64,000 nucleotides of DNA, taken from Alloascoidea hylecoeti (taxonomy: Eukaryota). The notes below the pieces were generated by a model that was not told the DNA's origin, did no database searches, and saw only the letters and a list, made by a program, of their open reading frames with translations. Within the stretch, counting starts at the first letter, position 1, and each line of letters begins with the position of its first letter. Made by a program: the position numbers and the translations under genes. Below, in pieces: positions 1 through 64,000 of the stretch. The stretch covers positions 1,267,566 through 1,331,565 of the forward strand of contig BCKZ01000004.1 of assembly GCA_001600815.1 (NCBI GenBank), read 5' to 3'.

Positions 1-1573
1 ATCAACAATTTCTATTTAAATCAAAAAATAAAACAAAATTTAGAACAATATTTGAAAACACAACAACAAATTGATCTAGATCTTAAATCTTTATAATTAA
101 GTTTAAAACATATATATTAATGTTGATAAATTGATTATTTATAATTAGGAATTAATAAGTAGTAAAAATTATAAATGATCCGGATCCTGTAATGGCTGAA
201 CATTCATCTTTGATATTTTAACGTTAAATAGCTCATCAAACGTATACACAGAGGAAACTTTTCAAAATTGGATTTAATACCCTTCCAATAAACTTTCCAA
301 GCTTTTTAATTCGAGCATCAGCATGTGCTGTATACTAGAAGAGTAATTATTAGTAAGATATATATTTTTTAAAGTGAACTATGCCATTGAAAGGTTAATA
401 TTATGTCTATTTCCCCTAATTGAAAAAAAAAAAACCTATATTCCATATTTCAATGTTGGAATTTCTTTTTAGAATTATTAAAATTACTTAAAAAATCACT
501 CAATCAAAAGTTTATAATTAAAAAAAGATGGTAGTTTTTCCGGGCAGACGCCGACTATAAAATATAGTGTAACTTTAACCTACAACCCGGTAACGTTCTA
601 CTAATACATTTCTTAATTACCATTGTATTTTAAAAAAGAAGTTCCGATGTGTTTTGCTTGATGATTCAGCTAATGGAACCATTATTGACCTTAACGAGAA
701 TGAACCCCAACAATATATATGAATCTAAACCAATCAGTAATCATATCTTGTGAAGCCTTGTAATATGGTGCTACATGTAACTATAGCCGGCCATCTTTCT
801 TCATCATTTGCAAAATCTGTGTAACATTAATACATATAAATTATGTTATACAGCAATTCCACTAAATTTAAGCCACACGATTGACTAAATGTTAGGCCAT
901 GCTGATTACATTACCTTTACTCTCAATTGAACACTAAATTAAAGAAGATATAATTACACTCCATCAGATTGAGAAGATTTCAATATGCCTGATAATTGTG
1001 TTTAATAAACTTTTTTGTATATTTTTTTTTTAAAAAAAGTCAAGTAACTCTCTAGATCTGTAATACGTACTATTTTTTTATACGTTTTCTTTCCATGCCA
1101 TCAAACCAACCGAGGAATAGCCTCTAAATTAAAATATAATACATTTCTCTAAGTGGCCCAAGTCTAATAATCAATTTTTTCCCTATTGTAGGACCTAATA
1201 ATCGATTCATCCGGTGGGTATCTACCCACAACCTGTGTATATCCTTATTGACAAACCTGGTGTGTGCGGAAGGTCACTGGAGATCTCTTACCAAGGGTGG
1301 TCAGACTTAATAAAATACGAGAAAAATGAAGAGAAAAAAAGGACCTATTCATATGGGGAAAATACTAATTAACTAAATAGGCTTAAAAGCAGTACCATAT
1401 GTTTCTAACGGTTATACAGTCATGATTACCCTTAATAAGAATGGAAATGAAATTATTGTCTGGTGTATTGTAATATGTTCTATTGTCGTTTTCTTCTTAT
1501 TATACTTTCTGCTGCAAGATACAGGCTCTTTATTACTTTCTGATTATAGAAAAAAGAAGAGTGGATATTATTA

Positions 1574-2913
1574 TGATACAATAATTAGCAGATCCTGGTA
1601 AATCTAAAGACAAAACAGAAATCAGAGTCGTTGTTATAATATGGAAGAAATTTTATAAAAATTTACAACGCAGTTTTAAATGGTTGGAGTTTTGAATAAT
1701 AATTGCAAGAGATTTTACTTCTGACACTTTTTAAAAAATTCCTATCTAGCCAGAAACAGATATTTCAAAAAGATTAGTTAACAAATAAAATTCTCGATCA
1801 TTTAAGAGACAAAAACAAAGAACAATCTCCTTCATCATCTGAATGTAAATCAATATTATTATTAATACTGTGATTCTTGATAAACTACATGGTTGAAAAA
1901 TTCAAAACCTCGCCACGATGTACCATTTGATCATTCGCCAAGCCCTCCTTTCAATCCACTTCAAAAATATTATCTAGATAGGGCCAAGCTTTTGAAATGC
2001 TTTCTCTAAACACAACGGATTTTAATTTGTCAATGGGTGTCGTTTTAATGATTGATATCTTTTGCAGTCGGAAGAAAATCACAAAGAAAAAAGGAGATCG
2101 AAATCCTTAGGTACCGCTTCTGAGTCATCTGCTAACAACTGCAAGTTTGATTTTAATAAAGAGCTATCTAAAGGAATTTTCTTTGAAAATATTGTTTCTC
2201 CGAGAAAAGCCTGTATTACTTATTATATCAAAGCAATAATTCATAATAAAAATGTAATAACTTCAAATACAGTACTAAAAGCATTGCGCGAATTCAACCT
2301 TGCTAACAGACCTGTGGTTCGACTGATCCAGACATTGGATTCTAGAGATTGTCCTACCTCAGGTTGCGGACTTTGGCAGTCAACAACTTCTCATGCTGGG
2401 ACTGTAGAATCTACAAAATCTTATCCATTAAAGTTCATATACATGACCCACCATTTATTACCAAATTGAGAGCGTTCTTTACTTAGTAATCCGAACTAAA
2501 TCATCGAAAGAGGATTTGACAACCTTTAAGAAGAAGCTCTTTAAAATATATCTTGACAACTATACTAACAAGGAATATATTTGGAATGTCGTTGGTCACC
2601 CCATTATGACCAAAAAACGGGAGAGACCAAATTTGAACGATCTATTAATATTGAGTTACGCACAACCTCTAATTTAGTGCCAGATTTTGACGGTGTTCCC
2701 TTAGCAAGAACATATCATTTGGAATTTCGCTGTAGATATGAATCAGAGCCTAAGGAGCCATGGCTGGAAGCTTTGAGAAGAAAATTAGGCTTAGGATCAA
2801 TACAAATTTATATTCGCGATTCTAACGATGATAATAATATTGACCATCCTAATAACAGAATCAAAAAAGAAACTCAAAACTTCAGCATTAGATGGCTTTT
2901 GTTCACAAGCTAA
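1574..2913 (+). pseudogene. Degraded arrestin/Bul1-like gene
   Basis: Broken ORFs 2062-2469 (…ITYYIKAIIH…KALREF) and 2581-2913 (…LVPDFDGVPLARTYHLEF) resemble the ends of the N- and C-lobes of fungal arrestin/Bul1-like proteins; stops lie between them; 5' limit is approximate. Confidence 0.35.
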
Positions 2914-3628
2914 TGCTACTATCAGGACTAAAACATATATATTTTTTTAATATCCCTTTTAATATTACTATTTGTGTATCTGTGCGTAATCACCATCCCC
3001 AGTAATACCATCTATATTTAAAAAGAAGGGTTTTTATTAAGCTTTACGTTTTATCCCGACTGTATAGTATTTATAATATTAACGCCGAGATGAAATCCAT
3101 TCAATTCATTCGCTATTTCGTGTTTGAATGTATATATTTGTGCATGTATGTGTAAATCGAATTTGGCCGTGGAATAGCGAAAATTCAGAACTAGGGGTCA
3201 CAAGTGTAATTAGTTGGTTATGTCAAGGGGTAACTTAAACAGTCTGAGTTATTACCTTGTTGGTCTTGCTTATATACTCATAACAGGATAACTTTAGTTT
3301 GCTTTACAAGAAACTATTTCAAGACCAGTGGACCATAGAAATATCCGTTGTCTATAAGTTCTTTTTTCAAATAATTATTAATCACACACACACTTAACTG
3401 AACAACTACGAATGGCAGAACTGATTTGTTTGTCTAACTCTTGTTATAGCATATTGTAGGCAGTGAACACCATGAGTCTGTATATCTGTAGTGTTTTTCG
3501 GTCTTGAAAATGATATAGGACATATAGATGACTAAAGTTCTTTGTTTTGTTAATGGGAAATATATGTTGATTATCGTGACCGTGTGTCTACATATACATC
3601 TCTCAGGGATATTAATTGAATTCCCTAA

Positions 3629-5080
3629 TAGAAGGTAGGATGGCGATTCCAAATCACAAACTTCAGATTCTGGCCTGGTAATAACCTTTTTTTTTACATT
3701 TGTGCTGTAGTAACTTTACTACATCATTAATGTTATAAGAATATTGATGCATAATCAATTAATTGGTCATTAAAGTAGACCGTGCAATTGCAATAATTGT
3801 ACTTCATTTCAATCTATGTAAAGCCTCACTCTTTTTAATGCAAAATAACATTAATTATAACAAGATTATAAAAACCCTTGACTGGGTGGTTCATTGTCCC
3901 TTTTTTATATAATTAAATAAAGGAAGGACCGGTTTGTTAAATTTACAGCTAGATATTTTATCCTTTCTATAGGGTAAAATAACAAATTTACAATTCCACT
4001 TTCATTTCATAATTTTTGACCAAGGGGCACCTAATTTCGGCTCAAGTATCATCGTGCTGCCGAAACCCGAGTGTTTTAGTATAAAGTTCCGGTAAATAAG
4101 CTCTCATATGAATCGCATCATCAATAAAACACACTTTTGCTAGATAAGAATAACAGTAATATCTTGGGTGAATAGACTTGTTTAATTGACCTTTCCACCT
4201 AAATTGAGTGAGATATAACTTTGTGTGTCTGAGTTATTGACTATCAGAACTTACAAGTAATCTACATGTTGTTTTTATATTAACTTAATTAAAACGTAAA
4301 ACATTCTTTGTGAATTGAGTCTTCACAGCCACCCAGTTGTAAGAAATTTAGATATGGCGGGGTTTCACCTTTATCCAAACAACAACAATTTGGTTTTGTG
4401 ATGGAAGGAAGTAGATCTTCATCGATCCTACTATGATACTCATTATTATACATTCAAAGACCCAAATGGCATCTGTCACTGTGTGAGTTGAGTGTATTCC
4501 TTCTATTACGGGGCCGAAATTAAGTGAAATATGAACATATAAGCTCTTATTATCAAGAATTTTGAAATAAAAGTGGAATTGTGGTTATATCCAGAGAGGA
4601 TTAAGCTTATAAGGAAGGAGAGAACTAACCGGTTCCACGGCCGGATGAATTCAATAACCGATCCATTCTTAAAATAATTATGTAATAACTTTTAAATGAA
4701 ATATAAAAACGAGACAATGAGCCCTGCAGGTCAGGGTTTTTATATAATTGGTGTTATTTTGCATTATATAAATGAATATTATGAATTAATGATATAAGGC
4801 TTTTACATATGATAAAATGAAGTACAATTGCAATTGCCCCAAATATTAAAATTACATAGCCTGCTTTAGAGATCAATTAGTTGATACTTCTTTCCGTATA
4901 TGTTAATCTTGCATTAATATTCTTGTAATCATAAAAAGATGTCAATTGCAAGCTTATAACATTAATGATGTAGTAAGGTTACAGCAACGAAGATGTATAT
5001 AGTCACTGTTACCCCAACATCTGATGTTTGTAAATATATTTGTGGTATGGGGCCATGGCCAATAGCCGCCCTAACTTCTA
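3629..5080. repeat. Long degenerate inverted repeat (arms ~3629-4043 and ~4510-5080)
   Basis: Collinear reverse-complement matches: gtaactttactacatcattaatgttataa (~3710) vs ttataacattaatgatgtagtaaggttac (~4954); aatgcaaaataaca..aaaaaccc (~3837) vs gggttttt..tgttattttgcatt (~4735); caattccactttcatttc (~3991) vs gaaataaaagtggaattg (~4564); ctaatttcggc (~4031) vs gccgaaattaag (~4513). Confidence 0.8.
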
Positions 5081-8000
5081 CGATCGGGTCTCAAGGGGTT
5101 TCTAGTTAAGTTTATAATTATATGTTCAGGTAGGATTATGCAAGGAATATCTAAAGTAAATGTAAAGGACTTAAGCCAAAATATTAAATATGCACCACTC
5201 AACAATATTCAGACAGAAAGCTATCCCTATTAGGGGTATTCGATAGGGAATCTTACTTACTAATAACTATGATATTTTATATAGGTATGGTTTTCTGCTA
5301 ATCAACATATATATTTTTTGATTGGTTGATGCAACCCACGAGCCTCGCTTAAGTTCACAAAGACTTCAAATCAAACCTAACTATAGCTATATATATAATA
5401 TTAGATAATTTATATATCAAGATTTATTGCCCCGAATGCAAGTGTGAAAGATTTAAGTGGCAAATGTGGCAGAGCCATCCTATTTTAGAAATTATAATAA
5501 CAAATTTATACAATAATTGAAAAGCTTCAAAATTTCGAGCTGTATAAAACTAATATTTTACATAGCCCATTCATAATGTAAATCTTATGGAATTGACTCG
5601 TATTTAACTTTAAATTAACGAAAGATGGCTTCTGCAAAGTATCAATCAATATGTGTAGATTTTTAAAATTAGAATTGGATTCCCGTGGTTCTGACATTTA
5701 ATAAGAACCTTATAAGAAATAAAACCCTATATTTTTCGATTTGATTCTATTTTATAGCGCTAGCATGTATTATTGCAATTAATCGCAACAATATCTATCA
5801 CAATTCCAATTCCCATGACAATAACGTACTTCATATACAATTTTTGAACATTAGAATTCTATATTTATTGTATAAGGTATATTATTGAATATTTCCGGAT
5901 ATATCATTTGATTTATTATAGTTTCGAGAACCTAAACTGTTTTTGTTATAGTTTGTTGAGAATCATATGTTTCTCTTATAGGTAACTAATGTATGTGTTA
6001 TGTGTCAGCATACATATGCATACCTATAGATCACCATATTCCCCAATATTAATTAGCATGTTGAGATAGATATATACAGTATTATACAGTGATATTCACT
6101 GATAATAAGAACCAAGATTGGAGAATCTAATTAAATATATATACGGTTGTGTGGGTATATTATTATTGCAATCCCAAGTGGCTAACAACATGAAACATAT
6201 AAGGCCTTATAATGCCACATGCATACGAAAGTCTATGCAAGGGTGAGTAAAGTATACAATATATGGAAGATAGACTCGTGGATAGTTAATACATATGGTT
6301 ACCCATATATGATTTTATATCTGACCTAGAGCTGTTTTAAGCCAATAACAGAATGTAAACTACAATACCCATTATTATATCCTAGTTAGAAGCAATTAAT
6401 ATTACAAGCGTGTCTTGTACAAAGTTGTATCGTATCTAAGGATATACCAACTTCGAGTTTTACTTACAATCTGGAATTTTTTATATGTTAATGTAAATCA
6501 AGTTTGTGTCGGTGAATATTCCATCATAGATATATATGACTTCCGGCGTTAAACAGGCTGTTCACATGTACACGTCTCCTAAATCTGATGATCAAAATAT
6601 TATTTTTAGTTAATAGATACTCAGTGTTATATGCCTATACATAACTAGATGTGAAAAGATATCAATATATATCTGCTATAGCCATGGATTTTATGATTCA
6701 AAGATATGAAATTATCCATGTAGAAAATTATATTGTATAAACGGTACGCCTATAGGAGTATTTATATCCGATCTGATGCACTTTCTGTATGGTTTATTGA
6801 ATTTTCTTCTCCTTTTCCAAATCCATATTTGAGTTGGATATTAAATTTGAATAAGAAAACAGTTAAATAAAAACATGTAATGTATGCACATAAGAGATAA
6901 TTTTTCCAGTTGACAGGTATATGAGTCTATATTCTCTCAAAGATTGTACTAGTATCCTAGTAATATGATCAATTATAAGTTATAGTATGACTCAGTATGA
7001 CTAGTATTGACTACATTTCAAAAAGATCTACTAATAGCTGTATAACACATATAACCTTATATACCTCATCTACGATTATTTATTGATAATATAAAATAGT
7101 GGTACCTACTACTTATAAATATTTTAGCTGGTAAGTTAAATGTGTATGTATGATATTTTATAACATCACATTCATAGATCACAATTAGCTGTCACTGCGG
7201 CTCCAGAAGTAATATATCTTCTTCCCCTTCTCTATAATTAATTATAACCATGATAATCAATATTATAAAGCTTATTTATGACATCACAGTAAAAATTTTC
7301 ATATTTACTGTCAAAAATAATTTACCCTCATTATTGCAATGGGTTGTAAAGTTGTCAAACTATAAAACGAATATGATACTTGGTTAACCTGGCGCTAAAT
7401 AGTTAACTTGTCAGTTTTCTATCAGGTTAATTCTTAATATCAAGGAATCATCAAACGTCTAGCTATGATGAATAGCGTCATAGCCATCTGATTTAAAATA
7501 TAAAATACTATAACTCCTATTTTTCATCATCATCAAATTTTTTTCTGATGACTTTGAATGAATGTATATAACGTTATGTATAAAGTTTATAAAATAAAGT
7601 TTCTTTATGGATGTTTCCATTATCGCAATTAATCGGCCGAGAATTGTTAATCCTTCTCATGAGTTTGAAAATCCAATACTTTCTTTTACAAATCAGAGTA
7701 TCCGTTGACATTTACGAGATAGTACTCTTTTTTCATTGTTTCAATCTGAATGCCAATTCAGCTAGTTAACCTTGGTTACGGTATTAACTAGACCGAGTGC
7801 CGACGCTCACTACTACTCACCCAAAATAAAAACAATCGACTCCTGATCGAGGTCCTACGTTTAGGTTTGATGAACAAAAATACTTAAATCCTCTCTCTTG
7901 GGTGGTTGTGTTCCATGGGGCCAAATACAGCAACATTTGCAAGCTCCACTTAGATTATAAATGATTATCATATACTAGAACATACGATATACTGCAGCCG

Positions 8001-8787
8001 CACCATATAAAAGAACTTAAACTGCAGGTGCAGGCTTCCCTCCATTATAATCCTATCCCAACAGACTTAACCCCATATTTTAAGGTTCATTTCAAGCTTG
8101 ATATATCCTAATTATCCAAAAGGAGCACATCATTTTTTAATGCTGAATGTCTTATTTAAAATTCTAAAGAGAAAAAATATTGGAACTTACATCTGCATAG
8201 TCTAGGGGATACCGGAAGGTTATAATATCCGTGGTTTTATTACCGGATCACGTGCCAAAAGATAGCTGTTTCTGTTTGTTCTCCGGGGAGTGTGTTTTCT
8301 ACTGATTGGTGGAAGTAACGCTAAATGACACTCATAATTACTACTATTTTTAATTAATATTTATTCATGGAAAATTCTCTTATGTGGCTGTTACTTGATA
8401 TTCTGAGTCGAAGAACCAGAAATGGCTCAAATCGTATAAACATAAATATTATAAAAATACATAATTAAAGTTTATTCTATTTGGAGGCTTATAACTGTGA
8501 TCGGTTTTAAAGATTGAATCTCTTACTTTGATAATAATATTTAGAGATCCTATTACAATTAGTTACGCGGCTGAATCAAGCATAGAAACAACATTAATAA
8601 TGAAGTATAAAGTATATCAGCCTCTTCGTCGATTAATATTTGTATTATATAATATTATTACTAATGCAAAAGTGTAATACCCGCATAATCACCGGGTCCT
8701 TATACTTAGAAAATATAGTAATAATAGATTAATATTTAAAAGGACCAATTCCTACTTTTTTTCTGTTGTTAACAATATATTCCTAGA

Positions 8788-10930
8788 ATGGCTGAAAATC
8801 CATCCAGTAGCCCTTCTAGTGCACACAGCTCACCTGATAGTCGCATTGATATTCCACATCCCCAGTCTAATCATAATAGTCTCTCTTCTTTTCACTATGA
8901 ACAACCAGATTTAAGGAAAAGAAGAGTTGGGAAAGCATGCGATGCCTGTAGAATTAAAAAGACAAAGGTATTTATTATTATAATTTTTTATCATTCATAT
9001 TTTATTGATTTTGAGATTAACTTCAATTTCATCTTCATAGTGTGATGGACAATACCCATGCCAAAGGTGTCTCATAGATAATAAGCTATGTGCTTATTCT
9101 GATCGAAAAAAGTTAAAAGAAAAAGTTTATCCACCAGGCTATGTTCAATTATTAGAAACAAGACTTGATTTAATGACCAGAGCGATTACAAAATTAATTC
9201 AAATTAATATAAATAATGAAGAGATGTCATTTTTAAAAAAGAAAAGTCCTAAATGTTCAAATTTAAAGAAAAATGATGATGATAATAATAATATTAGTGG
9301 TACAAATTTTAGTGTTAATTGGGTGGTGGAACAATTAGTTACAGATTTTAAAAATGGTGTACCTCCTAAAGTTGAAACTCGTCTAGAAGATCTTAATAAA
9401 AATATTGAGTTTGAAAATAATGATGAAAAATCAAAAAATCTAAAAAATCTAAAAAATCTAACTCAAATTCAGAATGAAAACAAAATACACGAACATGATA
9501 GTGAAACAAAACTAACTTCTCCACAATCAAGTCCAACAATTAAAGTTAAGACTGAAATTGAAAATGAAAATGATATTGACTTAAATTCAGTTAAAAAACA
9601 TCGTAAAATAAATTTAAGGATACCACAACGAAATAATACAATTTCAGGTACTACGCGAACACAAGCAAGAGCACGTGCACGTGTACGATCACAGTCACAA
9701 ACACGAGCACGAGCTCAAACACAATCACGTTCACGAACTAGAGTATTTACTAGAACGCCTGCCGTTGAAGACCATGATATTAAAAAAGAAGCTGATATTG
9801 ATATGAAGAATGCAAAAGATGATCGTGACCGAGATAATGATGAAAATAAAATTCGAAAAAATAAAGAATCCCAACATTTACAGATGCAAAATGATAATAA
9901 TAATCCTATTAACATACCAAATGATAACCATGGTATATTTAATTCACAAAACTATTTTCATGAAAATTTTCCTGATTTTACAAATAAATTAGAAATGCAA
10001 ATGGATTTAAATCTTGGTCCTTATAATTCAGGAGCTGCAATAGCAACAGCTGCAATGAATGGTAATCTTTCAATGTCCGATTTTGAAAGTTCTGATATTC
10101 CATCACCAGTTTCCATGAATAGTCCTTATAGTGATAATGAATATACAAGAACACCTAATTTCTCTACCCATCATCATAATTTATCAATGAATTCCATAAA
10201 TGGTCATATGCATGCTGGAGGTTATGCACCTCCATCATCTTTACCACCCGAAACATCTCCATTAATGATTAATAATCAAAATATATCAAATGATGATGGT
10301 ATCAAAGGATTTATACATACAAATCGTATAACTACGCAATCCTCATTGTTTTCACCACGTAAAAATAACAGGTCTTCATCAAAAAATCGTTTAACACCTC
10401 GATCTAGAGCAACAACGACAAACAATTCTTTAAGACTTTCACAATATTCTTCTACATCATCACCAAATTTAAAATCATTACCATTACAAATACATCCGCA
10501 ATTAACGACAGAAACAATAAATACAAATTCTAATTATCAAACACTTATGTCTCCATCATATAATAATATATCAGTCCCAATGTCACCACATTCAACATTT
10601 GAATTAAACTGTGATTCTCCACTACTAACAACAACTGCCCCACCTGGATTATTTGAAATAAAAGGAGGCTCAAATTCTTTTATTGAAACATCACAAATCT
10701 TAAAAGATAATAACTTTGACCCTAGTTATAACAATATTGATTTAGATGAGTCTTGGATTAATGCAATTAATCAAACACAACATTTAGATGATCGATTTCA
10801 ATTATTACATTATTCTTCCAATTCAAATCAAAGTCCATTAATAGAATCAAATTTCATTGTAAATAGCGATTCTCATGATACTCATGATGAAAATACTATA
10901 CCTAATATTAAAATCACCAATCAGAATTAA
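8788..10930 (+). CDS. FCR1: Zn(II)2Cys6 transcription factor, Fcr1-like; exons 8788-8967 and 9041-10930 (~689 aa)
   Basis: Removing the 73-nt intron (GTATTT…ATTAAC…TAG) restores FHYEQPDLRKRRVGKACDACRIKKTK|CDGQYPCQRCLIDNKLC…YPPGYVQLLENRLD, a complete six-Cys cluster closely resembling the Candida Fcr1 N-terminus, followed by a long Asn/Ser-rich tail. Confidence 0.88.
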
Positions 10931-12282
10931 ATCAAAATTACAATTGAAATAGCAAAGGAAAAAAAAAATTATTTGTACATTTCTCTCGAGCACTCCTTTC
11001 TCTATTGTAATTATAATCAATTTTCAGGTACATTTAGAATTTGCTATATATATTTATTATTTATTATTATGTCGTTAATAATTATCAATAATTAACGTTG
11101 CTTTCATATATGTTTTATAATAGATTTGCATTATTATTGTTTTCTTCGTTCATCATATTCACCATATTTTTTTATTTATTTAAAATTTTTTATAATTAGA
11201 ATTGCAATCGTATATTACTTTTTTTTATTTTTATTTTTAAATATGATCATATATAATTATAATGATTTATTTATTGGCTTGTTAAATAAAGAAGAAAAAT
11301 CAGCAAATGTATTAATCAATTAAGTATTTCAAACTAATGATAACTAATTATTAAGCGCCATCATATGTTATAAAATCTATATTTTTGTAAAGTAGAAGTA
11401 CATATATAATTAAATTGAATTTATCAAATATTATAAGTCTCGTTTCCTTACTTTTGTGGTTTACTAATCAATTGATTTCAGTCGCATGCTGACTAAATAT
11501 TTGGTGATGTTAATTACTAATCTTCATCAATCACAAATTTTAATGCTGCACTTATTAATACAAGCTAATTGGCGATATCTCCCCCAACGCAATTGCGCGC
11601 GGAAACATCTCTTTCATCCTCGGAATATAATTTCTAGCCATATATCGATATTGTACTGGAAATTTATTACATTGAAAATTTGAAATTGTCATTTGACTTA
11701 TATATAGCTGTCTTCTGGGATGTTTGAAAAAACCTACAATTAGCTCACATCTGATAACTAATGTTAAATTTCTTCAGAGTGCGGGGAGAAATACAAACAT
11801 CAAATGAAAGAATTGATGGCCGATATATTAATAACTGTTACTAAATAGAACGGACAACATACAATTGTGCATTGTGATTACCAGAAAGGAGACCAATTGC
11901 TTAGTGCTACAGTGGGCGTTTTGTATCATTAATATATTTATGTCTAACTTTATCTCACATTAAAATTAGTGTTCACAAAGGATATAAATATACCTGAATA
12001 TAACGCCATATACACCAATGATGAATCCCATCTATTCCTCTGTCTGGAGTTTACAGTAGATCGGCAATCGTATGTAATTATATAACTCATCATTTGGTAG
12101 TCTATCTAATATATACTTTTTTTATCTATGTGGATGTCTGGATGTTCTAATTTTCACTTTTGAGTATCCGGAGGTTTCTAATTATATGTTCTGGGGTGTG
12201 GCCATGTTTTTGATATTTTTGATCATCATTCCTGCGGGCTGTCGCTAATGAACAAAATGTCCATTTTCTCATACAAACATGG

Positions 12283-12653
12283 ACATTTTCTTCCCCAATT
12301 TGTTTGGTACATGAACTTCTGAATTCCCACTTTTTTTACTTCTTGCTATTCTAGAGTCTAGATCTATAGCCAGAATATATTTAATTTTTTCTTTTGTTTT
12401 GATCTGAAAAAGGGAGTCAAAATTTAACATTTGTACTGTTTTTCCGATTCATTTAACGGGTATTTGAGAATATTTCTATCTCCCTAATTAAGATCTAAGA
12501 TAATTAACATCAATTTTATTTAAATTTGATCCTAATATTTGTAATTGAATTGGATTTCCTTCAAAATAAACCGATTCCTATAATTGACAAGTTTTACCTA
12601 ACTTTTTTTCAATATTATCAAAAAACATTCAATTTTGATAAATGTTGAATATT
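12283..12653 (-). pseudogene. Decayed duplicate of the SDS22 3' end and downstream flank
   Basis: 12471-12653 matches 20932-21175 with deletions (e.g. gtaattgaattggatttccttcaaaataaa is identical); 12283-12308 matches the SDS22 3' flank at ~20812. Confidence 0.85.
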
Positions 12654-13353
12654 ATCTTTCAACACAAATACATCCTGATAACGTTAACGTTATTTTACTA
12701 CCACTAATAATAATGCTAGATATAGCTCTCCTGTGACTAGATGATTTAAGTCTCAACCTTACAGAAAGAAGCAAGAACAGAAAATTAAAATACATTATTT
12801 ATCAAATACAATAGTTTTAAAAGTACTTTGATATGATTATGATTATTTATAAAAATTTCATCTATATAATATAGATAACGTCATGATTTGGTAATTGATA
12901 TGCGGGACCAGTATAATTATATGAATCTTCTGTAACTGTACCATAATTAAGGAAATTAATTCAAAATTGTTAAAATGATTAAGGTCACTGCATTCGGTGA
13001 TAAGGCAAAGAAATGTTATATATTATTTTCAAAGGTGGCGTAGATAATTATAACGAATCGGAAATTAATCCTATCATAAGTTATATCTTATAATATGGTT
13101 TTATTGGAAATTGAGAAGTGGTATGGGATTAACGGAAATAAACAGTACAATTAATCTGTTATATCCACCTTAATTAATATTATATTTACTGGATTGGGAT
13201 GATATTGCTAACAGTATACCGTATTTGTAATAACTTTCATTATAAACTACTTCTTTTCCAAATAAAAGATTATAGTGTTTAATGGAATACTAAAAACTAT
13301 CAAGGAATTTTCAATTATCAATTCAATTACATTAAACGAAACAAAACAATAAC

Positions 13354-14224
13354 AATGAATCAAGGATCGTTGTGGGATGTATCTCTGTTTGTGGTATCAA
13401 ATCATTAACTCATTGGGTTATCGAAGAAATATAATACTAAAAGATCGACCGTTGTTATTTTAACAAAAGTATTCTTTCTTTGTGATCCAGAAATCAAACA
13501 AGAACTATAAGATTCACTGCAAAAAAGTTAATTGGATGAGAAGTTCTTAAATCAATATGAATTATCAAGAAAAAATATTGATAAATCGGTTCAAAGATTA
13601 AGCGCCGGCTCTTATATCTACGTTCTTCAGATTCATAGGTTTCATCCTTCAATACCAAAAGAAGAAAAAATTCAAGCCCTCATTCATGTTGTTAAAAGTG
13701 GAAATGTTAGATATATTGGGGCTTCATCAATGTGAACGTATCAACTTGCTCAATTACAGTTCATTGTGGATGGACCATCTTAGACCGATGCAAAATTTAC
13801 ATAACATAACTTAGTAGATAGAGAACAAGAAAGAGAAATGGTTCCATTTCGTAGAGATACTGGTATTGGTATAATCCCTTGGTTTCCATTAGGAGGTGGT
13901 ATTTTAGCACTTCTGGTATCAGAGAAATTATCTTCCAAATGTGAGAGGTGGAAGTGAAGTGTCCTCACTCCTATACAGGGACGAATTAAAACTATTGGTA
14001 GAGCAGAAGAGATCTCCTAAAAGAGGAATTTACCGATGTCACAAATCGCCCTTGCATGGGTCATTTATAAGGGTGTTTCATCGATCGTTGGATTCAATGA
14101 AGAATCAAGAGTTGGTGATGCAGGTGATGCAGTTGATAGCTTGCTTAAACTACCAGATCCAGATGAAGAGGCTAAATATTTGAAAGAACCCTATGTTTCA
14201 TTGCCTCTGAAAGGGCTTGTGTGA
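13354..14224 (+). pseudogene. Aldo-keto reductase (aryl-alcohol dehydrogenase-like) pseudogene
   Basis: AKR motifs are spread over several frames: SRIVVGC, RSTVVILTKVFF, SVQRL…VLQIHRF, VKSGNVRYIGASSM then TGA, MQNLHNNLVDREQEREMVPF…GIGIIPWFPLGGGILA, MSQIALAWVI; it carries stops, frameshifts and deletions. Confidence 0.9.
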
Positions 14225-14626
14225 TTTATAGACTATAAGGCCAATAATAACTACAGTTGAATATCAATTATGCTAGCTTATAGCTATTATAATAAATTAT
14301 TATAATGCAAACATCTTTAACTTTTATATTCAAGTTTCGTATTTATAAACTAACAAAGACAAAAAGAGGAGTCAATTTCCAGTGAAACTAAGCAAACCCA
14401 AACAAGATTGAACAAAAACTCAAATAAATTTAAACGTATGAATAAACAAATGAACAGAACAATTGTATTATGAAAAAACAAATAACACAGCATCAAGAAG
14501 TGGGTGAAATAATAATAAAAAAAAAAAACTGTAACAAAAAAACTCAACAAACTATTATAATTATAACGTTTTAAATAATATCTTTTTCCTTTCAAACTTC
14601 TTGAAAGGTCATAACAACAAATATAT

Positions 14627-16360
14627 CTATTTTTGTCCAAGGGTTAGACTTAACCTCTTTGCAATATTTTGTAATTTTTCATCACGTCTAACTTCATCTT
14701 CAATCTGTTGAACTTTTTCTTCAATTGAAATCTCACTTCTTGGACTTGTTGGAGGTAATGCTTCATTTGCTAAATCAGCTTTTTTAGCAGAAGAAAAATC
14801 TTTAATTGCTTTTCTAATCCCTTCAGATCCTAACATTAATGTACCAGTTGGTAATTTACCATCATTTGCAGATTTTAATTCATGAACATTTTCAGCTTCT
14901 TCACGTAATATTGAAAATAATCTTGACATTCTACCAATTGCTAAAACTTTATTACGTAAAGCACGTCTTCTTGCCTCTAATTCTTTTGTTTCTTCAATAA
15001 CTGTTGGTATAATTGGTATATCATCATTTAATTCATCATCTGAACAAGTATTTAAAATCGAAATTAACATTTCAGTTACTTTTTCACCAACAAATGGTAA
15101 TGACCAAGTGAAAACATCCATAAAATTTGGTAACCAATATGGATGATTTGAAGCATTAAATTGTCTAATATTCATTATATTATTTTCATATTTTAAAATT
15201 GCTGCTTTATTATTATAAGTATCCAAATAATTTGGTGCTGAAAACATTGTTAATAAACTTGGAAATCCCATTGCTCTTGTTTTTTTATACATTCTGTAAC
15301 CAGCATCTTGAGCTTCATGTGCTCTTATAATTGATAATAAATTATTTCTTTCTAAGAATGCGCATGCAACTTTATAAGTAAAATAATAAGAACAACCTCT
15401 AACATCATTATTTAAAAAATGAGAATCAGTATTATCTTCTTCATAAGTATCTGAAGGATCAGCCCATAATAAATCACACATAAGCCCTCTTGTTGGGGGT
15501 TCTCTAAACCTATCAAGATTTCTAATATCATCCAAAGTTTTCAAAGCAGGAGATAAACCACCATGAACACAGAAGAATTGTTTATTCATAATTGCAGCTA
15601 ATGGTAAAGCATTAAAAGATTCAAGACATAAATTATAAACATCCATTGTATATTTATGTAAACATTCAGTTTTAAATGTGAAATATTCAGTTAAATGACG
15701 GCATTCATGATTACCACGTAACATATGAAAAGTCTTTGGATAAGTTATTTTTAAAGATAATAATAATAAATAACATTCCATTGAAAAATAACCTCTATCA
15801 ACATAATCACCTAAAAATAAATAATTTGTTTCTGATGGATCACCACCAACTTCAAATAATTTCATTAAATCATAATATTGTCCATGAATATCACCACAAA
15901 CTGTAACAGGCGCTTCAATATCTAATAAATTTGGTTCGCTTTTTAAAATTTCATTACCTCTCATTATAATCATTAATGCTTGATCTTCTGTTAAACGACC
16001 TTCTAAGAAAAAATGTTGTTTTAAAAATTCTAAATTTGGTGTACCATCTGGATGGAAAACTTCGTTATCTGAGGGTTTTGATGCAGGAGCAGGAATAGCT
16101 TTTAAAAATAAGTGTTAATAAACATAGAAATATATAATAAGATATCATTTCATTTCAATGTTCAACATACTATTCAATATCCGCTCATTTGTTTTCACTT
16201 CTTGTCCTTCATCAGTGACATAAACAGAGAGATCTTTATTATTAGATGGTCCTCCTCCTAGCTGTCTTTTTGAAATCATTCTAATTGCCTTTTCCATTTT
16301 GACAGTGTTATTCATAGCAGTAGCACCATCTATTTCAATCTGAGGAGTAGTAGCAAACAT
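14627..16360 (-). CDS. CNA1: Calcineurin catalytic subunit A (PP2B); exons 16360-16171 and 16098-14627 (~553 aa)
   Basis: PPP motifs GDIHG, GDYVDRG and LRGNHE; calcineurin-specific [22 protein letters not shown] (CnB binding), CaM-binding [19 protein letters not shown] and autoinhibitory [13 protein letters not shown]; a 72-nt intron GTATGT…TATTAAC…AAG joins the frames. Confidence 0.96.
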
Positions 16361-17300
16361 GTTTTCTAAAACCTTTGTATTGAATTATTTGAAAGAATTG
16401 AAAAAAAGTGAAAGGCGAGGCTGAAACAGATATTCAAATATCAAAGATTGAAAAGGAGGTTGAAATTTATGCATTTAAGCTTTCACTTCGATGCGTGTTA
16501 CCCGGAAATACAGCAAAACACAGGCGCATCGATTGAATCTTCTACGTATTCAACAATCCCATTCATAGAAACAGATTCACAATCTCGAGACTTCTGGATC
16601 CACAAGATTGGATTTTGAATTTTTATGGATGATACTGCACTTGATGTTGAGGAACAAATTTAAACCTTTTGCAATTGGGTTTCTGCTAAGTCCGGTTGCC
16701 AAACTGGTCTTCACTCAATTTCTCAGCACAACTGCAGCTGAACGTACAATGAGATATTTATATGTGAGTCTGTTTAGAATGGAATTGAGTTGGTTCTCAT
16801 TTATAGGTTTAAGTGAGAAATTACACATGTTTGTGCCCTGTTTCCCGTAAAATGAATACCGGAAGAGGTGAGCTTTCTGAACGATTCTTTATCCAATTGA
16901 ATTGGCCATGGTATTAAATAGAATAGTTAGAACCATCGTTTTAATCAGCCCTAAATTACATGTACACACTCAGCTGAGGAAACTTACATATTCATTTACA
17001 CTTGTTATGATTGGTACAAACAGGGTGGATATAATGGCACATTGCTAGTATTATAAGAGACTTGAAACCAGTTATGGGGTAAATTGGCTAAATATAGAAA
17101 CCAAACTGAGCCTGACTGATGCCCATACCCCACAACTCTTTTACAAATGCATTCTATGCTACAAGAGCAGAATTTTAAGTATCATTCACGATGGAATATA
17201 ATTATCACAAATAGAAGTATATTATCACGTATATTATATGTTCATATACATCCTTAATTATAATTAAAAGCTTTAAATTTAAACCTAAATTTTAAACTGT

Positions 17301-17614
17301 TTATTTGAAAGATTCAGAAACATGGTCAGCGGCCTCAGCAACTTTTCCTTTAGCAGATTGTTTTTCTGTAGATGCTTTATCAGCACCTTTTTGAAATGTA
17401 CTTTTGTCATCTTCTGGTTGAGCTTCTTTACCAAATTTGTCAAGGTAGTCTGTTCCTTTCTCTTGTACTTGTTCTAATGTATCTTTTTCAGAGTCTGGTT
17501 TGATAGCTTCTTTAGCTTTATCAACGAAACTTTTTCTTCCGACTATATCAAGAATAAATTATTAGAAATTGCTCAATTGATCCATAGAAAATATCAAAAC
17601 TTACCGTCAGACAT
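17301..17614 (-). CDS. HSP12: Hsp12/Hsp9-family small stress protein, copy 1 (83 aa); exons 17614-17605 and 17542-17301
   Basis: Spliced product MSDVGRKSFVDKAKEAIKPDSEKDTLEQVQEKGTDYLDK…AEAADHVSESFK matches the Hsp12 signature (MSDxGRKxFxxKAxExxKPDS); intron GTAAGT…CTAAT…TAG. Not in the ORF track. Confidence 0.92.
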
Positions 17615-18688
17615 TGTTGATTTGTAGTGGTTTTAATAGAAATAGTAAGGTGTAATAATTTGTTGGTAAATTAATACTTATACAGAAAGAATATAAATAA
17701 AAGTGGAAATGATAGCTTTATATAGATCATAAGTGTAAGTTGATCATCATCATTGGAAATGGTGATGTAACAATGGTAATGTAACAATTGCCAAATATAT
17801 CTAAATAAAAAGCAAATATAACTTCAGTGACTATTGGAAAGTTTAAACCAATTGCTACTCAATTTAATTTGTATGCTTTAGGTATAGTAATAGCAAGAAG
17901 CCTATATAAAAGAATAATGAGGTTTGACGCTGGTGTATGTATGTTATTTTGACGGTCACCAAATCTTACTGTACCACGACGTATTATGTTAGCTATAGTA
18001 CACCAAGAGGCCGAAATTAAACGAAATGACGGTGTTTTTCTGGTCAATAATTTGCAAGAAACACGTAGTTTCACACAACACATAACTGGGTGGAAAAAGG
18101 AAGTAGGCAAGTTATTAATTACGAAACAGAGAATTTTAAATTTCTATTAGAATAAATTTTCAACACCTTTAAAACCAGCAGATCCAAGGGTACCTATTTT
18201 AACGCTAACGGGAGATTCAGATGAGCAGATTAGATCTGCCATTTCGAAATTTCCAAGTTTCTATTTTTTTATGATTGAATAAAAAGATTCCGAGATTAAT
18301 ATTCTGGTTGTGGGGTTTCCCAAAGAGGAAAATGTGAAAAGAGACTTTTGGGACGTCGACTGTAACCGTACAACAGTGCTCTAGTGGTATATTTCACTAG
18401 TTGACTAGCTCTGATTCCAACAGTCACATCTCCCTTCCATTCTTTTCACGATCCAAATAATCATCACATACAATTAAACTATAACTATTCTACATATGCA
18501 TTCTATGTAACAAAAAAAGAATTTAAAGTACATCATTCAAGGTCCAATATAATTATCACAATAAAGGTTTACTATCAATTATATATTTACATATACATCA
18601 TAATTAGAGGTGTATAATTATTGCTTTAAATTTAAACCTATAATTTTAGACTGTTTATCTAAGATAATCAGAAACCTAGTCAGCCGCT

Positions 18689-18989
18689 TCAGTAACTTTC
18701 ATATTTTTTATTATTATCGTGATGAGTTTTACCTTTAGATATTTTATCAGAAATCTTTTGAAGTGTACCCTTATCATGTCGTGGTTCAACATGTTTAGCA
18801 GCTTTGTCCATGTAATCTGTTCGCTTCTCTTGAGCCTTTTCTAATGAATTCTTTTTAGAATTTGGCTTAATAGCTTCTTCAGCTTTATCAAAGAAACTTT
18901 TTCTTCCAGCTATATCGAGAATATTTATTAGAAAAAGATGCATAGAAGTAATATTGATTGAATACATATCAAAACTTACAGTCAAGCAT
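18689..18989 (-). CDS. HSP12: Hsp12-family protein, copy 2 (76 aa); exons 18989-18980 and 18909-18689
   Basis: Same intron position and near-identical promoter as copy 1; MLDSGRKSFFDKAEEAIKPNSKK…KYESY; the ancestral C-terminus lies out of frame downstream. Confidence 0.82.
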
Positions 18990-19416
18990 TGTTGATTTGT
19001 AGTGGTTTTAATAGAAATAATAAGGTGTAATAATTTGTTGGTAAATTAATACTTATACAGAAAGAATATAAATAAAAGTGGAAATGATAGCTTTATATAG
19101 ATCACAATAAGTTGATCATTGGAAATGGTGATGTAACAATTATCACAGATATTATATAACTTCAGTAGCTTTGCTACTCATGATCAATATAATTCGGATG
19201 CTTTAGCTATAAGCTTAGAATTAGATGATGGTGTGTGGAAAGTTTTATAATGTTTTCATTGTACTGTACCACGTCGTATTATATTGATTAATATTATTAA
19301 TTTATGTAAAAATTATATTTTCTTCACCAATTTGTTTGGTCCACGTTTTTAATTCTTGTTACATCTACTATAATTAATTGTCTGTTGATTTGAACAATGA
19401 GTCGAAATTTTAACAT

Positions 19417-19624
19417 TTATATTCCTATCTCTTTAATTAGGATCTAAAAAAATAATTAAATTTGGTCCTAAGCATAAGTTAATGGTTTCGGTAATGGCTT
19501 TTAGCATCACTTAAAGATCAGATTAAATTTTTTCTCAAGTAAAGAGCTTAAAATGAATCGGTTGTTAGTTTTTTTTTTGATTCCCCTTGAGTATCATTTT
19601 ATCTTAACCACCTTAAGATTTTTA
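19417..19624 (-). pseudogene. Internally deleted SDS22 duplicate (3' end fused to intron-2 region)
   Basis: 19417-19476 matches 20929-21003; 19507-19624 matches 21710-21830, including intron 2 (…aaaatgaatc…ttgagtatcatttt…ccttaagatt). Confidence 0.85.
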
Positions 19625-20156
19625 ATGAACACTAGAATATCTAGAAGTGTGCTTTCCGAATGATTCTTATCTAATTGTGTTGAAATTAGCTTGGAGCACA
19701 AACAGGTAACTAATAAGTGGTATGAAATAACATCTTATGTACGTACTCCGTTTAGAAAACCTACAAACATATTTACATTACTTGAAACGGTTAGTTACAT
19801 ATATGACTGGTACAAATGGGGTGGGCGGATATAATGACACATGGCTGAAGCACTTCAAACTTATTCTGGGGTAGATTGACTAAATATAGGAAAAATACAG
19901 AATTCTAACTAACTCTACAGCTGATTTAAGCTCTGATTTTGATGAATTCTCCTACAAATGTATTTGATGTCACAAAAGCAGAATTAAGTACAATTCACGA
20001 TGGAATATAATTATCACAAAAAAAGAAGTTTATTATCGCATATTTATATTCATATTTATCCTTTATTATAATCAAAAGCATATAATTATTGTTTTAAATT
20101 TAAACCCATAAATTTAGACTGTTTATTTGAGAGAATCAGAAACCTGGTAAACAGCC

Positions 20157-20495
20157 TCAATAGCGGTTATCACCTACATATCCATCGTTGCGACGTCCAC
20201 TGTTGTGATAGGAATTGTCATGATGAGCATTCTTTTTTTCTGTAGATAAACCATCAGAAATCTTTTGAAGAGGACCTTTGTGACTTTCTGGTTCAGTATG
20301 TTTAGCAAACTTGTCAACGTAGTCTGTTCTCTTCTCATGTACTTTTTGTTGTGTATTCTTTTGAGAGTTTGGCATGATAGCTTCTTTAGCTTTTTCAACG
20401 AAACTTTTTCTTCCAGCTATAACGTGAATAAATTAAATGTTAGAAAGAGATGCTTAGAAGTAATTGAATACATTTCAAAACTTACGGTCAGACAT
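20157..20495 (-). CDS. HSP12: Hsp12-family protein, copy 3 (89 aa); exons 20495-20486 and 20416-20157
   Basis: MSDPGRKSFVEKAKEAIMPNSQK…; conserved intron position; promoter nearly identical to that of copy 2; novel H/N/G/R/Y-rich C-terminus. Confidence 0.85.
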
Positions 20496-20948
20496 TGTTG
20501 ATTTGTAGTGGTTTTAATAGAAATAATAAGGTGTAATAAATTGTTGGTAAATTAATACTTATACAGAAAGAATATAAATAAAAGGGGAAATGATAGCTTT
20601 ATATAGATCACAATAAGTTGATCATTGGAAATGGTGATGTAACAATTATCACAGATATTATATAACTTCAGTAGCTTTGCTACTCATGATCAATATAATT
20701 CGGATGCTTTAGCTATAAGCTTAGGATTGGATGATGGTGTATGGAAAGTTTTATAATGTTTTCATTGTACTGTACCACAACGTTTTATTATATTATTAAT
20801 TAGGTAACAATGACATTTTCTTCCTCAATTTGTTTTGTGCACCCTTTACTTCTTGTTACTCTAGATTTACTATAATTTAATTGTCTGTTCTGTTGTCTCG
20901 ATCCTAACAATGAATTCGAAATTAAAACTTATATTTCTATCTCCTTAA

Positions 20949-22282
20949 TTAAGCTCTAAGATAATTAGCATCAATTTTATTTAAATGTGATCCTAAACAT
21001 AATTGTAATTTCCTCCTATACATCACCGGATTTTGTAATTGAATTGGATTTCCTTCAAAATAAACAGATTCCAATAATTGACAATGTTTACCTAATTCTT
21101 TTTCAATATTATCAAAAGAATCGAATTTGTTATAACTTGCCCAAAAATCGTTTAATTTTGATAAATGTTGAATATTTGAAATTTTGGAAATGAAATTTCC
21201 AGTAATATCAATAATTGTTAAATTAGGATTATTTTCAAGTCCTGCTAATGATGTTAAACCATTATGAGTAATATATAATTCTTCTAAATTTTTTAAATTT
21301 TCTAAACCTGTAATTTCTCTAATTCTATTTGATTGAATTGATAAAACTCTTAATTTTTTTAAATTATCTAAACCTTCAATTTTTGTAATTTTATTTTTAC
21401 CTAACCATAATTCTTCTAAATTAACCAATTCATTTAATCCTTGAATTTTTCTAATTCTATTTGCACCTAGTTCCAAATATGTTAATTTTGAAAAATTATT
21501 CAATCCTTCAATTATTTCAATTTTATTTTGAACAAAATATAATTTACTTAAATTTATTAAGTTTGATATATTTTTAATATGTTTTATTTTATTAAAACTT
21601 AAATCTAATGATGAGAGATTTGTTAATTCATTTAAATGATGAGAAATATGTTTTATTCTATTATCATAAAGATCTATTTCTTCAATTGTTTTGCTAATTG
21701 ATTTAACACCACTTAAAGATGTGATTAAATTTTGTCTCAAATAAAGAGTCTAATAGTAATAAAATGAATCAATCGTTAGTTTTTTATTCCACTTGAGTAT
21801 CATTTTTCATACTTACCTTAAGATTCTTAAACCTTTCTAAATTTAAATTATCCAATGATTGAATCTTTAAATGAATTAATTCAATATAATCAGTATCATC
21901 TTCAATATCTTCCAACAAATCTATTCAAGCAATATTATCAATTAGTGAAATTGTCTTTGTTTATATTATGAACATTTATATTTAACAAACCTTGATCAGC
22001 ATCAATAACATCAGGATGATCATCATCAATCAATTCAATATTCATCCCTCTTTCCCCACCAGTATCAAGAATTGCACCATTTGGATTATTGTTATTTTCA
22101 ATTTCATTTTCATTGTCTGTATCTGCATATTCTGATTCACTTGTTGTATTGTGATGATCATCTTCTTCATGATCAATTCCAATTTGAAGTTTGTCTAATG
22201 AGTCTAAAACATGTACATGTTTATCTTGATCTTTATCTTTATCAAGATCCCGCTCGTTCGTAGAGGCTAGGTCTTTTGACAT
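20949..22282 (-). CDS. SDS22: PP1 regulatory subunit Sds22 (LRR protein); exons 22282-21991, 21920-21817, 21749-20949 (~398 aa)
   Basis: Acidic N-terminus, then DADQDLLEDIEDDTDYIELIHLKIQSL…LYLRQNLI, serial SDS22-type LRRs (LxxLxLxxNxIxxIxGL) and an LRR cap (YFEGNPIQ…YRRKL…IDA); two in-frame introns. Confidence 0.95.
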
Positions 22283-22529
22283 GATGAATATTGTAGATGG
22301 GTTCTTATTATAAAGTGTGGCGAATATGTTATATTTTGATGGATGGGTGAATGGGATCAATGAATGGGATCAATGAATGGAAAATTACAATAATAATATT
22401 TCAATATAAAGGATAATATTAATATTAATTGAAGTTTGATGTAGTTTATATTATTTTTACATGGTTTATATAAATGTGGATAAAAGTATAGTTAAATCGT
22501 ATAATCATAGTATTCGAAATGGTAATTAT

Positions 22530-23201
22530 TTATAAAGCTAATAGTTGATGTTAGTGACATCGCAATCGCAATCTTAATAATTATAACTCACCCTCTGTTT
22601 GACCCAAAATATAATTGATTGTCTTCTCAACAGTTGTAAGTTCTCCAGCAACATTACTAAAAGCATATAGTTAGTAACAGATATCAATCATAAACATCAA
22701 CACTTCAATAAAAGACATACTCTGGGATCTCAATATCAAACTCCTATTTTCGTAAATATTCCAGACAAATTAGTATGATAGATCATCCAATTATGTTAAT
22801 TATAATTGTTTCATACCTCTTCAATGGCAACGGAGGCTTCAATGGCATATAACTCATCAAATCCTAGATGCTTGACGATATCTGTCTCTAGACCCAACTG
22901 TTTAATGAAACATTAGTTATATCGAAAGGTAAATTATAAGTCTGTAATTGATCCATACGTTACTAATGGGTTTCTAGGGAATAAAATGAACTTGTTAGAT
23001 CATCATCATTTAATGGGCAAAAAAAGTACTCACAGCTGATGGAAAAGAACCCAAGACGTTATAGATTCGAGATTTAACCTCATCTCTCGTAAGTCTGCCA
23101 GAAGGGGTGACTGTAGCAGAAAAAAGCCTAACTGGAGCTCTGGAAGATGATCCTGTGGCAGCGGAGAGGGATCCTACTAATTTTGCAGTGTTTCTAAACA
23201 T
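22530..23201 (-). CDS. Mitochondrial acyl carrier protein-like (119 aa), lacking the DSL serine; exons 23201-23034, 22973-22959, 22897-22817, 22743-22721, 22656-22592, 22537-22530
   Basis: Five GT-AG introns with CTAAY branch sites splice to MFRNTAKLVGSLSAATGSSSRAPVRLFSATVTPSGRLTRDEVKSRIYNVLGSFPSAKPISNLGLETDIVKHLGFDELYAIEASVAIEEEFDIEIPDNVAGELTTVEKTINYILGQTEAL: an Arg/Ser-rich presequence plus the ACP signature AIEEEFDIEIPD. Confidence 0.88.
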
Positions 23202-23539
23202 ATCTTTTTGATTTGATTGTTCGATGTTTTGATGCAGACAAAAAGATTTCTATTTTATGTAGTCATATTACATAATCAGATACAGATATTAATTTATACA
23301 AAGTGAATAAGTTTTGGATTATTTCTCTCATTAAATTTGGAACATTATGCAATGCATTTCATTTTTGGACGAAAGATATTCATAATTCCTACTCATGGAG
23401 GAGCAAGTTACTGAAGGAGTCATTTTGATAATAAGCAATTCAAATCAACGTTATTAAACGGAAGTTTATTAAACGGAAGTTTACTTATAAATTTTATTCC
23501 GATCACCATCTAACCATGGAAATAATGATTCAAAAAACA

Positions 23540-24060
23540 TTAAAGAATCTGACTGTGGCTGTCCTATTTTAAAGGTGTTCTTCATTGGCAATGGAGGAAA
23601 AGTTTGGACATAACTACAAGGGGTCAATTGCCTTGAAACTTGGTTTTTGCCTTATTCCACCTGCCTATAAGAGCTCGCTTGGAGTCCAAATGGTAAAGCT
23701 ATTGCAACAAGTAATGAAGATGGAACTTGTAGAATATTTGAAATACTACACATACAACTAATGTTAATGACACACAAACTGAGAACGGGGCAAGAAATGT
23801 TTGCTTTGATTCAGAAGGTATAGTATCTTTCACTAGCGGAAGCAATTGATAAAGAAACATTAAAAATAGATACTTCTGGTAATCATAATAAAATGGTCAT
23901 GGAGCAAATAATTAAGTTTTGGGGGTGAGATAGCTGGAATGGGTCTTGATTCAGAAAGTGACAGAGGGAAGATTTTAACGATTGGTGTTTCAGACTCTAC
24001 TGTTCCTGGCATTCTACAGTATGAAATAGAGAATGACATTAAAGGATTTTAAATATGGGA
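23540..24060 (+). pseudogene. WD40-repeat gene remnant
   Basis: Fragment at ~23671-23745 translates ELAWSPNGKAIATSNEDGTCRIFE (a typical WD40 repeat) within a stop-ridden frame; limits are approximate. Confidence 0.55.
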
Positions 24061-25736
24061 TGGAGTATATTGGTGGATGTATTGGTTTAACCCATAATTA
24101 ATCATTTACAACATTATGTAATTAAAGTTGGTACACTCATACACTCATTCGTTGCAAATAACATATCTAGAAACTGAAATTTTATACAACAGTTGATCAA
24201 ATTAATTTATCTATGGTATGCTTTCGAACCTATCCTCTTTCAAGATAAATTGTTTAAAAAGATTTTAATTGAACGGAATCGCAAACACCAAAATTCTATT
24301 GATGAAACTATTAGCTTTCTATTGAAGACTATCTCATACACACACTCAAAGACATATTATACTCCACGATATACCAGTTTTAGAAGTAAAATTATGATGA
24401 TATCATCAATAAAAATTGTCGCTAAAGGCATTGCTCTCCCTGTGCCATATTCTACAAATAAGTGACCATTCATCATTTAATGAATTCTTGGAAATAGTGT
24501 GTGGTGCGTGTGTGTACGAGTAAATATCTTATCTTTCAGCGAAGATATACTTGTTAACAGCCTCAATTAATTGAAGGATTTGATTTCTTTAAACTCAAAG
24601 AAAAATTAAATAAAAGATGAAAATATAATGAAAAACTGAAGGTTATTTTAGCATTGTTCAGATATAAGCTTATAGACCAAAAAATAATGTTAACAATCAC
24701 CAAAAGAGAAGAAAAAAAAAAGTTTAAAATCATCACTAAATATTGTAAGTATAAGTATAACATGTTACAATCTTATGACCAAGAACTTAAAGAAGAAGAA
24801 GTGAAAATAACAGAAACTTCGAGTGTATAAATATTGAAGATGGGGTTTCAAAACGAGATAAAATTAATTGAAGTTTATAAGGAATATAAACTTACATAAA
24901 TTCCATGTCAGTTGTCAGATTGAAATGATCCCAATTATACTGCTCCTTGATAATATGAAAATTGAGATTCCTCTTAAGGTTAACAATTCTCTTAAAATAA
25001 AATCGAGTTATAGATCTATTGAGAATTTCATGTTAAGTGATTCTATCACATTACTTTATTTTCAATTATCATTTTACTTAAAGTCATTTTATATATTCCT
25101 AACCCACACTCATTTATGCTATATGACTCTACTTCTTACTGAACATAATTTATATTAAGTTGTTTTCATATAAAAGAACTAATACTGCCGCTCATTTATA
25201 ATTCTATATAGCCTTTAATATATCTTCAATATACCTTAGAATATGACTAATAACAATTCCGCATCTTTCACATCTTCTTCTCAAGGTCAATTTACAAGGG
25301 AATAAGAAATTTTATATTCAAACACAGTTAAAAAGGCTTCAGGGAGTGAAAGGAATACAATAACGAGGTGATCCTATATGATCAAACTATGATAACTCAA
25401 TATCCATTACTATGTGCACATACAAATTAATGAATTATAATTATGATATGCAAGGCATTCATTATTGACAAGCTACATAATAGATGTACACCATCACTAA
25501 AGTTATTGTATATAAGGTTAAACCTCTATAATCAATAAGATACTTGTATTATACCAAATATATGTTAAAAATATAATATATAGAAATTTCTCCCCCTAGA
25601 AACTATACAGTATGGAGGCATCTAAATATATAGCTATAGTATAATTAATTATTTTGTTCTATCATAACCAAACACACCTACAAGCAAGCCACTGTTACTC
25701 TCATATCGCATATAAACAGATACTTGATAATATAAT

Positions 25737-27929
25737 TTAAATGCTCGATTCTCTTCTAATATAATGAAACTGATTCATCTTACTTCTAAAAGATATCTCT
25801 GAAAAGTCAATGAAGTTTATTTTATTTTTCCGTGAAGAACTGTCAGAAGTTGGTACATGATAGATCCTGTTTTTATCAACCCCAAGTTGTAATTGAGACA
25901 TCTGCATTCTATAAACCTGTGTTCCAATATGGTCGTATAAATACGGCTCATTTAATTTCCAGTTGGATCGAGATCCTATACTTGCAAGATGTTCACCAGT
26001 ACTAATTTTATACATTTCAACTGAATTTTTACCTTCAGATTTGGCGTTACATTTTTTAGATATTTCTTCTAGTTTCAAAAATAAAATTATATCTTCTTTT
26101 AAATTAAATGAAACTACCGAATATGAAAACTTTCTCTTTTGTAAATCGGCTGCGTCTGTATTAATGACCCATATCTTAAAAGATACCTTTCCTTCGTTAT
26201 CTATGCGTCCAATAGTTAATGGGTATATATTGTTCTCAATATCAGCATGAAATTCATACATAATATTCCTAAATAATGCGAAAAAGTTTGAATTACCTCT
26301 GAAATTTCTTAGGGTGATGTTTTGTAATCCTATAACTGGGCCACAATAATTAAAATTGCTTGTAACTGAAGATGAGGATAGCCTCGGTAAGTCATAAACC
26401 TCAGTACTAACATTAATTATCGTACATATTCCATTCTCTGGATTATCCAATTTCAAACTCGTCACTAAAATTTTAGAAAGTTCTGGTTGATTATTAGTGG
26501 AAAACTTAAATACAATTCTAATATCTGTAGTTTCTTCACAATTGTCCTGAATTTGATCAGACATTGATACGTGTACACGACTTCGAAATCCACAATAATT
26601 ATCATCACTTTCAAGTGCAATATTCTCAATTGTACAATCTCTGAAAAAATTTTGTAGATCTGAGAATTTAGATTCATCTTGGATTTCGCCTGTTTTTAAA
26701 TCCAATATTTTAAACGTAATCATTTGTCCAATACAACTGAAAATGATAGCTTCATTTAAACGATCGTCTATTCTTAATACTCTATTATGTATTAACATGT
26801 CTTTAGTTTCATTCCAGGGTGCTAACAAAGGTGGTAGTTTTGGTATTGTGATCTGGCCTATAAATTGACCATTACCATCGATTTTAATTTGAACAACTTC
26901 CACGCTTTCCAAGTTACTAAAAAGTAGGATTTTGTTTTTATGCTCATCAAAAATAAAATCAGACACAAATGGGAAATCCAATCGATAATAATTTGGCAAT
27001 AGACTATTTAGTCTCCATGGTAGTGTGTTTAGGTAAGTTGAAACAATTGTTTTAATAGCAATTTCAAAATTAGATATTGGTAATTTTTTAATGTAATAAT
27101 TATGATTTATGTTATTAATATGATTATAATTGTAGTTAAGCAATGAACTTTCAACAACATCGAGAGAAACTATAGTAACACCTGTGTTATGCATTATAAA
27201 TATGTTATCTTTGTTGGTTTTTATTTTAGTCATTTTCCAATCTACCATTCTGAGAGCGAAATCTTTTGAAGAGACTCTATTTAAATAACTTGTATGAGCC
27301 ATTGATAGATTATATCCTTGAAATTTATTTAAATTATTGTCATATATTATCAGTTCTGAACTGATATCATTATAGGCCAATATAAAATTCCCAATATTCA
27401 GACTTATAAAGTTATAATGAAATCCTACTTTATCGATTAGGATTGGTGTTGACTTGAGATAAGTTGGGTTGATACTATAAGTTGTCTCTTTCATCATATT
27501 TCTTATCCTAGATTGAATATCAAAATAAAATTTATATATAAATCCATTATTCAAATAGTTTGTTAAGATCTTGTCTAATATAATTGACTTATTTCTGTCA
27601 CCCTTATTTATGAATTCTACTCTCATTTTACATTCATAGAAAATTATATCTGATAACCATTTATCAAAATTTATTTTTTCATAATTTGATAACCTTTTTC
27701 TCCATAAGTCAAGTTCAAAAATTTCCCTGCTCCAACAACTAGAAACATTATTCATAGCGATTAGATCTGTACAAGAGCAGCTTGAAAAAATGATTCCATT
27801 AATATCTGTGGGTAGATATATCACAGGATCCTTCAAAGAATCATGCGTATCAGAATCAATTTGACTATTTTTATCATCATTTGAATTATTGTTTTCATCA
27901 TTTGAATTATTGTTAACGAATCCAGACAT
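25737..27929 (-). CDS. F-box domain protein (730 aa)
   Basis: Long intronless ORF; N-terminal YLPTDINGIIFSSCSCTDLIAMNNVSSCWSREI fits the F-box consensus; the remainder looks beta-rich but is unassigned. Confidence 0.75.
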   Translation of the reverse strand: MSGFVNNNSNDENNNSNDDKNSQIDSDTHDSLKDPVIYLPTDINGIIFSSCSCTDLIAMNNVSSCWSREIFELDLWRKRLSNYEKINFDKWLSDIIFYECKMRVEFINKGDRNKSIILDKILTNYLNNGFIYKFYFDIQSRIRNMMKETTYSINPTYLKSTPILIDKVGFHYNFISLNIGNFILAYNDISSELIIYDNNLNKFQGYNLSMAHTSYLNRVSSKDFALRMVDWKMTKIKTNKDNIFIMHNTGVTIVSLDVVESSLLNYNYNHINNINHNYYIKKLPISNFEIAIKTIVSTYLNTLPWRLNSLLPNYYRLDFPFVSDFIFDEHKNKILLFSNLESVEVVQIKIDGNGQFIGQITIPKLPPLLAPWNETKDMLIHNRVLRIDDRLNEAIIFSCIGQMITFKILDLKTGEIQDESKFSDLQNFFRDCTIENIALESDDNYCGFRSRVHVSMSDQIQDNCEETTDIRIVFKFSTNNQPELSKILVTSLKLDNPENGICTIINVSTEVYDLPRLSSSSVTSNFNYCGPVIGLQNITLRNFRGNSNFFALFRNIMYEFHADIENNIYPLTIGRIDNEGKVSFKIWVINTDAADLQKRKFSYSVVSFNLKEDIILFLKLEEISKKCNAKSEGKNSVEMYKISTGEHLASIGSRSNWKLNEPYLYDHIGTQVYRMQMSQLQLGVDKNRIYHVPTSDSSSRKNKINFIDFSEISFRSKMNQFHYIRRESSI

Positions 27930-28499
27930 TACTGAAAAAATATATTGTAAGCGCCGAGAATATTATGAAACTAAAGCTTAAGAGAAATTATTTTCGAAAT
28001 ATAAAAGGGTTTGTGGAATGACTGCTCACGTTCTAACAACCACTCACGCCTAAACCATTTTCTAAAATTCATTAATGACAAAATTGTCGATCAAAATGAA
28101 CTCCAATAACCAATTGTTATAATCAATTAACTAACTATAAATGAATTAATGAATGATATATTAGAGATAAATTACACTGAATTTAAAACAGCCATGGAGG
28201 TATATAAACTCTAAGAACTCGGATAATATCAAATAACTTTAACATATTTGAATATCCACGGCTCCATATTCATCATTGCTTCTCTAGATATATGCCCCCC
28301 TCATTATCAGCATTTTCATGCTATATCTATATTCAAACTTATTGTCATCACGAGTTTTAAAATCATCACGATCAGGGAATTTTTCTTCAACTTCTGCATA
28401 AGGCTTTCCAATTTAATTGAGAATATTTTAAAAGTATTACAGTTTGTTGAGTTATTTTTAATGTTGAACTCCAAACAGTTGATTCTTGATTTAATAATA

Positions 28500-29235
28500 A
28501 ACTGTTGGAGATATCATGTATGATATTGTGGGTTTATAGTTTAGTGATACAAGAAAGAAAAACTACTTAAAACATTATTGAAGGAAATTGCTGAATTTGC
28601 ATTTGATGGGTCCGAAACTGTAACAGCAACGACCAGCAAATATTTTGGTATTTTTAGAGAATTGGAATCAGGGAAAGTAAGCTTTCCAATAGAAATTCAG
28701 AATTTGTTGCTTCTTAATTCATTGGAAGGGAACAAAAAAAATATGAAATCATTGTTGATGAGTTATTGAAAATGAAGAGAAGACAACAAGAGTAATTATG
28801 GAAAAGTTAAATGCTTTAGAAGATGTACAAAAAGCAAAAGTGGCGAATGAATTATATGTGAATAGTATTCAGTCCAAGAACAAAACTGAAGCTAATAAAA
28901 ATAATCATAACAAAAGAAATATAGTAAAATGCTATAATTGTAGAAAAAGAAACCATTATTCATGTAGATTCCCAAAACAGTGCCTAAATTTCAAATCTCC
29001 TGACCACTACTTGCGCGAGTGTAATGAAAAAAGAAAGTAACAACTTTAAAAAAAATTATAATCAGAAATATAAATATGAGATATATATATGTTGATACTG
29101 ATGCAGAAAGTATATGGAATATTAATATTGTGAACTATAATAGTGAGGTAGTATTAGATACAGAACATATATCAACGAAAAATATAAACATTAAATATCA
29201 CGATTTGTGATGATTATAATTAAAAGGTGGAGGCA
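28500..29235 (+). mobile_element. Degenerate Ty1/copia LTR-retrotransposon relic (gag plus RNase H end, internally deleted)
   Basis: Gag-like LLKEIAEFAFDGSETV…FRELES…IQNLLLLNSL, two decayed CCHC knuckles (KCYNCRKRNHYSC; QCLNFKSPDHYLREC), then TKNINIKYH (~29175) resembling copia RNase H TKHIDIKYH; no LTRs recognised. Confidence 0.7.
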
Positions 29236-29754
29236 AAGAGTTATTTTACATGGAAATTTTATTTTTATTAATCTAACCTAATTAAATATTTACACTTCAA
29301 TACTATAGGAATATTCTTTAAAGGATAAATTTGTTTCTCTATAGTAATGAAGGCTATTTTACTGTTCGCTTATTAATTCCTGATGATATAAAGAACCATT
29401 TTATAGTTACCAATCTATATCATCTCAAGAATTTGTTTTCAATCTCTCTATTATTTTCCAAAGTATAATAAATTAAATAGCAGCATTCTAGGAATATATA
29501 GAAATTATTGCAACTGAAAGGAAAGAAAATTTAGAAGGGAGTTTAGGAGATATATTCTAACATTAAATAATTATCAAATATTAATAGGTCTTAAATACAA
29601 ACAAGTTAAATTAAATTAATATTATGTTACATTTCCCTTGTAGTGGGGAATTAATATTATTAAATTTATATCAATTGAGATTTCTTTAAACAACAGTATA
29701 TGTTTATTTTCAATCTTCAATAGATCGTGATTATAAATGTTTTAAATATTTTTT

Positions 29755-30430
29755 CTATAAATTTTCAGTAAAGTCATAAATAACAAAGCCACCATCGATA
29801 CTAACCTTTTTGAATTAGAATCAATTGAGAAATAATCTAGTTGAAAATCGCTTTCTCTGTTATTTTTATATACTTTAAACAATTTTAAATCATAATAGTA
29901 TAATTACCCTCAACCGAAATGATTTTATTATTATCGATATCTATAAATATTACGTATACATGATGTTTAATCTGTTCCTTCATATGGTAAAACATCTATT
30001 AGTTTAAAATCTGGCAAACCTCGAATTATACAAGACCCATCCCATGAACCACAAACCAAATATTTATCATCAATATCCATACAACAAACAACATTCAAAT
30101 GAAAGTTGAAATATATATTTTCTTTTAATTCCAAGATATCATTATCTGAAAATTTTCCTCTATCATCAAAACCAATATTTACTCCTAATTGTAATAAAAA
30201 CTCAATATTGGTTCACCTATAACTTTTAAACATTGAAAAGTTTCGCTGTCCCAAAGTCTTATTGTAAGTAATCTGCTGAACCAGTTAAAATTAAATTTTT
30301 AACACAAATTGTATTATTATTATGACTAGTTAATATATTCTTTGTAAATTTATTATTTTTCCAATTTGATTCTAAAAGATGAAGTTACTTATATAATTCA
30401 TACCATGAATCAGTTTCTGAATTATCATTA
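29755..30430 (-). pseudogene. WD40-repeat protein pseudogene
   Basis: Minus-strand fragments ILTGSAD/TIRLWDSETFQCLKVIGEP and VVCCMDIDDKYLVCGSWDGSCIIRGLPDFKLIDVL, interrupted by frameshifts. Confidence 0.7.
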
Positions 30431-31064
30431 TAATATTTCTAATTTTTTTGATCTTAAAACTTTGCTCTCCTATAGCTGTCAACTATTTGTTTCCATAAAA
30501 CTTATCGACTATCAGCTACTAGCTGGTCAATCGTAAAAAAAAAAAAAATTCTGCTCTAATTAATATATGTATCACTAGTTTACTCCTGTTTGGGATGGTA
30601 TTGTATTCGTAATGTTCGGTCACTATATGCCTACATGTAAGTTATGCTCTTCGAAAGTCAGATCAGACCTTTGAATCAAAATATTTATAAGGAAATCTGG
30701 GCCCGTGAGCCTTTTGACACGGGTCGAAATTTAGATAATTGATCGTACTGAATTGTAAAGAGTGGTTGAGGATTCTAATACTAGAGTCCATAATGACAAG
30801 CCGTAAGTGCGTGAATATTAAACAGACTAGTAGAATACCTAGAATTCATGGAATATAAACTATTTTAAGAACATCGAAAGACGTTGTGGAGGAGTGAATA
30901 TTCGATGCAAATATGTTGATATTATTATAAACTTAATAACTTCATTTTATTGAAATATTTTATGGAAAACTTTCTCAGATGTGTAAGTTGTAGAGGGTTT
31001 CTCTATGAGAATTCTTACATCGTGAGTTTGAAACAAGAAATAAATCAACCTTGTTGAATAAAAT

Positions 31065-31293
31065 CACATAACACGATCTTTGGAATTAAATCTACGCCGG
31101 TTCTCAGTTATCCACCAGAACATAATATTTAATTCCTTTCCCTTTCTCTCCTTTTAAAAACTCTAATAAAAATTATCTTCTTGATCAATGTTAATCATTG
31201 CTCAATATATATCTATTCTGAATTGTTTCTTTTAGCTACGGTTGGTACTAAGGCCATTAATCAAATATTTAATTCCAAAGATCGTGTTATGTG
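31065..31293. mobile_element. MITE-like element with perfect 27-bp terminal inverted repeats
   Basis: cacataacacgatctttggaattaaat (31065-31091) is the exact reverse complement of 31267-31293; non-coding interior; no TSD evident. Confidence 0.7.
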
Positions 31294-31515
31294 GCCATAT
31301 TTCTTCTTTTTGATAAATGATACGAAATATAACATTAAATCGTAGTAACAATAGAATGGAAATAGTCATTGGAAGTCGTACATTATTTGATCAACTTATA
31401 CAATGGCACTTTAAATTTAATTTATTAAATGGAGAGTACAATGGAAGGTATAACATGAGTAATTGATAAAGAAAATCTTGTATTAAGCCGAAGAATTATA
31501 GACATATAGTTACAT

Positions 31516-32453
31516 TTAATCTTTAAGTAAAGCTTCTCTCTTCTCAGCAATTCTTTGGGCTCTTCTTTCTCTAGCAGCCTTATTTCTTAAACGACGAGCT
31601 TCAGCTTCATCAGTTAAATGCTTAGCTCTTAAAGCTTCAGCTTTAGCCTTGATAACGTGTTCAATAACTTGTCTCTTGTGTTTGAAAGCATTACCTTTAA
31701 CCATTTTATATAATTCATGGTACAAATGTTTGTCAATCTTTCCACTGGCACGGTATTTGGCTAACAATCTTCTCAAGACTCTAATACGACGCATCCATAA
31801 AACTTGAGATGGGAATCTAGCTTCTCTGGTACCCTTTCTCTTACCTTGACCAGTGTGACGACCATTACGTTTTGATTCGGCAAGGGCTCTGGCACGGGAA
31901 CGAGAGTGGACGGTTTGTGGTTTGGCAATAATGTAACCATTGGCAACTAATTTCTTAATGGATTGACGAGAGTTGGCATTTCCGATTTCAGTCGTTTCTG
32001 AAGGATCGAGCCAGACTTTACGCTCACCAACTTTTAAAACGCTGGCGGCGAGACGCTTTTGGGTACTTAAATTTGGCCTATAAAAGATGTTAATTCGATT
32101 CTCAATTATACAAAATCTTGAAGTGTTTGGAGGGGAAATGTTGAGTTTGTCTGAACATAAGACGTCTGATATGTGTAATATTATAATTATCATTCTCTTT
32201 CCTCTCGTTGTTATTATCGTTCTGATATTAATATATGCCAATGGTTTTCTTTGTTTATTATAATTGCCCATTCATTCAATCATATCTCATGTTGCAAAAC
32301 TTCACCATTCCCAAGAAAATCATTCATCTCATGTTGTAAGATTTTACCATTCCCAAAAAATCCATTCATTTCAAAAATAAGAAACTGCTTCGGTTTAAAA
32401 ATCCCCTCCTCCATCACTTTAAGAAAAGATCTATTCTCTATTGTTACTTACAT
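31516..32453 (-). CDS. RPL19: 60S ribosomal protein eL19; exons 32453-32452 (AT) and 32077-31516 (187 aa)
   Basis: [26 protein letters not shown]…[16 protein letters not shown]; the start codon is split AT|G by a 374-nt intron GTAAGT…ATTAAC…TAG. Confidence 0.97.
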
Positions 32454-32583
32454 TGCTGATAAGTCGGATTCAAGACGTTAAAACAAGTAGTAAAAGTTTC
32501 AATTATCAGTGACACACATCCAATCACTCATTTAGTATGAAATTTACACATTCTGATATATTCACGTATTCTAGCAAAATGAA

Positions 32584-32599
32584 CAGTCACATAGGGTTT
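32584..32599. promoter_or_regulatory. Homol-D box (CAGTCACA) with adjacent TAGGGTTT in the RPL19 promoter
   Basis: Exact CAGTCACA ~130 bp upstream of the RPL19 ATG, directly followed by a TAGGG (Tbf1/Homol-E-like) motif; both are known fungal ribosomal-protein promoter elements. Confidence 0.65.
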
Positions 32600-32875
32600 A
32601 GACCTTTACTTATATTGTTTACCCGGATGAATTAAAGTTTAATCTATCATTATGGCCATAATGGTAAAATATTGGTTTAGACCGACCTCTTTTCTCTAAG
32701 GCCCCATTTAGGCCTAGGAAAAACCTGCTCAATTAATATTTCTGATAAATACACTTGTATTGATTTGCTTGAAATTAGGATTAATTGAGGTGGAACTTCA
32801 AGCAATTACTCATACTTTCTAATTTCGGTCTTGCCTTAGTTTCCCTTTCATTATAGATATAAGTAACTATTAAAT

Positions 32876-33541
32876 ATGCAAAACGCTAATTATAACATGG
32901 ACTCACCGCCACATCGCGACGTCAACGTATCTAATGGTATAACAGCCCAGCTACTAGTAGAAGCGGGAGAGGAAGATGAATCTGTCTTATTACCGGCAGA
33001 TATTGTACCTGAGGAGAGAACGTTTGATACTATTGAGGAGGTCAACAAATACGTAAAGGATTACATGAAGAGGGCCAAAAATGGGATTGTTATCCAACGA
33101 AGTTGTATGAATCCCACCAAGCAAATGTATCGGCAATATGGATGTGAGTATGGTTTGAAATATTCCACTCATCGTGATTGGAAAACCACTAAGCGCCAAC
33201 GTCAAGGAAAAACACGTCGTCGGAAATGTCCTTTTTCCTTTAATGTAGCCTTTTTAAAACGAAGACATCTTTGGAAATTGGTATCAAAATGTTCATCCCA
33301 CAACCATTTACCAGCCGATTCTCCAACAGCCTTCGCCTCTATTAGACGGCGAACTCCAGAAACACGCGCATTTCTTCACTCACATTTTTCAGTTGGGATC
33401 ACTGAACCACGTATTCTAAAAAAATTGTTGGCAGATACCTCATTCGGGGCAGATATTGTAATAACTGATAAGGATATCTCTAACGAGCGTCAAGCATTCA
33501 TGGCTAAGCAGAAGGATGGCCAATCAACAACAACGAAATAG
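32876..33541 (+). CDS. Mutator/FAR1-type (WRKY-GCM1) Zn-finger DNA-binding protein without a DDE domain (221 aa)
   Basis: FDTIEEVNKYVKDY…GIVIQRS…YGCEYG…KTRRRKCPFSF…WKLVSKCSSHNH matches the FAR1/MULE N-terminal C-C-H-H domain; the ORF stops before any catalytic domain; two paralogs at 51253-51890 and 52944-53605. Confidence 0.8.
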   Translation: MQNANYNMDSPPHRDVNVSNGITAQLLVEAGEEDESVLLPADIVPEERTFDTIEEVNKYVKDYMKRAKNGIVIQRSCMNPTKQMYRQYGCEYGLKYSTHRDWKTTKRQRQGKTRRRKCPFSFNVAFLKRRHLWKLVSKCSSHNHLPADSPTAFASIRRRTPETRAFLHSHFSVGITEPRILKKLLADTSFGADIVITDKDISNERQAFMAKQKDGQSTTTK

Positions 33542-34409
33542 AAGTATAGGATTTTATTACGTTGGAATAAAACCAGAATACAGAGGTTACTCGACATTCT
33601 TAAAGCCTTAGTGTGGTGAATGCATGAGTCAATCACTGTATCTACTATCTAATACTAGAGTCATCCAGCATTAAAAAAAGAATTGTAGGATCTCCATAAC
33701 GATTTCAAATTAAATATTAACTTTAAATTTGGAGACAATTAATATTATTGAGTTAGGTCTAGATTTGAGTTATAGGGGACAATCCACAACGCTCTCAGGT
33801 TTCCGCACCGGATATTTGAAATATATTATTAATTGTGCGTAGATATATTGATGTTTTTGATATTAATTATTCCTTGTTTATTTAGTTTATAATATAAACA
33901 ATTAAATCATTGTAATCAGTATGCTGAAATTGATCGACTTCGGGTTCAATGTTTCCAGTAAGTTGTGCCTTGATCAAAATCTTAACAACTTTTTGTTCAT
34001 TAGTAGTAAGTGTCAAGGGGGGTTTGACAATAGAAGGCATGAAAGTAGAGATTGTGTTAAAATATAAACTTCCATGATGGATGTTCGTTCCATTTGTAAA
34101 GTCTTCAATTTGAATAACATTCCCCGTGCTAGTTAATTCCATTAACGTTTGATACATCACCAGAATGACAATCTATTAATAAATCAGCACGGAAATGTTA
34201 AATACAATTATTGGTCAACTAGACACGAATTATACCAATTACAATTACAATAAGAAAAAAACGAAGTATCTAGGAAATCTTCAAAGGCCGAGCAAAAGCA
34301 CAAAAATATCCGATAGTTAGCGTCAATCTTCATACTCATCTAAAGAATATAAATTGTAATCAAGCGCAATCTAAATATTTACGGATTTGAAAAAACATTC
34401 TGGATCTCA

Positions 34410-34990
34410 TAAAACATTACAACTATGGAATGTTTTCAAAAGCTGTATTTCATCCTAGAATTTTTAGAAATGCTGAAAAATGCGAGACTTCAACATCATT
34501 TGTTGGATATAAAACAAGTCTTCCGGCTGCTACATTGGCTAGATTAGCACATACAACAGGTGAAAAAGAAAAGGGAATATTAGATTGTTACAAAACGGTA
34601 TATATTATTTAGATTTATATGATTAGTAATAATAATAATACATCAATGCCGTTGAATTATTGAAACGGAGCCAAGGAGCAATGATCAAATTTGGTTTATC
34701 CAACTATATGTTCAAAGAGAGAAACGTGAAAGGATGCTGAAGAGGATTATTCAAACTGGTAGATTGGAAGCTGTAGTTTTGACTCTATAAACGCCTGTTC
34801 TAGGTAAACGAGAAGGTGATGCAAGAGGATGAAGATGAGAAATAAAAAACTTCATTAACAGTAGGAGCATTTGTGTGAATGGTTACAACGACAGGATCGG
34901 AATTTACCCCTACAGAAAAAATCTTGGGAATCAGAAAGTCATATAGATTTATTACGCATATGACCAAACCCTTTAGTTATTAAAGAAATA
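34410..34990 (+). pseudogene. FMN-dependent alpha-hydroxy acid dehydrogenase (Cyb2/glycolate oxidase-like) pseudogene
   Basis: Fragments FSKAVFHPRIFRN…TSTSFVGYKTSLP, AATLARLAHTTGEK, QLYVQRE, PVLGKREGDAR and TKPLVIK across frames, with deletions and stops. Confidence 0.8.
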
Positions 34991-35595
34991 AGTATTTAAT
35001 GAAGTTTAAATTTCAAAAAATATTCACATTTCTCTCTATTTATATCTCATAGATAAATAAAATGAAGTTAGAATAAAATCTTATACATACCAATTTGTAA
35101 TAAACTTTGAATTCGAAGTATAAGGTCCTTATAAGAATAAATTAAAAAATTCAGTAAATTTGCGAATATTATCACAAATAATTAACAGGCACAGTTTTCT
35201 TTTTCCTAAACAATATCAATATCAATGTTACAGGAATAAAAGAAACAACCTAGTTAAATATCACCCCCCAAGGAGGGAATGTGTATAATTAATAAATTGC
35301 AAAATATCATCATAATTTTAGTATCGCCAGTTTTTGTATGTAAAGGAGAACTCTATGTTCAAGTATGTAATTAGACAAAGATGCCATAAGACAACATTAG
35401 CGAAATGTATGCTAAGTTTCTGTTAACCAAACCTATAACAACAATCTTCAAAAGCTTAAGTCTTTAAAAAATTGAGAAGGAGTATTATAGGTGATTTATT
35501 TTACCCGCAAATACCAATTTTCTAAATATTATAACTTTATTGGTTATGGGGGTGGAGTCGATATATTATAAACTAAGTAACAATTCGTGAGTATA

Positions 35596-36004
35596 CAGTT
35601 TTTCCATCTATTACCCGGCGCTATTTTCTAAACTTATTAGCGTTACGTCTGGGAATTAATGAGTGCTATTTCCGTATATTAATTAGCCTCCTTTTTTGGA
35701 AATTAATTATTGATGTTTCAGATAATTAGTTAGCGTTAGCTAGGAAATTTTCGTAGCCTATATGGGATAATTAATTGGTCAGGTTGGCATTATATTCAAA
35801 ATTTAATTAGCGCTATTTTAATAAATTATTTAACGAACCATTTGAATTATTAATTAGTCAATTCTCCAAAATTTAGATAGTTAGCAATGTTGTTGAAAGT
35901 TAATTAGAGACGTCTTTGGAATTTATTTAGCCATAAATTTGACAAATATTTAGCAATATGTATGAGAAATGATTAGCGTATTATTATATTACGTGGTCCA
36001 ACTA
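35596..36004 (+). repeat. Degenerate 23-bp-period tandem array (~16 units) beginning at a pogo-type TIR end
   Basis: The TTAG core ends at 35640, 35663, 35686, 35710, 35733, 35756, (35778/35787), 35810, 35833, 35857, (35880/35884), 35907, 35930, 35953, 35976; the array is preceded by TA|CAGTTTTTCCA at 35594. Confidence 0.75.
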
Positions 36005-37431
36005 TTCCTTTAAATGACTCGGTTGTAGCGACGGATGAGGTTCCACCTCAACAGCAAGAATGATGGAAACAAAATATTCAACATAATACAATATCATTGA
36101 GAAATCCGAGAAGAACTTATGAAAGAACGAGCAGCTGTTAATCTCGATGACAATTATGATGATAAACTACTTGGTGGCACCTTTAGTTTATGTGAGAATT
36201 AATAGTAATATTTGCATTTTACATATTTAGTTAAAATTCTTTATATTTGATGTTGATTAGATAGTTTCAAGTACTATATCAACAGTACTACCATTATGAA
36301 TCATTGTAGCTGTTTTTTGTAGGCTGGTGAGGCTCCTCAAACGTATTCAAGAGGGGCTTTCACAGGATTCAGAATATTATTTCCTGCTTTTCAGTAACTT
36401 CTGCTGTAGGATTTCTTGTGAGGTACATGTTACACAATGAGGAGTTGTTTAAATTTCTAAATGGCCGCACCGGTAATAATATGATCGAAAATTTAGTCAT
36501 TGGAATTTCCTAAAACTAATAATTAGCATGGCCGAAATTAAGTAAAATGACTCAGTAGAGCTCATCATCTCCTGAGATATATCTGGTCGATTAATTGATC
36601 TAAGAAGCTAAAAGGCATTTCTTTTTCAGCCATCATTCCCTTTTTGGCATAACAAATTAACACATTAGTTAAATGATTCACATCAAAGTTTAATACTACT
36701 TCTTTAGATACTGACATAGACCCTCCACCGTGGTATTCTTTCTATAAGAGTTTTAACCTGGCATCGAGTGTAATTCATCTTATTAAAGAATTTGGGGTTC
36801 AATATGACTTCTTCCCGTAGGTTCGACTATTCTCATTTATTTGTCTCTTGATGTGGCTTACCTATATCTATTAGCATTAATATTGTTATACGTTGGTATA
36901 TTTTATATTACAGAAAATTTATTAGCAATTAAAAATTATAAATATATAGCAACAAATTAATAAGAAAAATAGAAAAAATAACGATTTAAGAATTTTAAAA
37001 GAAAAAAAAAGAATATACAATATATTGTATGAACATGATATACATATATAAAACATGATAATCTAAAAATTTATAGGTATAGCACAAGAAATAAAGAAAA
37101 AATGAAATGTAGAATATGAAATGAAGAATGAAGAATATAAAATACAACTGTAGTAATCATAATGAAGAGATGTAAAGATAGATGATGATGAAATAAATAT
37201 GAATATGAATATATGAAGATAGAAAAAAATAATAAATTCAGCAAAATCCAGAACCAAAAATATAAGTTATAAGCAAAACATGTAGAAATTTAAACAAGAA
37301 CAACATCAATTGCAATGAGATAGAAAAATAATCATTATAAATAGCCAACAATAAATATAAAAAAAATGAATATGAATATGAGTATAAATAAGAAACAAGA
37401 AGCAAAAATAAATATTAAAAGAATAATCAAT

Positions 37432-38583
37432 TTAATTAATTCTTCTAAATTTTTTAACTTGATAATCATTAGGATTATAATCATCATTAATTTCATTATA
37501 ATTTCTAATTTTTGAATTTTCATTAAGATTTTCATTAATATTCTGATTATTAAAATCATTTATATTTAAATTAATACCATAATCAATAATATTTAAATTT
37601 AAATTATAACCAATATCAAATAAATCTTTTTTTGGATGATAAGAATATTTTAAATGTAATAAATCTAAAAATTGATCTTTATTTAAGATTTTAATAATTT
37701 TTTTATTATTAATATGATTAATTGAATTAGTATTTAAATTTGTTGTATTTGAGGATAATGATAAATCATATAATAGCATTCTCATATCACTATATAAATT
37801 TTCATTTATAATACCAGGTATAATATAAATTTTCATATTTGCTTTATATCTTGGATATGCAACTTCTCTTTTAACAAACTCAGTTGAACATTGAATTTCA
37901 TTTGAATTTGAATTTGAATTTGAATTTGAATTTAAGTTTGAATTGAATGAAGATGAAGAATTTATTGTTTCTAATTTAATAATATGATTCCCACCTTTAT
38001 AATGAGAAGAAGTTCTTATAATTTTAACAAAAGTAAATAAATTTAAACCAAATAAAGATTTTATAGTTTCATAAACATCAATTTTTTTAATATTATTATT
38101 ATCATCATCATTTGATTGCTCAAATTTAACAGTATAATAACTTGGACATTTTAAAGTTTTATTAAATAAGATTTTATTATAAATTTTTATATTATTTAAA
38201 TCATTTGATGGTGATGTTGTTGAAGAAGATTGTAAAGATTTATTAATATCATTTAAATTACCAATTCTTTCTAAACAAGTAAATAAAGAAATTAAATCAG
38301 GATATAAACAAAATTTAACAATCATTTCAGAAGAATATGGACGTCCTTGTGGTCTATTTGAACCAGTTAATTTTTGAATTAATTTTGCATCTTTTTTTGG
38401 AACATAGTGTCTTCTTTTAGCAATTAATAACGGTTCTTTAATTATTTGATTTGTATTATTTGGAGGAACTATTGGAGAAGAAGGATCTGATTCAATTTCA
38501 TTTTCATTGTCATCCGAGGATAATGAAGAAGATGAATAAAAAGCAATATCTTTAATTGTAGAAATGGAAGGTAAAGATAGCAT
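37432..38583 (-). CDS. Hypothetical Asn/Ser-rich protein (~383 aa)
   Basis: Host-like AT-rich codon usage from ATG 38583 (MLSLPSISTI); folded-looking blocks (FTFVKIIRTS, VKREVAYPRYKANMKIYIIP) between low-complexity tracts; the upstream extension in the ORF track runs through a cupin relic. Confidence 0.75.
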   Translation of the reverse strand: MLSLPSISTIKDIAFYSSSSLSSDDNENEIESDPSSPIVPPNNTNQIIKEPLLIAKRRHYVPKKDAKLIQKLTGSNRPQGRPYSSEMIVKFCLYPDLISLFTCLERIGNLNDINKSLQSSSTTSPSNDLNNIKIYNKILFNKTLKCPSYYTVKFEQSNDDDNNNIKKIDVYETIKSLFGLNLFTFVKIIRTSSHYKGGNHIIKLETINSSSSFNSNLNSNSNSNSNSNEIQCSTEFVKREVAYPRYKANMKIYIIPGIINENLYSDMRMLLYDLSLSSNTTNLNTNSINHINNKKIIKILNKDQFLDLLHLKYSYHPKKDLFDIGYNLNLNIIDYGINLNINDFNNQNINENLNENSKIRNYNEINDDYNPNDYQVKKFRRIN

Positions 38584-38721
38584 ACTAAGCGAATAAATAT
38601 TGAATAAGAAAATAACAAAATGAGTGAAAAATGACAAATTTATAAAACAATTGATAAAATGCAAACTCGGTAACATCTCGTACTTTCTACGTATAAGTGT
38701 CTTACTTGAAAAGGCAATAGA

Positions 38722-38953
38722 AAGAATCAATTCGATTGAATTACAACTAATTAGACCTGTAAATAGTGATAAAAAGTTATTCGGAGTCCCCAAGCCCTTT
38801 AGCTCCCCCCAAATCTGGTTTAAGCTCTCCACTCTCCGCTTTGATTGGCTGAGCAGCACCGACACCCAGAACATCCTTGTCGTTTCCACGTTGCTGGGGT
38901 GCATGCATCGTCCCTCTTTGGACACACGCGTCTCCCGGCGCCAACTCACGTGT
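38722..38953 (-). pseudogene. Duplicated 3' fragment of the cupin gene, GC-enriched
   Basis: gataaaaagttattcggagtccccaag…tttgattggctgagcagcac…cgtccctctttggaca…ccaactcacgtgtc matches 39169-39364 with indels. Confidence 0.85.
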
Positions 38954-39177
38954 CAATCGCTTGGGCCGGTGCGGCGGAGTGGTCAGTCCCGGGGAAGAAC
39001 AAACATGTGATACACAACAGTCTCAAGACGCACCCACCAGAATGAAATGGTGATGGAACACTGGGTTTTCTGCTACTCTGTAACGTCTCGCAATTTCTAC
39101 GTGTAGATAATTAAAGAGGAAATAAATGTCAATTTCGATTGAATCACAACTAATTAGTTGTGTAAATAGATAAAAAG

Positions 39178-39732
39178 TTATTCGGAGTCCCCAAGTCCCT
39201 TAATTCCTCCCAAATCTGATTTAACCTCTCCATTCTCCAATTTGATTGGCTGAGCAGCACATAACACATAGAACATCCTCGCAATATCCACCTGACTCAG
39301 ATTCCTCCATGCATGCTTCGTCCCTCTTTGGACAAACACATCCCCCGGCCCCAACTCACGTGTCTCCCCCGAATCCATTACAATTTCCACTTTCCCACTA
39401 ACAACAACTCCATAATCAATTGTTTGGGTTCGGTGTAATGGAGTAGTGAATCCTGGAGGAATATCAAACATCCGCACTGTAACCCCATCTTCAGCAGTCA
39501 AATTTGTAGAACTATTGCATTCATTTTGATAACTTTTAAAATCTTCATCTTTATTTAAATTAACTGGAAATCCATGTGTTGAATAAACCATTCCTAATTG
39601 AGAAGTATGTTTGTCTGTACTTACTTCAATCCAAGGAACTTCACATTCTTTTTTAATTATGGATTCTCCATTTTCATTTACTTCACTGATATATCTTTTA
39701 GGTTTATCCATTTTAATTTGATTATNTTTCAT
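39178..39732 (-). CDS. Cupin (RmlC-like) domain protein; start could be ATG 39711 (MDKPKR)
   Basis: Cupin motifs PPGFTTPLHRTQTIDYGVVVSG and LGPGDVFVQRGTKHAWRN; one N base near the start. Confidence 0.9.
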   Translation of the reverse strand: MKXNQIKMDKPKRYISEVNENGESIIKKECEVPWIEVSTDKHTSQLGMVYSTHGFPVNLNKDEDFKSYQNECNSSTNLTAEDGVTVRMFDIPPGFTTPLHRTQTIDYGVVVSGKVEIVMDSGETRELGPGDVFVQRGTKHAWRNLSQVDIARMFYVLCAAQPIKLENGEVKSDLGGIKGLGDSE

Positions 39733-41074
39733 TTATGTAGGAAACAGGTCTTTATATATCTTTCACATTACATTAAAATCATATATATTCAATTGAATTA
39801 TAGCTATGAAAGGCGTTTGGATACACCATNTGAATTTCCCAACCCCGTATCTTTTTTCTTTCCCNACGTTTACCATAGGACTGAAAATAGTATTAAGGAA
39901 AAACACTTGATGCCTGTAATATTCTGTTCCAGTGTGGTACATATAAATACCNCTTTTTTATGTAATGAAATAAAAGTATATTAAAATGTATATGTGCTCT
40001 TTTAGAATATAACAGGAATATTAATGATTATGATAAGATCTATGCTATAGTTAAAACTAACAGGTGGCTTAGTAGCAAACAGCAGGTTATGTTAATCAAG
40101 TCTTTAAATTGGGAGATTATTTATCGGAACAACATTACAGCTTACGCATCTGTTGGTAACACGCGTACCTGAGTAAGTCAATTGTAAAACGTAATTATTA
40201 TTAGTTTTGACATTTATAATTATATATCTTCATCTCTTATAATTATTCCGGTTATATTTTAAAAGCACATATCTACATTAATTATTTATTAATATACATG
40301 TATAAGGCCTCATACTTTCAATTAAAATTTCAAAAACTTACTTTTTTTTTTGCTTTATACCTTTTGAATTTTAATTTTCATTAGTTACATGAAATTTAAG
40401 GTAATATTTACATACACTGGAATATTATAATTACTGGCCTCAAATATTTTTCCTTATTTCTAGATCAAGGCTGGGCAGGATCCTTTGGCAAGTAATGAGC
40501 CAAGCAGATTAAATTTCAGAGACATGAGCATACAAACCGAACACGAGTAACTTATGCCATACAATGACCATTGATTACTGTATTAAAAGATTTTAATTAT
40601 GGTAAACCATTAATATTACGATCGACTTTGTCAAATTGAAAAAAAATTGAAAAAAAATTGAAAACAAATTTCGTATTGTAGAGTTAACCTTTGGAGAATA
40701 GTGAGTCGAAAGATCTAGAAAAATAAGTTATATATTCATATGAGTATTTAAATGAAACACTATTTTGCTAGCTGTATTTTGTATGTCAATTCTCAGTCCA
40801 ACGCTTCATAGATTAGGCTATAATATCATTTGATTATGTATAATTTAGTAAATGTTTTCTTTTCATATAGTATCAACTGTTTATTCCTCAAATCGGACGA
40901 ATTACTTTTCAACCCATCTTAAGAATCTTTTCTCATTCATAATAGGCCTCACGATCTATATTAATGTTAATGAAATTTAGTTATATTGTAATTGATAACT
41001 TTTATTAAAACTTCACGGATATATAAAACTTTTTATTTTACTTTATATATTGTAGGGACCTTATAGAGACTAGT

Positions 41075-41640
41075 TATAAAATTATAACACAAGAACAGTT
41101 TCTTCTTCAATAAAAGTCTTTACAGCTGCCAACATCTCCAAAAACCAATTCAGCTCTAACAACCCAATCTTCAGGAACTTTAAATCCCAAATCTTTAATA
41201 GCTTTTGAAACAAAATCATTACAATGTTGTAAATTAGTACCAAGTCCTCTATGTTCAAATTCTACCCATGTTGAAATTTGTGCGAACCCATTTGAATTAA
41301 CCGCCCAAATTGGGACTTGTTTTGTGAAGATTTTAGGGGCATTTTTAGTTAATCCATTAACTGTTTTCATATCACCAAAAAATATGACAGTACCATAAGC
41401 GTTTTTAAAGATTTTTTGAATTTTGAAACAGGAATTGGATAATTTGGAGTTGAGGATGCTTGATTAATAACAGAAGACCATAATGCAGTTGATTTTTCTT
41501 CAGTTAGGATCAAAGCACGGATTCAATTTGATCTTTTGAGATTTTAGAAGTAGATCCAAGATTGTAAATAGATATTCTAGAAACAATTGGTGCTAAATTT
41601 GAAGATGAAATGTTTTGGTTATAATTCTTTATGATGTAGT
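41075..41640 (-). pseudogene. Nitroreductase (Frm2/Hbn1-like) pseudogene
   Basis: AYGTVIFFGDMKTV…WAVNSNGFAQISTWVEFEHRGLGTNLQHCN…VPEDWVVRAELVFG matches Frm2/Hbn1; the 5' part is frameshifted and deleted. Confidence 0.82.
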
Positions 41641-42749
41641 AATTATTGTATGATAAGAAATAATGGTAATATTTGAAGCTTAAGGGAAATAATCCAGTTT
41701 ATATAAACCTATTTTCTTCCTGTTATAATTATATTAGTAGTAATAGCAAAACAGTTTTATAATCATTAGTAACGATTAGTTATGACATGCTTATTAATTG
41801 ATAAATCTAACATCTTCCAAACCGTTTATAATAGAAGTTGCCATTAAAAAATCATCCCCAAAGAGTCTTAATTTAATGCCAATTCAACAAAGTCTCTTTA
41901 TAAATTGGTTCATATTAGTCAAAACTTCCTGTGGTAAATCGGTTTAAAACCCACCGTGATATTATTAGTAACACCATTTATATTGATGCTTGGATGCGTT
42001 GAAGTTGGATAATTTAATACTGAATTTTCATAAGATTCAGAGAAATTATAACTTTTCACAGTAGGTCCAATATTTATGAATAATCTTCTAACATCTCATC
42101 CTCTGATAAACCAAGGTATAACGACCTTGTAATAGTTGGTGATTTGCGATAATCTGTAAAATCGTTCCAGAACATGAATTATTCTTGTTAATGCAACAAT
42201 GCTTATTCCATCTGGAGATCATCAGATCCTAATATATCATAGAACATTCAGGTGATACACTAATACTCGCCTATTGATCAAGTTGATTAATCGACTACGC
42301 GATGCACTAAATAACCGCCCATATAATACACTATTGTTCGGTTATTGCAGTGGCTCCATTGAATTTTGGCGTCATGTGTGATTTTACTGTTACTGAGCCT
42401 TTCATCCATAAATAATATTTGTAGTTATATTGAAAAGGATGTAGATTTATTGTTCAATCATAGGCTTCAAAGATATTTTGGATTACTACTATGTATGAAA
42501 TGAAAAAAAAAATTTCTACTTTTCATAATCCAAGGAAGATATAAAAACTAGAGAGAAGAAGAAAAAAATATAACAAACGTTGTTGTTCACTAAATTCCTA
42601 TAGTTAGCTATATTTCATGAAAACCAATATCAGTTGCAAGATTTGCACACAAACTACACCATTTTGAGCGTTTTAACTATTACTAACCCAAGATCCTGTC
42701 AAAGCAATATCCTATACGACTAGTCAGCGATTTAAAAAGTTACAAATAG

Positions 42750-43201
42750 TCATATGGAACTCTCAAGTCCTTTAATTCCTCCCAAATCTGATTTAACCTC
42801 TCCATTCTCCAATTTGATTGGCTGAGCAGCACATAACACATAGAACATCCTCGCAATATCTACCTGACTTAGATTCCTCCATGCATGCTTCGTCCCTCTT
42901 TGGACAAACACATCCCCTGATCCCAACTCACGTGTCTCCCCCGAATCCATTACAATTTCCACTTTCCCACTAACAACAACTCCATAATCAATTGTTTGGG
43001 TTCGGCATAATCTTCATCATTATTTAAATTAATTGGAAATCCATGTGTTGAATAAACCATTGCTAATTGAGTAGTAAGATTATTCCCAGTTATTTCAACC
43101 CATGGAACTTCAGATTGCTTTTTAATTATGGATTCTCCATTTTCATTTACTTCACTGATATATCTTTTAGGTTTATCCATTTTAATTTGATTATATTTCA
43201 T
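42750..43201 (-). pseudogene. Cupin duplicate inactivated by an internal ~100-bp deletion and frameshift
   Basis: Sequence jumps from …NDED to RTQTIDY (equivalent to loss of ~39434-39540), removing the first metal-binding His and shifting frame. Confidence 0.88.
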
Positions 43202-44659
43202 TTATGTAGGAAACAGGTCTTTATATATCTTTCACATTACATTAAAATCATATATATTCAATTGAATTATAGCTATGAAAGGCGTTTGGATACACCATCT
43301 GAATTTCCCAACCCCGTATCTTTTTTCTTTCCCTACGTTTACCATAGGACTGAAAATAGTATTAAGGAAAAACACTTGATGCCTGTAATATTCTGTTCCA
43401 GTGTGGTACATATAAATACCACTTTTTTATGTAATGAAATAAAAGTATATTAAAATGTATATGTGCTCTTTTAGAATATAACAGGAATATTAATGATTAT
43501 GATAAGATCTATGCTATAGTTAAAACTAACAGGTGGCTTAGTAGCAAACAGCAGGTTATGTTAATCAAGTCTTTAAATTGGGAGATTATTTATCGGAACA
43601 ACATTACCGGTTATAAGCCTCTATGAGGTCGTTATTACTATTTTCAGGGGTGCAGGTTATGAAAATATGGAGCTGCTACAGTATACCATTCCAACAGGTA
43701 GAACGGTTGAATGTTTTGAACTAATGGCACTTAAACTGAATACTTAAATCTTTGAAGATTACTAAAGAGAACGGTTCAACAGTTTATAACATAAAGAAGG
43801 GTGGACACCTCTTCAGCGGTAATTGAGGTTGTGGAGTAATTAATTGACCACATGGTGCCTAAAAAACCGCGCACATGATACACTCTTGTTGTCGTATAAA
43901 TACAGACTCAACTAAGAATGTCAGGGATAACGAAAACAAAACACAAAAATCAATAACTTAACCAATTATTTAGAATCTCTTAAAAGTCAGTAAGATCACA
44001 ACTCTTAGAATTCTTATCTTCAATGATAACTTGTTACATATTAAAGATTTCAAACATAAAGACCAAAACTTAATAAATTGTTTTTCTTCTGTAGTATAAA
44101 TAAAAACTACTTACATGATGATGTATATCTGTTGAATGTTAGGCTTCAAGGATATTTGGCGCCATTGGATTCCTTATAAGGAGTGAAATTTTCTAGTTTT
44201 TTTAATGAAAAAAATAAAATATAAAACCATGATAAAAGAAGAAGAATCAAATAGAAATAATGTAACAAACAAACATTTAAATTTCTTTTTACAAAATTCC
44301 TAGTTGGGATTATTTAAATTTCATGAATGAAAGTTGGTGAAACCAATAACTTTAATTATAGGAATCTGGGTACTCATATTTGAGTGTTAACTATGAATAT
44401 TCCAGGACCCTCTCAAATCTATACCCTATACGATTAGTTTATACATTATTAGTTTAAAGGTAGACTCTTATTGATATATTGGCCGAAATTAAGCGGAATA
44501 GCTGTAAAGCTACCTACTAATGGTGCTATATTATTACATAATCACCGAAATGTATTGACACACAACACATTTAGTAGTACAATTGGTTAACTCGTTACAA
44601 ACAATATATTTGATATCTAATATTTAACATTTATTGTAACATTAGTTGAAGTGTTTAAT

Positions 44660-45295
44660 CTATTCAGTTAAAGACATGATAGCATTAACGATATCACCAT
44701 CTTGTTCTTTTAAAGCTTTAATTGCCTTATTTCTAGAAACATTAGCCTGGTCAACAACAAGTTCAATGTCTTTTTCATCAACACCAGTAGCATCAACCTC
44801 TTCTTCTTCTTCAACTTCTTCCTTTTTAGGAGCATCAGCAGCACTTTCTAAATCAGCAGTAATTGAGGCAGGATCTTTTGAAGCAGTAGTTCCATCAATT
44901 GGCTCACCGGCGGCTTGAGCAGCGGCTTGAGCGGCTTCCTGGGCTTGTTGAGCAGCAGCATATTTTTGATTAACATCTTCAACTTTAACTTCACCGAATA
45001 CAACATAAGTACCAGAAGGAGTTTTATAAACTTCAGGATTTGCAACAACAAATATGAAATTTCTTGATCTTGTGAAAGTAACACGATTAATTCCTTCAAC
45101 TTTCTTTAAATTCAATTTTGAAATCAATTTTCTTGCTTTTTTTTCATTTTTAGAATAGACAGAAATTGTTTCTTCTGATAATTCTTCAGGGACTTCATTG
45201 TGGGAATGATTGTGGCCTTCATGATCATGGGTATGTTCATGATCGTGTTCGTGGGCTTGAACTTCCTCGACTTCTTCAACTTTTGGAGCGGACAT
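44660..45295 (-). CDS. EGD2: Nascent polypeptide-associated complex alpha subunit (211 aa)
   Basis: NAC domain SKNEKKARKLISKLNLKKVEGINRVTF…YVVFGEVKVED and C-terminal UBA DIELVVDQANVSRNKAIKALKEQDGDIVNAIMSL. Confidence 0.96.
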   Translation of the reverse strand: MSAPKVEEVEEVQAHEHDHEHTHDHEGHNHSHNEVPEELSEETISVYSKNEKKARKLISKLNLKKVEGINRVTFTRSRNFIFVVANPEVYKTPSGTYVVFGEVKVEDVNQKYAAAQQAQEAAQAAAQAAGEPIDGTTASKDPASITADLESAADAPKKEEVEEEEEVDATGVDEKDIELVVDQANVSRNKAIKALKEQDGDIVNAIMSLTE

Positions 45296-45564
45296 TGTAG
45301 GTTAGATGATACAAAGAGGCCGGAGCGGATGGACGAAAGTGAAAAAATAGCGACAGACTGAGAAGTACCGATGTGGGTGTAGGCGTAGGCACGGGTGCAC
45401 GGGTGCACGGATTAGTAACGCATTACGTAAACATTCTATTATACGGTCGGAAATATCGGCAGTCGGATTGACCGGAAGCGGCGGATTGCTTTTTTCCTCT
45501 TTTATTGATTTTAATTTGATTTTTGGTGCTTTTCTTTCTCTGATTTGATTGTTAGTTGCTAATT

Positions 45565-48500
45565 ATGTCTTTTGAATCCACGAAATCTTCGACTGCCCCT
45601 TCCAAATCTTCAAATTTAAACATCCGTCAGAATATCCAACCTGCAAGTTCTCAGACAATTAACCAACAATCAACTTCCACTTCAGCCGAAAATGAAAATC
45701 GTAAAGAGATCCCAATAAACGACAAACCTCCACCAAATGCAAACGGAAGTGGGAAAAAATGGTATAACTTCTTTCACAAAAATGAAATAATATCCTCGTC
45801 TCCAAGGTCGATTTTTATAAATTTAGCATTACCTTCAAATATGCTGGATGACAAAAATCGACCTTTAATCCAATACCCAAGAAACAAAATTAGAACCACG
45901 AAGTATACTCCTCTAACTTTTATTCCTAAAAACATCTTTTTTCAATTCCAAAACATCGCCAACATCTACTTTTTATTTTGTATCATATTAGGTGTAAGTA
46001 ACCCTTGCTCAGTCATAGGATCTGCATACATTAACAATCACTAACTTTAAACAATGAATGACATAGGCTTTTGCAATCTTTGGTGTTTCTTCTCCTGCTT
46101 TAAGTGCTGTTCCTTTAATAGTAATCGTTATAATCACCGCTATAAAAGATGCCGTTGAAGATTCCAGACGTACAATATCTGATTCGGAATTAAATAATAC
46201 TCCTGTTTTTATATTACAAGGTCTAGAAAATTCAAATCATTTAGATGATAATATATCTTTATGGAGGAAATATAAAAAATTTAATACCAGAATATTGGTT
46301 ACTTTTTTACATTGGTTTATATCAATATTTAAATCAAAATCAAAATCAAAATCAAAATCTAAAAAAATTCATAATGATGACGATGATAATAATAGAGATT
46401 TAGAATTGTCTCAAGTTAGAACAAATATGACAATGGAAACTCCAAGACAATCACAAGTTTATTCCCGCCCATCACAAGCATATTCTAGACAACAACATGT
46501 CGATTCGGATTTTTTTAATAATCCAAATGAATCAATAATTGATAAGTCAATCCATCAACCTTCTTCATCAAATGTTAAATTTAAAAAAAATTATTGGAAA
46601 AATTTAAATGTTGGTGATATTTTGAGAATTCATAAAGATGAAGAAGTACCAGCTGATATTTTAATTATATCGGTATCTGATCCAGAAGGTACATGTTTTA
46701 TAGAAACTAAAAATTTAGATGGTGAAACAAATTTAAAATCAAGACATTCAATGCATTGTGGTAATGGTATTAAACATTCATTTGATTGTGAAAGAATGAA
46801 ATTTTGGTGTGATGTTGAACAACCACAACCAAATTTATATTCTTTTAATGGTGTTTTAAAATGGAATCATTCATCATCATCATCATCAGATGAAGAAAAA
46901 ATAAATTCTGAACCAATTGATATTAATAATATTTTATTACGTGGTTCAACTATAAGAAATACAAAATGGATTATTGGTATTGTATTATTTACTGGTCCAG
47001 AAACAAAAATTATGTTAAATGCTGGTATAACACCAACAAAAAGATCAAGAATTACACGAGAATTAAACGTTTCAATAATTACAAATTTTATTGTTTTATT
47101 TATAATATGTTTTGTATCAGGTATAATTAATGGTGTTTATTATCATCATAATTCATCATCAGAAGCTTTTTTTGGTTATGGTTCTTATGCCCATACACCT
47201 CCTAAAAATGGAATTGTTGCATTTTTTGTTGGTATTATATTATATCAAACTTTAGTACCAATTTCTTTATATATATCAATTGAAATTATTAAAACTTTCC
47301 AAGCTGGATTAATTTATAGTGATGTCTTAATGTATTTTGAAAAATTAGATTATCCATGTACACCAAAATCATGGAATATATCAGATGATTTAGGACAAAT
47401 TGAATATATTTTTAGTGATAAAACTGGTACATTAACACAAAATATAATGGAATTTAAAAAATTAACTTGTTCTGGAGAAAGTTTTGGATTAGTTTATACA
47501 GAAGCAATGATTGGATTACATAAAAGACAAGGGATTAATGTTCAAGAAGAAGAAATTGAAATTAAAAAATTAATTCATGATGATAAATTAAAAATGATTG
47601 ATAAATTACAAAATATAAGTAATTTAAAAGAAAGAGAATTAAATGAAAATAATTTAACTTTTATATCATCTGATTTTATAAATGTATTAACTGGTGAAAA
47701 AGGTGGTGAATTACAAAAAAATGCAAAAGATTTTTTATTTTCTTTAGCTGTTTGTCATACTGTTGTAACTGAAAGAAATGAAGGATCAATTGAATTTAAA
47801 GCAGAATCTCCTGATGAATCAGCTCTTGTTTCAACGGCATCAGATTTAGGATTTACATTTTTAAATCGTTCAAGAAATATAATTGAGTTAGATATTCAAG
47901 GTTTAAAACAAAGATTTAAAATTTTAGATATAATTGAATTTAATTCATCAAGAAAAAGAATGAGTGTTATAATTGAAATACCTAATGAGAATGGAGAACA
48001 TGAAATTAAATTAATTTGTAAAGGTGCTGATAATATAATTTATCAAAGATTAAATCCAAATTCAGATTCAAATTTATTAAAAGAAACAGCAATTCATTTA
48101 GAAAATTTTGCAAGGGATGGATTACGTACATTATGTATTGCATCAAAAACATTATCTCGAAAGGAATATAATGATTGGAAAATTCGTTATGATAATGCAT
48201 TATCATCTATAGAAAATCGAAATTTAAAAATTGAAATGGAAGCTGATTCAATTGAACAAGATTTAAATTTAATTGGTGGTACTGCTATTGAAGATAGATT
48301 ACAAGATGGTGTACCTGATTCAATTGAAATTTTAGGTCAAGCTGGGATTAAATTATGGGTTTTAACTGGTGATAAAGTTGAAACTGCTATAAATATTGGA
48401 TTTTCTTGTAATTTATTAGAAAATAATATGGAATTGTTAGTAATCACTTCAAAATCAAATTCTTCAAACAATAACAGTGATAATGAAAATGAAAATGGAG

Positions 48501-50119
48501 GCAGAACATTAAAAGAAATGAATGATTTACTAGATGATTATTTAAAAAAATATTTCAATTTAGAATTTAATGAATCAACATTAAAATTTGCAAAAAATGA
48601 TCATTCAAAACCAAGTTTAAATCATGCAATTGTAATTGATGGTGATTCATTAAATGAAATTATAAATTTTAAATTAGATGAAAAATTTGTTTTATTATGT
48701 AAACAATGTCGATCAGTTTTATGTTGTCGAGTAAGTCCATCACAAAAAGCAAAAGTTGTTTTAATGGTTAAAAAAACATTAGATGTAATGACTTTATCAA
48801 TTGGTGATGGTGCAAATGATATTGCAATGATTCAAGCTGCTGATGTTGGTGTTGGTATAGCTGGTGAAGAAGGTAGACAAGCAGTTATGTCTTCAGATTT
48901 TGGTTTGGCACAATTTAGATTTTTAACAAGGTTAATTTTAGTTCATGGTAGATGGTCATATAAGCGATTATCAGAAATGATTCCATGTTTTTTTTATAAA
49001 AATATTGTTTTCACTCTAAGTTTATTTTGGTATTCAATTTATAATGATTTTGATGGGTCTTATCTTTTTGAATTTACTTATTTGATGCTTTATAATTTGT
49101 TTTTTACTTCTTTACCTGTTATATTTATGGGGGTTTTAGATCAAGATGTAACAGATACTGTTTCATTATTAAATCCTCAATTATATATAACAGGAATTTT
49201 AAGAAAAGAATGGAATTTATATAAATTTTGGTTTTATATGATTGATGGAATTTATCAATCAGTTATATCATTTTATTTCCCATATTTGCTTTTTTATAAA
49301 GGAAACTTTACTTCTAAAAATGGTTTACCATTAGATCATAGATATTGGATTGGTGTTATGGTTTGTTCAATTTCAGTTATTTCTTGTAATGTTTATGTTT
49401 TATCACATCAAAAATGTTGGGATTGGTTAAGTATTATTATATTTTGGTTTAGTAATTTATTATTATTCTTTTGGACCGGTATTTGGAGTGCTGGTACATT
49501 TGCTGAAGAATTTTATAAATCTGCCCCACAAGTCTATGGATCTGTTGTATTTTGGGCAATTTTATTTGTTGGTATAATTGCAAATTTATTACCAAGGATT
49601 GTTTATGATACTTTTAAATCTATTTATTTTCCAAAAGATATTGATATTATCAGAGAACAAGCAAAATTAGGTGCATTTGATAATTATGTTAAACATGGTT
49701 ATGATCCAACTGCTCCAAAAACAATTAATATAAATAATGAAACCCAAAATCATAATAATGATAATTCAATTACAACAAGTTCAAATAATTTATCACCAGC
49801 TTCATCAACATATGATGAAGAAGCAAATATATCAAATCAATTACCTTCAACATCAACAACAAATAATGAAAATCCAAATGGTCGTCGTCGAAATTCATCA
49901 ATAATTAGTAAATTAATACCAAATAAACGTGTATTTTCATTAAAACCACCAAAAAGACCACAACAAATTTCAAATTCAGGATTGTTTAATATTTCAACAA
50001 GAACTTCTTTAGATGGTGTTAGATCTTCTGTTGATTTACCTGGTTTATCACAAGCTCACACATTACTTTCTTTACATACAACTCGTACAAGAGATTCACA
50101 CTCACATCTTCGGAGTTAA
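45565..50119 (+). CDS. DNF1: P4-type ATPase phospholipid flippase, Dnf1/Dnf2 type; exons 45565-45993 and 46067-50119 (~1493 aa)
   Basis: YPRNKIRTTKYTPLTF, NLDGET, PISLY, FSDKTGTLT, LTGDK and IGDGAND motifs; a 73-nt intron GTAAGT…CACTAAC…TAG joins IILG|AFAIFGV. Confidence 0.95.
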
Positions 50120-50210
50120 TATTAATCATATTTTTTTAAAATTTTTTTTAAGATTAACTTATTTTGTTTTGATTAATATAATTTGTTTAATTTAATTTGC
50201 TTTTTGTTTT

Positions 50211-50316
50211 TTGATTTAATTTAATTTAATTTAATTTAATTTGATTTGATTTAATTTAATTTAATTTAATTTAATTTAATTTAATTTGATTTGATTTGAT
50301 TTGATTTGATTTGATT
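50211..50316. repeat. (TTTAA/TTTGA)n pentanucleotide microsatellite
   Basis: About 21 consecutive 5-bp units downstream of DNF1. Confidence 0.95.
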
Positions 50317-51252
50317 GTTGTTTTTGTTTTGTCTTTAATTTTTGTCTTTATTTTGTATTTTTATCTTTTGTTTTTCTTCTTTTCTTTTGATTAATTAATT
50401 CTTAATCAAAATTCTAATATAGTATGGATTAATTAATAATCGTAATAAATATTTATATGATCAATTAACCCTATACCTATACAAAAATAAAATACAAAAT
50501 AATAATAAAATTAGCTATAGCTACTTCTGATATGTATAATACAAAAAAGAAATATTACACTCATTAAATAAAGTAGCTTTAAAATAGTACAATATATCTT
50601 CATGAATTCAACTCTAAATAGATTCAGGCATCTGTGCTTGAAATTTTAGAAATCAAAACTTCCTTCATCCTCATGAAATGATTTCCCCAAATGTGTAATT
50701 TATCATCAGATACCGGTATACCATATGTTTAACTCTTCTAATTCTACTTCGATAATACCATTTATAAAATCTGAAGATTTTAATTCTTTATCGGAATCTT
50801 CATATATAATGAATTTTGAATCAATTTTATCCTTTAATTTTATTTCTTTTTTTAACTTTCAAGTCTTCTCCAAACTTTGAATTTTTATAAATAAGTATAG
50901 GATTTCTTTCAATTATCAATTTATGATAACTCTTAGAACAATAATGATTTGTTAATGAATTTTTTCTTGGTGTCAATTGAGTGTCGACTCTGCGGAAACC
51001 TAAGAGGTTTGTAAACTGTCCACTAGTAGACCTAAACCTAAACCATTAACATATTATTAAACCGCTTTGTTACTGTCTCCAAAGTTAATATTTAATTTTA
51101 AATTGCATTTTTTTTTTTGTTAGCTATTCGTTCTGGAGATTGTATACTTTCAATGTTGAACGATGCTAGTACTAGATGTAGTGCTTTGTGATCCCTTGAG
51201 AATGTCGAGTAACTCTGTAATCTGGCTTCATTCCGATTAATACTTCTGTTTC

Positions 51253-51890
51253 CTATTTCGTTGTTGATTTTCCATCTTTCTGCTTAGCAAGAATGCCTGA
51301 CGCTCATTGTAGATATCCTTATCGGTTATGACAATATCCGCCCCGAATGAGGTATCTGCCAATAATTTTTTTAGAATACGTGGTTCGGTGATTCCAACCG
51401 AAAAATGTGAGTAAAGAAATGCGCGTGTTTCTGGATTTCATCGTCTAATTGTTGCAAAAGCTGTTGGAGAATCAGCTGGTAAATGGTTGTGTGATGAGCA
51501 CTTAAGAAACAACTTCCATTGTTGCTTTCGCTTTAACAAGCTGACTCAGAAGGAAAAAGGACATTGTATACGACGAGTATCACCAATTCTTTGTCGGGTA
51601 TCAGCTGAAAGACCACTTTTTGACTCATATCTTCCTCCATATTCACACCATCACAATCGAAACATTTTCGCAGATGGTTTCATTGCGCTGCGATAGATAA
51701 CGATCCCATTCTTGGCCCTCTTCATGTAGTCGGTTACATATGCGTCCACGTTTTCAATAGTATCAAATAGAATCTCCTCTGGCAATACATCGGGTATTAA
51801 TAAGACAGATTCACGATTACCCTCTAATGGTGCCGGATTCTCTGTATCATCATTATCTAAGTTCATATCATGGGGTTGTGGTGGGTCCAT
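51253..51890 (-). pseudogene. MULE/FAR1 Zn-finger paralog with three in-frame TGA stops
   Basis: MDPPQPH…FDTIENVDAYVTDYMKRAKNGIVI…CEYG…CPFSF…CSSHNHLPADSPTAF; collinear with 32876-33541; shares a ~270-bp 3' flank (50982-51250). Confidence 0.88.
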
Positions 51891-52083
51891 GTTGTAAATC
51901 TTACACCACAATAATTGCGAGTTTCATAGAAACGTATACCAATAGATCATCATATTCGCTTTTATTCCATCAACAAGTTCATCTGTACCAATTGCCAATT
52001 CCTTTTCTAATTTGTCATATACTTGACATTGATATGCGGTCCTGGATCATGTTCTTCAAAATCATCAATAACACTGTTATATA

Positions 52084-52282
52084 TAGTTTTTCCACTCTGA
52101 ATTCGCCATATTGGAGAGCCATTTTCGTTTTTCATTATGTTTGTATGTGTATTTTCGGCATTGCAAATTTTAATAATTCGTTTATCGGGTGATCTTATTT
52201 TCGCTCTTTTAATTTAATTCAGTTCATAACATTTTTGACGAAAGTGGCTCTCGAATATGGCGAATTCAGAGTGGTAAAACTC
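52084..52282. mobile_element. pogo/Tc1-mariner-type MITE, diverged copy
   Basis: ~45-bp imperfect TIRs (tagtttttccactctgaattcgccatatt… / …aatatggcgaattcagagtggtaaaactc) flanked by TA; same TIR family as 58097-58323. Confidence 0.85.
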
Positions 52283-52347
52283 TACAATATCTAATTTAAC
52301 ATCAAATTCCAAACATCATGACAAACATATCCATAATATTGATACTT

Positions 52348-52517
<170 letters not shown>

Positions 52518-52943
52518 GTTGCTAGATTTGTTACTTGATACATAAGAAAGACATATTAGCAAAAAAGTATATTCAACACAACTAAAGAACCATGGAAGAA
52601 ATAACCGGGGCTCATTAATCATAAATTTGGGTATTTCTATAGGAAACAATATATCGTTTGAAATTGAGCCCCATCGACATTGTAAAACTATTTGATTGTC
52701 GACTCTACGGAAACCTAAGAGGGTTGTAAACTGTCCCCTATAACTCATTAACATATTATTACCGCTTTGTGACAATCTCCAAAGTTAATAATAATATTTA
52801 ATTTGAAATTTCATATTGTTAGTCAATCATTCTGGAGATTTTACACTTTCTTTTTAAATGCTGGACGACTTTCGTACTTCATGTAGTGTTTGTCCTCTAC
52901 ACTGTGTTCCATTAAGCTTGAGAATATTGAGCAAATCTGTAAT

Positions 52944-53605
52944 CTATTTTTTTCCGATTAATACTTCTGTTTCATATTTCGTTGTTAATTTTTTCTCCTT
53001 AGCGAAGTATGTTTGACGTTCATTATAGATATCCTTATCGGTTATGACAATATCCGCCCCGAATGAGATATCTGCCAATAATTTTTTTAGAATACGTGGT
53101 TCGGTGATTCCAACCGAAAAATGTGAGTAAAGAAATGCGCGTGTTTCTGGAGTTCTCCGCCTAATTGTTGCAAAAGCTGTTGGAGAATCAGCTGGTAAAT
53201 GGTTGTGTGATGAGCACTTTGGTACCAATTTCCATTTCTGTTCTCGTTTTAAGAAGCTTACAGTGAAGAAGAAAGGACATTTTCGACGACGTGTTTTGAC
53301 ACTACGTTGACGTTGAATATTTTGCCCAACACGTTTTGAAGAATATTGCGATCCGTACTCACATCCATATTTCCGACACATTCGTTGGGATTCATTGAAC
53401 TTTTGTGTATAACAATTCCATTCTCGGCTCTCTTCATGTAATCTGTGACATAGACATCGACCTCTTCAATCGTATCAAACTTTCTCTCCTCAGGCACAAT
53501 ATCTGCTGGTAATAAGACAGGTTCTTCTTCTTCTTCCTCTCCTACTGGTAGCTGGGGTGCTATATCCTCATCTATCTTTATATCGGGGTGTAGGGGTAGG
53601 TCCAT
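52944..53605 (-). pseudogene. MULE/FAR1 Zn-finger paralog with one frameshift (~53380)
   Basis: ORFs 53258-53605 and 52944-53381 together give a full-length homolog of 32876-33541; shares the 3' flank (52697-52940) and part of the 5' flank. Confidence 0.88.
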
Positions 53606-54134
53606 GTTAAAAAAGAGAAAGAAATGTTGTATTAAACCTAGGCCTGGTTAGCTAACAGGTGGCAACCGTGGTGTTGCTTAACAGTGCTTAACAGTGCTAA
53701 TTACTTCTGTAATAGAGAAATTAATTGAGGAGGTTTTTTTTCTGGGGCCATTTAGATAATACGTTTTACTTAATTTAGGCCATGCTGATTAATTATAGGC
53801 CATTCCCATAACTAATTTTTGGCCACATATATAGTACGGTTTTACTAATTAGCAACGACTCCTTGTGGTGCAACACCTCCTCAGACAAGAAAACCTTCAA
53901 AATTTACCAAATAGAAGTAAAACAAATTCCGAAGGTTCTGAACCCCCTCCCTTTGAATACATTTGAGTGACTGGCTAGCCAACCCAAAAAAGGAATGAAG
54001 GTTTAATAATCATCAATAAAAATGATGACAGTAATAGCACTTGAAACTCTCTGATCAACATCAATTAATTTTAAAATATGAAATTAATAGATAACTCTAA
54101 GTAAGTATATAAAATATACTTATGTATTCTAATA

Positions 54135-55775
54135 TTAATGCTCGCATAAACTAAAAGTGCCACCAAATATTAGTTTATCTTCATCATAATAGTGATCTAG
54201 ATTGACAATCGCTCGTTCTTTCATAAGTTCTTCTCGGTTTTCTTTGGCTTTCTTCAATGATACTGGATTATCCACATAGCTCACTATTTTATCAAAAATT
54301 TCTTGTGGAAATGAATCCAATCTTGTATTATGTTGAATATTTTGTTTCCACCATTCTTGCTGTTGAGGTGGAACCTTATCCGTCGCTACAACCGACTCAT
54401 TGTAAGGGTCACATATAAAAAAACATATGATTTTGCGATGTCCATTTTTTGTCTTATCCATAAGTTCAAATGGTTCAACACGATGCTGATATAAATTAGG
54501 AAATACAATGACACGATCTTCGATGCATTCAATATCACCAAGTTGTTTAACAGTTGGATCTTCATCTTTTAATCCATAGATGATTCTCATTCCAATATCA
54601 TCATTTTGCTCATATTTTGGCGGATTAAATGCTGTTCTAAATGAAAGACGAGATTCTGTTATATTTACAGAATCATAATAGTATATGATAGTAGCAACAA
54701 TATCCTCATTAATTTGACCCTCAATATGCCAAGTTCCACCTCCATACTTAGGATCTTCAGTTGTTAATTCAATATTAGCTAATTTAGTGATAACTTTTAA
54801 TTGTTTACCTTTTACATCAAACTTTTTCATAGAAGGAATATTTTCAAATTTGATTCTTAATGGTAAAGGTACTCGATTATCCCACCATTCCTCATATGCA
54901 TCATCATTGAACTCTCTAGATTCGTTCATAAAAGAATCAATATCCTTATCATAAATCTCCATGTATGGAGGTACCTTGATTCTCATATAGGATTCGGATA
55001 TTCCTCTTGATAATGTTGCATTTAAACCAGGAATGCATTTCTCAAATATTTTAGCAATTGGATCATATAAATGTTTATTGATAATTGGATGTAAATTATT
55101 GATATATGATTTAATTTTAACTTCACCTGTTGATGATATATCAAATAATGCTGGTAACCATTGAAATCTTTTAGATATACCAAATTCTGCAATTCTAACT
55201 TTGTGTTTTGTTATATTATCCCTGTTAAATTCTATTGGTTGTAGATCACTGGAAGATATCAAATTTCCCATCGAAAGATCTAAGGGAATTCTTCCTTCCT
55301 TTAACATTAGTGTCTTTCCATACCTAAGGGGATACAAAGAAGGATGGACAAGATCCAATACCTGGTTATTAGAATTAGGATGCCAATCTTTTCTACCTTC
55401 CGGAACATTTTCTAATAAATCATATACCAAGGTTTTAAACTTGTTTTTTAATTCTTGGGAAATAACCCCATCTCCGGTATAGATATTATCATCACAAGCA
55501 GCTTGGAAACATCCACCTGTATCATTTCTTAAAATATCATAAAATTTCAATTCTTCAATAGCATATTCAATAACTTCATTTTTAAAAGATAGTTGTTGTA
55601 GTTCATTTTTCCATTTAGTTACAATTTCCGGATCTTGATATTTATTCCACCATTTATCTTTTTTTCTAATTACCTGACTAATCTTAATGATATCCCATTC
55701 ATCAAGACTACGGGGTTCAAAATCGTCTGTGTCCCAAGTAACAAAAGTAAAAGGATGAGAAAAGGGGGAAGGCAT
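54135..55775 (-). CDS. DUF4246-family protein (546 aa; putative 2OG-Fe(II) oxygenase-like fold)
   Basis: Family motifs DWHPNSNNQVLDLVHPSLYPL, FQWLPA, SYINNLHP, VITKLANIELT, WHIEGQINEDIVATIIYYYD, FPNLYQHRVEPF, VPPQQQEWW and terminal FSLCEH. Confidence 0.9.
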   Translation of the reverse strand: MPSPFSHPFTFVTWDTDDFEPRSLDEWDIIKISQVIRKKDKWWNKYQDPEIVTKWKNELQQLSFKNEVIEYAIEELKFYDILRNDTGGCFQAACDDNIYTGDGVISQELKNKFKTLVYDLLENVPEGRKDWHPNSNNQVLDLVHPSLYPLRYGKTLMLKEGRIPLDLSMGNLISSSDLQPIEFNRDNITKHKVRIAEFGISKRFQWLPALFDISSTGEVKIKSYINNLHPIINKHLYDPIAKIFEKCIPGLNATLSRGISESYMRIKVPPYMEIYDKDIDSFMNESREFNDDAYEEWWDNRVPLPLRIKFENIPSMKKFDVKGKQLKVITKLANIELTTEDPKYGGGTWHIEGQINEDIVATIIYYYDSVNITESRLSFRTAFNPPKYEQNDDIGMRIIYGLKDEDPTVKQLGDIECIEDRVIVFPNLYQHRVEPFELMDKTKNGHRKIICFFICDPYNESVVATDKVPPQQQEWWKQNIQHNTRLDSFPQEIFDKIVSYVDNPVSLKKAKENREELMKERAIVNLDHYYDEDKLIFGGTFSLCEH

Positions 55776-56989
55776 GATATCGATGGAAGTAATTTGGAAT
55801 GATCTAGCTATTTGTACAATGTAAGTTAAGTTAACCCCTCAGCTTAAATTCTTGAAATTTGGTTTTTTCGACTAATTAAACATTTTTGAGTGCTTAAGTA
55901 TTTTTAGAAAATATTTCGTCAGTTTCTTAAATGTAATTTTCGCTGAAATATTAAAAATAGGTAAAAGTATTCCCAAAGATCTTCCACAGGCCAATCCTTT
56001 TGCAAAACGTAAACCAGAATGTTGCTTAATTTTTCACCACTTAACAACCACCCCCAGTGATGGCAAAATCAAAAGGAAACCTCAGACCTCTTACATAAAG
56101 AGACAAATAAGTGAGAATTATGGTCGAAGCCATTGCCAGAAGTCATTCTGAGCCCAATTTTTCAGTTGCAATCAGATGAATTGCAAGCGACGTCGGGTTG
56201 ACCCGTCAAACTCTTGTAGAAAGAAAATCACAGTGAATAATCCACATTAGCAGCTAAAGAAGTATATTAAAATTTTACGAACGTTGAGGTGAATCGGATA
56301 ACTAATATGTTAATTTGTTAAGCAAAAAGAGTGGGTAGTGGCTGAAACAATGCTTTTTAAGTTCTTAGATCTAGATCAGTTGAGTGACGGAAGATTCAGG
56401 ACATGAGGAGCACTGCACCTATCACCAAACAAACAAGAATGTCACTACTGGTAGTTATGTGGGTGAGGATTGGGTGGAATTTCTGAAGAGGAATCCGAGG
56501 ATTTATATCAAAAACATAAAGGGTAATAGATCTAGATGCACGAGCTAAAGAACGAGGGAGAAACTGATAGCACTCGTAAAGAGTCGAAGGCAAACAAATA
56601 CTTCACAAACAGCCGAATAATATCCCTGAATTGAGAATGTTTTAAAGTGTTTAAACATAAATCCCATATGGTATATGGTACACGTATAATACCAGTACTA
56701 AATTCGGTATAGATATTTGGGTTGCCCGGATTGTCATCGTTGAATATGCACGTACTCTTTTTATTTGTGAATTTACAAAAGAGTAAAATTTACACACCAA
56801 CTAATATACATTCGACAACATCAACAATGGGAGTTATGCGTTATAAAAACAATCTTAGACCCGATTACCAATGCCCACCTAACAAAAAACTAAAGAGTGA
56901 ATACAGGCACCAACTCGTGCTAGAGGCTGTTATACCGAGAAATCGAAAAAGAGGCCAAAAGAACAAATACTACATGTGTCCCTAAAAAA

Positions 56990-57272
56990 CGAGCACCTTG
57001 ACAGGAATTTTACGAAAATCAACATCACATTTTACAAGAGAAGAAGAAGAATCATTACTTAAATTTATTGATGGTAAAAGTTCAAGAGGTGAGTGTATGA
57101 CAAGGCTACAATTTATTGATCATGCTATGAAATTATAGAATACACCAACAAATACTAGAATGACTTATGATCAAGCCAGTAACTGGTTTGAAAAATTCAA
57201 AAATAGGCACAGTGATACAGTAGATTCGGTTTATAGAAGAAGAATTAGAAAAAAACTAATAGTGAGAGGTTA
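56990..57272 (+). mobile_element. pogo/Fot1 transposase relic (CENP-B-type HTH)
   Basis: Translates HFTREEEESLLKFIDGKSSRGECMTRLQFIDHAMKL*…ASNWFEKFKNRH, the HTH_Tnp_Tc5 pattern; has an in-frame stop and no DDE domain. Confidence 0.7.
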
Positions 57273-58096
57273 AATAATCAGAATAATTATAGAGCTATTC
57301 AATTCGGATAAATTTAGATGAATTTGAATTTGAATAATCAAATAGATGCATATTAAAGACGTATAAAAACTATATAGCTATGAAATTAAACATATTTAAT
57401 CAAACAAATGGAACCCTTTTAGAATAAGGAGTTGTGAATGATAGGAAATTAGCAAATTTAGACTTTTAATCTTCTTATATAAGCCACTTCTTCATCATTA
57501 TCTATTTCCAGAATATATTACATCACAGTATTCTTTAGTGACAGCTCCAATTGAAGTAGTTTTATGATTGTTTGAAAATTCAATTGCAATCTGATTATAA
57601 ACGTTATATTTTGATGATTGCAAATGATTACCTTCATTGTCAAATTTTTGCTATCATTTCACTTCATAGCAGCAATTAGATCGTTTCGAATCTATTCCCA
57701 TGTTGATGACTTGTATCTTTCTGCTCTATAATCAACTCCTATCGTTTCGGGGATAACAATTGATCGCATGGAATCCGTCCTCTAGTTGTTGTATTGGATC
57801 TTTCTTCTTCACAATCAATGGCTCTCATTACCCATAATAGCAGTTATAAATATATCATTGCTGTCAATGTCAATAATGATACAGTATCTCAGCAATGATA
57901 TATTTGTAACTGCTCCGCTACCATGTTGTGGAATGATCGACAATAGAGGTGACCCAAGTTGAGGTTGGAACCGGCACCGAAACTAAAGATGTTAGAAGAG
58001 GACTCGGAGGGTGTATACTCCAGATGAGTCATGTGACATCATTAGTCAGGCATGTGGCTGTGATTGGCCATAGCTTCATCTTACTTCTTTTAAGTA

Positions 58097-58323
58097 CAGT
58101 TTTTCCACTCTGACTTCGCCACTTTCGTGAGCCATGTTCATCACATATGTATATGTATTTTGGGTATAGCGAAATCCAATAATTCGTTTCCAGAATGATC
58201 ACAAGCGTCGAACTTATTGCTCTACGTAATGTCGAACAAGGTGACGAAATATGTGCCAAAAATACATATACATATGTGACGAACATGACTCTCGAAAGTG
58301 GCGAAGTCAGAGTGGAAAAACTG
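58097..58323. mobile_element. pogo/Tc1-mariner-type MITE (227 bp) with TA target-site duplication
   Basis: TA|CAGTTTTTCCACTCTGACTTCGCCACTTTCG…CGAAAGTGGCGAAGTCAGAGTGGAAAAACTG|TA; the first 31 bp are perfect and the TIRs extend imperfectly to ~65 bp. Confidence 0.93.
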
Positions 58324-58558
58324 TAACTTATTCGATTTTTATCCACCTCTAAGAATCTCTTGCTCTGATATCATGGAACTAACATAAGTTGATTTCCAAC
58401 AATAAATCATGGTAATAACTTCTTAATATTATATGAGTTGTTCAATTTTCTCCCAATTAACTCCATTAAGCACCATATGAAAAAATAATACAAATAACAA
58501 ACTGGCCAACATTGTAATCATCGCCCTTGTATTTCCTAATTCTTTTTCTAAACATGAG

Positions 58559-58805
58559 GTCTCCATGATTAAAAGCTTATAAACATTTACTTTAGTTTCT
58601 TGTACGCTAGTTCTCTTTGATCAACTTTTGTCTTGTCTTCTCTTCTTATATTTAATTGTTAAAATATATATAATTGGGGAACTAAAAAATTTAAATATAA
58701 AAAAAAGAAGAACTAAAACTATTGAAGACAAGAAAAAAGTTGATCAAAGGGTACTACCTTACAAGAAACTAAAACACACTCTCTAAAGATTTTAACTATG
58801 GAGAC
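58559..58805. mobile_element. Foldback/MITE-like element with ~85-bp imperfect inverted arms
   Basis: gtctccatgattaaaag…tttagtttcttgta…ctttgatcaactttt.tcttgtcttc pairs with gaagacaaga…aaagttgatcaaag…tacaagaaactaaa…tttaactatggagac. Confidence 0.75.
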
Positions 58806-61800
58806 TTAGACTAACGGAGCTGCTGTTTTTTTTTAGCCGTTGTGCAGGCATGTGCCCAAATTAAACCACAGTATTGATTGTCAGAATATCAATCCACCAA
58901 TCTTTTTATTCAATCGCAAAATATAAAAATTAAAATGATAATTACATAAATATTAGCAGCTTATAACTATCGTGGGCGTCACTGAAAATGAACAACTTAT
59001 AAGAAAATCCATATTTAAATATCCTTCGCATATGAAATATGACCACAACACCAAAATCACTTTATTTATATATTAAAGGTGACAGAAAGTAAATAAACGC
59101 TACATCTAAGTCTTGTCGTTTCAAATTGATTTTTCCATTTCTTTGTTTATCAAATTTTGTCTCCAGATTTCGCGGCGATACAAATAGTTGAGAGATGGGG
59201 TCATGTTTGCTTCACATGTTGTGAGAAATGAAGCTTGCCTTATATAGAGTAGTGCATGGATTTGCATATTGATATATTTCCGTCTTAATATGTAGGGTTC
59301 CATATTCTTGAAGACCAAAATTTAGCCAGAAAATGATCCTGTGATCCACAATACAAATTTATGTCACTAAGATTGCAGTAGTAAGGAATAATTCCAATAT
59401 TTATCAGTCTCTGAATAAATTGATAGAGAATACTTACAAATAAGTAAAGATTCGTACATCACGTTCACTAGATTTTGCACAAAAGGAGTTAAGTTCGCAA
59501 CCCCCTTCTTTTCGTCCCATTTATCATTGGAAAAAAGCATAATCTTTTTGATAACCACGACTATATAGACCATTTAAACAATTGCAATATATGGTTACAC
59601 ACAATTCTTGAGACTAAAATCGATTTTCTTTCTGACCTCCTAGATGAAATATCTGAATTAACTTTTCAGGCTTGTCACCTACAGCCTTACTTCATTATAA
59701 TTAATAGTAAAAGAGTATTTAACTCATGGGGACAGATAGTTGATAACGATCTATGAAGAACAAAGTTTCAAGGGGAAAAATATTGGAAGTGCCATAATGA
59801 TGATCCAGAACTTGATTCATGGTATGAATTACTAGTAATTGTAGAACTTTCTAGTTATAGTGATTTATAATAGCGGTCCAGAAAAACATTTATGTCTAAT
59901 CAAAATGATGAAAAGCTGAATTTACAATCTGAGCATGTTTTTAAAATTATAGGTAAGTTGCGTAATAACCAATAGCACATTCCTTATAAGATACACAAAA
60001 ACGTTTTCAAAATTTAACAAAATTTATTTATTGTCAATAAAAAAGGTAAAAATGTTAGAAGAGATACAAGAGATTGTGTTAGTTTCTTTTGTAAAGATTT
60101 TATAAGCATTTTGTGTCGGTCAGCAGGTAGAATATATGTTCTGAAGATGGCATAAAATTCCCCATTCCACAATTGCATTAGTGTTAATAATAGGTAAAAT
60201 GACATAGTACAACCTTGAAAATCCGCTTCACACCTGAATATACTTGGAAGATGACACATTCAAGTTTTCCTGTGTATTGAGTACTTTTCGTGGCTCTGAC
60301 ACATCTAGGTAACTGTAGTATAACGCCGATATGACTCAAACATATTGAGCAGAAGAACAGTCCGAAATCGTATATTCCTCCACGAAATCAGCTATGTGCT
60401 TCATATTTTGTCTATAGCCGTGAAATTCTCTCTGTTCTGAACGCCGATATCCGTCGACGAAAGCTAATAAATATGCCTAGTTCGGAAGTAGTAGTAGGTC
60501 CACGAAAAACGTAGCAGATTTGGTGTTTGCTGACTATGGTTTGCCGTTGGGAAACATCGCGAAACAAAACAACCCCCTCAATCTTCATACAAGATACTAC
60601 TCCTATTCACAAAGTTGGTATTTACTATGTCATGGTTAGAAGAGGAAGGAACTGAAATGATGGAATGACCTGCGTATCCGAACTTAGTTGATAAGGTGTG
60701 AAAAATAATGTTGGATATTAAGGTTTGTTGTGGTTAGTTTATGAAGTAAGGATCGATATTTAGTAATTACTATATAGTTAGCCATTTCCACTTGTTTTGA
60801 TAGAACAGATATATATACAATAATAAACAGATAATAACTACAGTTCAAAGATGTCAGATACTAAAGAGATATTAAGTATTTAACAAAGAATCATCAGCAA
60901 AGATCGCTAATGAAGCTACGGGTAGCAAAAAGAAAACATGGATCGACTTCTGGAATAATGTCTCTTGATAGACGGTACCCAAATTTCCACTTTAATATTG
61001 GATCTTGAATGCCGAAGATGATAAACTAATCGTTGAAGAATAATGACAACCATGTGGCAGATTGGGCCGCGAATATTCATCATAATACGCCCAATTTAAG
61101 TGTTCTGTGACTCAATTGCAATTGATATCAAAGACGTGGTGTTATTTGGAGATATGCATATGTAAAGTATACTCATTTCCTATTTGTATGCACAACTGTT
61201 TGAATTCGAATATGCACGTATAGTTGGCTCAGCTGCCAGCATGAACAGTTTTCTAAAATACGTATACCCTAATCAGGCCTAGGGCTGAGACTCTGTCTGA
61301 AGTGTTTCGAGGGTGATCACGATATTGGCATCCTAAGCCATTATATTAATATTACTCTGATATTAGATTAGACTTAATGCGACCTGACCGTAGCCAATGT
61401 TAATATAGTAAAAATACACTTACTTTTATGCACGTTATAAATAACCATCATCGACTTTCCTCGCGATCGAGTTCCCTTTTACTATTTAATAGCAATTCCA
61501 AATCTTTTTCAATTGTAAGGCCTGTCATATGGATGACCATAAATTTAAAGTCCACGAATCGAAGGTGGATTTAGTGTTTATTAACCCCGATAACTAACAA
61601 TGAAAATAAATCGGTTACAGATTAAGCTTAAATTTGTGCATATGCATCGCTATATACATCACATATAAGATTTTTACGATCGCGATATAAATATTATCAG
61701 TTGTTTCTTCTTTATAAAGCAAAGATCAAGAGGTTTCGCTTGCAATTGGAAGTTATACCTAAATTATAACCTTGAGCTTTATAATTAAACTTAAGTAATT

Positions 61801-63544
61801 TTTATAGACAGAATTTCACTTAAAATACTACTTATGGCGGCAGCGCTAATCCTCTTCTGAAGCAATTCCGAATTCGTGAAAGATGAAGGAATATTTTTTG
61901 AGTTCGATTATATAATTAATATTAATATTTGTTGGATATCGATTGTGGTGTGACTCCTTCTCCTTCTTAAGTTCCTGAGAATCTTCTGATGGCTTAACTT
62001 ATGCTTATATTAACATAATCAATCATATATGATTATTTGATTATAATTTATAATTAATATAACCTTGAACGTTCTTATATAAGCTTTTGGTACGTAGGAA
62101 ATATATAGATCAGGAAGAAAAGAAATTTGAAATCAGTATTTTCAATATATGTCATAATTGCCTGAAGATAATATAATATTAAAAATCGGAAATCGAATAC
62201 GGTGAAGAATCATATACTAGCAATTACACAATTTTAATTGTAACTAAAAATGCTATCTAAAATTTAAAGACCATGTTGAATGGATATTCAACATAAAACA
62301 TTAGAGCAAATTTAGCTATGCTAAATAATCAAACAAGGAAATCAATAATTGCTCACAATCGTCACTCACTCTTTGTAAAACATGTAAGCAACTACGTACT
62401 TATGCCAACGGCTCGGAGAGGAATATTTTGATAATTTTATGAAGACCACTCACACATTGTTGTTAATCTATTATAATATTCCCTTTAAATCTTTAGGTGT
62501 CTTAATATTATATACGTGAACGCCGTGAACCCGATGTGTGCTAGACTTGAATTTTTATTTAATATTTAATTTGTAGGTTGCCAAACCCACTACTGTTGTA
62601 TATTACTATTATAGATACTAATGCTATACTGATATATCTTACTAAAGATGCACCAATTTAACTCAACTCCTAAATTGCCAATTTTCAAAAACAATGAAGT
62701 AGATATTAAATAATACTTAATGGATCACGAGAATCGTATAAACATGAATTGTGAATTCTTGTGAATTTGTATGCCAAATATTATTACAAACTTTATGCTG
62801 TGACTCCTCTTTAAAAATTTAATTTTATTTGCGGCTTTTGGGAAGGCCGGACATTTCGTGCACGCTTAAGCCTTCACAAAGTCAACAAGTAATATGAATA
62901 TAACTTCTAATTGTTTATTGGAAATAATCTAGAGTTCAATCATTTCCTATGTTTGAAATTTTAAATTCATGTTGAGGACAACTTGAAACTTTTAAATTTT
63001 TATTTGGGTCTCTCGGAGAATGCAACAACACGGGTTTTTCAAATCATCAAACCACTTCACACAAGTTATAAAATTATGAAAATAATGTGAGCTGATAATC
63101 AAAATGTCTTCTATTGCCGTCCAGGACTCGTCATCCGACCGCCTTTATAGCCTCTTTTTACAGCCTTGTGTGGTTAAGAAAAGGTTCTCGCTATATAACA
63201 GCCAATCGATAATGTCAATTATATTATTGGCTGTTATATTATATTATTACTTTATTACACAACAATATTTAACAATCTTTTGGTAGCTGTAGCCCGTCCC
63301 ATTGCAACCAAAATGGAAATATAATAATCGACCGATTTTTTTGATAGGATCTGGATAGGATTTGACTTATAATTACAAGGATTTTATTTCTGAATTATCT
63401 CTTATTTATTCTAAATATATATTTTCCTTTCTTTTCATTTTTACTTATATTTGTTTCTTATATACACTGCTCCCACACATTGATTTTAACATATTTAAAA
63501 AGTCTCTTCATTTATGCTTTATATAGAACTAGCAGAATTATAGA

Positions 63545-64000
63545 ATGACAAATACAACTTCAACGTTTCAAATACTTGATCTTCCTGATGAACTGATCAC
63601 AAAAATAATATCTTTTCTACAATATAAAGATTTTTTAAATCTTACAGTTTCTTGTAAAAAGTTAAACGATTTTAATAATGATCAAACTATACGGCTCATG
63701 ATTGCATCATCCGATCCATTTGTTAACAAATTTGAAACAGAATCATGGAAACAAGCCTTAAAAAGATATCATTTAGCGACACATATAACACGACACAACG
63801 CTGCAATTACGATATCTTCAGGCAAATTTAATGAGTTTGGTATACCTTTAAAGGCTCCTGATCCATTCCAAGTTCATATTAATCAATTTCCCGTACATCC
63901 AATTGACATTTGTTTTATGTCTAAGACTCTTAGAGCGCCATATAAATGTGGAAAGGATAGGAAAGGTCTTGTAAGATTAAATGAGGATATGTATTTATGT
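63545..64000 (+). CDS. F-box protein, 5' part (runs off the window)
   Basis: MTNTTSTFQILDLPDELITKIISFLQYKDFLNLTVSCKKLNDF is a textbook F-box; the frame stays open to the window end. Confidence 0.85.
   Translation, partial: MTNTTSTFQILDLPDELITKIISFLQYKDFLNLTVSCKKLNDFNNDQTIRLMIASSDPFVNKFETESWKQALKRYHLATHITRHNAAITISSGKFNEFGIPLKAPDPFQVHINQFPVHPIDICFMSKTLRAPYKCGKDRKGLVRLNEDMYLC

Follow-up and report, generated by a model that had tools for sequence, protein, structure and literature searches.

Mitochondrial acyl carrier proteins (ACPs) are described as having two jobs. They act as acyl carriers in mitochondrial FASII and lipoate formation, and they bind LYR-motif proteins such as Isd11-Nfs1, complex I subunits and assembly factors, a contact made via the acidic helices of the ACP and its acyl-phosphopantetheine arm, as set out in the available portions of four reports (PMC8547962, PMC4381221, PMC4991935 and PMC7470841). 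According to the same portions, the cofactor phosphate contacts a conserved Arg of Isd11 (PMC8547962) and LYRM6 in Yarrowia complex I (PMC4381221), whilst Glu residues at +5 and +11 from the acceptor Ser pair with two residues, Tyr and Arg, in the LYR motif of Isd11 (PMC8547962). Yeast and human ACPs deprived of the cofactor by a Ser to Ala change are reported there to show little or no Isd11 binding (PMC8547962, citing Van Vranken 2016/2018 and Majmudar 2019). The mACP of Plasmodium, in which the Ser is replaced by Phe, is described as binding Isd11-Nfs1 without the cofactor (Falekun et al. 2021, PMC8547962), and Ser-less mACP homologues were also noted in Babesia, with Vitrella the only holder outside Apicomplexa that its authors found (PMC8547962). 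An artificial counterpart comes from Drosophila, where S99E and S99D 'phosphomimetic' forms of mtACP ran like the holo form on gels, as given in the part of the report available (Lambrechts et al. 2019, PMC6895606). A search of the literature, with subscription-only papers outside its scope, found neither a fungal Ser-less mitochondrial ACP nor a natural Glu at this site. Ser-less mitochondrial ACPs are thus already known, whereas the fungal case and the Glu described below are new in the literature searched. The first-pass annotation of this locus had raised the matter of a prior description, and the answer is divided in this way: Apicomplexa and Vitrella have one (PMC8547962), whilst for fungi, or with Glu, none turned up in the literature searched.

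The stretch of DNA analysed here (the window, 64 kb in full) carries an ACP-like gene on its minus strand. Six exons make up the model: exon 1 (23034..23201, 168 nt) holds the start codon, a putative presequence and helix I; exon 2 (22959..22973) is a 15-nt micro-exon with AG/GT borders that adds five residues to the helix I-II loop; exon 3 (22817..22897, 81 nt) covers loop and helix II with the former cofactor site; exon 4 (22721..22743, 23 nt) supplies the end of helix II and the conserved acidic stretch next to it; exon 5 (22592..22656, 65 nt) encodes helices III-IV; and exon 6 (22530..22537, 8 nt) contributes the last two residues and TAA. Joined, they give a stop-free reading frame of 360 nt, i.e. 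119 codons plus TAA, reproducing the exon lengths, intact splice signals and 119-aa product proposed in the first-pass annotation. The five short introns, spanning 22538..23033, lie at 23033-22974, 22958-22898, 22816-22744, 22720-22657 and 22591-22538 (60, 61, 73, 64 and 54 nt). All five begin with GT and end with AG, and in each the CTAA[CT] motif is present exactly once, its branch A lying 13-26 nt before the 3' end. This motif occurs 324 times in the 128 kb of both strands of the window, or about once per 395 nt, and five correctly placed copies in the predicted introns are therefore not a product of chance.

The two smallest exons were accepted because they fit the family. With exon 2 included, the helix I-II loop is as long as that of the homologues (best 120 of 252) and the alignment is gapless. 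The spliced C-terminus reads E-A, matching family columns in which E is found in 68 of 118 and A in 72 of 117 sequences among those best 120 of 252 homologues; reading through intron 5 instead would end the ORF three codons later. The 15-nt and 8-nt exons of the predicted model are in this respect backed by homology. GC content was 0.41 in the ACP exons, 0.28 in the introns and 0.18-0.27 in the flanks, in a genome of 30 % GC. GC3 of the gene was 0.32, high for the window; its use as a sign of expression was dropped, as GC3 does not rank the genes of the window by expected expression. The first 30 residues of the protein include four K/R, no D/E and 14 S/T/A, and the Arg of an R-x-F/Y-S stretch in exon 1 aligns with a family column that is at least 90 % conserved. 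No RNA run was found to contain the locus; a metatranscriptome run (X7) from the same study as one of the DNA runs (X1) gave nothing there and is uninformative on expression.

A set of reference ACPs was assembled by way of metagenome contigs, which were scanned with a motif of the protein. This yielded at least 120 loci, mostly bacterial, two of which (L010 and L011) are yeast mitochondrial ACP genes; the best 120 of 252 relatives of the L011 protein, with PF00550 in their precomputed annotation, formed the reference set. It includes named Acp1 proteins of many budding yeasts and of some filamentous fungi, and some entries are labelled 'similar to S. cerevisiae YKL192C ACP1'. Among the at least 120 metagenome loci sharing the helix II motif, six hold ACP-like ORFs that lack the Ser: the near-identical L034, L057 and L067 as well as L112 have Asp in its place, and L007 and L109 have Trp and continue into a P-loop GTPase-like region.

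The spliced protein matched the reference ACPs (best 120 of 252) with a top phmmer score of 71.4 bits, and a family HMM built from the same 120 aligned to residues 17-118 without gaps at 88.1 bits, confirming carrier-domain homology to PF00550 mitochondrial ACP over the whole four-helix domain. This score lies far below those that the reference ACPs themselves obtained (131.5-187.1 bits), and the closest identity to any of the best 120 of 252 was 48 % over the mature part. In a family tree of the 114 rows kept after seven had been dropped as duplicates or gappy, the window protein formed the longest terminal branch, its length of 0.97 exceeding the 0.54 of the second longest and a median of 0.04. 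By these measures the window protein clearly belongs with the Acp1 homologues, and just as clearly stands apart from them. By eye, its V-A-I-E-E-E-F and Y-I-L stretches resembled Yarrowia ACPM1 more than ACPM2 in the alignments. With S. cerevisiae Acp1 (YKL192C) and Yarrowia ACPM1 (PF00550) it shares its size, the four-helix domain and a gapless alignment, and probably the presequence. It differs from both in having Glu for the acceptor Ser together with seven further changes at near-invariant positions, in the five introns of its gene, and in its branch, by far the longest of the family.

Searches with parts of the gene were less productive. Pfam returned no matches to its single exons, and an exon-1 query against longer proteins gave nothing at E ≤ 10. 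The 33-residue exon-3 ORF found only a chance match in the PDB (E 1.4) and no look-alike carrier protein among 1.84 billion representatives, where its four matches (E 3e-4 to 6e-4) were repetitive proteins without a carrier domain. This is weak evidence that no such relatives exist, given that a query this short picks up close Glu-type relatives at most and that intron-split genes are under-represented. The ACP-like gene is apparently without an annotated entry in the protein collection; four neighbouring ORFs are present in it, as singletons at 90 % identity.

The acceptor column is occupied by Ser in 120 of 120 aligned ACPs (best 120 of 252) and by Glu in the window protein. The codons GAT GAG TTA TAT are indeed found at 22858-22847, as the first-pass annotation had read them, with the Glu (Glu76) encoded by GAG at 22853..22855 on the minus strand. 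GAG is at least two base changes away from every Ser codon (TCN, AGY) by the genetic code, as that annotation had also pointed out. Exon 3 reads HLGFDELYAIEASVAIEE where the family has D-L-G-L-D-S-L-D-T-V-E-L-L-V-A-I-E-E, and the annotation's claim that neighbouring residues had changed too holds: seven more near-invariant residues around the site are altered (F to I, D to H, L to F, D to Y, T to A, V to I and L to S), so that the changes touch 8 of the 13 conserved columns that positions 68-83 comprise. The Asp at +2, replaced by Tyr in the window protein, is presumably used by the transferase, going by bacterial ACP-AcpS complexes. Across the protein, 31 columns reach a conservation of at least 90 %, and the window protein deviates at 12 of them (27, 51, 68, 71, 74, 76, 78, 79, 80, 83, 97 and 100). 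The reference ACPs (best 120 of 252) deviate at far fewer of these 31 columns: none in 68 proteins, one in 24, two in 16, three in nine, four in two and six in one. The proportion changed in positions 68-83 (8 of 13) compares with 4 of 18 elsewhere (Fisher p = 0.06), and the clustering of changes around the cofactor site is thus suggestive, not significant. Directly after the changed stretch, positions 84-96 agree with the family consensus in every one of their 13 residues, and counting from the Ser site at position 76, Glu is kept at +5 and +11 (positions 81 and 87). Given Glu in place of the acceptor Ser and the altered recognition residues, the predicted protein cannot carry 4'-phosphopantetheine, nor could it serve mitochondrial fatty-acid or lipoate synthesis.

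Gene order ties the locus to ACP1. An SDS22/PPP1R7 orthologue of three exons (22282-21991, 21920-21817 and 21749-20949; gene 20949..22282, minus strand; exon borders taken from sequence) follows downstream on the same strand, its start lying 248 nt past the ACP stop. Its main ORF, 20949-21749, matches PPP1R7/SDS22 chains with E 7.1e-67, and its two introns, of the same type as those of the ACP gene, read GTTTGT...CACTAAT...AG and GTAAGT...AACTAAC...AG. A weak Pfam 'Hikeshi' match of ORF 21941-22369 was rejected, because this ORF proved to be the acidic exon 1 of SDS22. The ACP1 gene of S. cerevisiae is YKL192C, as the names of reference entries show, and SDS22 is YKL193C, its same-strand neighbour (PMC7140707, available portion), so that ACP1 lies upstream of SDS22 on the same strand in both. 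By this shared adjacency the window gene occupies the ancestral ACP1 position, an argument for its being the ACP1 orthologue and not a stray duplicate. The first-pass annotation had set the intact gene against 'many pseudogenes nearby', a contrast that we could not uphold: the broken-looking ORFs that were checked are intron-split genes, namely SDS22 with its three exons and the N-terminal exon of a flippase. The latter, a P4-ATPase gene at 45556-50119 on the plus strand, has its N-terminal ORF joined to the main ORF over a short GTAAGT...CACTAAC...AG intron at about 45995-46066, which again is of the ACP type.

The wider neighbourhood offered several further observations. Three HSP9/HSP12-domain ORFs stand in tandem on the minus strand (17304-17558, 18692-19045 and 20160-20432; E 1e-16 to 2e-18). 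A cupin-domain ORF (39178-39732, minus strand) has a partial second copy 3 kb away (42753-43013, minus strand), and four N at 39726, 39830, 39865 and 39952 fall one inside the first cupin ORF and three just past its upstream end. A lone 73-residue ORF at 34391-34609 on the plus strand weakly matches FMN-dependent dehydrogenase (E 2.4e-4, over profile positions 25-77) and may represent either a fragment or one exon of a split gene. A neighbouring 730-aa ORF had F-box look-alikes only. ORFs longer than 150 aa account for only about 28 % of the window, whose GC content is 30 %, and neither tRNA genes nor Rfam families at gathering score were found in its 64 kb. The calcineurin A gene (P0121; 14627-16114, minus strand) has its best named relatives among filamentous ascomycetes (64-67 % identity), and one further protein reaches 74 %; second in score is a UniRef entry labelled Homo sapiens (71 % identity over 71 % of the query), which looks like a mislabelled or contaminant record. 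Because calcineurin A is nearest to proteins of filamentous fungi and not to those of Saccharomycetaceae, the yeast would appear not to be close to Saccharomyces, and complex I and two ACPs may well be present.

Three other accounts of the Ser-less gene were weighed. One holds that it is an artefact of sequencing, assembly or gene modelling, the true gene having its Ser, or a canonical helix II lying in another exon; the tiny exons of 15 and 8 nt, the lack of an annotated protein and the empty exon-1 search of longer proteins lend it some colour. The contigs of three DNA runs (X1, X2 and X3), from three studies, nevertheless show 0 differences over the 1001 bases of 22400-23400, and none has a Ser codon, the assembly error that the first-pass annotation had named as a risk. 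One of these runs may be the window's own source, the others being separate sequencing efforts; one is a wood-decay metagenome and two bear one organism's label. Because the three agree over the locus, the Glu codon is not an assembly slip. A D/E-S-L/I/M/V-D/E/S/N motif is absent from all six frames of 22300-23500, and tblastn of the reference ACPs (best 120 of 252) against the 64-kb window revealed no second ACP-like piece; the window therefore holds neither a hidden exon nor a second copy. The six-exon model, moreover, fits the family gaplessly, loop length and C-terminus included. The artefact account is largely refuted, and we give it hardly any credence. A second account sees a young pseudogene or relic that lost its function with the Ser and has as yet gained no stop, frameshift or splice change. 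It can point to the longest branch of the family tree, to the 12 deviating columns of 31 that are highly conserved, and to the failure to find an exon-3 look-alike among 1.84 billion representatives; the branch and the low HMM score could also reflect a general loss of constraint. Against it stand the unbroken match to the consensus (13 of 13 residues) just past the altered stretch and an exon GC well above that of introns and flanks in a 30 % GC genome, together with a simulation of decay. Run on the present gene with substitutions only, indels ignored, and 20,000 trials per rate, this gave at 0.10 substitutions per site a probability of 0.0027 that at least 8 of the 13 conserved codons of 68-83 change and of 7.5e-4 that an open frame and all GT, AG and branch motifs survive. 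The corresponding values were 0.025 and 5e-5 at 0.15 substitutions per site; at 0.20, the former rose to 0.11, and frame and splice signals stayed intact in 0 of 20,000 trials. Including indels would make intact survival rarer still. Uniform drift is unlikely because decay that matches the changes at the site almost never spared frame and splice signals, and in the simulation it could not reach this level of change with 119 codons, 10 splice dinucleotides and five branch motifs intact. The pattern of changes does not fit uniform neutral decay, and favours the reading that the gene stayed under selection while its cofactor site changed. A very recent death after a long functional life without Ser would be expected to leave the same picture as a live gene. 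All in all, we regard a relic as improbable.

The account that comes closest to our own holds that the gene is one of two mitochondrial ACP paralogues, with a Ser-bearing, ACPM2-like copy elsewhere that would serve fatty-acid and lipoate synthesis and acyl-dependent signalling, and the window copy a redundant structural subunit, specialised or drifting. In both Yarrowia lipolytica and Pichia pastoris, complex I contains two ACPs, ACPM1 and ACPM2 (PMC2953923 and PMC4381221), both Yarrowia ACPM chains carry the Ser motif in the alignments, and the nearness of calcineurin A to filamentous fungi fits a lineage that may keep complex I. The window copy, on the other hand, occupies the ACP1 position beside SDS22, and of the two Yarrowia ACPs the ACPM1 type is essential (PMC4381221). 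Nor does it have a close relative among the best 120 of 252 homologues (top 48 % in the mature part), and a recent duplicate is not among them. We put this account just short of an even chance. It overlaps our preferred explanation, as the gene is Ser-less and maintained in both, and what it would remove is the claim of an ACP uncoupled from acylation. The explanation that we prefer, and consider somewhat probable, is that the window gene is the positional ACP1 orthologue, under selection and non-acylatable, and kept for partners such as Isd11 or other LYRM proteins. The maintained, non-acylatable pseudo-ACP proposed in the first-pass annotation finds support in the intact Acp1-type gene, the unmodifiable residue, the non-neutral pattern and the retained Glu residues of the LYR contact; its further proposals of a complex I subunit, a decoy or a Glu that mimics the phosphodiester charge are conjectural, and a part as a scaffold would be read from these features, as follows.

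The closest parallel is the mACP of Plasmodium falciparum (PF3D7_1208300). This protein, like that of the window, is a mitochondrial ACP in which an unmodifiable residue has taken the place of the acceptor Ser; Glu at +5 and +11 is kept in both, and the likeness would extend to a partner role with Isd11-Nfs1, which is inferred for the window protein (PMC8547962, available portion). The replacement itself differs, being Glu in the window, Phe in Plasmodium and Cys or Gly in Toxoplasma (PMC8547962, same portion). In Plasmodium, moreover, the mitochondrial FASII and the transferase are described as lost and Isd11 as co-changed (PMC8547962, same portion). Common descent with the apicomplexan mACPs was not found, the window protein fitting the budding-yeast Acp1 family and neighbourhood; because it is a budding-yeast Acp1 by sequence and by gene order, its likeness to the Plasmodium-type mACP is taken to be convergent. 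The Drosophila S99E and S99D forms share with it the kind of substitution and the site, and were treated as charge mimics of the holo form (PMC6895606). They were a laboratory gel marker, whereas the window Glu is natural and comes with further helix II changes.

A Ser-less ACP of this kind would drop the acyl-carrier job. What the window protein appears to keep is the putative presequence, the four-helix frame, the acidic face of helix II with the stretch after it, and the Glu residues at +5 and +11; we read a scaffold role from this because these are the features that the LYR-partner job needs, whilst the acyl job is impossible without Ser. The protein may thus act as a structural partner that stabilizes Isd11-Nfs1 without an acyl chain, as in Plasmodium, and further LYR-motif proteins or complex I modules are possible partners. 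The carboxylate of Glu76 may replace the cofactor phosphate at the conserved basic residue of the LYR protein, and so preserve some of that contact. Since the Ser to Ala forms of yeast and human ACP bind Isd11 poorly, the LYR partners would need to have co-adapted, as Isd11 of Plasmodium has. The boldest form of this proposal, that the only ACP1-type carrier of a free-living yeast has turned into a cofactor-free scaffold independently of apicomplexans, with Glu standing in for the phosphate, is tentative, and we think it rather doubtful.

In yeast and animals the acyl-phosphopantetheine arm couples acetyl-CoA supply to Fe-S synthesis and the assembly of the respiratory chain, since it is by this arm that LYR-motif proteins bind ACP. 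The natural exceptions described so far, apicomplexan parasites and Vitrella, have lost mitochondrial FASII (PMC8547962). If the boldest form of the proposal is true, acyl-ACP would cease to be sensed by Fe-S synthesis and LYR-dependent assembly in this yeast, and mitochondrial fatty acids and lipoate would either not be made or depend on another carrier. A Ser-to-Glu Acp1 occurring naturally in a free-living yeast would add a second case of independent origin, and in a group readily amenable to genetics. Such a system could tell whether a carboxylate can serve for the phosphate contact, which functions of ACP depend on acylation, and how LYR proteins co-adapt, and it would be of real interest to the mitochondrial FASII, LYR and Fe-S fields if its expression and sole-copy status hold.
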